DNA of 64,000 nt from an uncultured Gemmatimonadaceae bacterium (GTDB lineage Bacteria > Gemmatimonadota > Gemmatimonadetes > Gemmatimonadales > Gemmatimonadaceae): positions 224,001 to 288,000 of the forward strand of contig OY970320.1 of assembly GCA_963716745.1 (NCBI GenBank), written 5' to 3'. Below, in pieces: positions 1 to 64,000 of the stretch. Every line of letters begins with the position of its first letter. Within the stretch, counting starts at the first letter, position 1. The notes beneath the pieces were generated by a model. It did not search any database. It had not been told where the DNA came from and saw only the letters and a list, made by a program, of their open reading frames with translations. Made by a program: the position numbers and the translations under genes.

Positions 1-1
1 G

Positions 2-406
2 GACGATTCGGGGCTCGAGATCACCGCGCTCAAGGGTGCGCCCGGCGTGCGCAGCAAGCGCTGGAGCGGCCGCGCCGATCTCACGGGGCAGGAGCTCGAC
101 GACAGCAACAACGAGAAATTGTTGCGCGAACTGGCGGACAAGGCCGATTGGAGCGCGCGCTACGTGTGCGCGGCCGCCTTCGCACACGGCAAGCGCGAGC
201 TCGTGTGCCGTGGCGAGACGTTGGGCGTCATCGTCGAGACGCCGTCGGGCATTGGCGGCTTCGGGTACGATCCGTATTTCCTGTCCGACGATCTCGGCAT
301 GACCTTCGGCGAGGCGGATCGCGTGTCGAAGGAGCGTGTGAGTCATCGCGGGCGTGCGTTCGCGGCGTTGCTGCGCGCGATGCAGAGCGAGGTGCGCGCC
401 GGTTGA
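2..406 (+). CDS. rdgB: Non-canonical purine NTP pyrophosphatase (Ham1/RdgB), 5'-truncated by window edge
   Basis: Frame 2 reads DDSGLE...GAPGVRS...GFGYDPYF...SHRGRA, the Ham1-family motifs. Confidence 0.93.
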   Translation, partial: DDSGLEITALKGAPGVRSKRWSGRADLTGQELDDSNNEKLLRELADKADWSARYVCAAAFAHGKRELVCRGETLGVIVETPSGIGGFGYDPYFLSDDLGMTFGEADRVSKERVSHRGRAFAALLRAMQSEVRAG

Positions 407-431
407 CCGAGCGTCGCGTACCCGATAGCTT
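403..431 (+). promoter_or_regulatory. Sigma70-type promoter for the tRNA cluster
   Basis: TTGACC-17 nt-TAGCTT, 11 nt before tRNA-Pro. Confidence 0.65.
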
Positions 432-442
432 GTTGCGACTCG

Positions 443-516
443 CGGGGCGTAGCGTAGCCTGGTAGCGCGCCTGCTTTGGGAGCAGGAGGTCGCCGGTTCG
501 AATCCGGCCGCCCCGA
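443..516 (+). tRNA. tRNA-Pro(TGG)
   Basis: Cloverleaf; anticodon arm CCTGC-TTTGGGA-GCAGG; T-loop GGTTCGAATCC; no encoded CCA. Confidence 0.96.
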
Positions 517-556
517 CCTCAACGTGGGTGTAGCGAGATCACGCGATCGAGGGAAG

Positions 557-630
557 GCGCCAGTAGCTCAGGTGGATAGAGCAACAGCCTTCTAAGCTGT
601 GGGTCGGAGGTTCGAGTCCTCCCTGGCGCG
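557..630 (+). tRNA. tRNA-Arg(TCT)
   Basis: GCGCCAG acceptor stem; anticodon arm ACAGC-CTTCTAA-GCTGT; GGTTCGAGTCC. Confidence 0.96.
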
Positions 631-649
631 TGTGTACCGGACAAAGTTT

Positions 650-722
650 GCGCCCTTAGCTCAATTGGCAGAGCAAATGACTCTTAATCATTAGGTTGAA
701 GGTTCGATTCCTTCAGGGCGCA
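650..722 (+). tRNA. tRNA-Lys(CTT)
   Basis: GCGCCCT acceptor stem; anticodon arm AATGA-CTCTTAA-TCATT; GGTTCGATTCC. Confidence 0.96.
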
Positions 723-754
723 CTAAGTAAGGCAGGCATAACGTGCTGAACTTG

Positions 755-784
755 AACGGCCTCCCATACACCGGAGGCCGTTTT
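755..784 (+). terminator. Intrinsic terminator after the tRNA cluster
   Basis: AACGGCCTCC-loop-GGAGGCCGTT ending in a short T run. Confidence 0.7.
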
Positions 785-852
785 CACATCGCTACCGGAT
801 TGTAGCCGGTATGTAGTGTTCGGCAATCGATCGCCCGAGGGGCGCCGCTGAG

Positions 853-1047
853 TCAGAGGGACCGAAACAGTCTGCCAGTCAGCCAATTCCAGGCGCGCTG
901 CCACCGAGCGCGGAGTGCCGGCGCGAATCGCTCCTCGCCGAGCGCGCTTCCGGCGACGGCCCAAACTCCTGCGGCGATGATGGCGACAACAACGACGGCA
1001 AGGGAAAAGGCGACGTACATGCCGACCCACTCGAGAATATCGCTCAT
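853..1047 (-). CDS. Small membrane protein, hypothetical (64 aa)
   Basis: ATG start, one long hydrophobic helix then a basic amphipathic tail; co-oriented with the upstream genes. Confidence 0.5.
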   Translation of the reverse strand: MSDILEWVGMYVAFSLAVVVVAIIAAGVWAVAGSALGEERFAPALRARWQRAWNWLTGRLFRSL

Positions 1048-1064
1048 GCGCTAAGATCTCACGG

Positions 1065-1793
1065 CTATTTCTTCACGCGCTGCTTGAGCGCCTCCTCGAT
1101 CCCTTGCTCCACCAACGGCGCCATCACCTCATAGCCCGCCTTGTTCGGATGCACGCCATCGTACGTGAGCTCCTGGCGCAATCCCTGGCGATCGTCGGCC
1201 ATCGGCGTGTGGAAATCCACGAACGTCGCGCCATGCTCGGCCGCGTACGCTTTGATCCACGCATTCAGTGCGACGATCTTCGGCGCCGGCACCTGCTCCG
1301 GGTTCCACGGATATTCGAAAACCGGCAGCACGGAGCAGAGCACTACGCGGATGCCGTTCGCCTGCGCCAGCTCGGTCATGCTCGCCAGGTTGTCCTCGAT
1401 CATGTCCAGCGTGGATGGCCCCGTGTTCCCCGCGATGTCGTTGGTCCCGCCGAGGATCACGACCACGGCCGGCTGCAGCTCGATCACATCCTGGCGGAAT
1501 CGCAGCAGCATCTGGGGTGTCGTCTGCCCGCTGATGCCGCGCCGCACGTACGGCTTGTGCGGGAACATGTGCCGGAAGTATGGCGCCCACTGCTGGATGA
1601 TCGAATTCCCGATGAAGACCACGCGCTTCTCGCCGGGGTGCGGCGGCCCGAGGCGCGCATTCTCCGCGCGGAACCGCTCGAGGTTGGCCCAGTCCTCGCT
1701 CGCTGCCTCAGTCGACTGCGCGGTGACGCGCGCCGCGCACAGCAGAAGAACGATGGCGAGCGCGCTACGCACGGTTACGAACTCGATCGGCAC
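1065..1793 (-). CDS. SGNH/GDSL-family hydrolase with signal peptide
   Basis: Blocks FIGNSI, RGISGQTT, GGTNDIA and DGVHPN. Confidence 0.9.
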   Translation of the reverse strand: MPIEFVTVRSALAIVLLLCAARVTAQSTEAASEDWANLERFRAENARLGPPHPGEKRVVFIGNSIIQQWAPYFRHMFPHKPYVRRGISGQTTPQMLLRFRQDVIELQPAVVVILGGTNDIAGNTGPSTLDMIEDNLASMTELAQANGIRVVLCSVLPVFEYPWNPEQVPAPKIVALNAWIKAYAAEHGATFVDFHTPMADDRQGLRQELTYDGVHPNKAGYEVMAPLVEQGIEEALKQRVKK

Positions 1794-1799
1794 CCGTGA

Positions 1800-2300
1800 T
1801 CAGGATGTCGCGCTCGCGGGTCCGCCGGGCAGGTCGTCGAGGAATGCGCTGAATTCTTCCTTCCGGCGCTCGCACTCGGCCGCGATCCTCGCCAGCAGCG
1901 ATGCCTGATCGGCGAGTTTCTGATCTGCTTCGTCGCCAGCCACGAATTCCCCGAGCCTTGAGTAATCCGCAGCGAGCGTTTCGAGTGTGCGCGCAGAGGA
2001 GGGGTCCTTCAGCCTCGAGAATCGCGCGAGCGTGAACACCGCGGCGGCGATCTCTTCCTTCGACGCAGGCAGGTCGGAGACCCGTCTCAGCTGCGGTGAC
2101 GCCAGGCGATGCCGCTCGAGGACCGCGGCGTACTCGCGCACGAGTTCGTCGGCGCGCTCGACATCCGCGTCGGAGAGGAGTTCGAGGTCGCGACGCCAGG
2201 ACACGATCGAGTCGTGCCGGATCTTCGTGATGCGATTCCGGCGCGACGCGAACCATAGACTCACGCCGCAGGCGGCGGCCACCAGGAGTAGATAGGTCAT
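1800..2300 (-). CDS. Hypothetical protein with N-terminal membrane anchor
   Basis: Internal ATG (MTYLLLVAAAC...) of the 1800..3071 ORF; helical composition; abuts the SGNH gene. Confidence 0.55.
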   Translation of the reverse strand: MTYLLLVAAACGVSLWFASRRNRITKIRHDSIVSWRRDLELLSDADVERADELVREYAAVLERHRLASPQLRRVSDLPASKEEIAAAVFTLARFSRLKDPSSARTLETLAADYSRLGEFVAGDEADQKLADQASLLARIAAECERRKEEFSAFLDDLPGGPASATS

Positions 2301-2435
2301 CGCTGACGCCGAACGTGCGGCGATTCCCGATTTCGCGCAAGTGGGTGCGGATAGCGGCGAACGGCGTTCCGGCGCATACTTGTGCCGTCTGGCCCGCGAT
2401 CCACGCGGGCGCCCACTCATCGGAGGCACATCGTC

Positions 2436-2975
2436 ATGATGCGTTCTGTATCGCTCCTCTCGCTCGCTGTGGTTCTCGGCGCGGCAATGCCGCGCGCCGT
2501 CGCACCCGCCTCGCCGTCCGCCATCGCGAACGACCGCACGATCTGGGTGAACACGATGGGCTACATCACCGCCGCCGCGGAGCAGATGCCGGAGTCGCTC
2601 TATGCGTACAAGCCCGTCGCGACGGTGCGCTCGTTCGGCCAGCTCATTGGTCACATCGCTGGCTCGCAGCACATGTTCTGCGGCGCCGCGCTCGGCGAGA
2701 AGGCGAACGCCGAGGATGATGTGGAGAAGAACGTGACCACCAAGGCGGGGCTCGTGGCGGCGCTCAAGGCGAGCACCGAGCACTGTCAGAAGGCGTACGC
2801 GATGTCCGATGCCGACGCGATGAAGCGCTCGTTCAAGATGTTCGGCATGGATGTGAACGGCATGTGGGCGGTGTTCGAGAACACCGCGCACGTGAACGAG
2901 CACTACGGGAACATCGTGACGTACATGCGCATGCTGGGAATGGTGCCGCCGTCGAGTCAACCGGCTCCGAAATAA
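2436..2975 (+). CDS. DinB/YfiT-family protein, secreted
   Basis: GGAGG SD; signal peptide; motifs AAEQMPES-YAYKP, RSFGQLIGH and HVNEHYGNIVTYMRMLGMVPPSS. Confidence 0.85.
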   Translation: MMRSVSLLSLAVVLGAAMPRAVAPASPSAIANDRTIWVNTMGYITAAAEQMPESLYAYKPVATVRSFGQLIGHIAGSQHMFCGAALGEKANAEDDVEKNVTTKAGLVAALKASTEHCQKAYAMSDADAMKRSFKMFGMDVNGMWAVFENTAHVNEHYGNIVTYMRMLGMVPPSSQPAPK

Positions 2976-2982
2976 TTCGACA

Positions 2983-3103
2983 GCCGGGAACCGGTTGCCG
3001 GGAACCGGTGAGGAATAACAAATGAATTCCCTAACGGCACTGCAGCGCGCCGTTAGGGAATTTGTTTTCATGCCACACCGGTTCCCGGCAATCGGTTCCC
3101 GGC
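2983..3103. repeat. Nested palindrome between convergent genes (28-bp outer arms, 14-bp inner stem)
   Basis: 2983-3010 vs 3076-3103 match 27/28 as an inverted repeat; 3025-3038 vs 3049-3062 form a perfect 14-bp stem. Confidence 0.9.
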
Positions 3104-3116
3104 CGTTTGTCTTCCC

Positions 3117-3756
3117 CTAGGCGGTCGCGGCCCTCGAAGCCGGCTTACTCGCGGAGCCGGCGAGCTGCCCGAGCAGTCCCTCGGCGGCCGCGAGATACTC
3201 GGCCAGGTCGAAATGCTTCGGGTCGATCATCGCCTGCACGGCGCAGCCATTGATGAAGCTGACGATGACGGCGGCGAGCCCCTCGGTCGTGACGTGCGGG
3301 AAGCGCGCCGGGATCGGCCCGGATCACATCGTGGATGATCGCGCGGAAGGACTGCCGGTAGCGCTCGAGCTCGGCGGCGATGCGCGCACCGATCGCGGCG
3401 TTCCGGGTGCCGAGCACCCAATAGTCGTAGAAGAGGCGAACGCGCCGCGGGTCGTTGCCGAGGCGGTCCATCTCCTGGTGGAGCAGGGCGTGCAGACGGT
3501 CGAGGGGCGCCGCGATGCGCGCGATCTCGGGCGCTTCGTGCAGCTCGGAGGTGGAGGCGAGCAAGCGGTCGAGCAGGGCGCGCAGGAGCTGGTCGCGCCG
3601 TTTGAAATGGAAGAGGACGAGCCCGTGACTCAGCCTGGCCTTGGCCGCGACGGCGCGCACCGTGAGTCCGTCGATCCCCTTGTGCGAGGCGACGCGATAG
3701 GCGGCATCGAGGATCTGTTCGCGCCGCAATCCCTCCGGCGCCTTCTTTCCGGGCAT
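3117..3756 (-). CDS. TetR-family (BetI-like) regulator; one apparent frameshift near 3310
   Basis: N-terminal HTH RREQILDAAY...LTVRAVAAKARLSHGLVLFHF; removing one base near 3310 restores a C-terminus ...LAAVIVSFINGCAVQAMIDP...* ending at 3117. Confidence 0.85.
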
Positions 3757-3768
3757 GGTGATCTCCTG

Positions 3769-3816
3769 TTGACCTTTTGTCCAATATAGGTTAATATGTG
3801 TTATCCGCTTGGACAA
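3769..3816 (-). promoter_or_regulatory. tetR promoter and probable autoregulatory operator
   Basis: On the minus strand TTGTCC-17-TAACCT; imperfect palindrome TTGACCTTTTGTCCAA at 3769-3784, just upstream of the SD. Confidence 0.5.
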
Positions 3817-3900
3817 TGGGTGGCTCTGTCGCCCCGGTGGTCGCGCCGCCATCACGCACCCTGATGGATCCTGCCTGTACCGCACTCCACCGGAGTACCT

Positions 3901-4398
3901 ATGACAATCCGCCGATCCTTGGCGTTCGTGGCCGCTGCCACGACCGCCGCGCTCTCGCTTGCCGCCTGCAGCGCATTCCAATCCAAGCCCGCCGTGACCG
4001 TGAGCGCGAAGGACGTGAACGTGAACGCGCGCTGGCACGCGAGCGTCGCAAGCCCCGCCGAACTCGCGGGCGTGGTGCAGATGACGGGCAGTGCGTCAAT
4101 GACGCCGGGCAAGAAGAGCGGCACCACCGAATTGGTCCTGAACGTCGCGAACTCGACGCCGGGCGGCGTGCATCCGTGGGCCGTGCATCTCGGACAGTGC
4201 GGCAGCGACGATGGCGTGTACGGCACGCTCGCCGACTATCAGCCGCTCAAAGTCGGTACGGACGGGAAGGGCATGTCGAAGGCGACGGTCGCGCTCGAGA
4301 CGCCGGCGTCGGGATACTATTTCGTGAGCGTCAAAGCCTCCGCCGCGAACGGCGAGACTACGGTCGCCTGCGGCAACCTCGCGGCGCCAACCCAGTGA
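3901..4398 (+). CDS. Lipoprotein with Cu/Zn-SOD-like beta fold, degenerate metal ligands
   Basis: Lipobox LAAC; motifs HPWAVHLGQCG and VACGNL. Confidence 0.6.
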   Translation: MTIRRSLAFVAAATTAALSLAACSAFQSKPAVTVSAKDVNVNARWHASVASPAELAGVVQMTGSASMTPGKKSGTTELVLNVANSTPGGVHPWAVHLGQCGSDDGVYGTLADYQPLKVGTDGKGMSKATVALETPASGYYFVSVKASAANGETTVACGNLAAPTQ

Positions 4399-4610
4399 TA
4401 CGGAACTTCATCGTGGGCGCGGCACTCGCCGCACTCGGCGCGGTGATCCTGCTTCGCGGCATCAATTACAAGACCACGCACGATGTGGTGAAGATCGGTG
4501 ATATGCACATGACCGATACGGATTCGCACGGCGTCCCGCCCTGGGTGGGCATCGCGACGGGTGTGAGCGGCCTGTTGATCATCGCCATGGGCGCCAAGAA
4601 GCGGAAATAG
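4395..4610 (+). CDS. Small two-helix membrane protein
   Basis: GTG overlaps the upstream stop (GTGA); two TM segments flanking a VVKIGD loop, basic C-terminus. Confidence 0.65.
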   Translation: MIRNFIVGAALAALGAVILLRGINYKTTHDVVKIGDMHMTDTDSHGVPPWVGIATGVSGLLIIAMGAKKRK

Positions 4611-4637
4611 CGTCGCGGTGTGGGGGCGCTGGATCGT

Positions 4638-5054
4638 TCACCCGATCCAGCGCATCACCACCGGCCCGGCGATCACGGCCCAGCAGAGTCCCGTCATCAG
4701 CAGTGCGATGAGCACCGCGGTGCTGCCCAAGTCTTTCGCACGACCCGCAAGCTCATGGTGCTCCAAGCCGATGCGGTCCACCGTGTTCTCGATCGCGGTA
4801 TTGAGGATCTCGACGAGGAGCACGAGCAGGAGCGAGAGCACGAGGATGAGGTGTTCGAGCGTGCGGACCGGGAGGAGGATCGCGATGGGAACGCCGACGA
4901 TGATCGCGACGAGCTCTTGGCGCACCGCGGCCTCGTGCGCGGCGGCGTAGCGCAAGCCGACGAGCGAGTTCTTGAGGGCGGCGACGAGGCGCGGGATACC
5001 GGTGAGACCTTTGGTGATGGGCGTGTCGGCGGAGCTCGTTTCCATTGGGTCCAT
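4638..5054 (-). CDS. dgkA: Diacylglycerol kinase
   Basis: EAAVRQE, VEILNTAIENTVD, HHELAGRAKDLGS motifs; start could also be 5045. Confidence 0.92.
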   Translation of the reverse strand: MDPMETSSADTPITKGLTGIPRLVAALKNSLVGLRYAAAHEAAVRQELVAIIVGVPIAILLPVRTLEHLILVLSLLLVLLVEILNTAIENTVDRIGLEHHELAGRAKDLGSTAVLIALLMTGLCWAVIAGPVVMRWIG

Positions 5055-5114
5055 GCGAGAGTGAGAAGGTCGCGGCACGAATGATATGTACCGGCGTCGC
5101 CGGGGATTTGCTCC

Positions 5115-5143
5115 TTGACGTTCGGGCTCCCTTCACCTACATT
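5115..5143 (+). promoter_or_regulatory. rrn promoter P1
   Basis: TTGACG-17 nt-TACATT upstream of the rRNA operon. Confidence 0.7.
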
Positions 5144-5235
5144 GGACGGCTCTCACCCCCTGTCGATTGCTTGCAATCGCGAGCGTGGGTTGGGAAGGTA
5201 ACCGCGATCGGGCGACGGATATTTTCGCAAAAGCC

Positions 5236-5265
5236 TTGACCAAGCGGGAACACGCGGTTTAAGTT
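5236..5265 (+). promoter_or_regulatory. rrn promoter P2
   Basis: TTGACC-18 nt-TAAGTT, about 120 nt downstream of P1, with an AT-rich upstream tract. Confidence 0.65.
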
Positions 5266-5304
5266 GAGAGGCTGTCGGAAAAACGACACCGAAAATGTGA
5301 ATTG

Positions 5305-5318
5305 ACGCTGTTTGACAA
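5305..5318 (+). promoter_or_regulatory. boxA-like antitermination element (leader)
   Basis: ACGCTGTTTGACAA, repeated identically in the 16S-23S spacer; resembles boxA TGCTCTTTAACA. Confidence 0.7.
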
Positions 5319-5474
5319 TCGAAAACGAGAGAACGGTTGTGCGAGGCGAACTCACTGATCCCGTGCTATTTCAGGGCGCGGGGGAGAGTTCAACCTGAAC
5401 AATCAAAGTGATTCGGATACGCTGTCACGCGACAGCGTGACGGCGTTTCGAAGAGCCTTTCAATTCTTCAAAAA

Positions 5475-7004
<1,530 letters not shown>

Positions 7005-7142
7005 TCGGAGCGACGAGTATGCCGGCCATCCTCACGGATGAGCTCGGACGAAAGTCCTCGGAAGTCGCCGTCTCGGCAACCCTCTCTCGATTTCGATTGT
7101 ATGCGCACGCCGTCCTCCTTCGGGAAGCCGGCGCGCGTTTCA

Positions 7143-7156
7143 ACGCTGTTTGACAA
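7143..7156 (+). promoter_or_regulatory. boxA-like antitermination element (spacer)
   Basis: Identical 14-mer to 5305-5318. Confidence 0.7.
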
Positions 7157-7258
7157 ACGAAGTGGTGTAGATCGTGGGAAGCGAATCATCACAAGACGAT
7201 CTTTATAATTTCGTCACTCGTGATAGAAACGCGCGTGCTTTGTAAGAACAGAATTTGT

Positions 7259-10215
<2,957 letters not shown>

Positions 10216-10333
10216 ACTCCCAAATTGCAACACGCAGAGCATCGCGTTTCATTACGAGGACGATTTTCTTACCCACGATCTACACCATTCCGTTTCTCTC
10301 TTCAGCTTTGTCATCCGTATTCCATCGATGAAC

Positions 10334-10450
10334 GCTGGCGACTAGAGCGTAGGGGCCACACTCGTTCCCATCCCGAACACGATCGTTAAGCCCTACAGCG
10401 CCAATGGTACTCCGCCCGTGAGGGCGCGGGAGAGTAGGCCGTCGCCGGCA
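10334..10450 (+). rRNA. rrf: 5S rRNA
   Basis: CCCATCCCGAAC and GGGAGAGTAGG; terminal GCTGGCGAC/GTCGCCGGC stem. Confidence 0.97.
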
Positions 10451-10457
10451 CTCCTTG

Positions 10458-10499
10458 GAACCCCGGGTCGAGATCTTCTCGATCCGGGGTTCTTTTTTT
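10458..10499 (+). terminator. rrn intrinsic terminator
   Basis: GAACCCCGGGTCGAGA-loop-TCTCGATCCGGGGTTC followed by a T7 run. Confidence 0.9.
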
Positions 10500-10515
10500 G
10501 AACCGCAACGGCGGA

Positions 10516-10572
10516 CTGTCGGCTGTCGGCTGTCGCCTGCGAATCCCGCTCGCGACAGCCGACAGCCGACAG
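10516..10572. repeat. Inverted heptamer tandem repeat (GGCTGTC)n / (GACAGCC)n
   Basis: Perfect 21-bp inverted repeat, 10516-10536 vs 10552-10572, 15-nt loop. Confidence 0.9.
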
Positions 10573-10602
10573 CCTGCCGTTGAATTCCCCCTATATTCGT
10601 TC

Positions 10603-11476
10603 ATGCCTCGCTCTGGTTTCGTCGCCATCGCCGGCAAACCCAACGCCGGCAAGTCCACGCTCCTCAATAAGCTCGTCGGGCAGAAGCTCGCCATCACCAG
10701 CGCCAAGGTGCAGTCCACCCGCGCGCGCACGCTCGGCCTCCGCACCGACGGCGACACGCAAATGGTGCTCGTCGACGCCCCGGGCCTCCTCGATCCCGAG
10801 TATCCGCTCCAGCACGCAATGCGCCGCACCGCGCTCCGCGCCATCGCGGACGCCGACGTCATCGTCTATCTCGCCGACGCGCAGCACGGGACGCCGCCCA
10901 CGCTCGAGCACGCGGCCGGACTCGATGCGCCGCCGCGCGCGCCCGTGATCACGGTGCTCAACAAGTGCGACCGGCTCGACGCCAACGCCCGCGCCAAACT
11001 CGCCGCTCGAGAACCCGGGCGCCGTACTCGTCTCCGCGCGCACCGGCCACGGCGTGGACGATCTCATCGCGCGCATCGCCGCCACGCTCCCCGAGGGGCC
11101 GTTCCTCTATCCCGCCGATGATGCCGCGGCGCAGCCGGTGCGATTCTTCGCCGCCGAGCTCGTGCGCGAGACCGCGCTCGAGCAGCTCGACGAGGAGGTC
11201 CCGTACTCCGTCGCGTGCGAGATCGAGGAGTTCCGCGAAGAGCCGAAACCGGTGTACATTCGTGCGGTGATCTACGTCGAGCGCGACAGCCAGAAGGCGA
11301 TCGTCATCGGCGAGAAAGGCGCCCGCATCCGCGCGATCGGCGTGACGGCGCGCGCCAAGATCGAGACGCTCATCGACGAGAAGGTCTATCTCGACCTGTG
11401 GGTGAAGGTGCTCCCGAACTGGCGGCGCGATGAGAACGCCCTGCGCCGCTTCGGCTACTCGATGCCCGAGGAGTGA
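10603..11476 (+). CDS. era: GTPase Era; apparent frameshift near 11015
   Basis: [12 protein letters not shown] and NKCD in one frame; KH domain ([25 protein letters not shown]) in the next frame. Confidence 0.93.
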
Positions 11477-11480
11477 CGCC

Positions 11481-11648
11481 GTGACGCTTCCGCCGCAGCT
11501 GCTCGAACTGCTGGTCTGTCCCAAGTGCCGCGGTGCGCTCGAGTACCGCGCGTCCGAGCCATCGCTCGTGTGCCCGAATTGCCGCCTCAAGTACCCCGTG
11601 CGCGACGGCATTCCCATCATGCTGATCGACGAGGCCGCTCCGCTGTGA
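11481..11648 (+). CDS. Trm112/YcaR-family zinc-binding small protein
   Basis: [12 protein letters not shown]...LVCPNC...[19 protein letters not shown]. Confidence 0.88.
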
Positions 11649-11673
11649 GTCGCTCCACCGCGAGGCGGCGCGC

Positions 11674-12727
11674 GTGAAGCATCTGCGCTGGCTCCTCGCG
11701 CTCGTCCCGTTCGCGATCGGCGCCAAGTGGTTCGGCGCGTCGCCCATCGCGGTGTTCGCCCTGAGCGCCGGCGCGATCATTCCGCTCTCGGCGCTCCTCG
11801 GCGACGCCACGGAAGAGCTCGCTGGCCACGCGGGGCCGTTGGTCGGTGGCCTGCTCAACGCGTCGCTGGGGAATCTCGCCGAGTTGATCATCGGCGTGCT
11901 CGCGATCCGCGCGGGGATGCTCGATCTCGTGAAGGCGTCGATCACCGGATCGATCCTCGGCAATCTCCTGCTCGTGCTCGGCGCGGCGCAGTTCGGCGGG
12001 CGGCCTGAAATTCCAGACGCAGCGCTTCAGCCGGCAGCTCGCCGGGCTCAACACCTCGTTGCTCGTGGTAGCGGTCGTGGGGCTCGTCGTGCCGGCGCTC
12101 TTCCACCTCGCGCATCCCGATCCATCGAACCGGCTCACGCTCACGATGTCCGAGTTCGTCGCGGCGCTGCTCGTGATCGGCTACGCGCTCTCGCTGCTGT
12201 ACTCGATGGGCACGCATCGCTCGGCGTTCGGCGGCGTGGGCGAGGTGGCGGGCGGGGAGCACGCGCCCACGTGGAGCCTGCGCCGCACGATCGCGATGCT
12301 GGTCGCCGTATCGGTGGGGCTCGCGTGGATGTCGGAATTGCTCGTGGGTGCGACGCGCGGCGCCGTGGCCGCGACGGGGCTCTCGGAGTTCTTCGTCGGC
12401 ATCGTGCTCGTGCCGATCATCGGCAATGCGGCGGAGCACAGCACGGCGGTGATCATGGCAATGCGCAACCGGATGGATCTCGCGATCGGGATCGCGCTCG
12501 GATCCACGGTGCAAGTGGCGCTGCTCGTCGCGCCGCTGCTGGTGTTCACCGGACTGGTCTTCCACCAACCAATGGATCTCGCGTTCTCCGTGTTCGAAGT
12601 CGCGAGCGTGGCGCTCGCGGTGTGGATCGCCTCGGTGATCGTGCAGGACGGTGAATCGAACTGGTTGGAGGGTGCGTTCCTGCTCCTCGTCTACGCGATC
12701 CTCGGGGTTGCGTTCTACTTTTTCTAG
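11674..12727 (+). CDS. Ca2+/H+ antiporter (CAX/ChaA family); apparent frameshift near 12000
   Basis: GGLLNASLGN, GSILGNLLLV, PIIGNAAEH, GSTVQVAL and GESNWLEG motifs spread over two frames. Confidence 0.9.
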
Positions 12728-12818
12728 TCGTCTACGTACACCAGCGACTTGCAAGCCACACTTGGACTTACAGAGGCGCCTGATCGAGTGACGCCGACCG
12801 CCCCGAGGACCGCCTAGC

Positions 12819-13787
12819 GTGGCCCAGCCCCACGCCGTGTACTTCTCCCCGGACGCGACGACGCCACCCGAGTATCTGCGCGGGTGGTTCGAGTCGCGCG
12901 CGCTGGGCATGGTGGTCTGCCAGCGGGTGGACGATCTCATGGCCATGGCGCTCCGCGGCCGCCCGTCGGTGTGCGTGTTCGACGCGCGCACGGCGGCCGA
13001 CGCCGCGCTCACCGCCTGCCGCCGTCTCAAAGGCGATCCGTATACCGGTGTCGTTCCGGGTGGCGTGCTTGCCGCCGACGGCGGTGCGGCGCTCGCGGCG
13101 GCCTTCCAGGCCGGTGCCGATGAAGTGCTGTTGCCCGGCACGCCGGGCGACGAAGCGGTGCTGCGGCTCGACGTGATGCTCCGTCGCGCGGATCGCGACG
13201 TGCACGTGCATCCGTCCACCCGCCTGCCCGGCGCCCCGGAGATCGAGGCGGAGATCGGGCGGAGACTGGCGGCCGGGGAGACGTTCGCCGCATGTTACGC
13301 CGATCTCGATCACTTCAAGGAGTACAACGACCGGTACAGCTATTACGAAGGCGATCGCGTCATCCGCATCCTGGCGAAGATCCTGCACGACGTGGCGCGC
13401 GGCTATTGTCCCGAGGACGGATTCGTGGGCCACATCGGCGGCGACGATTTCATCTTCATCGTGCCGGTGCGATCGGCGCCGGAGATCTGCCAGGAGATCG
13501 TTTCGATCTTCGATGCGCTCGTGCCGTGCCAGTATTCCGAACAGGACCGTTTGGCTGGATATTTCTTCGGGAAGGACCGGCGCGGGCAATTGCACCGGGT
13601 GCCGCTCATGACGGTGTCGATCGGCGTGGTGACCAACGAGCGCCGGGCGTTCACGCATCCGGCGCAGGTGAGCGAGCTGGCGACGGAAATGAAGAGCTAT
13701 GCGAAGACGCTGCCGGGCTCGGTGTACGTGGTGGACCGGCGGCACGATCCGATCGTGGGCGCGCCCGTGGGCGCGTCCGAGCGCTGA
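12819..13787 (+). CDS. Diguanylate cyclase (GGDEF domain, GGDDF) with degenerate receiver-like N-terminus
   Basis: ADLDHFKEYNDRY..GD, FVGHIGGDDF, TVSIG. Confidence 0.88.
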   Translation: MAQPHAVYFSPDATTPPEYLRGWFESRALGMVVCQRVDDLMAMALRGRPSVCVFDARTAADAALTACRRLKGDPYTGVVPGGVLAADGGAALAAAFQAGADEVLLPGTPGDEAVLRLDVMLRRADRDVHVHPSTRLPGAPEIEAEIGRRLAAGETFAACYADLDHFKEYNDRYSYYEGDRVIRILAKILHDVARGYCPEDGFVGHIGGDDFIFIVPVRSAPEICQEIVSIFDALVPCQYSEQDRLAGYFFGKDRRGQLHRVPLMTVSIGVVTNERRAFTHPAQVSELATEMKSYAKTLPGSVYVVDRRHDPIVGAPVGASER

Positions 13788-13813
13788 GCTAAAGGGAGAG
13801 GGCCGAGAAAGCG

Positions 13814-14770
13814 ATGAACGTCATTTGCCCGGAGTGCGGTTCGATCTTTCGCGTGGACCCCGCCAAGATCCCATTGGGCGGAGTGCGCGCGCGGTGCTCC
13901 GTATGCGGCGGCGTGATCGCGATCGGCGATTCCGGTTCGAGTCTGGGCGGGAACGCCGCGGCTGCGATGAGCGGCTTCGGAGCGGGGATCCCGGCGCCGG
14001 CGCCGGTGCGTCCCGCGTTCGCGCCGTTGGCTGCCGCGCCCGCGCCGGCAGCACCACCCGCGGCGCCGCAGCCGCCGAGATTCTCCGGACCGGTGCGCGC
14101 TCCCGCGCCTGCCGCGCCGCCCGCGCGGCCACCGATCGAGACGCCGGCGTTCATCGCGCGCCCGCCGGCGCCGGCGGCGGCCATGCCGGCGATGCCGGCG
14201 ATGCCGACACAGGTACGTCCCGCTGCGCCGCGTCCGATGGCGCCGCCGCCGGTCGCGCCGCCACCAGTTGCTCCGGTCGCGCCCGCGGCTGCTCCGGCGG
14301 CTCCGCCGCCGTTCCGCATGAACGCGCCGGCTGCGGCGCCTCCTGCGCCCGCTGCCGCGGCGCCAATGGCGCCCATGGCGCCGATCGTCCCGGTCGCGCC
14401 AATGGCGCCGGTCGCCCCGCCGCCGGCGGCACCCGCGCCACCGCCTGCTCGCACCAGCGGCCCCGCGGCGCAGCGCGCGACGGCGGCCGTGAGCGGCGCG
14501 CGCGCGCCGATCAACCCGTTCCTCGCCAACGATCCCAACCAGAAGGCCAAGCGCCTCGCCCGTGCGCTCGTGTCGGACATCGTCGCGTACTTCCCCGAGA
14601 AGCACCAGGAAGGCGTGCGCAACGGCACCCTGCGCGAACTCTTCCGCGAGGAGATCAAGAAGAGCTACGAGGAGTACATGGATCAGATGGGCAAGGAATT
14701 CGCCGATTCAACCACGCATTTCCAAGACGCGCTGAACGACGTATTGGCGCAGGGCGCGAAAGTTTTTTGA
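13814..14770 (+). CDS. MJ0042-type zinc ribbon + Pro/Ala linker + RomX-like C-terminal domain
   Basis: N-terminal CPECGSIFRVDPAKIP..GVRARCSVC; about 190 aa of P/A low complexity; C-terminal KAKRLARALVSDI...F.DALND.L. Confidence 0.8.
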   Translation: MNVICPECGSIFRVDPAKIPLGGVRARCSVCGGVIAIGDSGSSLGGNAAAAMSGFGAGIPAPAPVRPAFAPLAAAPAPAAPPAAPQPPRFSGPVRAPAPAAPPARPPIETPAFIARPPAPAAAMPAMPAMPTQVRPAAPRPMAPPPVAPPPVAPVAPAAAPAAPPPFRMNAPAAAPPAPAAAAPMAPMAPIVPVAPMAPVAPPPAAPAPPPARTSGPAAQRATAAVSGARAPINPFLANDPNQKAKRLARALVSDIVAYFPEKHQEGVRNGTLRELFREEIKKSYEEYMDQMGKEFADSTTHFQDALNDVLAQGAKVF

Positions 14771-14888
14771 TTTCTGACGTCTCAGTCTAACGTCTAAGTC
14801 TGTAGTCATATTATACTTCGGCTGCACCACGAGCCGTCACGCCTTGGCTTGACGGCTCGCTCCTTTTCCAAGCACCTCATCGAGAGCC

Positions 14889-16005
14889 ATGGCCGAGACG
14901 GAACGCGCGCGGCGACTGCGAAAACATGAAGAGCGGCTCGCTGAGCTAAGGGGGTATCTTTGACCTGGACGCGAAGCGGCGCGCGCTTGGCGAGCTCGAA
15001 TCGCGCATGGCGTCCGACGGCTTCTGGAACGATCAGGAGCGCGCGCGCAGCGTGATCGCTGAGGCGAACGCGATCAAGGGATGGCTGGAGCCATACGACC
15101 GGCTGACGGCGCGCGTGAAGTCCGACATCGAGATGGATGAGCTGCTCACCGCCGAGCCCGATGCGGAAATGGCGGCGGAGCTGGAGCGTGACATCGAGTC
15201 GCTCGAGGTGGAGGTACCCGCGCTCGAATTGCGCGCCCTCATGCAGGGCCCCGACGATCATCGCGACGCGATGCTCGAGATCAGCGCCGGCGCCGGCGGC
15301 ACGGAGGCGCAGGACTGGGCCTCGATGCTCATGCGCATGTACACGCGCTGGGCCGAGCGGCGCGGATTCACAGTCGAGGTCCTCGACCTGAGCGAAGGCG
15401 AAGAGGCCGGGATCAAGGGCGCGATGCTCGAGATCCACGGCGCGAACGCGTTCGGCTTCCTGCGCGCGGAGGCGGGGGTGCACCGGCTGGTGCGCATCTC
15501 GCCCTTCGATTCGCAGTCGCGGCGGCACACGAGCTTCGCTTCAGTGTTCGTGTACCCGATGGTGGATGACGAGATCAACATCGAGCTGAGAGACGAGGAC
15601 ATTCGCATGGATGTCTTTCGCGCATCGGGCGCCGGCGGGCAGCACGTCAACAAGACGAGCTCGGCGGTGCGGCTCACGCACATCCCCAGCGGCATCGTGG
15701 TGAGCTGCCAGCAAGAGCGGTCGCAGTTCAAGAACAAGGCGACCGCGATGAAGATGCTGAAGAATCGCCTCTACCAGCGCGAGGTCGAAGTGCGCGAGAA
15801 GAAGCGCGCCGAGCTGAACGACACGAAGATGGATGTGTCGTTCGGCAGCCAGATCCGCAGCTACGTCTTCCAGCCGTACACGATGGTGAACGATCACCGC
15901 ACGGAGCTGAAGATCACGGACGTCCAGAAGGTGATGGACGGCGCGATCGATCCGTTCATCGAGGCCTATCTGAAGCAGGGCGGCGCGAACCCGGTGACCA
16001 AGTGA
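14889..16005 (+). CDS. prfB: Peptide chain release factor 2 with programmed +1 frameshift
   Basis: ATG 14889; AGGGGG-TAT-CTT-TGA-C at 14949-14964; SPF and GGQ motifs. Confidence 0.97.
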
Positions 16006-17501
16006 GCGCCGACGATCTCAACTTCGTGATGAAGGCGCGGCGCGAGAAGCTCGATCAGCTCGCGGCGCGGGGGATCGCGCCGTTCGCGTACCGCTTCGAG
16101 CGCTCGCACGCCGCCGCGGAGGCGGTGGCCGCCGGCGCGTCGCTCGCCGAGGGCGCGGAGGGGGCGCACGTGAGAGTGGCAGGGCGCATCATGGCGTGGC
16201 GCGGCCATGGGAAGACCTCGTTCGCGCACATCGCCGATCCGAGCGGGCGCGTGCAGTTGTACTTCCGCAAGGACGCGCTGGGCGATGACGCGTGGGCGCT
16301 CGTCGAGGCGCTGGACATTGGCGACATCATCGGCGTCGAGGGGCCGCTCTTCCGCACGCGCACCGGCGAGGTGACCGCGCGCGTCACGGCGCTCACGCTG
16401 CTCGCGAAATCGCTGCGTCCGCTGCCGATCGGCAAGGAAGAGATGGTGGACGGTCAACTCGTGCGGCACGCGGGGTTCGCCGATCCCGAGCAGCGCTACC
16501 GTCAGCGCTACGCCGATCTCGCGGTGCATCCCGAGGTGCGCGCGCTGTTCGTGGCGCGGTCGCGCATGGTGAGTGCGATCCGCGCGTTCCTGGACGGGCG
16601 CGGTTTCCTCGAGGTGGAGACGCCGGTGCTGCAGCCGCTCTATGGCGGCGCCGCGGCGCGGCCGTTCGTCACGCAGCACAACGCGCTCGACACCACGCTG
16701 TACCTGCGCATCGCGGACGAACTGTACCTCAAGCGGCTCATCGTGGGCGGATTCGACGCGGTGTACGAGATCGGCCACGACTTCCGCAACGAGGGGATCG
16801 ATCGCACGCACAATCCCGAGTTCACGATGCTCGAGTGGTACGAGGCCTACGCCGACTACGGCGACACGATGTCGCTCGTGGAGCGGCTGATCGTTTCCGC
16901 GGCCAATGCCATTCGCGCGCTGCCCGGCATGGCCGAGAGAGTGCCGGCGCTCGCGCCGCCGTTCGCGCGCATCCAGTGGGTGCCGACGCTCAACGCCGCG
17001 CTCGGCGCCGATGCGCTCGCGATGAGCGATGCCGACCTCAAGAAGGCGGGGGAGCGCGTGGGCGTGCACAACGTGGCCACGCTCAGCCGGCCCAAGCTGC
17101 TCGACGAGATCTTCCAGGCGCTCGTGGAGAGCAGGCTGGAGGCGCCGACGTTCGTGCTCGATTATCCGATGGAACTCTCGCCGCTCGCGAAGCCGAAGCG
17201 CGGCGATCCGAAGCTCGCGGAACGGTTCGAGCTGTTCGCGCGCGGGCGGGAGTTGGCGAATGCGTTCAGCGAACTGAACGATCCGATCGACCAGCGCCGC
17301 CGCCTCGAGGCGCAGGCCAAGCTGCGCGCGGCGGGCGATCTCGAGGCCGTGGGCGTGGACGAGGACTATCTGCGCGCGATGGAATACGGCATGCCGCCGG
17401 CCGGCGGGTGCGGCATCGGCATCGACCGTCTGTTCATGTATCTCACCGATACGCCGAGCATCCGCGACGTGATCCTCTTCCCGACGCTGCGCCCGGAATG
17501 A
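16002..17501 (+). CDS. lysS: Lysine--tRNA ligase (class II)
   Basis: [40 protein letters not shown]. Confidence 0.97.
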
Positions 17502-18743
17502 CGCGGCTCGAGCTGGCCATCGCGTGGCGCTATCTGCGGAGCAGGGGAACGTCCCGGCTCTTCTCGTTCATCAGCGTGATCGCGATCGGGGGCGTCGTGG
17601 TGGGCGTCGCGGCGCTCATCGTGATCAACGGCGTGATGACGGGCATGCAGGGCGAGTTGCGCGAGAAGATCCTGGTGGGCAGCCCGGACCTGCGCGTGCT
17701 GAGCTTTGGGGAGAATCTGCGGCTCGAGCACTGGGAGGGCGCGCTCGACACCGTGCGCGCGCAGCCCGGCGTCGTGGCGGCGGCGCCGTTCGTGCTCACG
17801 CAGGGATTGGCCACGAGCGGGCACGACTATTTCGAAGGCGTGTTCGTCGCGGGGATCGAGCCCGAGCTGCGGGTGCTGCAACCGGTCACCGACATCAGGA
17901 AGTACGCGGTGCAGGGCGATTTCCATTTCGCGAGCTCCGACGGCAAGACGCGCGGTGCGGTGATCGGGCGCCGGCTCGCGGAACGGCTGAACACGTACCC
18001 GGGCGACACGATCACGCTCATCACGGCGTCGGCGAAGTTCAACGCGGCGGTAGGCGGCATCGTTCCGCGGCTCTTCCGATTCGAAGTGACGGGCGTCTTC
18101 CGCACGGGCATGTACGAGTACGACAATGCCTACGTCTACCTGCCGCTGGATGTGGCGCAGGAGTTCGGCGGTCTCGGCGGCGCGGTGACGGGCATCGAAG
18201 TGAAGGCCGCCGACCGGTGGCAGGCGCCGGTGCTCGCGGCCAAGCTGCAGGATCGGCTCGGCTATCCGTATCGCGTGCAGGATTGGCAGGAGCAGAACCT
18301 GCAGCTCTTCCAGGCGCTCAAGCTCGAGAAGCTCGGCATGTTCGTGATCCTGCTCCTGATCGTGCTGGTGGCGGCGTTCAACATCGTGAGCACGCTCGCG
18401 ATGGTGGTGAAGGACAAGACGCGCGAGATCGGCATCCTCAAGGCGATGGGGATGCGCGCGCGGAGCGTGCGCCGACTGTTCGTGATCCAGGGCGTGGTGA
18501 TCGGCGCCGTCGGCACGCTGATCGGCGCGACGCTCGGGATCGCGATCGGTTCGCGGTGGACCGGTTCAAGCTCATCAGCTGGACCCGCAGGTATATTTCA
18601 TTGACCACCTGCCGGTCCGGATCGAAGCGCTGGACGTGGGCATGATCGTGCTGGCGAGTGTGGCGATCGCCGTGCTCGCGACGCTCTATCCGTCGGCGCA
18701 GGCGGCGCGGCTCTTTCCGGTCGAGGCCATTCGGCACGAATGA
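17498..18743 (+). CDS. lolC: Lipoprotein-releasing ABC permease LolC/E; apparent frameshifts near 18550 and 18580
   Basis: [37 protein letters not shown]-terminal [15 protein letters not shown]. Confidence 0.88.
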
Positions 18744-19442
18744 ACGCGATCGAAGCGCGGGATCTCAGCAAGTCCTTCGTGGGCGGCGACGGCGGGCGCG
18801 TGGATGTGCTCGACGGCGTCTCACTCGACGTGCGCACCGGCGAGCTCGTCGCGATCATGGGCGCGAGCGGCGCGGGGAAGAGCACGCTGCTGCATCTCCT
18901 CGGCGCGCTGGATCGTCCTACCAGCGGCACCGTGTCGCTCGCGGGCGAGGCGGTGGCCGGCCTCAACGACGAAGCGCTCGCCGAGATGCGCAACCGGCGC
19001 GTGGGCTTCGTATTCCAGTTCCATCACCTGCTGCGCGAGTTCTCCGCGTTGGAGAACGTGATGATGCCGATGCTGCATCGCCGGATGGGATACGCCGAAG
19101 GCGCGCGTGCGGGCGAAGGAGCTGCTCGACCGCGTCGGCCTGGCATCACGCATGAGCCACCGGCCAGGGGAACTCTCGGGCGGCGAGCAGCAGCGCACCG
19201 CGGTCGCGCGCGCGCTCGTGATGGATCCGGCCGTCGTGCTCGCCGACGAACCGAGTGGCAACCTCGATCATGCGAACGCCGAGCGTCTGCACGATGAGTT
19301 CACGCGCGTGGTGCGCGATCTCGAGCTGGCGATGGTCGTGGTGACGCACAATCCCGCGCTGGCGGCGCGCGCGGACCGTGTGCTCCTGCTCGAGGACGGC
19401 AGGCTGCGCGACGTTCCCGCGCGCCGCGAGGTGATGGCCTGA
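18740..19442 (+). CDS. lolD: Lipoprotein-releasing ABC ATPase LolD; apparent frameshift near 19100
   Basis: [36 protein letters not shown]. Confidence 0.9.
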
Positions 19443-19930
19443 TGTTGTGCGACAATTGCCGTGAGCGCGATGCGGTGATCCAGGTGACGCAGGTGACCGA
19501 GCCGCCCGTGAAGCAGCTCAACCTGTGCGAGAAGTGCGCGGCCGAGCGCGGCATCGAGACGCAGCTGTCGCCGCCCAAGCAGCCGCTGACGGATTTCATC
19601 CTCGCCGTGCAGCAGAAGAGCCTGCCGGCGGGCGAAGGGGATGGGGTGCGGTGTTCGTTCTGTCAGGCCTCGCTCCGCGACTTCAAGAACACCGGCCGGC
19701 TCGGCTGCGCGTACTGCTACGGCACGTTCGAGACGAATCTGCGCGACCTGCTGCGCCGCGTCCACGGGAATTCCAAGCACCAGGGGAAGAACTATTCTCC
19801 GCCGCAGGGAGCGCCGGAGGAGGGGGGCAGCGTGCTCTCCGAGCTGCGCGACCGCCTCAAACGCGCGATCGATCAGGAGCAGTTCGAGGAAGCGGCGAAG
19901 CTGCGCGACCAGATCAAGGTGATCGAATGA
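19442..19930 (+). CDS. mcsA: McsA (four CxxC motifs + UVR domain)
   Basis: CDNC, CEKC, CSFC, GCAYCY; C-terminal EQFEEAAKLRDQI. Confidence 0.9.
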   Translation: MLCDNCRERDAVIQVTQVTEPPVKQLNLCEKCAAERGIETQLSPPKQPLTDFILAVQQKSLPAGEGDGVRCSFCQASLRDFKNTGRLGCAYCYGTFETNLRDLLRRVHGNSKHQGKNYSPPQGAPEEGGSVLSELRDRLKRAIDQEQFEEAAKLRDQIKVIE

Positions 19931-21012
19931 CCCTCGACCTGTCGCTCCTGCCCGATGGCGGCGTGAATTGGCTCGACGCGAGTGGCGAGCACGCGGGCAC
20001 GGTGCTGTCCACGCGCATCCGGCTCGCACGCAATCTGGAGGGGTTCGCTTTCCCCGGTCGCGCGCGCGAGGGCGAACGCCTGCGCATCCTCACGAGAGTG
20101 AAAGAGGCGGTGTCCGACACGCCGGCGATGGCGAACAGCCTGCTCGTGCGCGTGGACGAACTCGCGGGCGACGACCGGCTGCTCCTGCACGAACGGCACC
20201 TGGTGAGCCGCGAACTGGCCGGGCTCGACCCGCAGCACCCCGTGCGGAGCGGCGCGGCGGTTTTCCTCGGGGACGGCTCGAGCGTCATGGTGAATGAGGA
20301 GGATCATCTCCGGCTGCAGGCGCTCCGCTCCGGGTTCGACCTGGCGGGTGCGTACGCGTCGATCCAGCGGCTGGACGACGAGTTGGGCGCGCGCGTGCCG
20401 TACGCGTTCCACCGGGAGTTCGGCTTCCTCACGTCGTGCCCCACGAACACCGGCACGGGGATGCGTGCCTCGGTGCTCATGCATCTGCCGGGGCTCGTGC
20501 TCACGAAGGAGATCGCGAAGACGCTCACGGGACTGCAGGCGATCGGCCTGACGTACCGCGGGCTGTACGGGGAGGGGAGCGAGGTCGTCGGGAATTTCTT
20601 CCAGATCTCTAATCAGACGACGCTCGGCCGTTCCGAGGATGAGATCATCGAGCAGTTGATGCACATCCTGCAGACCGTCGTCGCGCGGGAAGAAGAGGCA
20701 AGACGTGTATTGTTGCGTGACGCCGGTTATATTATAGAAGACAAGCTTTGGCGGGCGTACGGGACGCTGCGATATGCGCGGAGTCTCTCGTTCGAAGAAG
20801 CGATGAACTACTTGAGTGGCGTGCGCTTGGCTGTCGGTCTGAAACTGGTCCCTGGCCTGAGTGTATATACCCTCAACAAGCTCCTGATCTTTTCGCAGTC
20901 GGCACATCTGTCGCAACGGGAGGGACGGACGCTCACCGAGAGCGAGGCGAACATCGCACGCGCGCGGTACGTCCGACAGACTCTGGCCGACGAAGCGGTG
21001 ACAAAGGGCTGA
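19927..21012 (+). CDS. mcsB: Protein arginine kinase McsB
   Basis: STRIRLARN, NEEDHLR, TSCPTNTGTGMRAS, QISNQTTLG. Confidence 0.93.
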   Translation: MTLDLSLLPDGGVNWLDASGEHAGTVLSTRIRLARNLEGFAFPGRAREGERLRILTRVKEAVSDTPAMANSLLVRVDELAGDDRLLLHERHLVSRELAGLDPQHPVRSGAAVFLGDGSSVMVNEEDHLRLQALRSGFDLAGAYASIQRLDDELGARVPYAFHREFGFLTSCPTNTGTGMRASVLMHLPGLVLTKEIAKTLTGLQAIGLTYRGLYGEGSEVVGNFFQISNQTTLGRSEDEIIEQLMHILQTVVAREEEARRVLLRDAGYIIEDKLWRAYGTLRYARSLSFEEAMNYLSGVRLAVGLKLVPGLSVYTLNKLLIFSQSAHLSQREGRTLTESEANIARARYVRQTLADEAVTKG

Positions 21013-21045
21013 CCCATTCTCCGGGTGCCCGTCATTGAGGGACCT

Positions 21046-23530
<2,485 letters not shown>

Positions 23531-23547
23531 TACTTCGCCCTTTGACG

Positions 23548-23593
23548 GCGGAGCGGCCGAGTGACCCCTTGGAGGGCCATTCGGCCGTTTCGC
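23548..23593 (+). terminator. Long hairpin after clpC (terminator or processing site)
   Basis: GCGGAGCGGCCGAGTGACCC / GGGCCATTCGGCCGTTTCGC imperfect stem. Confidence 0.5.
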
Positions 23594-23608
23594 GTGTATC
23601 TTTAGAGA

Positions 23609-26008
23609 ATGTCTCGCGTTTATTCCGTTCCAATAGCACTGCTCGCCGTTCTCGGGCCGCTCGTCGCCCACGCGCAAGCGGCCCAAGTGCCATGTGCCAT
23701 CCCCGATTCGGTCGCGTTCTCGGGCAATATCCGGGTCTCGCGCAGCATTATCGTCGCGGATGCCGGCGTGAAGCCGGGTGACACGCTCAACTATCGCGTG
23801 GTCCAGCGCGCGATCAAGAACCTGTATGCCACCGGCCAGTTCGATGACGTGCAAGTGCACTGCGACATCAATCCGGTGACGAACCGGACGACGCTCGTCG
23901 TGCACGTGGTGGAGCGCCCGCTGCTCGCCGGCGTCACCGTGAACGGCGCGACGGTGTTCGCGAAGGGGAGCATGCGCGACAAGATCGAGGTGCCGGTGGG
24001 CCGCCCGGTGGACCCGGCGCTCGTCGCGCTCGCGATCTCACGGATCGACTCGGCGTATCGCGAGAAGGGCTACTACCTGGCCACCGTGAAGGTGGACTCG
24101 TCGATCACCGACGGACGGTTGAAGCTCACGTTCAACATCCACGAGGGCCATCGCCTCGCCATCGCGGGCATCGAGTTCGTCGGCAACAAGAAGATTCACA
24201 CGTCCACGATCATGGCCTCGTTCGACACCCAGAAGGAAGGATTCTTCTTCTGGCAGAGCGGCGAGCTCGATGAGGACAAGCTGGCCACCGACATCGGCGT
24301 GCACCTCGCCAAGCTCTACAACGACCGAGGCTACATCGATTTCGAGGTGCTGAGCGACACCGTGATCGTGGACCCGGTTTCCGGCAAGGGGATCATCCGC
24401 ATCACACTGCACGAGGGCCCCAAGTACGTGGTGGGGAACTTCGAGATCATCGGGAATCGCCATTTCTCCACCGAGGAGCTGATGGCGTACTACCCGTTCA
24501 CCGGCCAGGGTCCGTCGCTCACCGCGCGCGTGCTCAGCGTCGTGAAGGGCGAACTCCCCGACCCGCACGCGTTCAATCTCGGGTCGTGGAATGACGCCAC
24601 CGATCGCGTCCGATCGCTGTACAGCAACGAAGGGTACATCTACGCGCAGATCCGCGGCGTCATCGACCGCGTCACGAAGAGCGACTCGCTCCACGTCGTG
24701 AACCTGCGCTGGGAGATCGACGAGAAGATCCCCGCCACGATCAATCGCATCGACATCGCGGGCAACGACTACACGAATGAAGGGTGCATCCGCGAGCAGC
24801 TCGTGATCCTGCCGGGCGACGTCTTCAACCAGGACCGCCTGCTGCGCAGCTACCAGAACATCCAGAACATGGGCTTCTTCGAGTCGCCGCTGCCGCCGCC
24901 CGACACGCGTCCGGCGAACGAGCAGGGCGACGTGGACATCATCTTCCACGTGAAGGAGAAGAAGACGGGCACCATCAATTTCGGCGCGTCGGTGGGACAG
25001 GGCACGGGCGTCGGCGGATTCATCGGACTCGACCAGCCGAACCTGTTCGGCTCCTGCAAGAAGGGCACGCTCCAGTGGCAGTTCGGGCGTTACAACAACG
25101 ACTTCCAGCTCACGTACACCGATCCATCGTTCCAGCATACGCGCATCTCGGCGTCGGTCGCCGCTTACCACACGCGCACGCAGTACATCGTGGCCGACCT
25201 CGGCAACAGCGTGCGGACCGGTGGGTCGTTCCAGCTGGGTTTCCCGGTGGCGAACTCGCCGTTCACGCGGTTCTTCCTGTCTTACGGCGCCGAAGCCGTG
25301 CAGTTCACGGGCGGCGTGGCTACGCGCGACACCGCGATTAATCAGAATGTGAACTTCCGGTCGACCCTGGGCTTCACGCTCACGCACGACAATCGTGTGG
25401 ACATGCCGTTCCCGTCGGGCGGCTCGATGCGGACCATCTCGCTCCAACTGAACGGCGGTCCACTCGGCGGCACCGCCGACTTCCAGCGGATCACGGCGCA
25501 GGTGAGCAGCTACAATACCCTCGCGACGATCGGCGGCGGCACGCCGACGTCCCAGCCGATGAAGGTGGTGCTCGGACTCACTGGACGTAGCGGCTTCGTG
25601 TTCGGGAACACCGGATCGTTCTTCTATTCGCAGCTCTTCACGATGGGCGGCACACAGTATGGCGAGATGCTGCGCGGTTATCCGTCCTTCTCGATCACGC
25701 CGCACGGCTATGCGCCGAACAGCGCGCAGACGGCTCAGATCCAGTCGTTCGGCAATGCGTTCTTCTCGATGACGGCGGAACTCGGCATGCGCTGGAGCTC
25801 GATGGTGTACAGCGATGTCTTCTTCGATGCCGGTAACGTGTACGCCAACGCCCGCGATTTCGATCCGACGCGCTTGTTCCGCGGCGCGGGCGTCGGCATT
25901 TCGATCGTCACGCCGCTCGGACCGCTCGGGCTGGACTACGGGTACGGCTTCGACCGGGTACCACCACAGTGGCAATTGCACTTCCGGCTCGGCAATATCA
26001 TCCAATAA
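23609..26008 (+). CDS. bamA: Outer membrane protein assembly factor BamA
   Basis: Signal peptide, POTRA-like repeats, LRGY loop motif, TPLGPLGLDYGYG; upstream of skp-lpxD. Confidence 0.92.
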   Translation: MSRVYSVPIALLAVLGPLVAHAQAAQVPCAIPDSVAFSGNIRVSRSIIVADAGVKPGDTLNYRVVQRAIKNLYATGQFDDVQVHCDINPVTNRTTLVVHVVERPLLAGVTVNGATVFAKGSMRDKIEVPVGRPVDPALVALAISRIDSAYREKGYYLATVKVDSSITDGRLKLTFNIHEGHRLAIAGIEFVGNKKIHTSTIMASFDTQKEGFFFWQSGELDEDKLATDIGVHLAKLYNDRGYIDFEVLSDTVIVDPVSGKGIIRITLHEGPKYVVGNFEIIGNRHFSTEELMAYYPFTGQGPSLTARVLSVVKGELPDPHAFNLGSWNDATDRVRSLYSNEGYIYAQIRGVIDRVTKSDSLHVVNLRWEIDEKIPATINRIDIAGNDYTNEGCIREQLVILPGDVFNQDRLLRSYQNIQNMGFFESPLPPPDTRPANEQGDVDIIFHVKEKKTGTINFGASVGQGTGVGGFIGLDQPNLFGSCKKGTLQWQFGRYNNDFQLTYTDPSFQHTRISASVAAYHTRTQYIVADLGNSVRTGGSFQLGFPVANSPFTRFFLSYGAEAVQFTGGVATRDTAINQNVNFRSTLGFTLTHDNRVDMPFPSGGSMRTISLQLNGGPLGGTADFQRITAQVSSYNTLATIGGGTPTSQPMKVVLGLTGRSGFVFGNTGSFFYSQLFTMGGTQYGEMLRGYPSFSITPHGYAPNSAQTAQIQSFGNAFFSMTAELGMRWSSMVYSDVFFDAGNVYANARDFDPTRLFRGAGVGISIVTPLGPLGLDYGYGFDRVPPQWQLHFRLGNIIQ

Positions 26009-26024
26009 CCTTTCGGGGATCGTC

Positions 26025-26672
26025 ATGACCATTCTCTATCGGACCGCAGTCGGCGTCTCGGCGCTCGCGCTGCTCATCGTGGCCGGCGCGGGCGCGCAGT
26101 CGGCGACGAAGATCGGCTACGTCAATTCACAGCGCATCCTGCCCGTGGCGCCCGGCTTCGCCGACGCGCAACAGGCGATCGACATGGAGACCGAGGGCGT
26201 GAAGGCGACGGAGCAGAAGATGAGCGACTCGCTCAGCGCCATGGTGCAGGACTACACCAAGGTGCAGGCGACGCTCACGCCGGCGCAGCGCACGCAGCGC
26301 GAGGCGGCGCTCAAGGCCAAGCAGCAGGAGTACCAGCAGCGCGCGCAGCAGATGGAAGCCAAGGTGACGCAGCGGCAGGCGCAGCTCGTGCAGCCGATCA
26401 TGGACCAGATCCGTAGCGTGATCGACGGCCTGCGCGCCGAGGGCGGCTACGCGGTGATCCTCGACGCGGGGAGCCAGAGCGGCGTCGTGGTGTCGGTGGA
26501 TACGACGCTCGACCTCACGGACAAGGTGATCGCGCGCCTGGCGGCGCTCGGTCCGGCGAAGCCCTCCACCGCCACCAAGCCGGGTGCCGTGAAGCCGGGG
26601 GCGCCGACGCCTGCGGCGACGACCAAGCCGACGGGCATCAGCCGGCCGCCAACACCACCGCGAGGCCGTTGA
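26025..26672 (+). CDS. skp: Periplasmic chaperone Skp/OmpH
   Basis: KIGYVN, coiled coil, GYAVILD, DLTDKVI; Pro/Thr/Lys-rich tail. Confidence 0.9.
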   Translation: MTILYRTAVGVSALALLIVAGAGAQSATKIGYVNSQRILPVAPGFADAQQAIDMETEGVKATEQKMSDSLSAMVQDYTKVQATLTPAQRTQREAALKAKQQEYQQRAQQMEAKVTQRQAQLVQPIMDQIRSVIDGLRAEGGYAVILDAGSQSGVVVSVDTTLDLTDKVIARLAALGPAKPSTATKPGAVKPGAPTPAATTKPTGISRPPTPPRGR

Positions 26673-27739
26673 CGGCACCGGCACCGAGCACCGGCGGCCC
26701 TCGGGCCGCCGGTGACGCATCGCCGTCGCTCACCGCGGCGGAGATCGCGCAGCGCGTGGGCGGCACGCTGCGCGGCGACGGCGCCATCGTCGTCCGCGCG
26801 GTCGCGCCGCTGCGCCGCGCCACGGCGGGCGAACTGAGTTTCCTCGGCAGCGCATCGTACGTGGAAGAATTCAAGATGTCCGCGGCCGGCATCGTGCTCA
26901 TCTCGCCGGAGCTGGCGGCGTCGGCGGGGCCGTCCTGCCGCATCGTGGTGGACCGCCCGCACGAGGCCATGCTCAAGGTGCTTCCCGCGCTGTACGCGGC
27001 GCCCACGGCGCCGCCGGGAGTGCATCCGACCGCGATCATCGGGCGCGGCGCGCGGCTCGGCCGCGAGATCTCCGTGGGTCCGTATTCTGTGATCGGCGAC
27101 GGCGCCGAGCTCGGCGACCGCGTCGTGATCGGCGCGCACTGCGACATCGGCCGCGGTGTCCGCGTTGGCGACGATAGTCATCTCGTCTCGTCCGTGACGC
27201 TCTATCCCGGCACGACCGTCGGCCAGCGCGTGCGCCTGCACGCGGGCGTGCGGGTGGGCAGCGATGGTTTCGGCTACGTGTATGCGGGCGGGGCGCACCA
27301 GAAGATCCCGCACGTCGGACGCTGCCTCATCGAGGACGACGTCGAGATCGGCGCGAACAGCGCGATCGATCGCGGCAGCATCGACGATACCGTGATCGGC
27401 GCCGGCACGAAGATCGACAACCTCGTGCACATCGCGCACAACGTGCGGCTCGGGCGGCTGTGCCTGATCGCGGCGCAGGTGGGGATCTCCGGATCCACCG
27501 TCGTGGGCGACGGCGCGGTGCTCGGCGGTCAGGTGGGCGTCGGCGGACACCTCACGATCGGCTCGCAAGCGAAGATCGCGGGGCAGGCCGGCGTCTCGAG
27601 CGACGTGCCGGCGGGCGAGACATGGTCGGGCACGCTCGCGCGCCCGCATCGCGAGACGCTCGTGGCGCAGGCGGCGCTCGGCCGGCTGGCGCGCATTGTG
27701 AAGGAACTCGAGCGGCTCGCGGGCCGCCGGCCATCGTGA
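26669..27739 (+). CDS. lpxD: UDP-3-O-acylglucosamine N-acyltransferase
   Basis: Hexapeptide repeats, [18 protein letters not shown]. Confidence 0.95.
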
Positions 27740-29013
27740 GCGCCGCCGCGCGCCGCCGCACCATCGCAGGCAGCGCGACACTCGAAGGGATCGGACTCCA
27801 TCTGGGCCAGCAGTGCCGCCTGACGTTCAAACCCGGCGCGGCGGGGCGGGGCATCATCTTCCGCCGCGTGGATCTCGAGGGTGCGCCCGAGGTGCCGGCG
27901 CGCATCGACCAGGCCGTGCAGGTCGCGCGCCGCACGCAGATCGGCGAGGGCGATCGCGCGCTCCACACGGTGGAACACGTACTCGCCGCGGTGGCCGCGC
28001 ACGAGATCGACGATGTGCTCATCGAGCTCGATGCCTCGGAACCCCCGATCCTCGACGGCAGTGCGCGCCCGTTCTTCGACGCGCTTGCGGCCGCGGGGAT
28101 TGCCGAGGGCGATGGCAAGGTGCAGTATCTTCGCGTGCGGTCGCCGGTGGTCGTTACCGATGGCGAGTCGCGGTACGAGGCGCATCCCGCGGAGAATTTC
28201 TCGCTCGACGTGACGATCGAATTCCCGCACCCGATCATTGGGCGGCAGGAGTTCTCCCTCGAAGTCACCGAAGCGAATTTCGCGCGTGAGCTCGCGGCGG
28301 CGCGCACGTTCGGCTTCGTGCATGAGGTGGACGCGTTGCGCCAGATGGGCCTGATCCAGGGAGCGTCGACGCAGAATTCGGTGGTGCTCGACGCCGCGGG
28401 ACCGGTGGAGACGACGCTGCGCTGGGCGGACGAGTTCGTGCGACACAAGGCGATGGATTGTGTGGGCGATCTGGCGCTGGCGGGCATGCGCATCCGCGCA
28501 CGCGTCGTCGCGCATAAGCCGAGCCACCGCGGCACGGTGGCGCTGGTGCGGGAGTTGGTGAACCTCGCCGCAAAGGAGACGAGGATGCTTGGCATCGAAG
28601 AGATCATGAAAGTGCTGCCCCACCGCTATCCGTTCCTGCTCGTGGACCGGATCCTCGAGCTGGATGCGAAGCACGTGGTGGGCATCAAGAACGTGACGAT
28701 CAACGAGCCCTTCTTCCAAGGGCATTTCCCGGGGCATCCCATCATGCCCGGCGTGTTGATCATCGAGGCGATGGCGCAGGTGGGCGGCGTGCTGCTCATG
28801 GGCACCGTGGCCGATCCGCAGAGCAAGGTGGTGTACTTCACCTCGCTCGACAACGTGCGGTGGCGCCGGCCGGTGAAGCCGGGCGACCAACTACGATTCG
28901 AGGTGGAATTGCTCCAGATCCGCGCCCGGATCGCGCGCGTGCACGGGATCGCGAAGGTGGAGGGCGAGACCGTGTGCGAGGCCGACATGAGCGCGATGGT
29001 GATGGACCGATGA
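27736..29013 (+). CDS. lpxC-fabZ: Bifunctional LpxC/FabZ
   Basis: [15 protein letters not shown] and RHKAMD followed in frame by [11 protein letters not shown] and [15 protein letters not shown]. Confidence 0.95.
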
Positions 29014-29786
29014 AGTCGAACATCCACCCGACCGCCATCGTCGACAAGAACGCACAACTAGCCGACGGGGTGGAGGTCGGTGCGTTCGCGATCATCGGGC
29101 CGCATTGCGTGGTGGGTGAGGGGTGCGTGATCGCGCCACGGGCGTCGCTCGAGCGCTATGTGACGCTGGGAGCCAACGTGAGAGTGGGTTCGAGCTCGAT
29201 CCTCGGCGGGGATCCGCAGGATCTCAAGTACAAGGGCGAGCCGACCACCGTCGAGATCGGCGAGAACACCGTGATCCGCGAGTTCGCGACCATCAATCGT
29301 GGGACCACCGAGAGCATGAAGACCACCGTTGGCAAGAACTGCTTCATCATGACGTACGTGCATCTCGCGCACGACTGCCATGTGGGCGACAACGTGATCA
29401 TCTCCAACGGCAGCCAGTTCGCCGGTCATATCACGATCGAGGAGCGCTGCATCATCTCGGGGCTCGTGGCCGTGCATCAGTTCGTGAAGATCGGCGCGTA
29501 CAGTTTCATCGGCGGCCATTCGCGCGTGCCGAAGGACGTGCCGCCATACCTCAAGGCGGTCGGCAACCCGATCAAGCTGTACGGATTGAACAGCGTGGGC
29601 CTCCAGCGGAACAATTTCAGCCCCGACGTCGTGCATGAGCTCAAGCGCGCGTACCGGCTGTTCTTCCGCTCAGAGCTGAACGTGACGCAGGCGATGGAGC
29701 GCGCCGAGCACGAGTTGCAGCTGTTCCCGGAGGTGAAGCATTTCCTCGAGTTCGTGGGCGCGAGCGGACGTGGAGTGGTGATGTGA
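29010..29786 (+). CDS. lpxA: UDP-N-acetylglucosamine O-acyltransferase
   Basis: [34 protein letters not shown]. Confidence 0.96.
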
Positions 29787-30787
29787 GCGGGAAGCTGAGA
29801 GTCGGCGTCATCGGAGCGGGCGGGCTCGGATATCACCATGTGCGGTTGTTCCGCGACATCAAGGGCGCGGAGCTCGTCGGATTCCATGACGCGCGCGCCG
29901 AACGGTCGGCGCAGGTGGCGAAGGAGCTCGGTGTGCGCGCCTTCGATTCACTCGACGCACTGATCGCGGCATCCGACGCCGTGACGGTGGTCGTGCCCAC
30001 GCCGGCGCATCACGCGGTGACGATGCGCGCGCTCGCGGCGGGCAAGCACGTGCTGATCGAGAAGCCGATCGCCGCGACGATCGAGGAAGCGGATGAGATG
30101 CTCGCCGCCGCGAAGAAAGCGGGCGTGATCGTGCAGATCGGGCACGTCGAGCGGTTCAATCGCGCGGTGCGCGCCGCGCTCCCGTACCTGGACCACCCGG
30201 GCTTCGTCGAGATCAACCGGCTCGCACCGTTCAATCCGCGCGGTGCCGACGTGCCGGTGGTGCTCGACCTCATGATCCACGACATCGATCTCGTGCACAC
30301 GGTCGTGGGATCCAAGGTGACCGATCTCTCCGCGGCCGGGATCCCCGTGATCACGACCGAAGTGGACATCGCGAACGCGCGGCTCACCTTCGAGAGCGGC
30401 GCCGTGGCGAACATCACCGCGAGCCGCGTCTCGCGCGACCGGTTCCGCAAACTCCGCGTCTTCCAGCGCAGCGGGTACATCTCGCTCGATCTCGGAGACG
30501 GCGATGGCGTGTTCTACCGGATCAAGGGCGGGCTCGATATGGCAACGCTCAAGGCGGCGCCGCGCAAACTCGAGGAATTCATGGAACGCATCGTGCTCAA
30601 GGCGCCCGACGGCGAACCGCTCAAGCTCGAGTTCGAGAGCTTCGTCGCAGCGGTGCGCGGGGAACAGAAGGTGGCGGTGAGCGGCGAAGAGGGACGCGAC
30701 GCGCTCGCCGTGGCGCTCCGCATCGTGAAGGAGATCGAGCGCGGCTTGCCGCGTTGGCTCGCGCCGCCGGCCCCCGGCCGTGCGTGA
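29783..30787 (+). CDS. Gfo/Idh/MocA oxidoreductase (GnnA-like by position)
   Basis: GAGGLG, HVLIEKP, GHVERFN, DLMIHDID; lies between lpxA and lpxB. Confidence 0.88.
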   Translation: MSGKLRVGVIGAGGLGYHHVRLFRDIKGAELVGFHDARAERSAQVAKELGVRAFDSLDALIAASDAVTVVVPTPAHHAVTMRALAAGKHVLIEKPIAATIEEADEMLAAAKKAGVIVQIGHVERFNRAVRAALPYLDHPGFVEINRLAPFNPRGADVPVVLDLMIHDIDLVHTVVGSKVTDLSAAGIPVITTEVDIANARLTFESGAVANITASRVSRDRFRKLRVFQRSGYISLDLGDGDGVFYRIKGGLDMATLKAAPRKLEEFMERIVLKAPDGEPLKLEFESFVAAVRGEQKVAVSGEEGRDALAVALRIVKEIERGLPRWLAPPAPGRA

Positions 30788-31895
30788 GGTGCTGTTCGTC
30801 GCCGGTGAGCCGTCCGGCGACCTGCATGGCGCCGGCGTGGCCGCCGAATTGCGCCGCCGCGCTCCCGATCTGCCGCTCGGCGGCATTGGCGGCGCGCGCA
30901 TGGAGGCCGCCGGTGTCGCGCTCATCGAGCACACCGACCGCTTGGCGGTGATGGGCTTCCTCGAAGTGCTCGCGCACATCCCGAAGCATTGGAAGCTGCT
31001 CGCGGAGATCAAGGCCAAGCTGCGCTCGGGGAGGATCGGCCTCGTGATCCTGCTCGACTATCCCGGATTCAACATGAAAGTGGCCGCGGCCGCGAAAGAG
31101 GCGGGCGTGCCCGTGCTCTACTACATCACGCCGCAAGTATGGGCGTGGGGCGCGAAGCGCCTCACGGAGCTGTCGTACACGATCACACGTGCCGCGTGCA
31201 TCTTGCCGTTCGAGGAAGAGATGCTGCGAAAGGCCGGCATCGACGCGACGTTCGTGAGCCACCCGCTGCTCGATCGCGCGTCGGCGCTGCCGAGCCGCGA
31301 CGAGGCGCGCCGGACGCTCGGGCTCGAGGGGGACGCGCCGGTGCTCGCGCTCTTCCCGGGGAGCCGCAAGAGCGAGATCGCGCGGCATCTCGGGATCTTC
31401 GTCGCGACGGCGCAGGAGCTCCAGCGCCGCACGCCGGGACTGCGCGTGATCGTGAGCGTCGCGCCCGGGATCACGCTGCCGGAGGCCGAGTGTCCCTTCC
31501 AGCAGGTGCACGCGAGCTCGTTCACCGTGTGGCGCGCGGCCGACGCGGCGCTGTCGAAGAGCGGCACGTCGACGCTCGAAGCGGCGGTGGCCGGATGTCC
31601 GCTCGTCGTCGCGTACAAGACGAGCGCCGTGACGTACGCGATCGCGCGGCGCGTCGTGTTCATTCCGCTCATCGGGTTGGTGAACGTCGTCGCGGGCCGG
31701 CAGGTGGCGCCCGAGTTCGTGCAGCACGACGCGCAGCCGGACGCCATGGCGAACGCGCTCGTGCCGCTGCTGGATCGCACGAGTGCAGAACGCGCGGCCA
31801 TGGTGCGCGGACTGGACGAAGTACGCGCGAAGCTCGGCACGCCAGGCGCGGCGGCACGCGTCGGGACCATCGCGCTCGAAATGGTCCTGCCGTGA
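30780..31895 (+). CDS. lpxB: Lipid A disaccharide synthase
   Basis: VAGEPSGD, DYPGFN, PQVWAW, PGSRKSE, SGTSTLE. Confidence 0.95.
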   Translation: MREVLFVAGEPSGDLHGAGVAAELRRRAPDLPLGGIGGARMEAAGVALIEHTDRLAVMGFLEVLAHIPKHWKLLAEIKAKLRSGRIGLVILLDYPGFNMKVAAAAKEAGVPVLYYITPQVWAWGAKRLTELSYTITRAACILPFEEEMLRKAGIDATFVSHPLLDRASALPSRDEARRTLGLEGDAPVLALFPGSRKSEIARHLGIFVATAQELQRRTPGLRVIVSVAPGITLPEAECPFQQVHASSFTVWRAADAALSKSGTSTLEAAVAGCPLVVAYKTSAVTYAIARRVVFIPLIGLVNVVAGRQVAPEFVQHDAQPDAMANALVPLLDRTSAERAAMVRGLDEVRAKLGTPGAAARVGTIALEMVLP

Positions 31896-32554
31896 GCGAG
31901 GAGACCGATGCGCGCCGAGCGCGGCGTGCTCGGCGGGACCGGTGGGTCGCGCGGGTGGGGGCCGTGCTGCTGCGGTTGCTCGCGACCACGTGGCGCCTGC
32001 GGTACGTGAATCGCGCGCCGGCGCTCGAACTGACGGCGCGCGGGCGCTCGTTCATCTACGCATTCTGGCACGGGGAGCAGTTGAGCCTGCTGTGGGCCTT
32101 CCGCAAGACGGGCACGGCGATCCTGATCAGCGAGCACGGAGACGGCGAGATCGTGGCGCGCGCCGCGATCTCGCTCGGGTACAACACGGTGCGCGGCTCG
32201 TCGTCGCGCAGCGCCGACCGCGCGCTGCTGCAACTCAGCCGCGAGCTGGAATCGGGGCGCGACATTGCCGTCACGCCCGACGGCCCGCGGGGACCTCGCC
32301 ACAGCTTCGCGCCCGGCGCACTCATCGCGGCACATCGCGCCGGCGCGCCACTCGTCCCGCTGCGGTCCTTCGCGAGCCGTGCGTGGCGTCTCAAGAGCTG
32401 GGATCAGTTCGAGATCCCCAAGCCCTTCGCGCGCGTCACGGTGGTGATGGGCGATCCCGTGTTCGTGCAAGCGCCGAGCGCGCGCGACGCGGCCGCACAG
32501 ACCGACAAGTTCGCCGCGCTCATCTCCTCGCTCGAACTGCCGTCGAATGGCTGA
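31892..32554 (+). CDS. DUF374 acyltransferase (LpxJ-like)
   Basis: FWHG, SEHGDGE, VRGSS, TPDGPRGP, SWDQFEIPKPF. Confidence 0.85.
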   Translation: MSEETDARRARRARRDRWVARVGAVLLRLLATTWRLRYVNRAPALELTARGRSFIYAFWHGEQLSLLWAFRKTGTAILISEHGDGEIVARAAISLGYNTVRGSSSRSADRALLQLSRELESGRDIAVTPDGPRGPRHSFAPGALIAAHRAGAPLVPLRSFASRAWRLKSWDQFEIPKPFARVTVVMGDPVFVQAPSARDAAAQTDKFAALISSLELPSNG

Positions 32555-33581
32555 GCGGGGGATGAGCGGGCGGATCTGGTACGGGGAATCGCTCGGAGAC
32601 CGCGTTGCGCGTCTCGCGCTCTCGCCGTTCGCGGCGCTGTACTCGCTCGGCGCCGCGGGGCGGTCGGCGCTCTATGACGCAGGCATTCTCACGGCCCACT
32701 CGGGCGCGATCCCCGCCGTGAGCGTCGGGAACCTCACCGTGGGCGGCACGGGGAAGACGCCGTTCGCCGCGTGGCTCGCCGCGCAGCTTCACTCGCGCGG
32801 CGCGCATCCGGCCACCGTGCTGCGCGGATACGGCGACGACGAGCCGTTGGTGCATCGGCTCTTGAATCCCGCCGTTCCGGTGATCGTCACCCCGGATCGC
32901 GTGGCCGGGATCGTGAGCGCCACGCGGGCGGGCGCCGACATCGTGGTGTTGGACGATGCGTTCCAGCACCGGCGCGCCGCGCGCGCCGCGGACGTCGTGC
33001 TCGTGAGCGCCGACCGCTGGCCGGATCGCCCGCGGAGCCTGCCCGCCGGTCCGTTCCGCGAGCCGCTCTCCGCACTACGGCGTGCGACGTTGGTGGTCAT
33101 CACCGCCAAGGCCGCGGGGGCCGACGCCATCGCGCGGGTGCGGTCGGCGGTGCGCGCCTCCGCACCGGGCATTCCGGTCGCGGTAGCTCGCCTCGCACTC
33201 GCGGAGCTGCGCGGACCCGAGGGGAGCACCGCGAAGCCACTCGCCTCCCTGCGCGGGGCCAATGTGTGCGCGATCTCGGCCGTGGGTGACCCCGGCGCAT
33301 TCCGCGCGCAGCTCGAATCAGCCGGGGCGGTGGTGCGTGCGATCGAATTCCCGGACCATCACGCGTTCACAGCGGAAGAAGCCGGCGGCATTTCGGCTGC
33401 GCTCGCGCCCCGCGAGACCCCCGTGTGCACGCTCAAGGACTACGTGAAGCTCGCGGCGCTCTGGCCTCGCCAAGCGACGCCGTTGTGGTATGTTTCACAG
33501 CGATTGACCATGGAGGAGAACGCCGGCGCGATCGATGCGCTCGTCGATCAGCTCCTTCGCGTTCGTTCGACCCCAGCCTGA
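32547..33581 (+). CDS. lpxK: Tetraacyldisaccharide 4'-kinase
   Basis: SVGNLTVGGTGKTP, RGYG, LDDAFQH, FPDHH, TLKD. Confidence 0.93.
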   Translation: MAERGMSGRIWYGESLGDRVARLALSPFAALYSLGAAGRSALYDAGILTAHSGAIPAVSVGNLTVGGTGKTPFAAWLAAQLHSRGAHPATVLRGYGDDEPLVHRLLNPAVPVIVTPDRVAGIVSATRAGADIVVLDDAFQHRRAARAADVVLVSADRWPDRPRSLPAGPFREPLSALRRATLVVITAKAAGADAIARVRSAVRASAPGIPVAVARLALAELRGPEGSTAKPLASLRGANVCAISAVGDPGAFRAQLESAGAVVRAIEFPDHHAFTAEEAGGISAALAPRETPVCTLKDYVKLAALWPRQATPLWYVSQRLTMEENAGAIDALVDQLLRVRSTPA

Positions 33582-33596
33582 CCCTTCCTCGCGATC

Positions 33597-34901
33597 ATGA
33601 CCGACCTGCGACGACCGACCTCCGAATTCGTACGTCCCGACAAGGACCGGTTCCTCGGTGAGATCAACCCGTACGAGGAGATGCTGTCGCGGCTGCGCCG
33701 CGCCGCGGATCTCCTGAAGCTGGAGGACGGGCTCTTCAAGGTGCTGAGCAATTGCGAGAAGCAGATCACCGTGTCGCTGCCGGTGGTGATGGACAACAAC
33801 TCCGTCGAGGTCTTCACCGGCTACCGCGTGCTCCACAACACGTCGCGCGGACCCGCGAAGGGCGGCATCCGCTTCGACATGCAGGTGAACATCGACGAAG
33901 TGAAGGCCCTCGCCGCGTGGATGACCTGGAAGTGCGCCGTCGTGAACATCCCGTTCGGCGGCGCCAAGGGCGGCGTGATCTGCGATCCGCTCAAGATGAG
34001 CCTGGGCGAGCTCGAACGCCTCACGCGCCGCTACACGGCCGGCATCATCGCGACCCTCGGCCCCGATTCCGACGTGCCGGCTCCCGACGTGAACACCAAC
34101 GAGCGCGTCATGGCGTGGGTGATGGACACCTACTCGATGCATGTGGGGCACACGGTCACGGCGGTCGTCACCGGCAAGCCGGTGGAACTCGGCGGCTCGC
34201 TCGGCCGGCGCGAGGCGACGGGGCGCGGCTGCATGTTCGTCACGAAGCAGGCGCTCGCGCACCTGGGCATGACGGTGAAGGGCACGACCGTCGCCGTGCA
34301 GGGATTCGGCAACGTCGGCTCGGTCACCGCCGATCTGCTCCAGCGCGAAGGCTGCACGATCGTCGCCATCGGCGACCGGTCGGGCGCGCATCACGATCCG
34401 AAGGGGATCGATGTGAAGGCCGCGATCAAGCACTACGCCGAGCACAAGTCGCTCGACTCGTTCAAGGCGGGCAAGCGGATCAGCAACGACGAGCTGCTCA
34501 CGCTCGGCGTGGACGTGCTCGTCCCGGCCGCGCTGGAGAACGTGATCACGGGCGCGAACGCGAAGAACATCCAGGCGAAGATCATCTGCGAGGGCGCGAA
34601 CGGCCCCACCACGTCCGACGCCGAGGAGATCCTCGACCAGAAGGGCGTGTTCGTGATCCCGGACATCCTCGCGAACGCGGGCGGCGTGACCGTCTCGTAT
34701 TTCGAATGGGTGCAGGATCGCGGCGGCTACTTCTGGGATGAGGAGACCGTGAACCGCCGGCTCGAGACGATCATGGTGCACAGCTTCGGCGACGTGCTGG
34801 CGCTCTCCAAGGAGCACAAGGTGAACATGCGGACGGCCGCGTACATGCTCGCGGTGTCGCGCGTGGCGAACGTGCACCGGCTCCGCGGCATCTTCGCGTG
34901 A
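33597..34901 (+). CDS. gdhA: Glu/Leu/Phe/Val dehydrogenase (likely glutamate dehydrogenase)
   Basis: [47 protein letters not shown]. Confidence 0.92.
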
Positions 34902-34920
34902 CGGCAGTGGTGGCCGGTGG

Positions 34921-35388
34921 ATGAAGGTGCTCGTCGCGTCGGTGGGAGCACCGCGCGACGCGGCGCTCGCGTCGGCGATCCACGACTACGAGACTCGGGC
35001 GGCCCGCTACTGGCCGCTCGAAGTGCGCGAGGCGCGAGCGGAGCCGGGCCGCGGCGCATCACCTGCCTCGATCAGCGCCAAGGAAGGAGAGCGGCTGCTC
35101 GCGCTGGTGCCGTCCGGCGCCCTCGTGGTGGCGTGCGATGCCGGCGGCCGCACGATGACGTCCGAGGAATTCGCGGCGTGGCTGCAGCGCGAGCGGGAGA
35201 CGGCGGCGCACGATGTCGCGTTCATGATCGGCGGCGCGTTCGGTCTCTCCGAGCCGGTGAAGAGAGCGGCGCGCCGAACCCTGTCGCTCGCGCCATGGAC
35301 GTTGCCGCACGAATTGGCGCGACTCGTGCTCGCCGAGCAGTTGTATCGCGCCGGCACGATCCGGCGCGGCGAGCCGTACCACAAGTGA
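34921..35388 (+). CDS. rlmH: 23S rRNA pseudouridine-1915 methyltransferase
   Basis: IGGAFG, TLPHELAR, EQLYRA..I..GEPYHK. Confidence 0.94.
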   Translation: MKVLVASVGAPRDAALASAIHDYETRAARYWPLEVREARAEPGRGASPASISAKEGERLLALVPSGALVVACDAGGRTMTSEEFAAWLQRERETAAHDVAFMIGGAFGLSEPVKRAARRTLSLAPWTLPHELARLVLAEQLYRAGTIRRGEPYHK

Positions 35389-35410
35389 TCCGCATGACGC
35401 GGAGTGCCTC

Positions 35411-36973
35411 GTGAGCGAGCCGCGCGTGCTGTCGCGCCCGCTCGGAGCCTCGCGCCTCGCCGCCGCCGCGATGGACGGCGCGCTCGATGACTCGTGGTTC
35501 CCGCCGGCGCCCGCCGATGCCGCTGCCTGGGCCGCGCTCGCGGGATCGCGGCGCGCGGCGTTCGCCGCGCACGATTGGCACGCGGCGCTCGCGCCGGCGT
35601 TCAGCGCCTCGGGACTCGCGGCCGAGCGGCTCGCGCGAAGCGCCGGCGGACGCGGCATCGTCGTCACCACGGGCCAGCAGCCGGGACTCTTCGGCGGCCC
35701 GATGTACACCTGGAGCAAGGCGCTCAGCACGCTCGCGCTGGCCGATGCGCTCGAGCGCGCCACGAACATCCCGGTGGCGCCGGTCTTCTGGGCGGCCACG
35801 TACGACTCGGATCTCGCCGAAGCGTCCGTTACGTATGTGGCGCGCGATGGCGACGTGGAGCGGCTCGCGATGACGCCGCCCGCCGTGACCGACCGCCGCA
35901 TGTACGACACGCCGCTCGGCGACGTGCGACTCCTGGCGGCGATGCTCGAGCGCGCGTCCGGCGCGGCGGTGGACCGGACCGTGCTCGATGCCATGCGCAA
36001 GGCGTACGATCCGTCGCATACGATCGGCAGCGCGTTCGTCGCGCTGCTCCGCGGCGTGCTCGAGCCGCTCGGCATCGCGGTGCTCGATGCGGGTCACCCG
36101 GCCGTGACCGCGGCGGGGCGTTCATGCGCGAGCGCGGCACTCGCGGCCGCGCCCGCGATCGACGCGGCGCTGCGGGCGCGTGAGGGAGAACTGCGCGCGG
36201 CGGGATTCGAGCCCAAGGTCCCGATAGTGAAAGGACTTTCGCTCGTGTTCGCCGTGCGCGACGGGGTGCGGCGGCGGATCCCGATCGCCGAAGCGGGGGC
36301 GGCATCGGGCGACCTCGAGGCCAACGTGTTGCTCCGGCCGATCGTGGAGCAGGCGATCCTGCCCACCGCGGCGTACGTCGCCGGGCCCGGCGAGATCGCG
36401 TATTTCACGCAGGTGAGCGCTGTCGCGCGCGCGATGAAGTCGCCGCCGGTGATCGCGGTGCCACGCTGGGCGGGCATGATCATCGAGCCGCATGTGACGC
36501 GCATCCTCGCGCGCCACGCACTTTCGCCCGACGATCTCCACGACCCGCACGCGACCGATTCGCGCCTCGCGCGGCGCCAGATGCCGGCCGCGGTGGAAGC
36601 CGCGCTCGCGAATTATCGCGCGTCGCTCGACAGCGCGAACACGGCGCTCGCCGAAGCGGTGCACAGCGAGCGCACGCCGCTCACGCCCGATCCCGTGCTC
36701 GAGGGCGCGCGCCGATCCATCGCGCACCGGCTCGACCGGCTCGAGCGCCGGCTCGTTGCCGCGGTGAAGCATCGCGAGCGCGACCTGATGCACGATCTCG
36801 CGGTCGCCCGCGCCTCGCTCTTCCCGCTCGGGCACGCGCAGGAGCGCGAGCTGAACTTCATCCCGTTCCTCGCGCGCCACGGGGCTCCGCTCCTCGGCGC
36901 AATGCGCGACGCCGCCGAAGTGCACGCGACCGCGCTCGTGGCGCCACGCGCGGCCCCGGCGAACAGGACGTGA
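35411..36973 (+). CDS. bshC: Bacillithiol biosynthesis cysteine-adding enzyme BshC
   Basis: VTTGQQPGLFGGP, PVFWAA..D.D, NVLLRP, YVAGPGEIAYF.Q, QER. Confidence 0.9.
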   Translation: MSEPRVLSRPLGASRLAAAAMDGALDDSWFPPAPADAAAWAALAGSRRAAFAAHDWHAALAPAFSASGLAAERLARSAGGRGIVVTTGQQPGLFGGPMYTWSKALSTLALADALERATNIPVAPVFWAATYDSDLAEASVTYVARDGDVERLAMTPPAVTDRRMYDTPLGDVRLLAAMLERASGAAVDRTVLDAMRKAYDPSHTIGSAFVALLRGVLEPLGIAVLDAGHPAVTAAGRSCASAALAAAPAIDAALRAREGELRAAGFEPKVPIVKGLSLVFAVRDGVRRRIPIAEAGAASGDLEANVLLRPIVEQAILPTAAYVAGPGEIAYFTQVSAVARAMKSPPVIAVPRWAGMIIEPHVTRILARHALSPDDLHDPHATDSRLARRQMPAAVEAALANYRASLDSANTALAEAVHSERTPLTPDPVLEGARRSIAHRLDRLERRLVAAVKHRERDLMHDLAVARASLFPLGHAQERELNFIPFLARHGAPLLGAMRDAAEVHATALVAPRAAPANRT

Positions 36974-38556
36974 CCGCGGCCGGCGCGCCGCGCGAGGAAC
37001 AGACGGGCCGCGGCGCGGTGCACGTCGGGACGGGGATCCTCGCCAGCCGCGTATTCGGGCTCATTCGCCAGCGCGCGCTCGCGCACTATCTCGGTCTCTC
37101 GTTCGCGGCGGATGCCTTCAACGCGGCGTTCCGCATTCCGAACTTCCTGCAGAATCTCTTCGGCGAAGGGGTCCTGTCGGCGTCGTTCATCCCCGTGTAT
37201 GCGCGCTTGATCGCGGAGGGCGACGAAGCCGAAGCGACGCGCACCGCCGGCGCGATCGGCACGCTGCTCACGCTCACCACGGCGGTGCTCGTCCTCATCG
37301 GCGTGCTCGCGACGCCGCTGTTGATCGGGCTCATCGCGCCCGGATTCACGGGCGACAAGCGCCAACTCACGATCGTGCTGGTGCAGATCCTCTTCCCGGG
37401 CGCGGGGCTGCTCGTGATCTCCGCGTGGTGCCTCGGGATCCAGAACAGCCACCGGAAGTTCCTGCTGTCGTACAGCGCACCGATCGTGTGGAATGTGGCG
37501 ATCATCGCCGCACTCGTGGCGAAGGGTGGCAGCGATGCCCCGGCGTCGCTGGCCGTGGTCGCGGCGGGCGCGTCGGTCGTCGGCAGCGCGCTGCAACTCA
37601 TGGTGCAGCTGCCCACGGTGTTCCGTCTCGTGCCGCGGATCGCGCCGTCCCTGGGCCGCGGCTCGGAGCATGTGCGAACAGTGATCCGGAATTTCGTGCC
37701 GGTGTTCGTCGGACGCGGCGTGGTGCAGATCAGCGCATACGTGGACACGATGATCGCGAGCTTCCTGCCGGGCGGCGCCGTGGCGGCCCTCGCGAGCGCG
37801 CAGGTGCTCTACACGCTGCCGGTGAGTCTGTTCGGTATGGCGGTCTCGGCGGCCGAGCTGCCGGCGATGTCGAGCGTCGCGGGAGAACGCGACGAGATCG
37901 CAGCCGCGCTCCGCACGCGTCTCGAGCGAGGTCTCCGGCGCATCGCGTTCTTCGTGCTGCCGTCCGGCATCGCGTTCATCGCACTGGGCGACATCGTGGC
38001 CGGCGCACTCTTCCAGACCGGCCGGTTCACCCACGCCGACACGATCTACGTGTGGGGGATCCTCGCCGGCTCGGCCGTGGGATTGCTCGCATCCACGTTG
38101 GGCCGCTTGTACGCGTCGGCGTACTACGCGCTGCGCGATACGCGGACGCCGCTCCGTTTCGCCACGATTCGCGTCGTGCTCACGGTGGTGCTGGGCCTTC
38201 TGTTCGCGTTCCCCTTGCCGAAACTCCTCGGCATCGACGCCTCCTGGGGCGCCGCCGGGCTCACTGCGTCGGCGGGCATCGCCGGTTGGGTGGAATTCGC
38301 ACTCCTGCGCCGCGGGCTGAACGCGCGCATTGGCCGCACCGGCTTGCCCATGCGGTTCACGCTCCAGCTCGAACTCGCCGCCGCCGCCGGCGCGGCCGCC
38401 GCGTGGGCCATCAAGATCGCCTCGAACGTGCATCAGCCCGTGCTGCTCGCCGTCATTACGCTGGTGCCGTATGGCGCGGTGTATCTTGGCGTGGCAACGG
38501 CGATGGCGGTGCCCGAGGCGCGCGACGCCCTCGCGCGCGTGACGCGGCGCCGGTAG
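36970..38556 (+). CDS. murJ: Lipid II flippase MurJ
   Basis: SRVFGLIR, ADAFNAAFRIPN.LQNLFGEGVLSASFIP; multiple TM helices. Confidence 0.93.
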   Translation: MTAAGAPREEQTGRGAVHVGTGILASRVFGLIRQRALAHYLGLSFAADAFNAAFRIPNFLQNLFGEGVLSASFIPVYARLIAEGDEAEATRTAGAIGTLLTLTTAVLVLIGVLATPLLIGLIAPGFTGDKRQLTIVLVQILFPGAGLLVISAWCLGIQNSHRKFLLSYSAPIVWNVAIIAALVAKGGSDAPASLAVVAAGASVVGSALQLMVQLPTVFRLVPRIAPSLGRGSEHVRTVIRNFVPVFVGRGVVQISAYVDTMIASFLPGGAVAALASAQVLYTLPVSLFGMAVSAAELPAMSSVAGERDEIAAALRTRLERGLRRIAFFVLPSGIAFIALGDIVAGALFQTGRFTHADTIYVWGILAGSAVGLLASTLGRLYASAYYALRDTRTPLRFATIRVVLTVVLGLLFAFPLPKLLGIDASWGAAGLTASAGIAGWVEFALLRRGLNARIGRTGLPMRFTLQLELAAAAGAAAAWAIKIASNVHQPVLLAVITLVPYGAVYLGVATAMAVPEARDALARVTRRR

Positions 38557-38594
38557 CGGCCGCCACCCTTTTCGCGGGCGTTATCTTTCGAGCA

Positions 38595-40451
38595 ATGCCC
38601 CGGCAACCGCTCGCGGCTCTCGCCGCCAAGATCGCAACGCTCCCCGAATCCCCCGGAGTCTATCTCTGGAAGGACGCGGAGGGACAGGTGCTGTACGTCG
38701 GGAAGGCGAACAAGCTGCGCTCGCGCGTGCGGAACTATTTAGCCGGTGAGGCGCTCGAGAACAACAAGACGCGCGTGATGATGCGCCAGGCGGTGGACAT
38801 CGAGACCATCGTCGTCCCCAGCGAGGTGCACGCGCTCATCCTCGAATCGAATCTCATCAAGGAGCATCATCCGCGGTACAACATCCTGTTGCGCGACGAC
38901 AAGTCGTATCCGTTCATCAAGGTGACGGTGCAGGAGCCGTTCCCGCGCGTGATGGTCACGCGGCGCGTGCTGAGCGACGGGTCGCGCTATTTCGGACCCT
39001 ACACCGATGTCGGTGCGATGCGGCGCGCGCTGAACCTTGTGAATCGCATCTTCACGGTGCGGTCGTGCACCTACGACATGCCGAACGAAATGCCGGAGCG
39101 CGCCTGCCTCGACTACCACATCGGCCGCTGCAAGGCGCCCTGCATCTTCCTGCAGACCCAGGCCGACTACCGCGCGATGATCGACGAAGTGCTGCTCTTC
39201 CTCGACGGACGCGCGCGCGAGGTGATGCGCCGCGTGCGGGAGCGCATGGATGCCGCCGCGGCGGCGCTCGATTACGAGCGCGCGGGCGAGATGCGCGACA
39301 TGCTCGCCGCGCTCGAGAAAATGGAGGAGCCCACTGTCATCGTGGAGGTGGAGGGCGGCGACCGCGACGTGATCGGCTACGCGCGCGATGGCGACGAGGG
39401 ATGCGTGGTGATGCTGCGGATCCGCGGCGGAAAGTTGCTCGCGCGCGAGCACCAGTACGTGGCGAACCTCGTGGGCGAGACCGATGCGACGGTGCTCGCG
39501 GCGTACCTCACGCGCGCGTACATCCCGCTGGCGGACCGCGCCGCCGAGTTGATCGCGCCCTTCGAGTTCGACGATCGTGCCACGATCGAGGCCGCGCTCC
39601 CAGGCACCACGGTGCGGATCCCGCAGCGCGGCTCACGCCGCGAGTTGGTGGATCTCGCCGAGCAGAATGCGCGCCACTTGATGGAGGAGCTGCGCCTTGC
39701 CACCGCCGACACCGACGAGCGCGCCGCCGACCCCGTGTACGAGTTGCAGCGCGAACTCGGGCTCTCCAGAGTGCCGCGCGCCCTCGTGTGTTTCGACATC
39801 TCCACGGCGCAGGGCACCGACACGGTGGCCTCCTGCGTTTGGTTCGAGAATGGCCGGCCGAAACGCGCGGAGTATCGCAAGCTCAAGATCCGGACCGTGG
39901 AAGGCACCGACGACTTCGCTTCGATGAAGGAGGCCGTGAGCCGTTACTTCCAGCGCCGCATCGACGAGTCGCGCGCGCTCCCCGATCTCGTGCTCATCGA
40001 CGGCGGCAAGGGCCAGCTCGGCGTCGCGCGCGAAGCGCTCGACGCGCTCGGCCTGCAGAAGATGGAGCTCGCGAGCCTCGCCAAGCGCGAAGAGGAAGTG
40101 TTCCTCCCCGGCCGCCAGGAACCGCTGCGCATCGCGCGCCGCTCGCCGGCGCTCCGCCTGCTGCAGCGCGCGCGCGACGAAGCGCACCGCTTCGCCATCA
40201 CGTACAATCGCAAGCGGCGCTCGATGCGCACCGTCACATCCGAACTGCTGAGCATTCCCGGCGTCGGACCGCGCAAACGCAGCGCGCTGCTTCATGCATT
40301 CGGCAGTCTGCAGGGCGTGCGCGATGCGAGCGTGGAAGACATTGCGCGATTGCCCGGCTTCAGCGCCACCGGCGCACAGAAGCTCCTCGATCTGCTCCGC
40401 GCGCGCGACGTGATCGCCGCGGCCCCCGCGTCACCTTCAACCACCGAGTGA
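38595..40451 (+). CDS. uvrC: Excinuclease ABC subunit C
   Basis: PGVY..YVGKA, DDKSYP, FDIS, IDGGKGQ, RDEAHRFA, HhH motif GVGPRK. Confidence 0.96.
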   Translation: MPRQPLAALAAKIATLPESPGVYLWKDAEGQVLYVGKANKLRSRVRNYLAGEALENNKTRVMMRQAVDIETIVVPSEVHALILESNLIKEHHPRYNILLRDDKSYPFIKVTVQEPFPRVMVTRRVLSDGSRYFGPYTDVGAMRRALNLVNRIFTVRSCTYDMPNEMPERACLDYHIGRCKAPCIFLQTQADYRAMIDEVLLFLDGRAREVMRRVRERMDAAAAALDYERAGEMRDMLAALEKMEEPTVIVEVEGGDRDVIGYARDGDEGCVVMLRIRGGKLLAREHQYVANLVGETDATVLAAYLTRAYIPLADRAAELIAPFEFDDRATIEAALPGTTVRIPQRGSRRELVDLAEQNARHLMEELRLATADTDERAADPVYELQRELGLSRVPRALVCFDISTAQGTDTVASCVWFENGRPKRAEYRKLKIRTVEGTDDFASMKEAVSRYFQRRIDESRALPDLVLIDGGKGQLGVAREALDALGLQKMELASLAKREEEVFLPGRQEPLRIARRSPALRLLQRARDEAHRFAITYNRKRRSMRTVTSELLSIPGVGPRKRSALLHAFGSLQGVRDASVEDIARLPGFSATGAQKLLDLLRARDVIAAAPASPSTTE

Positions 40452-40452
40452 G

Positions 40453-41598
40453 ATGACCCCCTGGTCCCTGGAATGCTCCGCGTGCGGCCACACGGAGGCG
40501 GGCGATACGCGCGCCAGCGTGTGCCCCAAGTGCGGACAGCCGTACCTCGTCCGGTACTCGGTGCTGCCGCGTTCGCGGGAAGCGCTCCTGCCGCGCTGGG
40601 ACATGTGGCGCTACTCGGCGTTCCTCCCGCTGCTCCCGAACGAATCGCCGGTCGCGCTCGGCGAAGGCGGTACGCCATTGCAAGAGTTGCCCAAGCTCGC
40701 GCGAACGCTCGGCGTCGCGCAGCTGTGGGTGAAGGACGAAGGCCTCAATCCGACGGCAAGCTTCAAGGCGCGCGGCATGAGCGCCGCCGTCACGCGGGCC
40801 CGCGCGCTCGGCGTGCCGGGTCTCGTGGTGCCCACCGCGGGCAACGCCGGCGCCGCGCTCGCCGCGTATGGCGCTGCCGCCGGCATCCCCGTGCGGGTGT
40901 ACGCGCCTGAGACCACGCCGGCTACGATCCTTGCCACGATCCGCGCGCTCGGCGCCGAGCTGATCACGCTGCCCGGACACATTGGCGACTCGGGGAAGGC
41001 CGCGCGCGCATTCGCCGCCGAGTCGGGCTGGATGGACGTGAGCACGCTGCGCGAGCCCTATCGCATCGAAGGCAAGAAGACGATGGGCATCGAACTCGCG
41101 GAGCAGTTCGACTGGACACTGCCGGACGTGATCCTCTATCCGACCGGCGGCGGCACCGGGCTCATCGGGATGTGGAAGGCCTTCGCGGAATTGCGCGAGC
41201 ACGGCTGGATCGCGTTATCGGTCGCGATGCCGCGGATGATCACGGCGCAGGCCACCGGCTGCGCTCCGATCGTGCGCGCATTCGCGGCGGGAGCGGATCG
41301 CGCTGAGCCATGGGTGGATCCGGAGACCCACGCGAGCGGACTTCGCGTGCCGGGGCCGCTCGGCGACCGTCTTATTCTGCGCGCGTTGCGAGAGAGCAAG
41401 GGCGACGCGGGCGCCGCCGGCGAGGATGAGATCCGAGCGGCGACGCTCGAACTCTCGCGCGCGAGCGGCGTGGATGCGGCGCCCGAGGGCGGGTGCGCGC
41501 TCGCGGTGTGCCGGTCGCTCGTGAGGTCCGGCCGGATCGCAAAGGGCGCCCGCGTGGTGCTCTTCAATACGGGGAGCGGGGCGTCATACCGCGACTAG
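40453..41598 (+). CDS. thrC: Threonine synthase (PLP fold II, N-terminal Zn ribbon)
   Basis: CSAC/CPKC, LGEGGTP, NPTASFKARG, PTGGGTG, NTGSG. Confidence 0.85.
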   Translation: MTPWSLECSACGHTEAGDTRASVCPKCGQPYLVRYSVLPRSREALLPRWDMWRYSAFLPLLPNESPVALGEGGTPLQELPKLARTLGVAQLWVKDEGLNPTASFKARGMSAAVTRARALGVPGLVVPTAGNAGAALAAYGAAAGIPVRVYAPETTPATILATIRALGAELITLPGHIGDSGKAARAFAAESGWMDVSTLREPYRIEGKKTMGIELAEQFDWTLPDVILYPTGGGTGLIGMWKAFAELREHGWIALSVAMPRMITAQATGCAPIVRAFAAGADRAEPWVDPETHASGLRVPGPLGDRLILRALRESKGDAGAAGEDEIRAATLELSRASGVDAAPEGGCALAVCRSLVRSGRIAKGARVVLFNTGSGASYRD

Positions 41599-41633
41599 CC
41601 CGAAATGCAGTTGCGGGGATAAGTTTCCCTGCT

Positions 41634-42863
41634 ATGAAGATCGCGATCCTCGATCCGTTCAGTGGCATCTCGGGCGACATGATGCTCGGGGCGCTGGTGG
41701 ACGCCGGCCTCGATGCCGACTGGTTGCGTGCGCTGCCCGCCCGGCTTGGCCTCGATGGCGTGACGGTGCGCATCGAGCGCGTCCAGCGGGCGGGCATCTC
41801 GTGCGCGAAGGTGGACCTCGAGATCCCGCCGCAGCCGCACGGCCGCCATCTCAAGGAGATCCGCGGGATCATCGAGCGCGCGGCGCTTCCGGCTGCCGTG
41901 AGCGCCCGTGCGCTCGCCGCGTTCACCGCGCTCACCGAGGTGGAGGGCGCGATCCACGGCGTCTCGCCGGAAAAGGTGCATCTGCACGAAGTGGGCGCTG
42001 TTGATGCGATCGTCGACATCGTGGGATCGGTATGGGGCCTGGCTGAACTCGGGATCGACACCGTGTACTGCGGCGCGATCACCGTAGGCGACGGGAGCGT
42101 CACCGCGGCGCACGGTGTGCTTCCTGTGCCGGCGCCGGCCACGCTGCGGCTGCTCGAAGGACAGGTGATCCGTCCGGGGCCCGAGGGTGCGGGCGAGCTC
42201 GTGACGCCCACGGGAGCCGTGCTGGTGCGCGTGCTCTCGAGCGGGCCGCCGCCGGCGTCATACATTCCCCTGCGCAGTGGATTCGGCGCGGGCACGCGCG
42301 ATCCGCACGGGCGCCCGAACGCGCTCAGGGTGGTGCTCGCCGAGGCCGCCTCGAGCGAGGCGCTCCTGGTGGAGCAGTTGGTGTTGCTCAGCACCGACAT
42401 CGACGACATGGACGGCGAGTCGCTCGCTGCCGCCGCCGACGCCGTTCGCGCGGCGGGCGCGCTCGATGTCGTGCTCATTCCGACGGTCATGAAGAAGGGC
42501 CGCCCCGGCGTGCGCGTGGACGTGCTGTCCACCGCGGCGCTCGCCGGCGCGCTCGAGAACGCGTTGCTCACCCAGACGTCGGCGATCGGCGTCCGGCGCA
42601 CGATGGTGGAACGACACGCGCTGCCCCGGGAGGAGCGCGTGGTGCAGGTGCTCGGTCGCGACGTGCGCGTCAAATTCGTCACGACGCCCGGTGGCACCAT
42701 CCGCGGCAAAGCGGAGTATGAAGACCTGGCGCGCGTGGCCGCCGAGAGCGGCCGTCCGTTGCGCGAGGTGCAGGGCCTTGCTCGTGTCGCCGCGGATCAC
42801 GCGGCTCGCATGCTGGTCGAATCGATCGGGGCGGGGCAGGTCCCGCCGCATCACCAACACTAA
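41634..42863 (+). CDS. larC: Nickel pincer cofactor biosynthesis protein LarC
   Basis: SGISGDM, HLHEVGAVD, PVPAPAT, ELVTPTGA, DIDDM, MKKGRPG, EYED. Confidence 0.92.
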   Translation: MKIAILDPFSGISGDMMLGALVDAGLDADWLRALPARLGLDGVTVRIERVQRAGISCAKVDLEIPPQPHGRHLKEIRGIIERAALPAAVSARALAAFTALTEVEGAIHGVSPEKVHLHEVGAVDAIVDIVGSVWGLAELGIDTVYCGAITVGDGSVTAAHGVLPVPAPATLRLLEGQVIRPGPEGAGELVTPTGAVLVRVLSSGPPPASYIPLRSGFGAGTRDPHGRPNALRVVLAEAASSEALLVEQLVLLSTDIDDMDGESLAAAADAVRAAGALDVVLIPTVMKKGRPGVRVDVLSTAALAGALENALLTQTSAIGVRRTMVERHALPREERVVQVLGRDVRVKFVTTPGGTIRGKAEYEDLARVAAESGRPLREVQGLARVAADHAARMLVESIGAGQVPPHHQH

Positions 42864-42875
42864 GGAGATCTGTCC

Positions 42876-44537
42876 ATGTTCTTTTCCCGACACTTGGGCG
42901 CCGCGTTCATCGCGCTCGCCGTCGCGGCCACAACGGCGTCGGCGCAGCATGTCGATCGCGGGAAGCTCGACAGCGGGTTCGCCGCGCCCGTGAAGAAGCC
43001 CACCGGTCCGACGGTCAAGTTGGCCTCGCAGGATTCCTGCAAGATCGTGCTCGACTCGCCGGACGACATCAAGGACGCGGCGTCGCAGCTCGCGTTCGCG
43101 CAGATCGGCAAGGGCGATGCCCAGAAGAAGTACCTCGGCAAGGCGGTCGAGAAGACGACGCTCAAGCCGGACCGCTACGCGAAGAACCAGGCGGGGCAGG
43201 AATTCCTACTTGGCCAATCGCTCGTGATGTGGACCACGATCCCCGGCACCACGAACATCATGAAGCGCGGCGACCTCGGCTTCTCCACGGACAAGGAGCA
43301 GACGATCGACATCCTGAAGACCGCGGATTCGCTCTTCACGAACGTCGAAAAGGAATTCCCGAAGTGCCAGTCGCAGACGGATGACTACCGGAAGCAGGCG
43401 TGGGGTCCGTACATCAACAAGGTCGGTCCGCTGATCAACGCCAACAACATCGATTCCGCGTCCAAGCTGCTCGACCAGGCGCTGGTCATCTATCGCGGCT
43501 CGCCGTTCTCGTACTACTTCAAGGGACAGATCGAGTACCGCAAGAATGATTTCGCGGGCGCGAGCAAATCGTTCGAGCAAGAGGTAACGCTCGCCACGCC
43601 CATCATGTCGCAGAACGAGAACTACCCTGGTATCACGGAATACAGCAGCTTCTTCGCGGGCTACTCCGCGCAGAAGGCGGCAGTGACGCTCACGGGCGCC
43701 GACCAAACGGCGGAGTATCAGCGGGCGGTCACGCTCCTCCAGGCGAACCTCAAGAACTATCCGTGCGGTCGCTTCGCCGAGAACGCCGAGACGAGTCTCT
43801 TCAACTCGTTGCATGCGACGAACGATACGGAGGGCATGAAGGCGCAGTTCACCGCAATGATCGCCGAGACAAAGCCGTGCAGCGATCTGTGGTGGTACAA
43901 CGCGGCGCGCGAAGCGTCGGACATCGAGGCGATGCCGCTGGCCATCCAGCTGTCAGACAAAGCGGTGGCGTACAGCCCTTGGAGCGCCGGCTTGGGCAAT
44001 GCCGCCCAAGTGTACCTGAAGGCGAAGGAGTTCACGAAGCTCATGCCGGTGGCGCTCCGCCTCACGCAGATCGCGCCGAATAGCCAGGACAGCTGGGATC
44101 TCCTCGCACTCGGCTATCAGGGCGCCGCCGCGGCGGCCACCTCGCCCGCCGCGAAGAAGGCCTTCACCGACTCCCTAACCGTTGCGTACAACGCCGGCCA
44201 GAAGAACGTCGTCCACGTACGGGTGAACGAGTTCAGCATGGATGGCACGAAGCGGACGGCCGGCGGCACCGTCGAATTGGTCGATAACAGTCCGACCGCG
44301 CAGCCTGCGTCTAAGACGGCCAAGAAGGGCGCCACCGGCGCGAAGACGGCGGCGCCGATGGCGAAGACCATGGCGCCGAAGGACGTCATGATCCGAATGG
44401 ACTTCCTGAATCGCGCTGGCGGCGTCGTCAGCTCCGATTCTGCTAAGGTCACGGCAAAGCAGGGCGAGCAGACGCCGTTCAAGATCACCGCCGACGGCGA
44501 AGCGATCGTCGGCTATCGGTACGCGCCGATCCCCTAG
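42876..44537 (+). CDS. Secreted TPR-like helical-repeat protein with C-terminal beta domain
   Basis: AAGGAG SD, signal peptide ending ASA-Q, TPR-like helices (YYFKGQIEY..NDFAGA..SF), beta-rich end. Confidence 0.8.
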   Translation: MFFSRHLGAAFIALAVAATTASAQHVDRGKLDSGFAAPVKKPTGPTVKLASQDSCKIVLDSPDDIKDAASQLAFAQIGKGDAQKKYLGKAVEKTTLKPDRYAKNQAGQEFLLGQSLVMWTTIPGTTNIMKRGDLGFSTDKEQTIDILKTADSLFTNVEKEFPKCQSQTDDYRKQAWGPYINKVGPLINANNIDSASKLLDQALVIYRGSPFSYYFKGQIEYRKNDFAGASKSFEQEVTLATPIMSQNENYPGITEYSSFFAGYSAQKAAVTLTGADQTAEYQRAVTLLQANLKNYPCGRFAENAETSLFNSLHATNDTEGMKAQFTAMIAETKPCSDLWWYNAAREASDIEAMPLAIQLSDKAVAYSPWSAGLGNAAQVYLKAKEFTKLMPVALRLTQIAPNSQDSWDLLALGYQGAAAAATSPAAKKAFTDSLTVAYNAGQKNVVHVRVNEFSMDGTKRTAGGTVELVDNSPTAQPASKTAKKGATGAKTAAPMAKTMAPKDVMIRMDFLNRAGGVVSSDSAKVTAKQGEQTPFKITADGEAIVGYRYAPIP

Positions 44538-44558
44538 CACGACTTGGGGCGTCGGATA

Positions 44559-44598
44559 AAAACGGCTCGCCGGATCTTCCGGCGAGCCGCTTTTTTTC
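44559..44598 (+). terminator. Intrinsic (probably bidirectional) terminator
   Basis: AAAA-CGGCTCGCCGGA-loop-TCCGGCGAGCCG-C-T7. Confidence 0.9.
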
Positions 44599-44644
44599 TG
44601 CTTCTAACCATTCACGCACGCAACGTCGAAGTGGCTATCCTGTC

Positions 44645-44673
44645 TTGATTTCCGGCCTTTTACCTCTTACAAT
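44645..44673 (+). promoter_or_regulatory. Sigma70 promoter for the DUF512-der operon
   Basis: TTGATT-17 nt-TACAAT. Confidence 0.7.
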
Positions 44674-44776
44674 ACTTCATGTCTCCGCAACGATATTTGC
44701 GGTGCCAAGCCAACGCTCGATTCTTTAGGGGGAGATCGCGCACTGCGATCTTCCCCTTCGCGCACGGATAGATCAC

Positions 44777-46084
44777 ATGGTTCGCGTCAGCCGCGTTCTC
44801 CCAAACTCCATCGCCGCCGAACTCGGCATCGCGCCCGGCACCGAGCTCCACTCGGTGAACGGGCGCGAACTCGCCGACTTCCTGGATTGGGAGTTCCTGA
44901 CCGCCGACGATACGCTCGCCATCGAAGCGCGGCTCCCGGGCGGCGAGGAGATCGCGTACGACATCGAGCGCCCCGACGGCGAACCGCTCGGTCTCGAGCT
45001 CGAACCGCCCACGATCCGCCGGTGCGCGAACCGCTGCGAGTTCTGCTTCATCGAGGGACTGCCGGCCGGCCTGCGCCGCTCCCTCTACGTGCGCGACGAT
45101 GACTACCGCCTCTCCTTCGCGTACGGGAATTTCGCCACGCTCTCGAACGTGAAAGAGCGCGACATCGCGCGCATCCTCGAATACCGGCTCTCGCCGCTCT
45201 ATGTGTCGGTGCATGCCACGCCGTGGGAGGCGCGCAAGGTGCTCCTGAACAACCCGCGCGTGCCAAACATCGTCGAGCAGCTGACGCGTCTCGCCGAGGG
45301 CGGCATCCAGTTCCACGCGCAGATGGTGATCGTCCCCGGGCTGAACGACGGCGAAGTGCTCGAGCAATCGTTCGCCGATCTCTGGGCGCTCGGAGACGCG
45401 GTGCTATCCGTGGCGATCGTCCCGGTGGGTCTCACGCAGTTCTCGCATCTGTACACCGGCAAGTCGATGGACGCCGCCGCGTGTGGTGCGCTGCTGGATC
45501 ACATCGATCGCTGGGCTTCGCGCGCACTGGCTTCACGTGGTGAGCGCTGGGTGTACGGCTCCGACGAGTTGTACCTCCTCGCAGCGCGCCCGTTGCCCGA
45601 TGCGCCGTTCTACGGCGATTTCCCGCAGATCGAGAACGGGGTAGGGGCGGTCGCCTATCTGCGCCGCCGCCTCGGCGAGAGTCTGGACACGTTGCCGCGA
45701 CTCGATGGCCGTCGGATCGGCGTCGTGACCGGCGCCGCGATGGGCCCTGCGATCATGCCGGCGCTGCTGGAGCAGATCACTGCCGCCACCGGTGCCAAGT
45801 TCGAATTGATCGTGATGGAGAATTCGCTCTTCGGCCCCACCACGACCACCGCCGGCCTGCTCGTAGGCGCCGACATCCGCCGCGCCCTCGAGGGCCGCGC
45901 CGATCTCGACATGGCCCTGATCCCCGCCGAGACGATCAACGACGACGGCCTCTTCCTGGACGACGTGTCATTCGCTTCGGTGCGCGACGCGCTCCCGCTC
46001 CCGATCTTCCCCTCGTACGACTTCCTCGACGTGCTCGCGGAGTCCACCGACAGCCGACAGCCCACAGCCGGGGTCCGTAGTTAA
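44777..46084 (+). CDS. DUF512 protein (PDZ + radical-SAM-like CxxxCxxC)
   Basis: N-terminal PDZ-like segment; CANRCEFCF; RDDDYRLSF.YGNF; QIENGVG. Confidence 0.88.
   Translation: MVRVSRVLPNSIAAELGIAPGTELHSVNGRELADFLDWEFLTADDTLAIEARLPGGEEIAYDIERPDGEPLGLELEPPTIRRCANRCEFCFIEGLPAGLRRSLYVRDDDYRLSFAYGNFATLSNVKERDIARILEYRLSPLYVSVHATPWEARKVLLNNPRVPNIVEQLTRLAEGGIQFHAQMVIVPGLNDGEVLEQSFADLWALGDAVLSVAIVPVGLTQFSHLYTGKSMDAAACGALLDHIDRWASRALASRGERWVYGSDELYLLAARPLPDAPFYGDFPQIENGVGAVAYLRRRLGESLDTLPRLDGRRIGVVTGAAMGPAIMPALLEQITAATGAKFELIVMENSLFGPTTTTAGLLVGADIRRALEGRADLDMALIPAETINDDGLFLDDVSFASVRDALPLPIFPSYDFLDVLAESTDSRQPTAGVRS
46047..46069 (+). repeat. (GACAGCC)-type heptamer tandem repeat
   Basis: CCGACAGCCGACAGCCCACAGCC, the same unit as 10552-10574. 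Confidence 0.75.
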
Positions 46085-46086
46085 TC

Positions 46087-47398
46087 ATGTCCATCCCCGT
46101 CGTCGCCATCGTCGGCCGCCCGAACGTCGGTAAGTCGCAGCTCTTCAATCGCATCGTCGGCGACCACTCGGCGATCGTGAGCGACGAGCCCGGCACCACG
46201 CGCGACCGTCACTTCGGCCGTGCCGTGTGGAATGGCCGCGCCTTCTGGCTCGTGGACACCGGCGGTCTCACCGACGATCCGCACATTCCGATGGACGTCG
46301 AGATTCGCCGCCAGGTGCTGCAGGCGGTGGAGGAAGCGGACATGCTGCTGCTCGTCGTGGACGCGATCGCCGGACTGCATCCCCAGGATCACCGGATCGT
46401 GGAGATCCTGCGCGATGCGCGGAAGCCGTGGATCCTGGTCGCGAACAAGGTGGACGATCCGCGCGCGACGGATTTCTACGAGTTCTACAATCTTGGCGCC
46501 GGCGATCCGGTGCCGGTGTCGGCGCAGAACGGGAAGAATTCCGGCGACCTGCTGGACGTGATCGTGGAGAAGATGCCCGAGGGCGCGGCGGATCCGCCGG
46601 AATCGGTCCGCGTCGCGGTCGTCGGGCGCCCGAACGTCGGCAAGTCATCGCTCGTCAACAAGCTGCTCGGCGAGGAGCGTCTGGTCGTGAGCGACGTCGC
46701 CGGTACCACGCGCGACGCGATCGACACGCCGATGAACTTCCACGGCCGGGAATTCATCTTCGTCGACACCGCGGGCCTGCGCCGCCAGTCGAAGGTGGAG
46801 GACGGCGTGGAGTTCTATTCGTCGCTGCGCTCGCGCCGCGCGATCGAGCGCGCCGACATCTGCGTGCTCGTGATCGACGCGACGACCGGCCTCGAGGGGC
46901 AGGACCTCAAGATCGCGACGATGGCGTGGGAGAATGGGTGCGGGCTCATCGTGGTCGTGAACAAGTGGGACATCAAGGAAGAGAAAGGCGACAAGACCTC
47001 GGCAAAGTTCGTGAAGGAAGCCGCCGAGAAGGCGCCGTATCTCGCGTTCGTGCCCTTCCTGTTCGCGTCGGCCAAGACGGGCCAGCGCGTGACCAAGCTG
47101 CTCGATCTCGTGCTTGCAGGTGGACGGAGAGCGGCAGAAGCGCATCGCCACGTCGCAGGTGAACGACGCGCTCGAGGAGCTGGTCGCGCGCCTGCAGCCG
47201 CCGCAAGCGGCGGGCCGCGAGGTGAAGCTCATGTACGCGACGCAGGTGAACGTCGCGCCGCCCACGATCGCCGTGTTCGGGAATCACCCCGATCTCGTGG
47301 CGGAGCACTACGTGCGCTATCTGCAAAAGGGTTTCCGCGCCGCGTTCGGATTCCACGGGACGCCCCTGCTGATCGTCATGCGGAGCCGCGCCGCGTAA
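46087..47398 (+). CDS. der: Ribosome biogenesis GTPase Der; apparent frameshift near 47115
   Basis: Two GRPNVGKS G domains (DTGG/DTAG, NKVD/NKWD); KH-like end Y.RYL...FR..FGF.GTP in the next frame. Confidence 0.95.
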
Positions 47399-47998
47399 AT
47401 GGCGATCGCCTGGATCGCGCTCGCGTATCTCATTGGCTCGATCCCGGCCGCGTTTCTCGCCGGGAAGTGGCTGCGCGGCATCGATCTTCGCAATTTCGGC
47501 TCTGGGAATCTTGGCGCAACGAACGTCTATCGCGTACTCGGGCTGAAGGCGGCACTCGCGGTGTTCGCGTTCGACGTGGCCAAGGGCGCGATACCGGTGC
47601 TCTTCTTCCCGCACCCGTCGAGCGCCGCATGGCTGCCGATGGTCTACGGCGCGGCAGCATTCGTCGGGCACGTGCGCCCGATCTATCTGGGCGGGAAGGG
47701 AGGCGGGAAGGGCGTCGCGACGGCGACCGGCGTGTTCTTCGCGCTCGTGCCCGTGCCGATGCTGCTCGCGCTCAGCGTGTGGATCGCCGTCTTCGCGCTC
47801 ACGCGCATCGTGTCGCTCTCCTCGATCTCGGCGGCGGCTTCACTCCCGTTCGCCATCGCGATCTGGGACGGCATTGCCGACCGGCGTGTGCCGATCACGT
47901 TCGTCGTCGCGGCCGTGCTCATCTGGACGCACCGCAAGAACATCGCGCGCCTGCGTGCCGGCACCGAGCCGCAGCTCACGCGCGGGAACGGCATATGA
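47399..47998 (+). CDS. plsY: Glycerol-3-phosphate acyltransferase PlsY
   Basis: YLIGSIP, GSGNLGATN, GGKGVAT, HRKNI.RL..GTE. Confidence 0.95.
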   Translation: MAIAWIALAYLIGSIPAAFLAGKWLRGIDLRNFGSGNLGATNVYRVLGLKAALAVFAFDVAKGAIPVLFFPHPSSAAWLPMVYGAAAFVGHVRPIYLGGKGGGKGVATATGVFFALVPVPMLLALSVWIAVFALTRIVSLSSISAAASLPFAIAIWDGIADRRVPITFVVAAVLIWTHRKNIARLRAGTEPQLTRGNGI

Positions 47999-48994
47999 CG
48001 CGCTGCGCGGTGATGGGCGCCGGGGCATGGGGCACCGCGCTCGCGGACATGCTCGCGCGCGCGGGTCACGAGACGGCGCTCTGGGCGCACGAGGCCGATG
48101 TGGTGGAGAGCGTCAACAGCCGCCACGAGAACACGCGCTTCCTGCGCGGCGTTCCGCTGCACGCGTCCGTCGCCGCGACGAACGACGCGGCCGCGGCGGC
48201 GCGCGGCAAGGAACTCGTGCTATTCGTGACGCCGTCGCACGTGCTGCGCGGGGTCGCGCGCGCGTCGCTCGCCGGCGTGGGCGCCGAGGCGACGATCGTG
48301 GTCGCGACGAAAGGGATCGAGCGCGACACGCTGGCGCTCATGACCGATGTCGCGCTGCAGGAACTGAAGGGGCGCCCGGTGGTCGCGCTGTCGGGGCCGA
48401 GTTTCGCCGCGGAGGTCGCGGCGGGACAGCCGACCGCGGTGGTCGCGGCGTCGGCGAGCATCGGAAGCCGCTCGCCGCGCACAGCGCGCGCTCAGCTCCG
48501 ACCGGTTTCGCGTCTACACCAGCGACGACGTGACCGGCGTCGAGATGGGCGGCGCACTCAAGAACGTGATCGCCGTGGCCACCGGCATCGTCGAGGGACT
48601 CGGCCTCGGATTCAACCCGCGCGCCGCGCTCATCACGCGCGGACTCGCCGAGATCACGCGGCTCGGCGTCGCGCTCGGCGCTTCGCCGCTCACGTTCGCG
48701 GGGCTCGCCGGGATGGGCGACCTGGTGCTCACGTGCACCGGCGCGCTCAGCCGGAACCGCGCCGTCGGCCTCGAGATCGGGAAGGGCACGCCGCTGGCGG
48801 ACGTGCTCTCGGCGCGCGAGACCGTCGCCGAGGGGGTGGTCACCACGCAGAGCGCGCACGCCCTGGCGGCGCGCGAGGGGATCGAGATGCCGATCGTAGC
48901 CGCCGTTCACCGCATTCTCTTCGAACAGCAGGCGCCGCGCGATGCGATCGCGGCGTTGATGACCCGGGAACTCCGCGCGGAGCGCGACGCATGA
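47995..48994 (+). CDS. gpsA: NAD(P)H glycerol-3-phosphate dehydrogenase; apparent frameshift near 48470
   Basis: [20 protein letters not shown]; then [21 protein letters not shown]. Confidence 0.93.
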
Positions 48995-49353
48995 CCGCTG
49001 AACCCGTCCAGGAATTCTTCTCGATCGGCGAGGTCTGCGACCTCACCGGCCTCAAGCCGCACGTCCTGCGCTACTGGGAGAGCCAGTTCCGCTTCCTGAG
49101 CCCGGCCAAGAATCGATCGGGCAACCGCGTGTACCAGCGGCGCGAGATCGAACTGATCACGCTCGTGAAGCACCTGCTGTACACGGAGAAGTTCACGATC
49201 GACGGCGCGCGGCAGAAGGTGGACGACCATCGCCGGAAAGGCGAGCTGCGGCCGATCGCGCGCGGCGCGCTCGATCAGCAGACCATCGAATCCATCGAGG
49301 AGGAACTGCAGGAAGTGCTCAAGTTGCTGGGCGGGGAGGGCGGCAAGGCGTGA
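48991..49353 (+). CDS. MerR-family HTH regulator
   Basis: [34 protein letters not shown]. Confidence 0.9.
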
Positions 49354-50027
49354 TCGCACCCGCGGCCTGCGTCATTCCGGCGCTCGATGCCGAACGCACC
49401 GTGGCGGCGGTCGCGCGCGGCGTGCGCGACTCGGCGCCGCAGGCGTTCATCATCGGCGTGGATGACGGCTCGCGCGACGGCACGCGTTCCGTGCTGGGCG
49501 ATGTGTGCGATCTCGTGATCGCGTTCGATGCGAACCGGGGGAAGGGCGCGGCGCTGCGCGCCGGCCTCAGCGCGGCGCTCGCGCGCGATGCCGCGGCGAT
49601 CGTGACGATCGATGCCGACGGCCAGCACGATCCAGCGGCCGTACCGTCGCTGCTCGACGCGCTCGCCGACGCCGATCTCGTCATCGGTGCGCGCACGCGC
49701 CGCGGCACCGCGATGCCGGTGGGCCGCCGCGTCACCAACGCGCTGGCGAGCGCCGCCATCGGGGCGATCGCGCACACGGCCGTGCCCGATCCGCAATCCG
49801 GATTCCGGGCGATGCGACGCGCCGTGCTCGAGGGAGTTGCCGCTCCCGGCGACCGCTACGAGTTCGAAACCGAATTCCTCATCGCCGCGGCGCGCGCTGG
49901 ATTCCGGATCGCATCGGTGCCGGTCGCGACGCGCTACGGAGCGGCCAGCCATTTCCGCGGCTTCCGCGATTCCGCGCGCGTCGTACGCGCCATTTGGCGC
50001 CATCGCGCGGGAGCGTTCCACCCGTGA
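49350..50027 (+). CDS. GT2 glycosyltransferase (DPM1-like)
   Basis: VIPA, VDDGSRD, NRGKGAA, DADGQH, DPQSGFR. Confidence 0.88.
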   Translation: MIAPAACVIPALDAERTVAAVARGVRDSAPQAFIIGVDDGSRDGTRSVLGDVCDLVIAFDANRGKGAALRAGLSAALARDAAAIVTIDADGQHDPAAVPSLLDALADADLVIGARTRRGTAMPVGRRVTNALASAAIGAIAHTAVPDPQSGFRAMRRAVLEGVAAPGDRYEFETEFLIAAARAGFRIASVPVATRYGAASHFRGFRDSARVVRAIWRHRAGAFHP

Positions 50028-50785
50028 TCCTCCTATGCACGAACGACGATGGCATCCTCGCGCACGGACTCGATACGCTCGCGAAGGCGGCGGCCACGCT
50101 TGGTGAAGTGACGGTGGTCGCACCCGACCGCGAGCAGAGTGCAACGAGCCACTCGCTCACGCTGCATCACCCCGTGCGCGCCGTGCCGCGCGGTGAGCGT
50201 CGCTTCCAGGTGGACGGCACGCCCACCGATTGCGTGATGCTCGCCGTGGAGGCGCTCATGCCCGTGCGGCCGGACTTCGTGCTCAGTGGCGTGAATCACG
50301 GGCACAACATGGGCGAGGACGTCATGTACTCGGGCACCGTCGCCGCCGCGACCGAGGGCGTCATGCTCGGGATCCCGTCCATCGCGATCTCGTTCGCCGG
50401 CGGGGAACTCAAGGCCGAACCGGACGTGATCGCCGATCAGGTGGGCGTGCTCGGGTCGCTGCTCAAGCATCTCACGTCGCTCGCGTCTATTCCGCGCGAC
50501 ACGCTGCTGAACGTCAACATGCCGCCGCTGCGAGGCGCCGAGATCAAGGGCGTTCGGCTCACGCGCCTCGGCCGCCGAGTCTATTCCGATTCGCTGATGC
50601 GCATGAAGGACCCGCGCGGCCGCGACATCTACTGGATCGGCGGCGGCAGCGCGAGCTGGAGCGGGCCCGAGGACTCCGATTTCCGCGCCGTGCGCGACGG
50701 GTACATCTCGGTCACGCCGCTCACGCTCGATCTCACGCATATCAAGATGCTCGACGATCCTTCCTCCTGGTGGCGCGATCCATGA
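50024..50785 (+). CDS. surE: 5'/3'-nucleotidase SurE
   Basis: TNDDG, APDREQSA.SH, DGTPTDCV, SGVN.G.N, YSGTVAAA. Confidence 0.95.
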   Translation: MILLCTNDDGILAHGLDTLAKAAATLGEVTVVAPDREQSATSHSLTLHHPVRAVPRGERRFQVDGTPTDCVMLAVEALMPVRPDFVLSGVNHGHNMGEDVMYSGTVAAATEGVMLGIPSIAISFAGGELKAEPDVIADQVGVLGSLLKHLTSLASIPRDTLLNVNMPPLRGAEIKGVRLTRLGRRVYSDSLMRMKDPRGRDIYWIGGGSASWSGPEDSDFRAVRDGYISVTPLTLDLTHIKMLDDPSSWWRDP

Positions 50786-51432
50786 CCACGCAACAGTTCA
50801 GCGGCGCGAGGCGGCGCCTCGTCGAGACGCTGCAGGCGGGGGGCATCCGAGACCTGAGCGTGCTCCGCGCGTTCGACCTGACGCCCCGGCATTTGTTCGT
50901 TCCCACGGGCATGCGCCACCGGGCGTACGAGGACAGCGCGCTGCCGATCGGCTATGGGCAGACGATCTCTCAACCGTCCATCCACGCGCGCTATCTCGAG
51001 CAGCTCAAGCTCAGCGGCAAGGAACGCGTGCTCGAGATCGGCACCGGGTCAGGGTACCAAACGGTGCTGCTCGCGCATCTCGCGGCCCAGGTCTTCACGA
51101 TCGAACGCGTGGGTGCGCTCGTGGATTCGGCACGGCGTGTCCTGAAAGAGGCGGGCGTGAGCAACGTTTCGCTGCTCTCCGGCGATGGCACGCTCGGCTG
51201 GCGTGACTTCGCGCCGTACGATGCGATCCTGGTCACCGCCGGCTCGCCGCAGATCCCCGCGCCCCTGGGACAGCAACTCGCCGAGGGCGGCCGGATGCTC
51301 ATTCCACTGGGCACCAAAGATGAGCAAATTCTTACTGTTATAACGAGACGCGGGGAGGCCTTCGAGCGTCGTGATATCGGGGCGGTACGCTTCGTCCCGC
51401 TCGTAGGCGCCCACGGCTGGCCCGCGAACTAG
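50782..51432 (+). CDS. pcm: Protein-L-isoaspartate O-methyltransferase
   Basis: GQTISQP, LEIGTGSGYQ, APYDAI.VTA, VRFVPL. Confidence 0.95.
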   Translation: MTTQQFSGARRRLVETLQAGGIRDLSVLRAFDLTPRHLFVPTGMRHRAYEDSALPIGYGQTISQPSIHARYLEQLKLSGKERVLEIGTGSGYQTVLLAHLAAQVFTIERVGALVDSARRVLKEAGVSNVSLLSGDGTLGWRDFAPYDAILVTAGSPQIPAPLGQQLAEGGRMLIPLGTKDEQILTVITRRGEAFERRDIGAVRFVPLVGAHGWPAN

Positions 51433-51473
51433 ACGCCCTACCGCACCATTGCTCCTCGTTCACCGGAGAGACA

Positions 51474-52442
51474 ATGGACGCTCCCCCGGACGACAGCAGC
51501 TCGCTTCCTCCGCAACGCCGCTCCAGCGGGAAAGTGCCGCCATTCGTGGCGCCGCGCGGAGGCGACAGCGAGAGCGCGAAGCAGCAACCCGCCGCGACGC
51601 GCCGCCCCAGCACGCCACTGTTCGTGCCGCCCACGGCGCAGACAGGGGAACTGCCTGTGCCGGAAGCGCCGAAGAAGACCCCCACCGTGGCTTCGCCGCC
51701 GGTGGAACCGGCGCGACCGACTCCCGCGACAGCGCGCGAGACCAGTTCCTTCCATGTCGAGAATCTCGAGACGCCTGAGATCGCGCTTCGCATCACGGGC
51801 GAGCGTCCCGCGATCGGGGATACCGAGCTGCAGTTGATCTCGTACGACGACGCGAATACGGGACTGCAGGCGAACACGGAGCAGGGCAAGATGCCACGCT
51901 TCGACGGCATCGAACTCGAGTCGACCGAGCTGTCGCTCGAGCCTACGAAAAACGCCGGCATGACACCAAGCGAGCTCAAGATCGAGAGCTTCTGGGCCGC
52001 CGAGGCATTCACGCCGACCGTTCGGCCGGACGCCGCGACCGACACGCCGCGTCCCATCACGCCGTCGACGCTGGAGCGCGTGGCCGACGCGCCCCCGAAG
52101 AAACGCAGTACGCTCGAGTCGCTTCGTGTCGAAGAGGTGCCGCCGCCGCACATGCAGACGCCGCAGAGCGTGCGATCGATCACGCCGCGCGCGAATAAAC
52201 TTGCGATGCCGGTGGACATCCGCACGCCCGCGGCGCTTGAGGCGCTCAAAGAGATGGAGCCGTGGGCGCTCCCATCGGCGGTGGCGCCCGAGGCCGGCAG
52301 CTCCGTGGCCGACGCCCTGGAGCGTGTGGCGCGGCGGATCAGGAGCGGCGAACTCAAGATGCCATCCGACGTCGCCGCCTCCACGGATGAGAACGCTCTC
52401 TCCGCCGCGCTCCAAGCATTGGTGCGTTCGCCGCGGCGCTAG
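51474..52442 (+). CDS. Hypothetical Pro/Glu/Thr-rich disordered protein with short helical C-terminus
   Basis: GGAGAG SD; fills the gap between pcm and acyP; C-terminal VADALERVARRIRSGEL...LSAALQALV. Confidence 0.7.
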   Translation: MDAPPDDSSSLPPQRRSSGKVPPFVAPRGGDSESAKQQPAATRRPSTPLFVPPTAQTGELPVPEAPKKTPTVASPPVEPARPTPATARETSSFHVENLETPEIALRITGERPAIGDTELQLISYDDANTGLQANTEQGKMPRFDGIELESTELSLEPTKNAGMTPSELKIESFWAAEAFTPTVRPDAATDTPRPITPSTLERVADAPPKKRSTLESLRVEEVPPPHMQTPQSVRSITPRANKLAMPVDIRTPAALEALKEMEPWALPSAVAPEAGSSVADALERVARRIRSGELKMPSDVAASTDENALSAALQALVRSPRR

Positions 52443-52457
52443 TCCGTCGCGCGCGTC

Positions 52458-52730
52458 GTGATCGTTCGGCTGGAAGTGCGGGGCCTGGTGCAGGGGGTCG
52501 GCTTCCGGTGGTTCGTGACCAAGGAGGCGCGCCGCCTCGGCGTGGCCGGATGGGTGCGCAATCGCGAAGATGGCAGCGTCGAAGTGGCCGCGTCGGGCAG
52601 TGAGGCGGCCGTGCAAGAACTCAGGACTCGGCTGGAGCGGGGTCCGCCCGGCGCTCGAGTCGATGCGGTGCGTGATCTGCCCGTTCACGAGCCCGACGAT
52701 CTCCCCGAATCTTTCAACGTGCGGCGATGA
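52458..52730 (+). CDS. acyP: Acylphosphatase
   Basis: GLVQGVGFR, GWVRN.EDGSVE, GPP.ARV. Confidence 0.92.
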   Translation: MIVRLEVRGLVQGVGFRWFVTKEARRLGVAGWVRNREDGSVEVAASGSEAAVQELRTRLERGPPGARVDAVRDLPVHEPDDLPESFNVRR

Positions 52731-53254
52731 CTTTCGATGTGGCGGCGCTTCGGCGCGCGATCCGCGATGTGCCGGATTTTCCGAAGCCGGGCATCGTGTT
52801 CAAGGACATCACGGGGCTGCTGATCGATCCGTCGCTCTTCGCGCAGGCAGTGGAGGCGATGGCCGCGCCGTTCATGGCCGAGCGGATCTCGCACGTCGTG
52901 GGCATCGAGAGCCGCGGATTCATCCTCGGCGCGCCGGTGGCGCTGCGGCTCGGGGCGGGCTTCGTGCCAATGCGGAAGCCGGGCAAGCTGCCGTCGGCGG
53001 TGGAGCGCATGGAGTACGGGTTGGAGTACGGCGTGGATGCGCTCGAGGTGCATCGCGATGCGCTTGGCGCGGGGCACCGGGTGCTCATCGTGGATGACGT
53101 GCTCGCGACGGGGGGCACGGCGCGCGCGGCGTGCGATCTCGTGGTGCGCCTCGGTGGCACGGTCGTCGCGTGCGCGTTCCTGATCGAACTGCTCGCGCTC
53201 GCGGGCGGAGCGAGGTTGGATCCAATCGTGAGGCGCTCCGTACTACGGTTCTGA
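52727..53254 (+). CDS. apt: Adenine phosphoribosyltransferase
   Basis: PDFPKPGIVFKDI, ESRGF, RKPGKLP, VDDVLATGGT. Confidence 0.96.
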   Translation: MTFDVAALRRAIRDVPDFPKPGIVFKDITGLLIDPSLFAQAVEAMAAPFMAERISHVVGIESRGFILGAPVALRLGAGFVPMRKPGKLPSAVERMEYGLEYGVDALEVHRDALGAGHRVLIVDDVLATGGTARAACDLVVRLGGTVVACAFLIELLALAGGARLDPIVRRSVLRF

Positions 53255-53304
53255 GACGTCGCGCGCCCAGTGGAGTCGCGTTATCTTACCCTCCCGGCGC
53301 TGTA

Positions 53305-53378
53305 GCCCCTGTAGCTCAGGTGGATAGAGCAGCGGTTTCCTAAACCGTTGGCCGGGTGTTCGAGTCACCCCAGGGGCA
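53305..53378 (+). tRNA. tRNA-Arg(CCT)
   Basis: GCCCCTG/CAGGGGC acceptor stem; anticodon arm GCGGT-TTCCTAA-ACCGT; GTTCGAGTC. Confidence 0.95.
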
Positions 53379-53429
53379 TGCGCGGTCCGCCGGACCGCCC
53401 GAGCGATCAACACTACACGGATTGAATCG

Positions 53430-54086
53430 ATGACCGCACCGAAGGGCTTTACGACGAAGTCGGGCAACAGGGCCGAGAACGCGTTCGAGTGGATCGAGCT
53501 GCACTCGCGGGAGACGATGTGGGCGATCGTGGCGGTCACGGTGATCGTCGGCGGCGTGCTGTTCTATCAGAAGTCGCAGGAGGCCCAGAGGCGCAACGCG
53601 TCGGTCGCGCTGGACGAGGCCGAACAGTCGATCAATTCGGGCAATCTGCCGCTCGCGCAGTCGTCGCTGGAGCGCCTCACGAAGCGCTGGCCGGACACAC
53701 CTTCGGGGAAGGTCGGGCTCACGCTGCTTGCTCAAGTGCATTATCAGCGGGCCGACTACCAGGGCGGCATCGACGCGCTCAAGCCGCTCACGAGCGGCAA
53801 CGACCGGTATTTCACGCCGGGGGCGCTGGCGCTGGCCGGCAATGGCTTCGAGCAGATGAAGAAGTTCCCGGAGGCGGCTGACATGTACCAGAAGGCGGCG
53901 GACAAGGCCCAGTACGACTCGGACAAGGCCCTGTACCTGTCCTCGGCGGCTCGGGTGCTGTTGGCGGCGGGGAAGACGGCCGACGCGAAGGCGATCTGGA
54001 CCAAGTTGTCGTCGGATCCGTCGGCGCCTGGCGCGGCGGAGGCGCGGGTGCGGTTGGGGGAGATCGAGGCGAAGCCGGTTAGTTAG
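53430..54086 (+). CDS. YfgM-like membrane-anchored TPR protein
   Basis: Single N-terminal TM (WAIVAVTVIVGGVLFY) followed by TPR-like helices. Confidence 0.75.
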   Translation: MTAPKGFTTKSGNRAENAFEWIELHSRETMWAIVAVTVIVGGVLFYQKSQEAQRRNASVALDEAEQSINSGNLPLAQSSLERLTKRWPDTPSGKVGLTLLAQVHYQRADYQGGIDALKPLTSGNDRYFTPGALALAGNGFEQMKKFPEAADMYQKAADKAQYDSDKALYLSSAARVLLAAGKTADAKAIWTKLSSDPSAPGAAEARVRLGEIEAKPVS

Positions 54087-54126
54087 TTCATCGGCATCGT
54101 GCATCGTTCGTCGTGCATCGGAGGAT

Positions 54127-54164
54127 CACAACGGGGCGCTGGAGGGTCGGCGCCCTCTTGTGTG
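54127..54164 (+). terminator. Hairpin after the yfgM-like gene
   Basis: CACAAC-GGGGCGC...GCGCCCTC-TTGTG imperfect stem. Confidence 0.5.
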
Positions 54165-54176
54165 CGGTTGGTGTAT

Positions 54177-54204
54177 TATGCGTATAAGATGTATTATGTA
54201 AACT
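54177..54204. other. dif-like XerC/XerD chromosome dimer resolution site
   Basis: TATGCGTATAA-GATGTA-TTATGTAAACT: 11-6-11 layout with inner ATAA/TTAT; lies at the +/- gene orientation switch. Confidence 0.8.
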
Positions 54205-54324
54205 ACTGCACGTGGAGAACTGTGGATATCAACAGCTTGCTGCCCTGTCCAAGGACTTAAGCCGAATATCTATAAACAGTTGTGCACTTTGGTCGAGGCA
54301 CGTTGCACGATGCACGATGAACGT

Positions 54325-55146
54325 TCAGACCGACAACGTCCCCCGGAATACCAGGACCCCTTCGCCCCGTAGTGTCGGCTTCCAGTCGCCTCCGGAGTGA
54401 TCAAGGGTCACCGTGAGCTTCCGCCCGGAACGGGTCTCCAGCTCGGTCTCAGGGCGCGTAGACTCGCCCCAGGCGGCGAGCAGGACCGCCGTGGCGATCG
54501 CGCCAGTGCCGCATGCCAGCGTCTCGGCCTCGACCCCGCGCTCAAACGTCCTCATGAGCCAGCCGAGCCGGCGCCGGGAGACGAAGTTCACATTGGCACC
54601 TCCGGGCAGCGACGCGTGCCGGCGCAGCGACCGCCCGCGGCTGGCCACGTCGACCACGGTGGCGTCGTCGCACATCACCACCAAGTGAGGCACCCCGGCT
54701 AGCGCGAATCCGATCCGGTGCTCGCCGGCGGCCCGTTCGATACCGGCGTCGGGCTTCACATCGATCACTGGTCTCAGGTCCACTTCGGGCAGCCCGCCCA
54801 CATACCGGGCCGTGAGCACCCCATCGTCGGTCTGCATGCGCATGCCGGCCGCCGCTCCCGCCCCGAGCTCGGCGGCGAGCCGAGTGACGCACAGCGCGGC
54901 ATTGCCGCACATGGCCGCCCGCGAGCCGTCACTGTTGAAGTACTTCATGAGGAGGTCGGCGTCGCCGGTCGGCGCCTTCTCGATGAACACCACGCCGTCG
55001 GCCCCGACGCCCGTGCCGCGGGCGCACATGGTGCGGATCACGTTCTCCTTCTCGAGCGCGCCGGCCGGCTCGACGCGGGCGTCGAAGACGACGAAGTCGT
55101 TCCCCGACCCGCTCATCTTATAGAATGCCCGCCCCGCCGCGCTCAT
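54325..55146 (-). CDS. dapF: Diaminopimelate epimerase
   Basis: KMSGSGNDF, GVGADG, MCGNA, GVPH, FERGVEAETLACGTG. Confidence 0.95.
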   Translation of the reverse strand: MSAAGRAFYKMSGSGNDFVVFDARVEPAGALEKENVIRTMCARGTGVGADGVVFIEKAPTGDADLLMKYFNSDGSRAAMCGNAALCVTRLAAELGAGAAAGMRMQTDDGVLTARYVGGLPEVDLRPVIDVKPDAGIERAAGEHRIGFALAGVPHLVVMCDDATVVDVASRGRSLRRHASLPGGANVNFVSRRRLGWLMRTFERGVEAETLACGTGAIATAVLLAAWGESTRPETELETRSGRKLTVTLDHSGGDWKPTLRGEGVLVFRGTLSV

Positions 55147-55866
55147 AGCCGGCCCGTGATCGCCCACCAGCGAAGCCGCCATACCATGAAAATGGCTTCG
55201 CGCACGATGTGGCCGCTCATCTTGCTCGTGCCTTCGGTGCGGTCCACGAACACGATGGGGATCTCGGTGATCCGGAATCCCTTTCTCGTCGCACGGAAGC
55301 TCATCTCGATCTGGAAGGCGTAGCCGTTGGAGCGCACGTCATCGAGGTCGATCCCCTCGAGCACCGCGCGGCGGAAGCATTTGAAGCCGCCCGTGGAATC
55401 GTCGAGCTGCATGCCCGTCACGATTCGCGCGTAGATGTTCGCGCCGTAGCTCAGGAGCAGCCGCGTCATGGGCCAATTGACGACGGTCACCTTCCCTCCG
55501 CGATAGCGCGAGCCGAGCACGAGGTCGGCGTCCTTGATCGCGTCGAGGAATTGGGGAAGATGGTTCGGGTCATGCGAGAAATCGGCGTCCATCTCGAAGA
55601 TGAACGCATAGTCGCGCGCGAGCGCCCATTTGAAGCCGGCGCGGTACGCGGTGCCCAGTCCCATCTTCTTCTCGCGATGCAGACAATTGCACGCGCGGCT
55701 CGCGCGCGGCGATCTCATCCACGATCTCACCCGTGCCGTCGGGCGACCCGTCGTCTACGATGAGCATCTCGAGCCGCGGATCCTCATCGAGCACCGTCGC
55801 GATGAGCCGGCGGATGTTCTCCTTCTCGTTGTACGTCGGGACGACGACCAGCGCGCGCTCAGCCAC
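55143..55866 (-). CDS. Polyprenol-phosphate mannose synthase (GT2, Ppm1/DPM1-like); apparent frameshift near 55685
   Basis: VPTYNE, VDDGSPDGT, GLGTAY, EMDADFSH, GYAFQIE, DRTEGTSKMS. Confidence 0.9.
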
Positions 55867-58267
55867 GGACTCTCCGACGCTCGGCCACGATGCCGGCGAT
55901 CAGGAGCAGCGTGCACAGTACCAGCACGACGATCGTGATGGCTTTCCCCTTCTCGAAGGCTGGGCTCGCGAAATCGAGTTGGATGGTCTTGGCGCCGGCC
56001 GGCAGCTCCACGCCAATGAGCACGTAATCGGCGCGTCCGATCGCGGCGGGCTTGCCGTCCACCGTGGCACTCCAGCCGGGGTAATAATTCTCGGTCACGA
56101 TGAGCGCCGAGCCCGCGGGCGCCGGCTTGTCGAGCGCCACGGTGATGTGGCCGGGCTCGTAGTGGGTAGCTTTGGCGACGATGCCGAGCGTGTCGGGCAG
56201 CTTGGAGATCTGTTGCGCCGTCACCGGTGCGGCCGTGTCGAAGAGCGCGGCGCGCGAGATCTCGAAGCGCGGGTCGCGGACCGTGGTGAGTACGGCATCG
56301 TCGGGACCCTTCACGATCACCGGAGCGACCCACGCGAAGGGATAGTTGCCAGGCATTTCGAACAGATACAGCGTGGAGCCCGATGCGTCGATCACTGGAC
56401 CAAGCACCGGCTTGGCGCCGGGGAACGGCGACTGCGGCGAATTTCTCAGGAAGTACTTCATGTTCGTCAGGCGCCAGATCTGGGGATTCCCCAATTGATC
56501 GCCGTGCTCGCCGACCAGGTTGTCATACCGCCCGAGCTCGTTCCCGTGGTAGCCGACGACGCTCCGGATCCGGTGCGGCCATGAGCCCGTCGCCGTTCAG
56601 GATTCCATTGATTGCGGGACGGCGCTCGTGCGCGAGTCTGCGCCGCGAATACCCGCCCCGGCTGATCGTCCTGTTTCGCGAGATACTCGGTGATCGCATC
56701 GCTCGCGAAGATCACCGAGGCCGGCTCGGAGAAATTCCAGTACATCTGCTCGACGCTCCAGAGATCGACCGCCATCAGCGCGATGAGCGCGTAGGCGGCC
56801 GACCTGCGCCTTGAGCTTCCGCCTCGCGAGCGCGAACATGACGCCGCCCGCGAGCAGGACGCATACGAAGGAGCGCACCGCGCCGAACGCGATCTGCGGC
56901 CCGTTGTCGATCGCGAACTCGGCGCGGCCCGGCATCGCGAGTGCGCCGCGATGTTCGTGAGCGCTCCGGTCACTCCGAGCAGCGCGACGACGGCCGCCGC
57001 GATCGCACCAGCCCACGGCGTATCGACGAGTCACCTGGCCGGCCATCAGGCGCTCGGTGCCGAGGGCGGCGAGCACCGCCACCGCTGAACGCCATGACGA
57101 ACATCATCGTGCTCGGCGCGCGGAAGAATTTCGTTCCCGGCACGACGCGCGTAAACGATCGGATAGAAGGGCGTGGACCCGCCCAAGCGCCCACAGCGTC
57201 GACGACGATGCAGAGCGCCGATCCAGAACCACGTGAGAGCTCGGCGCTTCTCGCCGTGGTGCGACGCCGCCGAAGCCGAGACCGGCGAGCAGCAAGACGA
57301 CGGCGCCCAAGATATTCACTGTGCAGGTGGAATCCGGTTGCGTCCCCAATAGTTGTCGAGGATGCCGGAGAACTGTGGCAGGTACGTGCTGAATCAGTTC
57401 TTCCGGCGGCATCGAGAAGGACACCGCGCGATCGTATCCCGCTGAATACCGGCCGCTCTCGGCGACCACGGTATGTACTGGATCACCGGGCACGTACTGC
57501 ACCGCGCCAATGAGGAAGCCGAGCGCCACCGCGCCTGCCGCGAATGCCGAGTCGCGTGAGCGCGATCTGGCGGGGCAGCTTCCCTGCCCCGCTATCCGCG
57601 AATGCGAGATACAGTGCGAAGCCTCCGCCGCAGAGCAGCATGTACTGCAGGAACTGCGGATGCGGGCGTAAGTACCGCGAGGCCCACGGTGATCGCGAGC
57701 GCGCCCCAGCTCCAGAGCGTTCCGTCGCGAATGCCACGCACGAGGAAAAGAGCACGAGCGGGAGCAGCGCGCTCACATACAACTTGCCGTCGTGCCCGGG
57801 CGACACGTAGCGCCGCGATCGGACCGCCCATCATGTACGCGAGCCCGCCGGCGAGCGCGGCCGGGAAGCCGCAACCGCATCGCGCGCAGGAACAGGTAGG
57901 TGAAGAAACCAGCCAGGAAGAAGTGGATGATGAACGACCACGTCATCGCCACGTCCGTGGGCAGGATCAGGCGCAGCAGGAACGTCGGATAGAACATGTC
58001 GCCGTTCATCGACGCGACGTACGGCATGCCGCCGAAGATGTACGGATTCCAGAGCGGGAAATGCCCGGTGGTGCGCAGGAAATGCGCACCGAACTCGCGC
58101 ACCGCGTAGCCGCCAATGTACTGGTCGCTCACCGGCGTGAGGAGGAACTTGCCGCCGAGCGCGGGATACCCGAGCGCCAGCGCGCACGCCGCGTACACCA
58201 ACGCGGCCCAACCGGCCGCGAAACGGGGCGCCTCGGCGATCGCGGGCGCAGCAGACTGACGCGACAT
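55859..58267 (-). CDS. YfhO-family (GT-C-like) membrane glycosyltransferase; multiple apparent frameshifts
   Basis: N-terminal PLWNPYIFGGMPY...FYP; PGHDGK; C-terminal ENYYPGWSATVDGK; fragments spread over several frames. Confidence 0.8.
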
Positions 58268-58351
58268 CAAGCTCCGGTGTGGCGGAAGGAATCCAGTCGT
58301 ACGCTAGCAGTGTAAATTGGACGCGGCGCGCAGGGGGCGCCAGTCGCGCGG

Positions 58352-59521
58352 CTACTTAGCGCGCGCCGCCGCGAGCTCCCGATAGAGCAATGCATAGCGC
58401 TTCGCGACCGCGGATGGCGCGAAGGTCTCGAGCGCCCGTCGGCGCCCTTCGGCGCCGAGTGTGGCGCCCTGGTCGGGCATCGCGAGCAGCTCGTCGAGCC
58501 GCGCGGCGAGAGCGGCTTCATCGCCAGTGGGCACGAGCAGTCCCGTGCGTCCGTCGATCACGATGTCGGTGAGACCGCCCGATGCGAATGAGACCACCGG
58601 CATCCCCGAGAGCGCGGCCTCGATCGCGATGAGGCCCAGCCCTTCCCCGGTGAACGGCGTCACGAGCGCCGTGCACTCGCGATAGAGCTTTGCGAGATCG
58701 GCCTGGCTGAGCAGCGGATGGAACCTCAGCTGCGGTCCCACTCCGAGCTGCGCGGCGAGCGCGCGCACGTCGCTGGCATCGCTGCCGACGCCGACGACGA
58801 CATCGAGTGCGGGTTTCGTCTTCATGCGGGTGAGCGCGCGCAGGAGGTGCACGATCCCCTTCTGCGCGTTCAGTTTGCCGACGAAGAGCAATCGGTCGCG
58901 CGCGCGCGTTCCTTCGGGATGGAACAGCGCCGGCGCGACCGGCATCGGCGCGACCATCGGCGCGACATCCGGCACGATCGCGCGCGCTTCGTTCGCAAGC
59001 CAGGTGGACACGGTGGTCACGCGCGCCGAGCGATGCAGCACGCCGGAGAAGGTCTTCGTCGCGAATGCGGATGAGCGAGCGGCGGCAATGTCGGACCCGT
59101 GCAGCGTGGTCACGAGCGGGATCTTCCTCAGGCCGGCGACCACCTCGCCGACGACGCCGCCGGGAAACCACCAGTGCGCATGCACCACTGCCACTCGACG
59201 TCGTGCGGCCGCGGCATTGGCCGCCCCCGCGTTCGCGGCAAGGAACGACATGATCGAGAGCTTCCCCGCGAGCGATCGCTGCACCTGCGCGAGCATGCTT
59301 CCCGTATACGCGAGCGTTTCATAGCGGCCAGGCGCATAGCGGAAGCGCACCACCGGGATCCCCTCGAATTCCTCCGCGGCTGCGAGTCCTGGCGCGGAGG
59401 GCGCCACCACGCTCACGCGAACATCCTCGTCGCGCAACGCGACGGCGAGGCGGAGCACGAACGAGCCGATCGGATCGTCGGCGGTGCGCGGGTAGCCGTG
59501 CGAGAGGAAGAGGACGTCCAT
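58352..59521 (-). CDS. GT4-family glycosyltransferase
   Basis: VHAHWWFPGG, TLHGSD, FVGKL..QKG, EGLGLIAIEA. Confidence 0.9.
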   Translation of the reverse strand: MDVLFLSHGYPRTADDPIGSFVLRLAVALRDEDVRVSVVAPSAPGLAAAEEFEGIPVVRFRYAPGRYETLAYTGSMLAQVQRSLAGKLSIMSFLAANAGAANAAAARRRVAVVHAHWWFPGGVVGEVVAGLRKIPLVTTLHGSDIAAARSSAFATKTFSGVLHRSARVTTVSTWLANEARAIVPDVAPMVAPMPVAPALFHPEGTRARDRLLFVGKLNAQKGIVHLLRALTRMKTKPALDVVVGVGSDASDVRALAAQLGVGPQLRFHPLLSQADLAKLYRECTALVTPFTGEGLGLIAIEAALSGMPVVSFASGGLTDIVIDGRTGLLVPTGDEAALAARLDELLAMPDQGATLGAEGRRRALETFAPSAVAKRYALLYRELAAARAK

Positions 59522-60975
59522 CAGCGCGCCAATTCGCGCCGCTGCTGCGCCTGGTCCTCGAGCACGAGCGGTTCATCCCAGAGGCCGGGCGCCACGAGGT
59601 ACGGCTCCACCGTGCCGTCGGCGCGCACGGTGCGCACGCGCACGCTGCGTCTCGCGGTGCGCCAGCGCGCGATGGTATCGAGCGTCGCGACGTATGGCGT
59701 GTCGGCCACGAGCCCATCGACCAACGCGGCATACGCTTCGATCGCGAGCGGATAGCCGAGCGCCGCGAGGGTGACGTTCGGATGCCAGATGCCCACCCAG
59801 AGTCCGCCGAGGTCGCGGCACGTGGCCGCGAGCGCGAGCGCGTCGGCGGTCCATGCGGCGGGATCCTCTTCGCCGCGATACTTGCTCAGTGCGCGGTCCA
59901 TGAAGCAGAAGGGCATCTCGAGGAATCCCGAGGCGCGCTCGATCGCCGGCTCCCAGACCGGCAATACATCCGCGACGCCGGCACGGAAGCCGTTGCGATC
60001 GGCGTAGCCCACGGTGGAATCGTAGCGGAATCCGGCGGCGTGCATCGCCAGCTCGGTGCGGCCGGGGCGGATGCGCAGGAAGTGCTGCCGCACGCCAGCT
60101 ACCGGGCGGCCCGCGATGCGCGCGAGGCGGTCGCGCTGCTCATTGAATGCGCCGTCGCGCTCGAACGTTTCGAAGCTGCCGTGCAGCGCGATCTCGTGGC
60201 CGGCGGACGCCACCTTCTCGATGATGTCGCGTGAGGCGCGCGATTCAGGGCGGTACGTGAGATCGCCGCGGCGCACGGTGCCGCTGTTGGGCGTGCCGCA
60301 GAGGATGAACCAGGTGGCGACCAGCCCCCGCTCCGCTTCGAGCACCGCGTCCACGCCGCGGCGTACTGGCGCGCCCATGAGTGCGGACGGCAGCGACCGT
60401 ACCACCGCGCCCAGACGCGCAGCGTCGCGCTTCTTGGCGAGTTCCGCGATGCGCAGCGACGCGAAGAGCGGCCAGAGTGCGACCACGTCCAAGTCGTGCG
60501 TGAGCGCCGCGGCCCAGCGCCGCCCGTGCGGCCACGGCGCGGCGAATCGTACCGGACGCGCTCCTGCCGCAGTGACCACCGCGTTCCCCAAGCGGCTCGC
60601 CGCGACCGAGAGCACCGGTTCCCGCTCGACGCCCGCCTGCACGAGCGCGCTCTCGCTCGACGGCACACGGCCGAACCGGTCGCGCGGCACAGCGCGCCGC
60701 TCGCGGTCCGCCGTCGCGATCGCGGTGATCGCGCGCAGTTCGGCCCGGGATATGCGAACAATGCCGTCCACGGGATCGAACGGCATCTGTCGAACGGTCG
60801 CGACCGCTTGGTCGTTCCCGGCCGCGGCGCGCCCCGAATCGCCCGTGACCTCCAGGCGCACGACAGCCGCCGCGGGATCATCCACGGGCACGAGACGAGC
60901 GAGGTCGGTGAGCAGTTCGAGCGCGAATCGCTCGGCGGCCGGCAGCCCGGCGAGCGCGCGCGAGAGGAGGATCAC
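59521..60975 (-). CDS. Polysaccharide deacetylase-like (CE4) protein
   Basis: LTHDLD, HEIALH, GVRQHFLR, YDSTVGY, GFRAG, WH; GTG start preceded by a TAACGT box. Confidence 0.78.
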   Translation of the reverse strand: MILLSRALAGLPAAERFALELLTDLARLVPVDDPAAAVVRLEVTGDSGRAAAGNDQAVATVRQMPFDPVDGIVRISRAELRAITAIATADRERRAVPRDRFGRVPSSESALVQAGVEREPVLSVAASRLGNAVVTAAGARPVRFAAPWPHGRRWAAALTHDLDVVALWPLFASLRIAELAKKRDAARLGAVVRSLPSALMGAPVRRGVDAVLEAERGLVATWFILCGTPNSGTVRRGDLTYRPESRASRDIIEKVASAGHEIALHGSFETFERDGAFNEQRDRLARIAGRPVAGVRQHFLRIRPGRTELAMHAAGFRYDSTVGYADRNGFRAGVADVLPVWEPAIERASGFLEMPFCFMDRALSKYRGEEDPAAWTADALALAATCRDLGGLWVGIWHPNVTLAALGYPLAIEAYAALVDGLVADTPYVATLDTIARWRTARRSVRVRTVRADGTVEPYLVAPGLWDEPLVLEDQAQQRRELAR

Positions 60976-61034
60976 GATGCGAACGTTACGCGCCGCGGCG
61001 CATTGGCCGCAAGGCTCATCGGCGCGTTCGAGGA

Positions 61035-61245
61035 AGTAGAACGACTTTAATCGGATGCTGCGGAAGAATGCGGATCGTGCGGATCGCTCCGAGGTGATGA
61101 CGATTCCTCGCACCGGTTCGAGTCTTTGTTGTTGTTGTTAACCACAAATAAACGATGCCGAACAGCCACGCGGAGACATGCCGCCTCGAGGAGCGATCCG
61201 CGAAATCCGCGAGTTTCCGCAGCATCCGATTAAAGTCGTTCTACT
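61035..61245. mobile_element. 211-bp MITE-like element with perfect 31-bp terminal inverted repeats
   Basis: 61035-61065 is the exact reverse complement of 61215-61245; pairing extends imperfectly inward; no credible ORF. Mobility is inferred only. Confidence 0.55.
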
Positions 61246-61252
61246 AGCGCAC

Positions 61253-61282
61253 TTGACGCTCTTCGTCGCGACAGACTAACGT
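61253..61282 (+). promoter_or_regulatory. Sigma70 promoter, probably leaderless transcript
   Basis: TTGACG-18 nt-TAACGT, 6 nt before ATG 61289. Confidence 0.6.
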
Positions 61283-61288
61283 TGCCGC

Positions 61289-62342
61289 ATGGCATCCACG
61301 CTGGTCCCGAAGACGCGCATCCCGTGGCGCCACCTCGTGCTGTTCGGCTGGATGCCCGGTTTCCTCAAGAAATTCGCCTACCGCTCGGTGCTCGGCTACA
61401 AGATCGGGCGCCGCGTGTCGCTCAGCTTCGGCAGCGTCGTGATCGGCGACTCCGTGAGCCTCGGCGACGACGTCGAGATCGGCCTCATGGCCGTCGTGCA
61501 GGGGCGTTCGATCACCATCGGGCGGCACTCGAGCATCGGCACGTTCACCTACGTGTCGTGCGAGACGATCGAGATCGGCGAGGACGCGAAGATCCGCGAG
61601 CAGGTGTTCATCGGCGGGCCCCAGCTGCCGGAGTCGCGGTTCACGCTGGGCAGCCGTACGATCGTGCTGCAGATGACGTACATCAATCCCACGAAACCGG
61701 TCACCATCGGCGACGACACCGGGATCGGCGGGCACTGTTTGATCTTCACGCATGGCGTATGGCTCAATGCGCTCGACGGCTACCCCGTGAACTACGAGCC
61801 AGTCACGATCGGCAAGAGCGTGTGGTTGCCGTGGCGGGTGTTCGTGATGCCGGGCGCGACGATCGGCGACGGCTCGGTGATCGGCGGCGACTCGCTCGTG
61901 CAGGGCACGATCCCTCCAAAGAGCCTCGCCGTGGGCTCGCCGGCCAAAGTGATCCGGAGCGCGCCGGATTTCCCGCGCGTGCCGAGCGCCGAGCAACAGC
62001 GCGACCTGGTCACCGGCATGGTGAGCGAGTTCGAGCGATACGTCACGCATGCAGGCGTAACCGTCGCGCTCACAGGCGACTGGCGGAGCTATACGCGGAG
62101 AAGGCACAGCCTCGCGACTCCTCTGGCGGCGAGTCGCGGGCGCGACGCCGGCACTTCATCGCGACGACACCGTGCTCAGCGAAGTCGCGCTCTCCGACGC
62201 CGATCGTTCGGCGTTCCGGAGCGCGGGCGTGCATTGGTTGGACCTCGCCGGCCGCACGCGGAGCGCGGGCGGGTCGCCGCTCACAGAGGAGTTGGCGCTC
62301 TTTCTCGGGCGGTACGGCATTCGGCTGTCGCGCGACTCCTAG
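61289..62342 (+). CDS. Hexapeptide-repeat (LbH) acyltransferase; apparent frameshift(s) in the 3' part
   Basis: Repeated IG motifs, IFTHG, PVTIGKSVWL, AVGSPAKVIR; plausible true end GRYGIRLSRDS* at 62342. Confidence 0.8.
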
Positions 62343-63254
62343 TCACGAGAGCGCTTGGCCCAGCCATGGCCGAGGAACAGCAGCGCGGGCACGATCTCGA
62401 GCACGGTGAGCCAAAGGCGTGACGCGACGACGACGAGATAGGCCGGTCCGGTCGCGAAGAACGCGCGCTTGAGTCCGACGCGCCATGACCGTCTCCCGCA
62501 CGCCGATGCCACCTGGCGCGAAGAGCGCGACGAAGCCGACGAGATACGAACCCGCGAAGATCGCCACGTAGAGCGACAGTGTGCCCGGCGCGGCGCCGAG
62601 CACGCCGACCACGAACAGGCGGAACGCGAGCCCATAGGCGAGCCACGCGAGCGCCGTCGCGAGCGCGGCCGCACCGACGGTCCACCACGGGAGTCTGGGG
62701 ATCACCACTTCCCTCTTGAACACGCGCCCCGCGAGCGCCGCGAGGCGTGGCAGGAACGACGGTGCGATGACCACTGCGAGACCCGCGATCGCGATCGCCC
62801 ACACGAGCGCCGGCGGGAAATCGAGCACGCGTGCCCCGGTCGCGGCCACCACCACGAATCCAACGATCGTGTTCACGAGCGTGATGAGCAATGCTGCGGC
62901 CGCCGCGACCACCGGTGAGACCCCGCGGGCTTCCGACATCACCGCCATCGCCGAGAGCGCCCACACCTTGCCCGGGATGTACTTCCCGAGGTTCGAGATC
63001 GTCCAGATGCGGGCCGCATCCCAGAATGGCAGCGGATGCCCCCACCCCTTGAGCACGATGCGCCACGTCTCGATGAGCAGTGCGTACGTGACGAGCACAA
63101 CGAGGCACGATGCGGCGAGCGCGATCCAATCGGGCGTCGCGCTCGCGAGCGCGGCCGCCACTTCGGGCCACTGCTGCGACAACTTGATCGCGACGAACAC
63201 CAGCACCGCGCCGGTGAATAGCGCGGAGATCCAGCGTCGCACCGCGGGACTCAC
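62339..63254 (-). CDS. Lysylphosphatidylglycerol-synthase TM / flippase-like membrane protein; apparent frameshift near 62480
   Basis: SNLGKYIPGKVW, FAPGGIGVRE, ASRLWLT; multiple TM helices. Confidence 0.8.
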
Positions 63255-64000
63255 GATGCGGACCGATCCTTCGACGCTTCGTCGGCCAGGCGGCGCAATT
63301 CGCGAAGCTCCACGCGGAGACCGGCGTTCATCTCGCCAAGTAATCCACCCACGAGGAACACCGAACCGACGATCACGCACACCTCGACGAGATTGATGAG
63401 CGGCCGATAGCCGACGCCGGCGAACACGCGGATGGCGATCGCCACGATCCCGGTGAGCACGCCGAGCGCGAACAGCATCGCTCCCACCATTCCGAACAAC
63501 AGCAGCGGCTTGCGCGAGAAGCGCAGCTCGAACCACACCGAGAGCATGTCGAGCACGCCCACCGGGATCCGTCCGAATGCCGAATTTCGATTTCCCCGCG
63601 TGGCGAGGATACAGCGGCACCGGGATCTCGGAAACGGTGAATCCTTCCTGCGCCGCAATGACGATCATGTACCGGTGCCAATCGGGGCGGATCGGCAGCG
63701 CGTCCATGATCTCGCGGCGATACGCCTTCACCGAATTCAAGTCACGCACCGGCACTTCGAACAACGCGCGGCTGAGCGCGTTATAAATGCTCGAGACGAA
63801 CGCCTTCTCGTACGTCGCCCTGCTTGTAGCCGGTGACCATGTCGGCCTCGCCGGCGAGCACGGGCGCGACGAGGCGCGGGATGTCCTCCGGCTTGTATTG
63901 CAGGTCGGCCGGATAGAACACGAGCACGCGCCCGCGCGACGCGAGATATCCGGTGCGCAGCGCATCGGCAATGCCGCGGCCGCGCCGGTGCCGCGCCAGC
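63251..64000 (-). CDS. GT2 glycosyltransferase (ArnC-like), 5'-truncated, frameshifted
   Basis: ADLQY, VRDLNSVKAYRR, HRY, PRHAGKSKFG, two C-terminal TM helices. Confidence 0.8.

Follow-up and report, generated by a model that had tools for sequence, protein, structure and literature searches.

A zinc ribbon fused to a RomX-like domain in the Gemmatimonadota, a probable single-chain counterpart of RomR-RomX

Introduction

The natural starting point for comparison is RomX of Myxococcus xanthus (MXAN_3350; 8ZNA), a stand-alone protein of ~11 kDa that needs RomR for its localization, whereas here the corresponding domain makes up the C-terminal end of a longer chain (318 aa). According to one preprint, RomR localizes RomX in Myxococcus (10.1101/2024.02.20.581209), and another has RomR engaging MglB while RomX binds MglA-GTP (10.1101/2024.10.31.621274). 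In the latter the role of RomX as a GEF is disputed: RomRX is regarded as an MglA-GTP effector, with the RomR part sequestering MglB (10.1101/2024.10.31.621274). With respect to overall design, the RomR-RomX pair would resemble the present protein in its folded N-terminal domain, its long Pro-rich disordered linker and its RomX activity, but there are two chains there and one here, a zinc ribbon stands in place of the receiver domain, and the RomR C-terminal region is missing here. The domain also differs from RomX itself: an INPFL motif precedes it, and the RomR-binding residues are without counterparts (Leu-Arg is replaced by A312-Q313 and the position of W87 is missing).

A second comparison is with the GltJ/AgmX switch (7ZOK; PMC11135422), which, according to that paper, has the same type of ribbon, a flexible linker and then an MglA-GTP-binding element, the last of these being a prediction in our case. 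The GltJ ribbon, with its cysteines at positions 5, 8, 28 and 31, binds its own linker; MglA-GTP releases the ribbon, which then binds the C-terminal helix of MglB, and GAP efficiency is fourfold higher with the GltJ zinc ribbon bound to MglB (PMC11135422). GltJ sits in the membrane as part of the gliding machinery, binds MglA via a linker motif and has a GYF domain, whereas the predicted MglA binder here is a domain of the RomX type. No membrane segment or conserved linker motif was seen in the 318-aa protein. PopZ is not known from outside the Alphaproteobacteria. Its binder ZitP of Caulobacter (2NB9), a pilus regulator, is likewise alphaproteobacterial.

A third group comprises regulators that combine a zinc finger, a receiver and the RomX fold (A0A2N6E6P0; P0242, P0245 and P0258). 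They share with our protein an N-terminal MJ0042-type ribbon and the motif RLA(K/R)..VSD, but proteins of the P0242/P0245/P0258 type, 764-968 aa long, carry a receiver and four to five copies of the RomX-like repeat, whereas the Gemmatimonadota form is receiver-less and has a single RomX-like domain. In the first preprint, A0A2N6E6P0 illustrates the zinc finger/receiver/RomX-fold architecture, and 47/471 Foldseek matches of RomX have a zinc-finger domain, which is linked there to GltJ (10.1101/2024.02.20.581209).

Finally, Table S1 of PMC9481161 lists MglA, MglB and RomX (GAU_1577) for Gemmatimonas aurantiaca T-27 and leaves RomR and RomY blank. Phylum and gene set both agree with ours (MglA, MglB and RomX, with RomR and RomY missing); GAU_1577 is known from the locus tag in that table, where no architecture is given. 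We found no published text on the fusion architecture in Gemmatimonadota, and Table S2 of 10.1101/2024.02.20.581209, which lay outside the search, may list such proteins. An earlier note on this DNA, which saw in the fusion an uncharacterized polarity module outside the Myxococcota, therefore overstated its novelty, since these sources already contain a Gemmatimonas RomX without RomR (PMC9481161, Table S1) and zinc-finger/RomX-fold fusions (10.1101/2024.02.20.581209). What the present analysis contributes is a single-chain form found across the phylum, together with its lost RomR interface, its tabulated co-distribution with MglA, a predicted interface and a corrected gene model.

Results and Discussion

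Gene and domain organization

The window (the whole stretch of DNA that was analyzed, 64,000 nucleotides) carries the gene as a single frame with an ATG start. Its parts are:

13814..14770, plus strand: whole gene (zinc ribbon, disordered linker and RomX-like domain), from the ORF listing; 318 aa plus stop
13814..13927, plus strand: MJ0042/ZitP/GltJ-type zinc ribbon, residues 1-38 (PF13717, TIGR02098 and 2NB9/7ZOK matches; pLDDT ~93)
13928..14506, plus strand: Pro/Ala-rich intrinsically disordered linker, residues 39-231 (composition, AlphaFold2)
14507..14767, plus strand: RomX-like domain including the N-terminal INPFL motif, residues 232-318 (RomX homology)
14552..14578, plus strand: helix-1 motif RLARALVSD, in which R247, R250 and D255 correspond to RomX R11, R14 and D19 (gap-free alignment to 8ZNA)

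This three-part layout of Zn ribbon, Pro/Ala linker and C-terminal domain had been read from the sequence in the earlier note, and it is confirmed by profile matches, composition and the AlphaFold2 model. The resemblances that the note had drawn, of the ribbon to GltJ/AgmX and ZitP and of the C-terminus to RomX, hold as well. Residues 1-34 match both Pfam Zn_ribbon_4 (PF13717; E 7.7e-11, 42.2 bits for a cut-off of 30.3) and NCBIfam TIGR02098 MJ0042_CXXC (E 2.3e-8, 33.6 bits for a cut-off of 20.9). The ribbon cysteines are C5, C8, C28 and C31 (CPEC at 13826-13837, CSVC at 13895-13906), and these four together with D15 are invariant in 46/46 full-length family members. In sequence the ribbon matches the ZitP finger 2NB9 (E 5.7e-4), ZitP also being the second structural match, and 7ZOK, the GltJ/AgmX finger entered as 'Adventurous gliding motility protein X' (E 6.8e-3). 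Its pLDDT of ~93 comes from an AlphaFold2 model based on an alignment of the 46 family members.

The linker (34% Ala and 31% Pro over residues 39-231) has a pLDDT of about 46-66 and no secondary structure in the AlphaFold2 model, and there is no conserved linker motif in the family alignment. Its length is variable: in a set of 183 homologues, ribbon and domain are separated by anything from ~60 to 368 residues. Both end domains fold confidently in the model of the 318-aa protein (pTM 0.37) and in that of a short-linker form of 154 aa taken from genus g67 (pTM 0.52), the linker being disordered in each; the two models, which were inspected for a docking of the ribbon on the RomX-like domain in the manner of the GltJ switch, do not define the arrangement of the domains.

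Is the fusion real? The best 80 genomic matches correspond to 79 related loci, and wherever a locus holds both end domains the two share one open frame (78/78), with a span of 145-616 aa. We therefore take the zinc ribbon/RomX-like fusion to be real. Nearly all of these 80 matches are labeled Gemmatimonadota, apart from one Acidobacteriota and two labeled simply 'bacterium'. The protein database has a 131-aa entry from the same contig (P0261), a gene call without the zinc ribbon, and 197 of the 380 retrieved homologues have no ribbon in their first 60 residues; hence one might suppose that ribbon and RomX-like domain are made separately and that the real product is the 131-aa C-terminal protein. 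Such a split is extremely improbable. Reading is uninterrupted from the ATG at 13814 onward, with the stretch GGGAGAGG sitting upstream of it, the shared frame persists despite the large differences in span, and the remaining 183/380 homologues have both a CxxC...CxxC ribbon within the first 60 residues and the domain. Moreover, the 197 ribbon-less entries are mostly short, and many short entries lie on ~1 kb contigs, so that they are probably truncated or had an internal start codon chosen for them. P0261 itself probably starts inside the linker. The present analysis corrects that gene model: the zinc ribbon belongs to the protein.

The family is a large one. A database clustered at 90% contains 1196 relatives of the domain with 174-557 aa and 2022 with 30-173 aa, and an exhaustive search found 1077 representatives at E <= 0.001. 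Longer relatives (558-2000 aa) were also sought by a word-based method, which yielded none; the exhaustive search of representatives did return three proteins of 764-968 aa in which a zinc ribbon and a receiver are joined to four to five repeats of the RomX type. In the ESM Atlas the matches are to unnamed clusters only, the commonest phylum being Gemmatimonadota for two of them and Acidobacteriota for one.

The RomX-like domain

Residues ~235-318 form a confident helical domain in the AlphaFold2 model (pLDDT 95-98) with the three-helix-bundle fold of RomX. A phmmer comparison with M. xanthus RomX (8ZNA) aligns residues 240-313 to chain positions 4-77 without a gap (E 1.1e-8), and when the family profile is run against the PDB, RomX (E 1.1e-10) is the sole match at E <= 0.01. 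The most conserved stretch of the whole family is RLARAL.SD, in which R247, L248, R250, L252, S254 and D255 are invariant in 46/46 full-length members. It is helix 1 of RomX that binds MglA-GTP, as reported in the preprint; there R11A/R14A abolishes both binding and exchange, D19A abolishes exchange, and binding of the RomR receiver is assigned to L75, R76 and W87, in helix 3 and the tail (10.1101/2024.02.20.581209). The sole Leu-Arg pair in helix 3 of RomX (chain 76-77 in the HMMER numbering, which is one off that of the paper) aligns to A312-Q313, and our protein ends at residue 318, short of the W87 position. As judged from the alignment, the MglA side of RomX is thus kept and the RomR-receiver side is not, because R11/R14/D19 are conserved while L75/R76/W87 are without counterparts.

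The domain is single-copy in the genome. Searches of Pfam and NCBIfam gave only chance-level rows for it, with no family covering it, and a search for Response_reg in the 318-aa protein found no Pfam match at E <= 1, so that the protein is not a RomR member.

Genomic neighborhood

The gene is preceded by a second one that is possibly co-transcribed with it, the pair lying between two terminator-like sites:

12693-12713: terminator-like site before the GGDEF/zinc-ribbon gene pair (consensus scan)
12819..13787, plus strand: receiver-like (divergent) and GGDEF gene, possibly co-transcribed (PF00990 E 1.8e-11; GGDDF at 13437-13451)
14830..14859, plus strand: terminator-like hairpin after the gene, then CUCCUUUUCC (fold -21.4 kcal/mol, z -4.3)

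None of 200 shuffles (0/200) was as stable as the downstream hairpin, which was not called by the consensus terminator scan. A sigma-70 promoter scan of 12500-15100 found none. The upstream protein has PDB matches of the PleD/WspR type.

This arrangement raises the possibility that the zinc-ribbon protein is an adaptor for its receiver-like/GGDEF neighbor, the RomX-like bundle binding the divergent receiver of the latter and so linking c-di-GMP synthesis to MglA or to the pole. The GGDEF gene ends only 26 nt before the zinc-ribbon gene, and it lies directly upstream in 66/79 loci (from the best 80 matches), the remaining 13 being cut by contig ends; the adjacency also occurs in families f2, f4, f5 and f8. 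(Two regions were left out of the upstream-gene count, L142, which does not include the gene, and L143, which ends at a contig end.) Binding of a receiver domain is known for RomX (10.1101/2024.02.20.581209), and the conserved K316 and terminal F318 could perhaps stand in for RomX R76 and W87. Nevertheless, we consider an adaptor of this kind unlikely. The neighbor is missing in G090 and in 5/5 of the genus-g67 genomes looked at, where the DNA covered extends at least 4.8 kb upstream; all six retain the fusion and MglA. Downstream, prfB-lysS is equally conserved (78/79 loci, and 13/13 in a second locus set); the gene order may simply be inherited. The receiver-contact residues of RomX align to A312/Q313 and the protein stops short of W87, and the receiver-like domain of the neighbor falls below the Pfam Response_reg threshold of E <= 0.001. 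Membership of the receiver-like/GGDEF gene in the polarity system is uncertain, and support for a functional tie to c-di-GMP, though such a tie is possible, is weak.

The other neighbors of the gene are housekeeping genes (prfB, lysS, a clpC-like gene, bamA and lpx genes), with mglBA ~2.7 Mb away.

Polarity partners in the genome

The genome is a single contig of 3.29 Mb, 89.8% complete by marker genes. The mglA and mglB genes that the earlier note had proposed to search for are both present, with mglB directly followed by mglA at C1:2981811-2982985. MglB (161 aa) matches M. xanthus MglB with E 6e-34 in an alignment that reaches almost to the C-terminus, and MglA (225 aa) matches its M. xanthus counterpart with E 1e-85. 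There is in addition a second MglA paralogue (49% identity), which comes after a tandem row of three Roadblock ORFs (C1:43194-44959) and could be the true partner of the domain.

With respect to RomR, a Pro-rich tail of the RomR type occurs in 0/36 receiver-domain ORFs of the genome, the maximum being 7% Pro; its absence is judged from domain architecture and from what the literature tabulates for a different species. Five ATPases of the T2SSE family are encoded, as is PilM, whereas a flagellin was looked for and not found. For these reasons type IV pili are a plausible output of the system, which would then probably concern pilus polarity.

The predicted complex with MglA

Co-folding with MglA, likewise proposed in the earlier note, was done with MglA (alignment of 16), GTP and Mg and a 91-residue domain (alignment of 17), and it was passed with a score of 0.69 (runs of 0.72, 0.69 and 0.67), none of the three controls scoring above 0.01. 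The mark used is reached by 116/157 solved complexes and 2/215 mismatched pairs, a calibration that had neither a riding ligand nor user-made alignments and that applies only roughly here, since our own alignments were used and a ligand was present. Contact agreement between runs is at least 96% and the partner pLDDT at least 88. In the model, K244, R247, L248, R250-L252, S254 and D255 contact three parts of MglA: E108-Q118, residues 20-22 of the P-loop and residues 82-86 of switch II. The same interface has been published for RomX and MglA, the preprint placing R11/R14 near E108/E111/E115 and D19 near switch II (10.1101/2024.02.20.581209), and the MglA of our genome retains E108, E111 and E115. 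Only one PDB entry, with one chain, contains the RomX sequence of M. xanthus, so no solved complex with this sequence was available for the predictor to recall. The co-fold supports binding of the domain to MglA, without demonstrating it.

The conserved PINPFL before helix 1 also contacts MglA in the co-fold, partly at a 33-residue insertion (~160-195). It is the MglA of f1 and f2 that has this insertion; that of families f4, f5, f7 and f8 has 192 aa, and PINPFL is degenerate there. Such a pairing of PINPFL with the MglA insertion fits the co-fold model, but it is a single evolutionary event.

Co-distribution with MglA

To obtain a view across the phylum, 201 Gemmatimonadota genomes were searched once for the domain and once for MglA (E <= 1e-30). 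The tie between fusion and MglA on which the earlier note's proposal depended is borne out: the domain occurs in 153/201 genomes and MglA in 157/201, with both in 152/201, neither in 43/201, the domain alone in 1 and MglA alone in 5. Four unpublished genomes (G156, G056, G181 and G096) all have both; if they are left out, the genomes with both drop to 148 of 197, and the other counts (43, 1 and 5) stay as they are. Of the exceptions, two are high-quality genomes that do break the pattern: G106, the one genome having the domain without MglA at E <= 1e-30, and G027, which has MglA and lacks the domain. The other four with MglA and no domain are G043, whose assembly is in 480 contigs, and G088, G074 and G134, where the matches to MglA are weaker ones only. 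Families f9-f12 have neither domain nor MglA, and in family f7 the two coincide genome by genome, in the same 10/24. Because related genomes are not independent, the 152/43 split represents only a few gain or loss events, not 195 separate observations.

This last point is relevant to a more skeptical reading, in which the C-terminal bundle, though related to RomX, has diverged and become inactive on MglA, the protein is a ribbon scaffold with some other partner, and the co-distribution reflects shared ancestry. Three-helix bundles are common folds, the domain has no covering Pfam or NCBIfam family, its gene sits among housekeeping genes far (~2.7 Mb) from mglBA, and the related genomes are, as stated, not independent. 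We nevertheless regard inactivity toward MglA as very unlikely, given that conservation in the family peaks precisely at the MglA-contact motif of RomX, RLARAL.SD, that the presence and absence of domain and MglA coincide in f7 (10/24 each), and that the co-fold was passed with all controls at <= 0.01.

A possible single-chain polarity regulator

The explanation that we favor, and consider probable, is that the gene encodes the RomX of the Gemmatimonadota, with an MglA-binding C-terminus and with ribbon and linker replacing the role of RomR, i.e. a single-chain counterpart of RomR-RomX. It is based on the homology of the end domains, the conserved MglA-contact residues, the presence of mglBA and the co-distribution with MglA, and, for the MglA half, on the co-fold; the part given to ribbon and linker is deduced from relatives of the domain. 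Binding, its GTP dependence, the biochemical activity, the partner of the ribbon and the output are all inferred, the last probably being type IV pilus polarity.

Under this explanation, the C-terminal three-helix domain would bind the genome's MglA, probably in its GTP form, via helix 1 (R247, R250, D255) and INPFL. Once bound, it would act like RomX, either as a nucleotide-exchange factor or as a GTP-state-specific recruiter, or as both. Because a RomR-type protein was not found and RomX's contacts to the RomR receiver have not been preserved, the ribbon and Pro/Ala linker most likely take the role of RomR and position the RomX domain in the cell. Ribbon and linker may supply localization or coupling to MglB; the ribbon could couple the RomX domain to MglB, as the GltJ ribbon does, or to a polar landmark.

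If this is taken one step further, the Gemmatimonadota might possess a minimal polarity switch of three proteins, MglA, MglB and one chain whose ribbon addresses MglB or a landmark and whose RomX domain addresses MglA-GTP. We advance this as a tentative and rather doubtful extension. The Pro/Ala linker would then set the reach of the chain or drive polar clustering, and a single chain would do the work of RomR, RomX and perhaps MglC in Myxococcus. Such a switch might be co-expressed with the receiver-like diguanylate cyclase, which would tie it to c-di-GMP.

The Myxococcus polarity module is a leading bacterial model for Ras-type spatial control, and both the action of RomR-RomX (exchange factor or effector) and its mode of coupling to MglB are disputed at present. 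At the level of annotation, the finding corrects a public 131-aa gene model that had no zinc ribbon. A single-chain RomX throughout a whole phylum, with no RomR found in the genome examined, would provide a simpler natural system in which to test how the RomX domain acts on MglA and is positioned, and the Gemmatimonadota include cultivable members.

Organization of the zinc-ribbon locus

The gene that encodes the zinc ribbon, the Pro/Ala linker and the C-terminal RomX-like domain (window 13814-14770, + strand, 318 aa) is represented in the public protein set by a single product, P0261, which comes from the same contig (3,292,296 bases) and is only 131 aa long. This short version is probably the result of a start-codon miscall within the GC-rich linker. 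On the 5' side lies a gene whose product joins a highly divergent receiver-like domain to a GGDEF domain, and this gene is conserved beside the zinc-ribbon gene in most families; the receiver-like domain gave no Pfam Response_reg match at E <= 0.001. Downstream is prfB, which carries a classical programmed +1 frameshift. The window also contains a complete rRNA operon (5475-10450) and four tRNA genes.

Features in the window
443-722, three tRNAs
5475-7004, 16S rRNA
7259-10217, 23S rRNA
10334-10450, 5S rRNA
12819-13787, receiver-like/GGDEF gene (GGDDF at 13437-13451)
14378-14770, approximate extent of the 131-aa public call
14890-16005, prfB: start ATG at 14890, frameshift site CTT TGA at 14958-14963 with an AGGGGG stretch ahead, RF2 long frame to 16005
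53305-53378, tRNA

Variant forms of the fusion

In genus g67 (loci L133-L137) the fusion is shortened to about 148-154 aa, with a linker of about 30-45 residues and, probably, a TTG start codon; here prfB-lysS lies downstream and the GGDEF gene is absent from the 5' side. The metagenomic proteins P0242, P0245 and P0258 (764-968 aa) combine a zinc ribbon and a receiver domain with four to five RomX-like repeats. The Pfam matches of these repeats to Act-Frag_cataly are weak and spurious.

MglA and the INPFL motif

Most genomes of families f1 and f2 have two MglA matches. In the present genome the second paralogue, which shares 49% identity with the main MglA, follows three tandem Roadblock/LC7 ORFs. 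Elsewhere in this genome a Roadblock protein adjoins a single-domain receiver (locus L002), which may be a further small-GTPase-regulator-like pair.

Features outside the window (contig C1 of this genome, G000)
43194-44959, three tandem Roadblock/LC7 ORFs, then the second MglA paralogue
189017-189722, 117-aa Roadblock protein and 138-aa single-domain receiver (L002)
2982311-2982985, MglA with the insertion

At positions about 160-195, the MglA of families f1 and f2 has an insertion of some 33 residues, which neither M. xanthus MglA nor the MglA of families f4, f5, f7 and f8 contains. In the predicted complex of MglA, GTP, Mg and the RomX-like domain, the f1/f2-type insertion contacts that domain's INPFL motif, and this motif is complete only where the MglA insertion is present.
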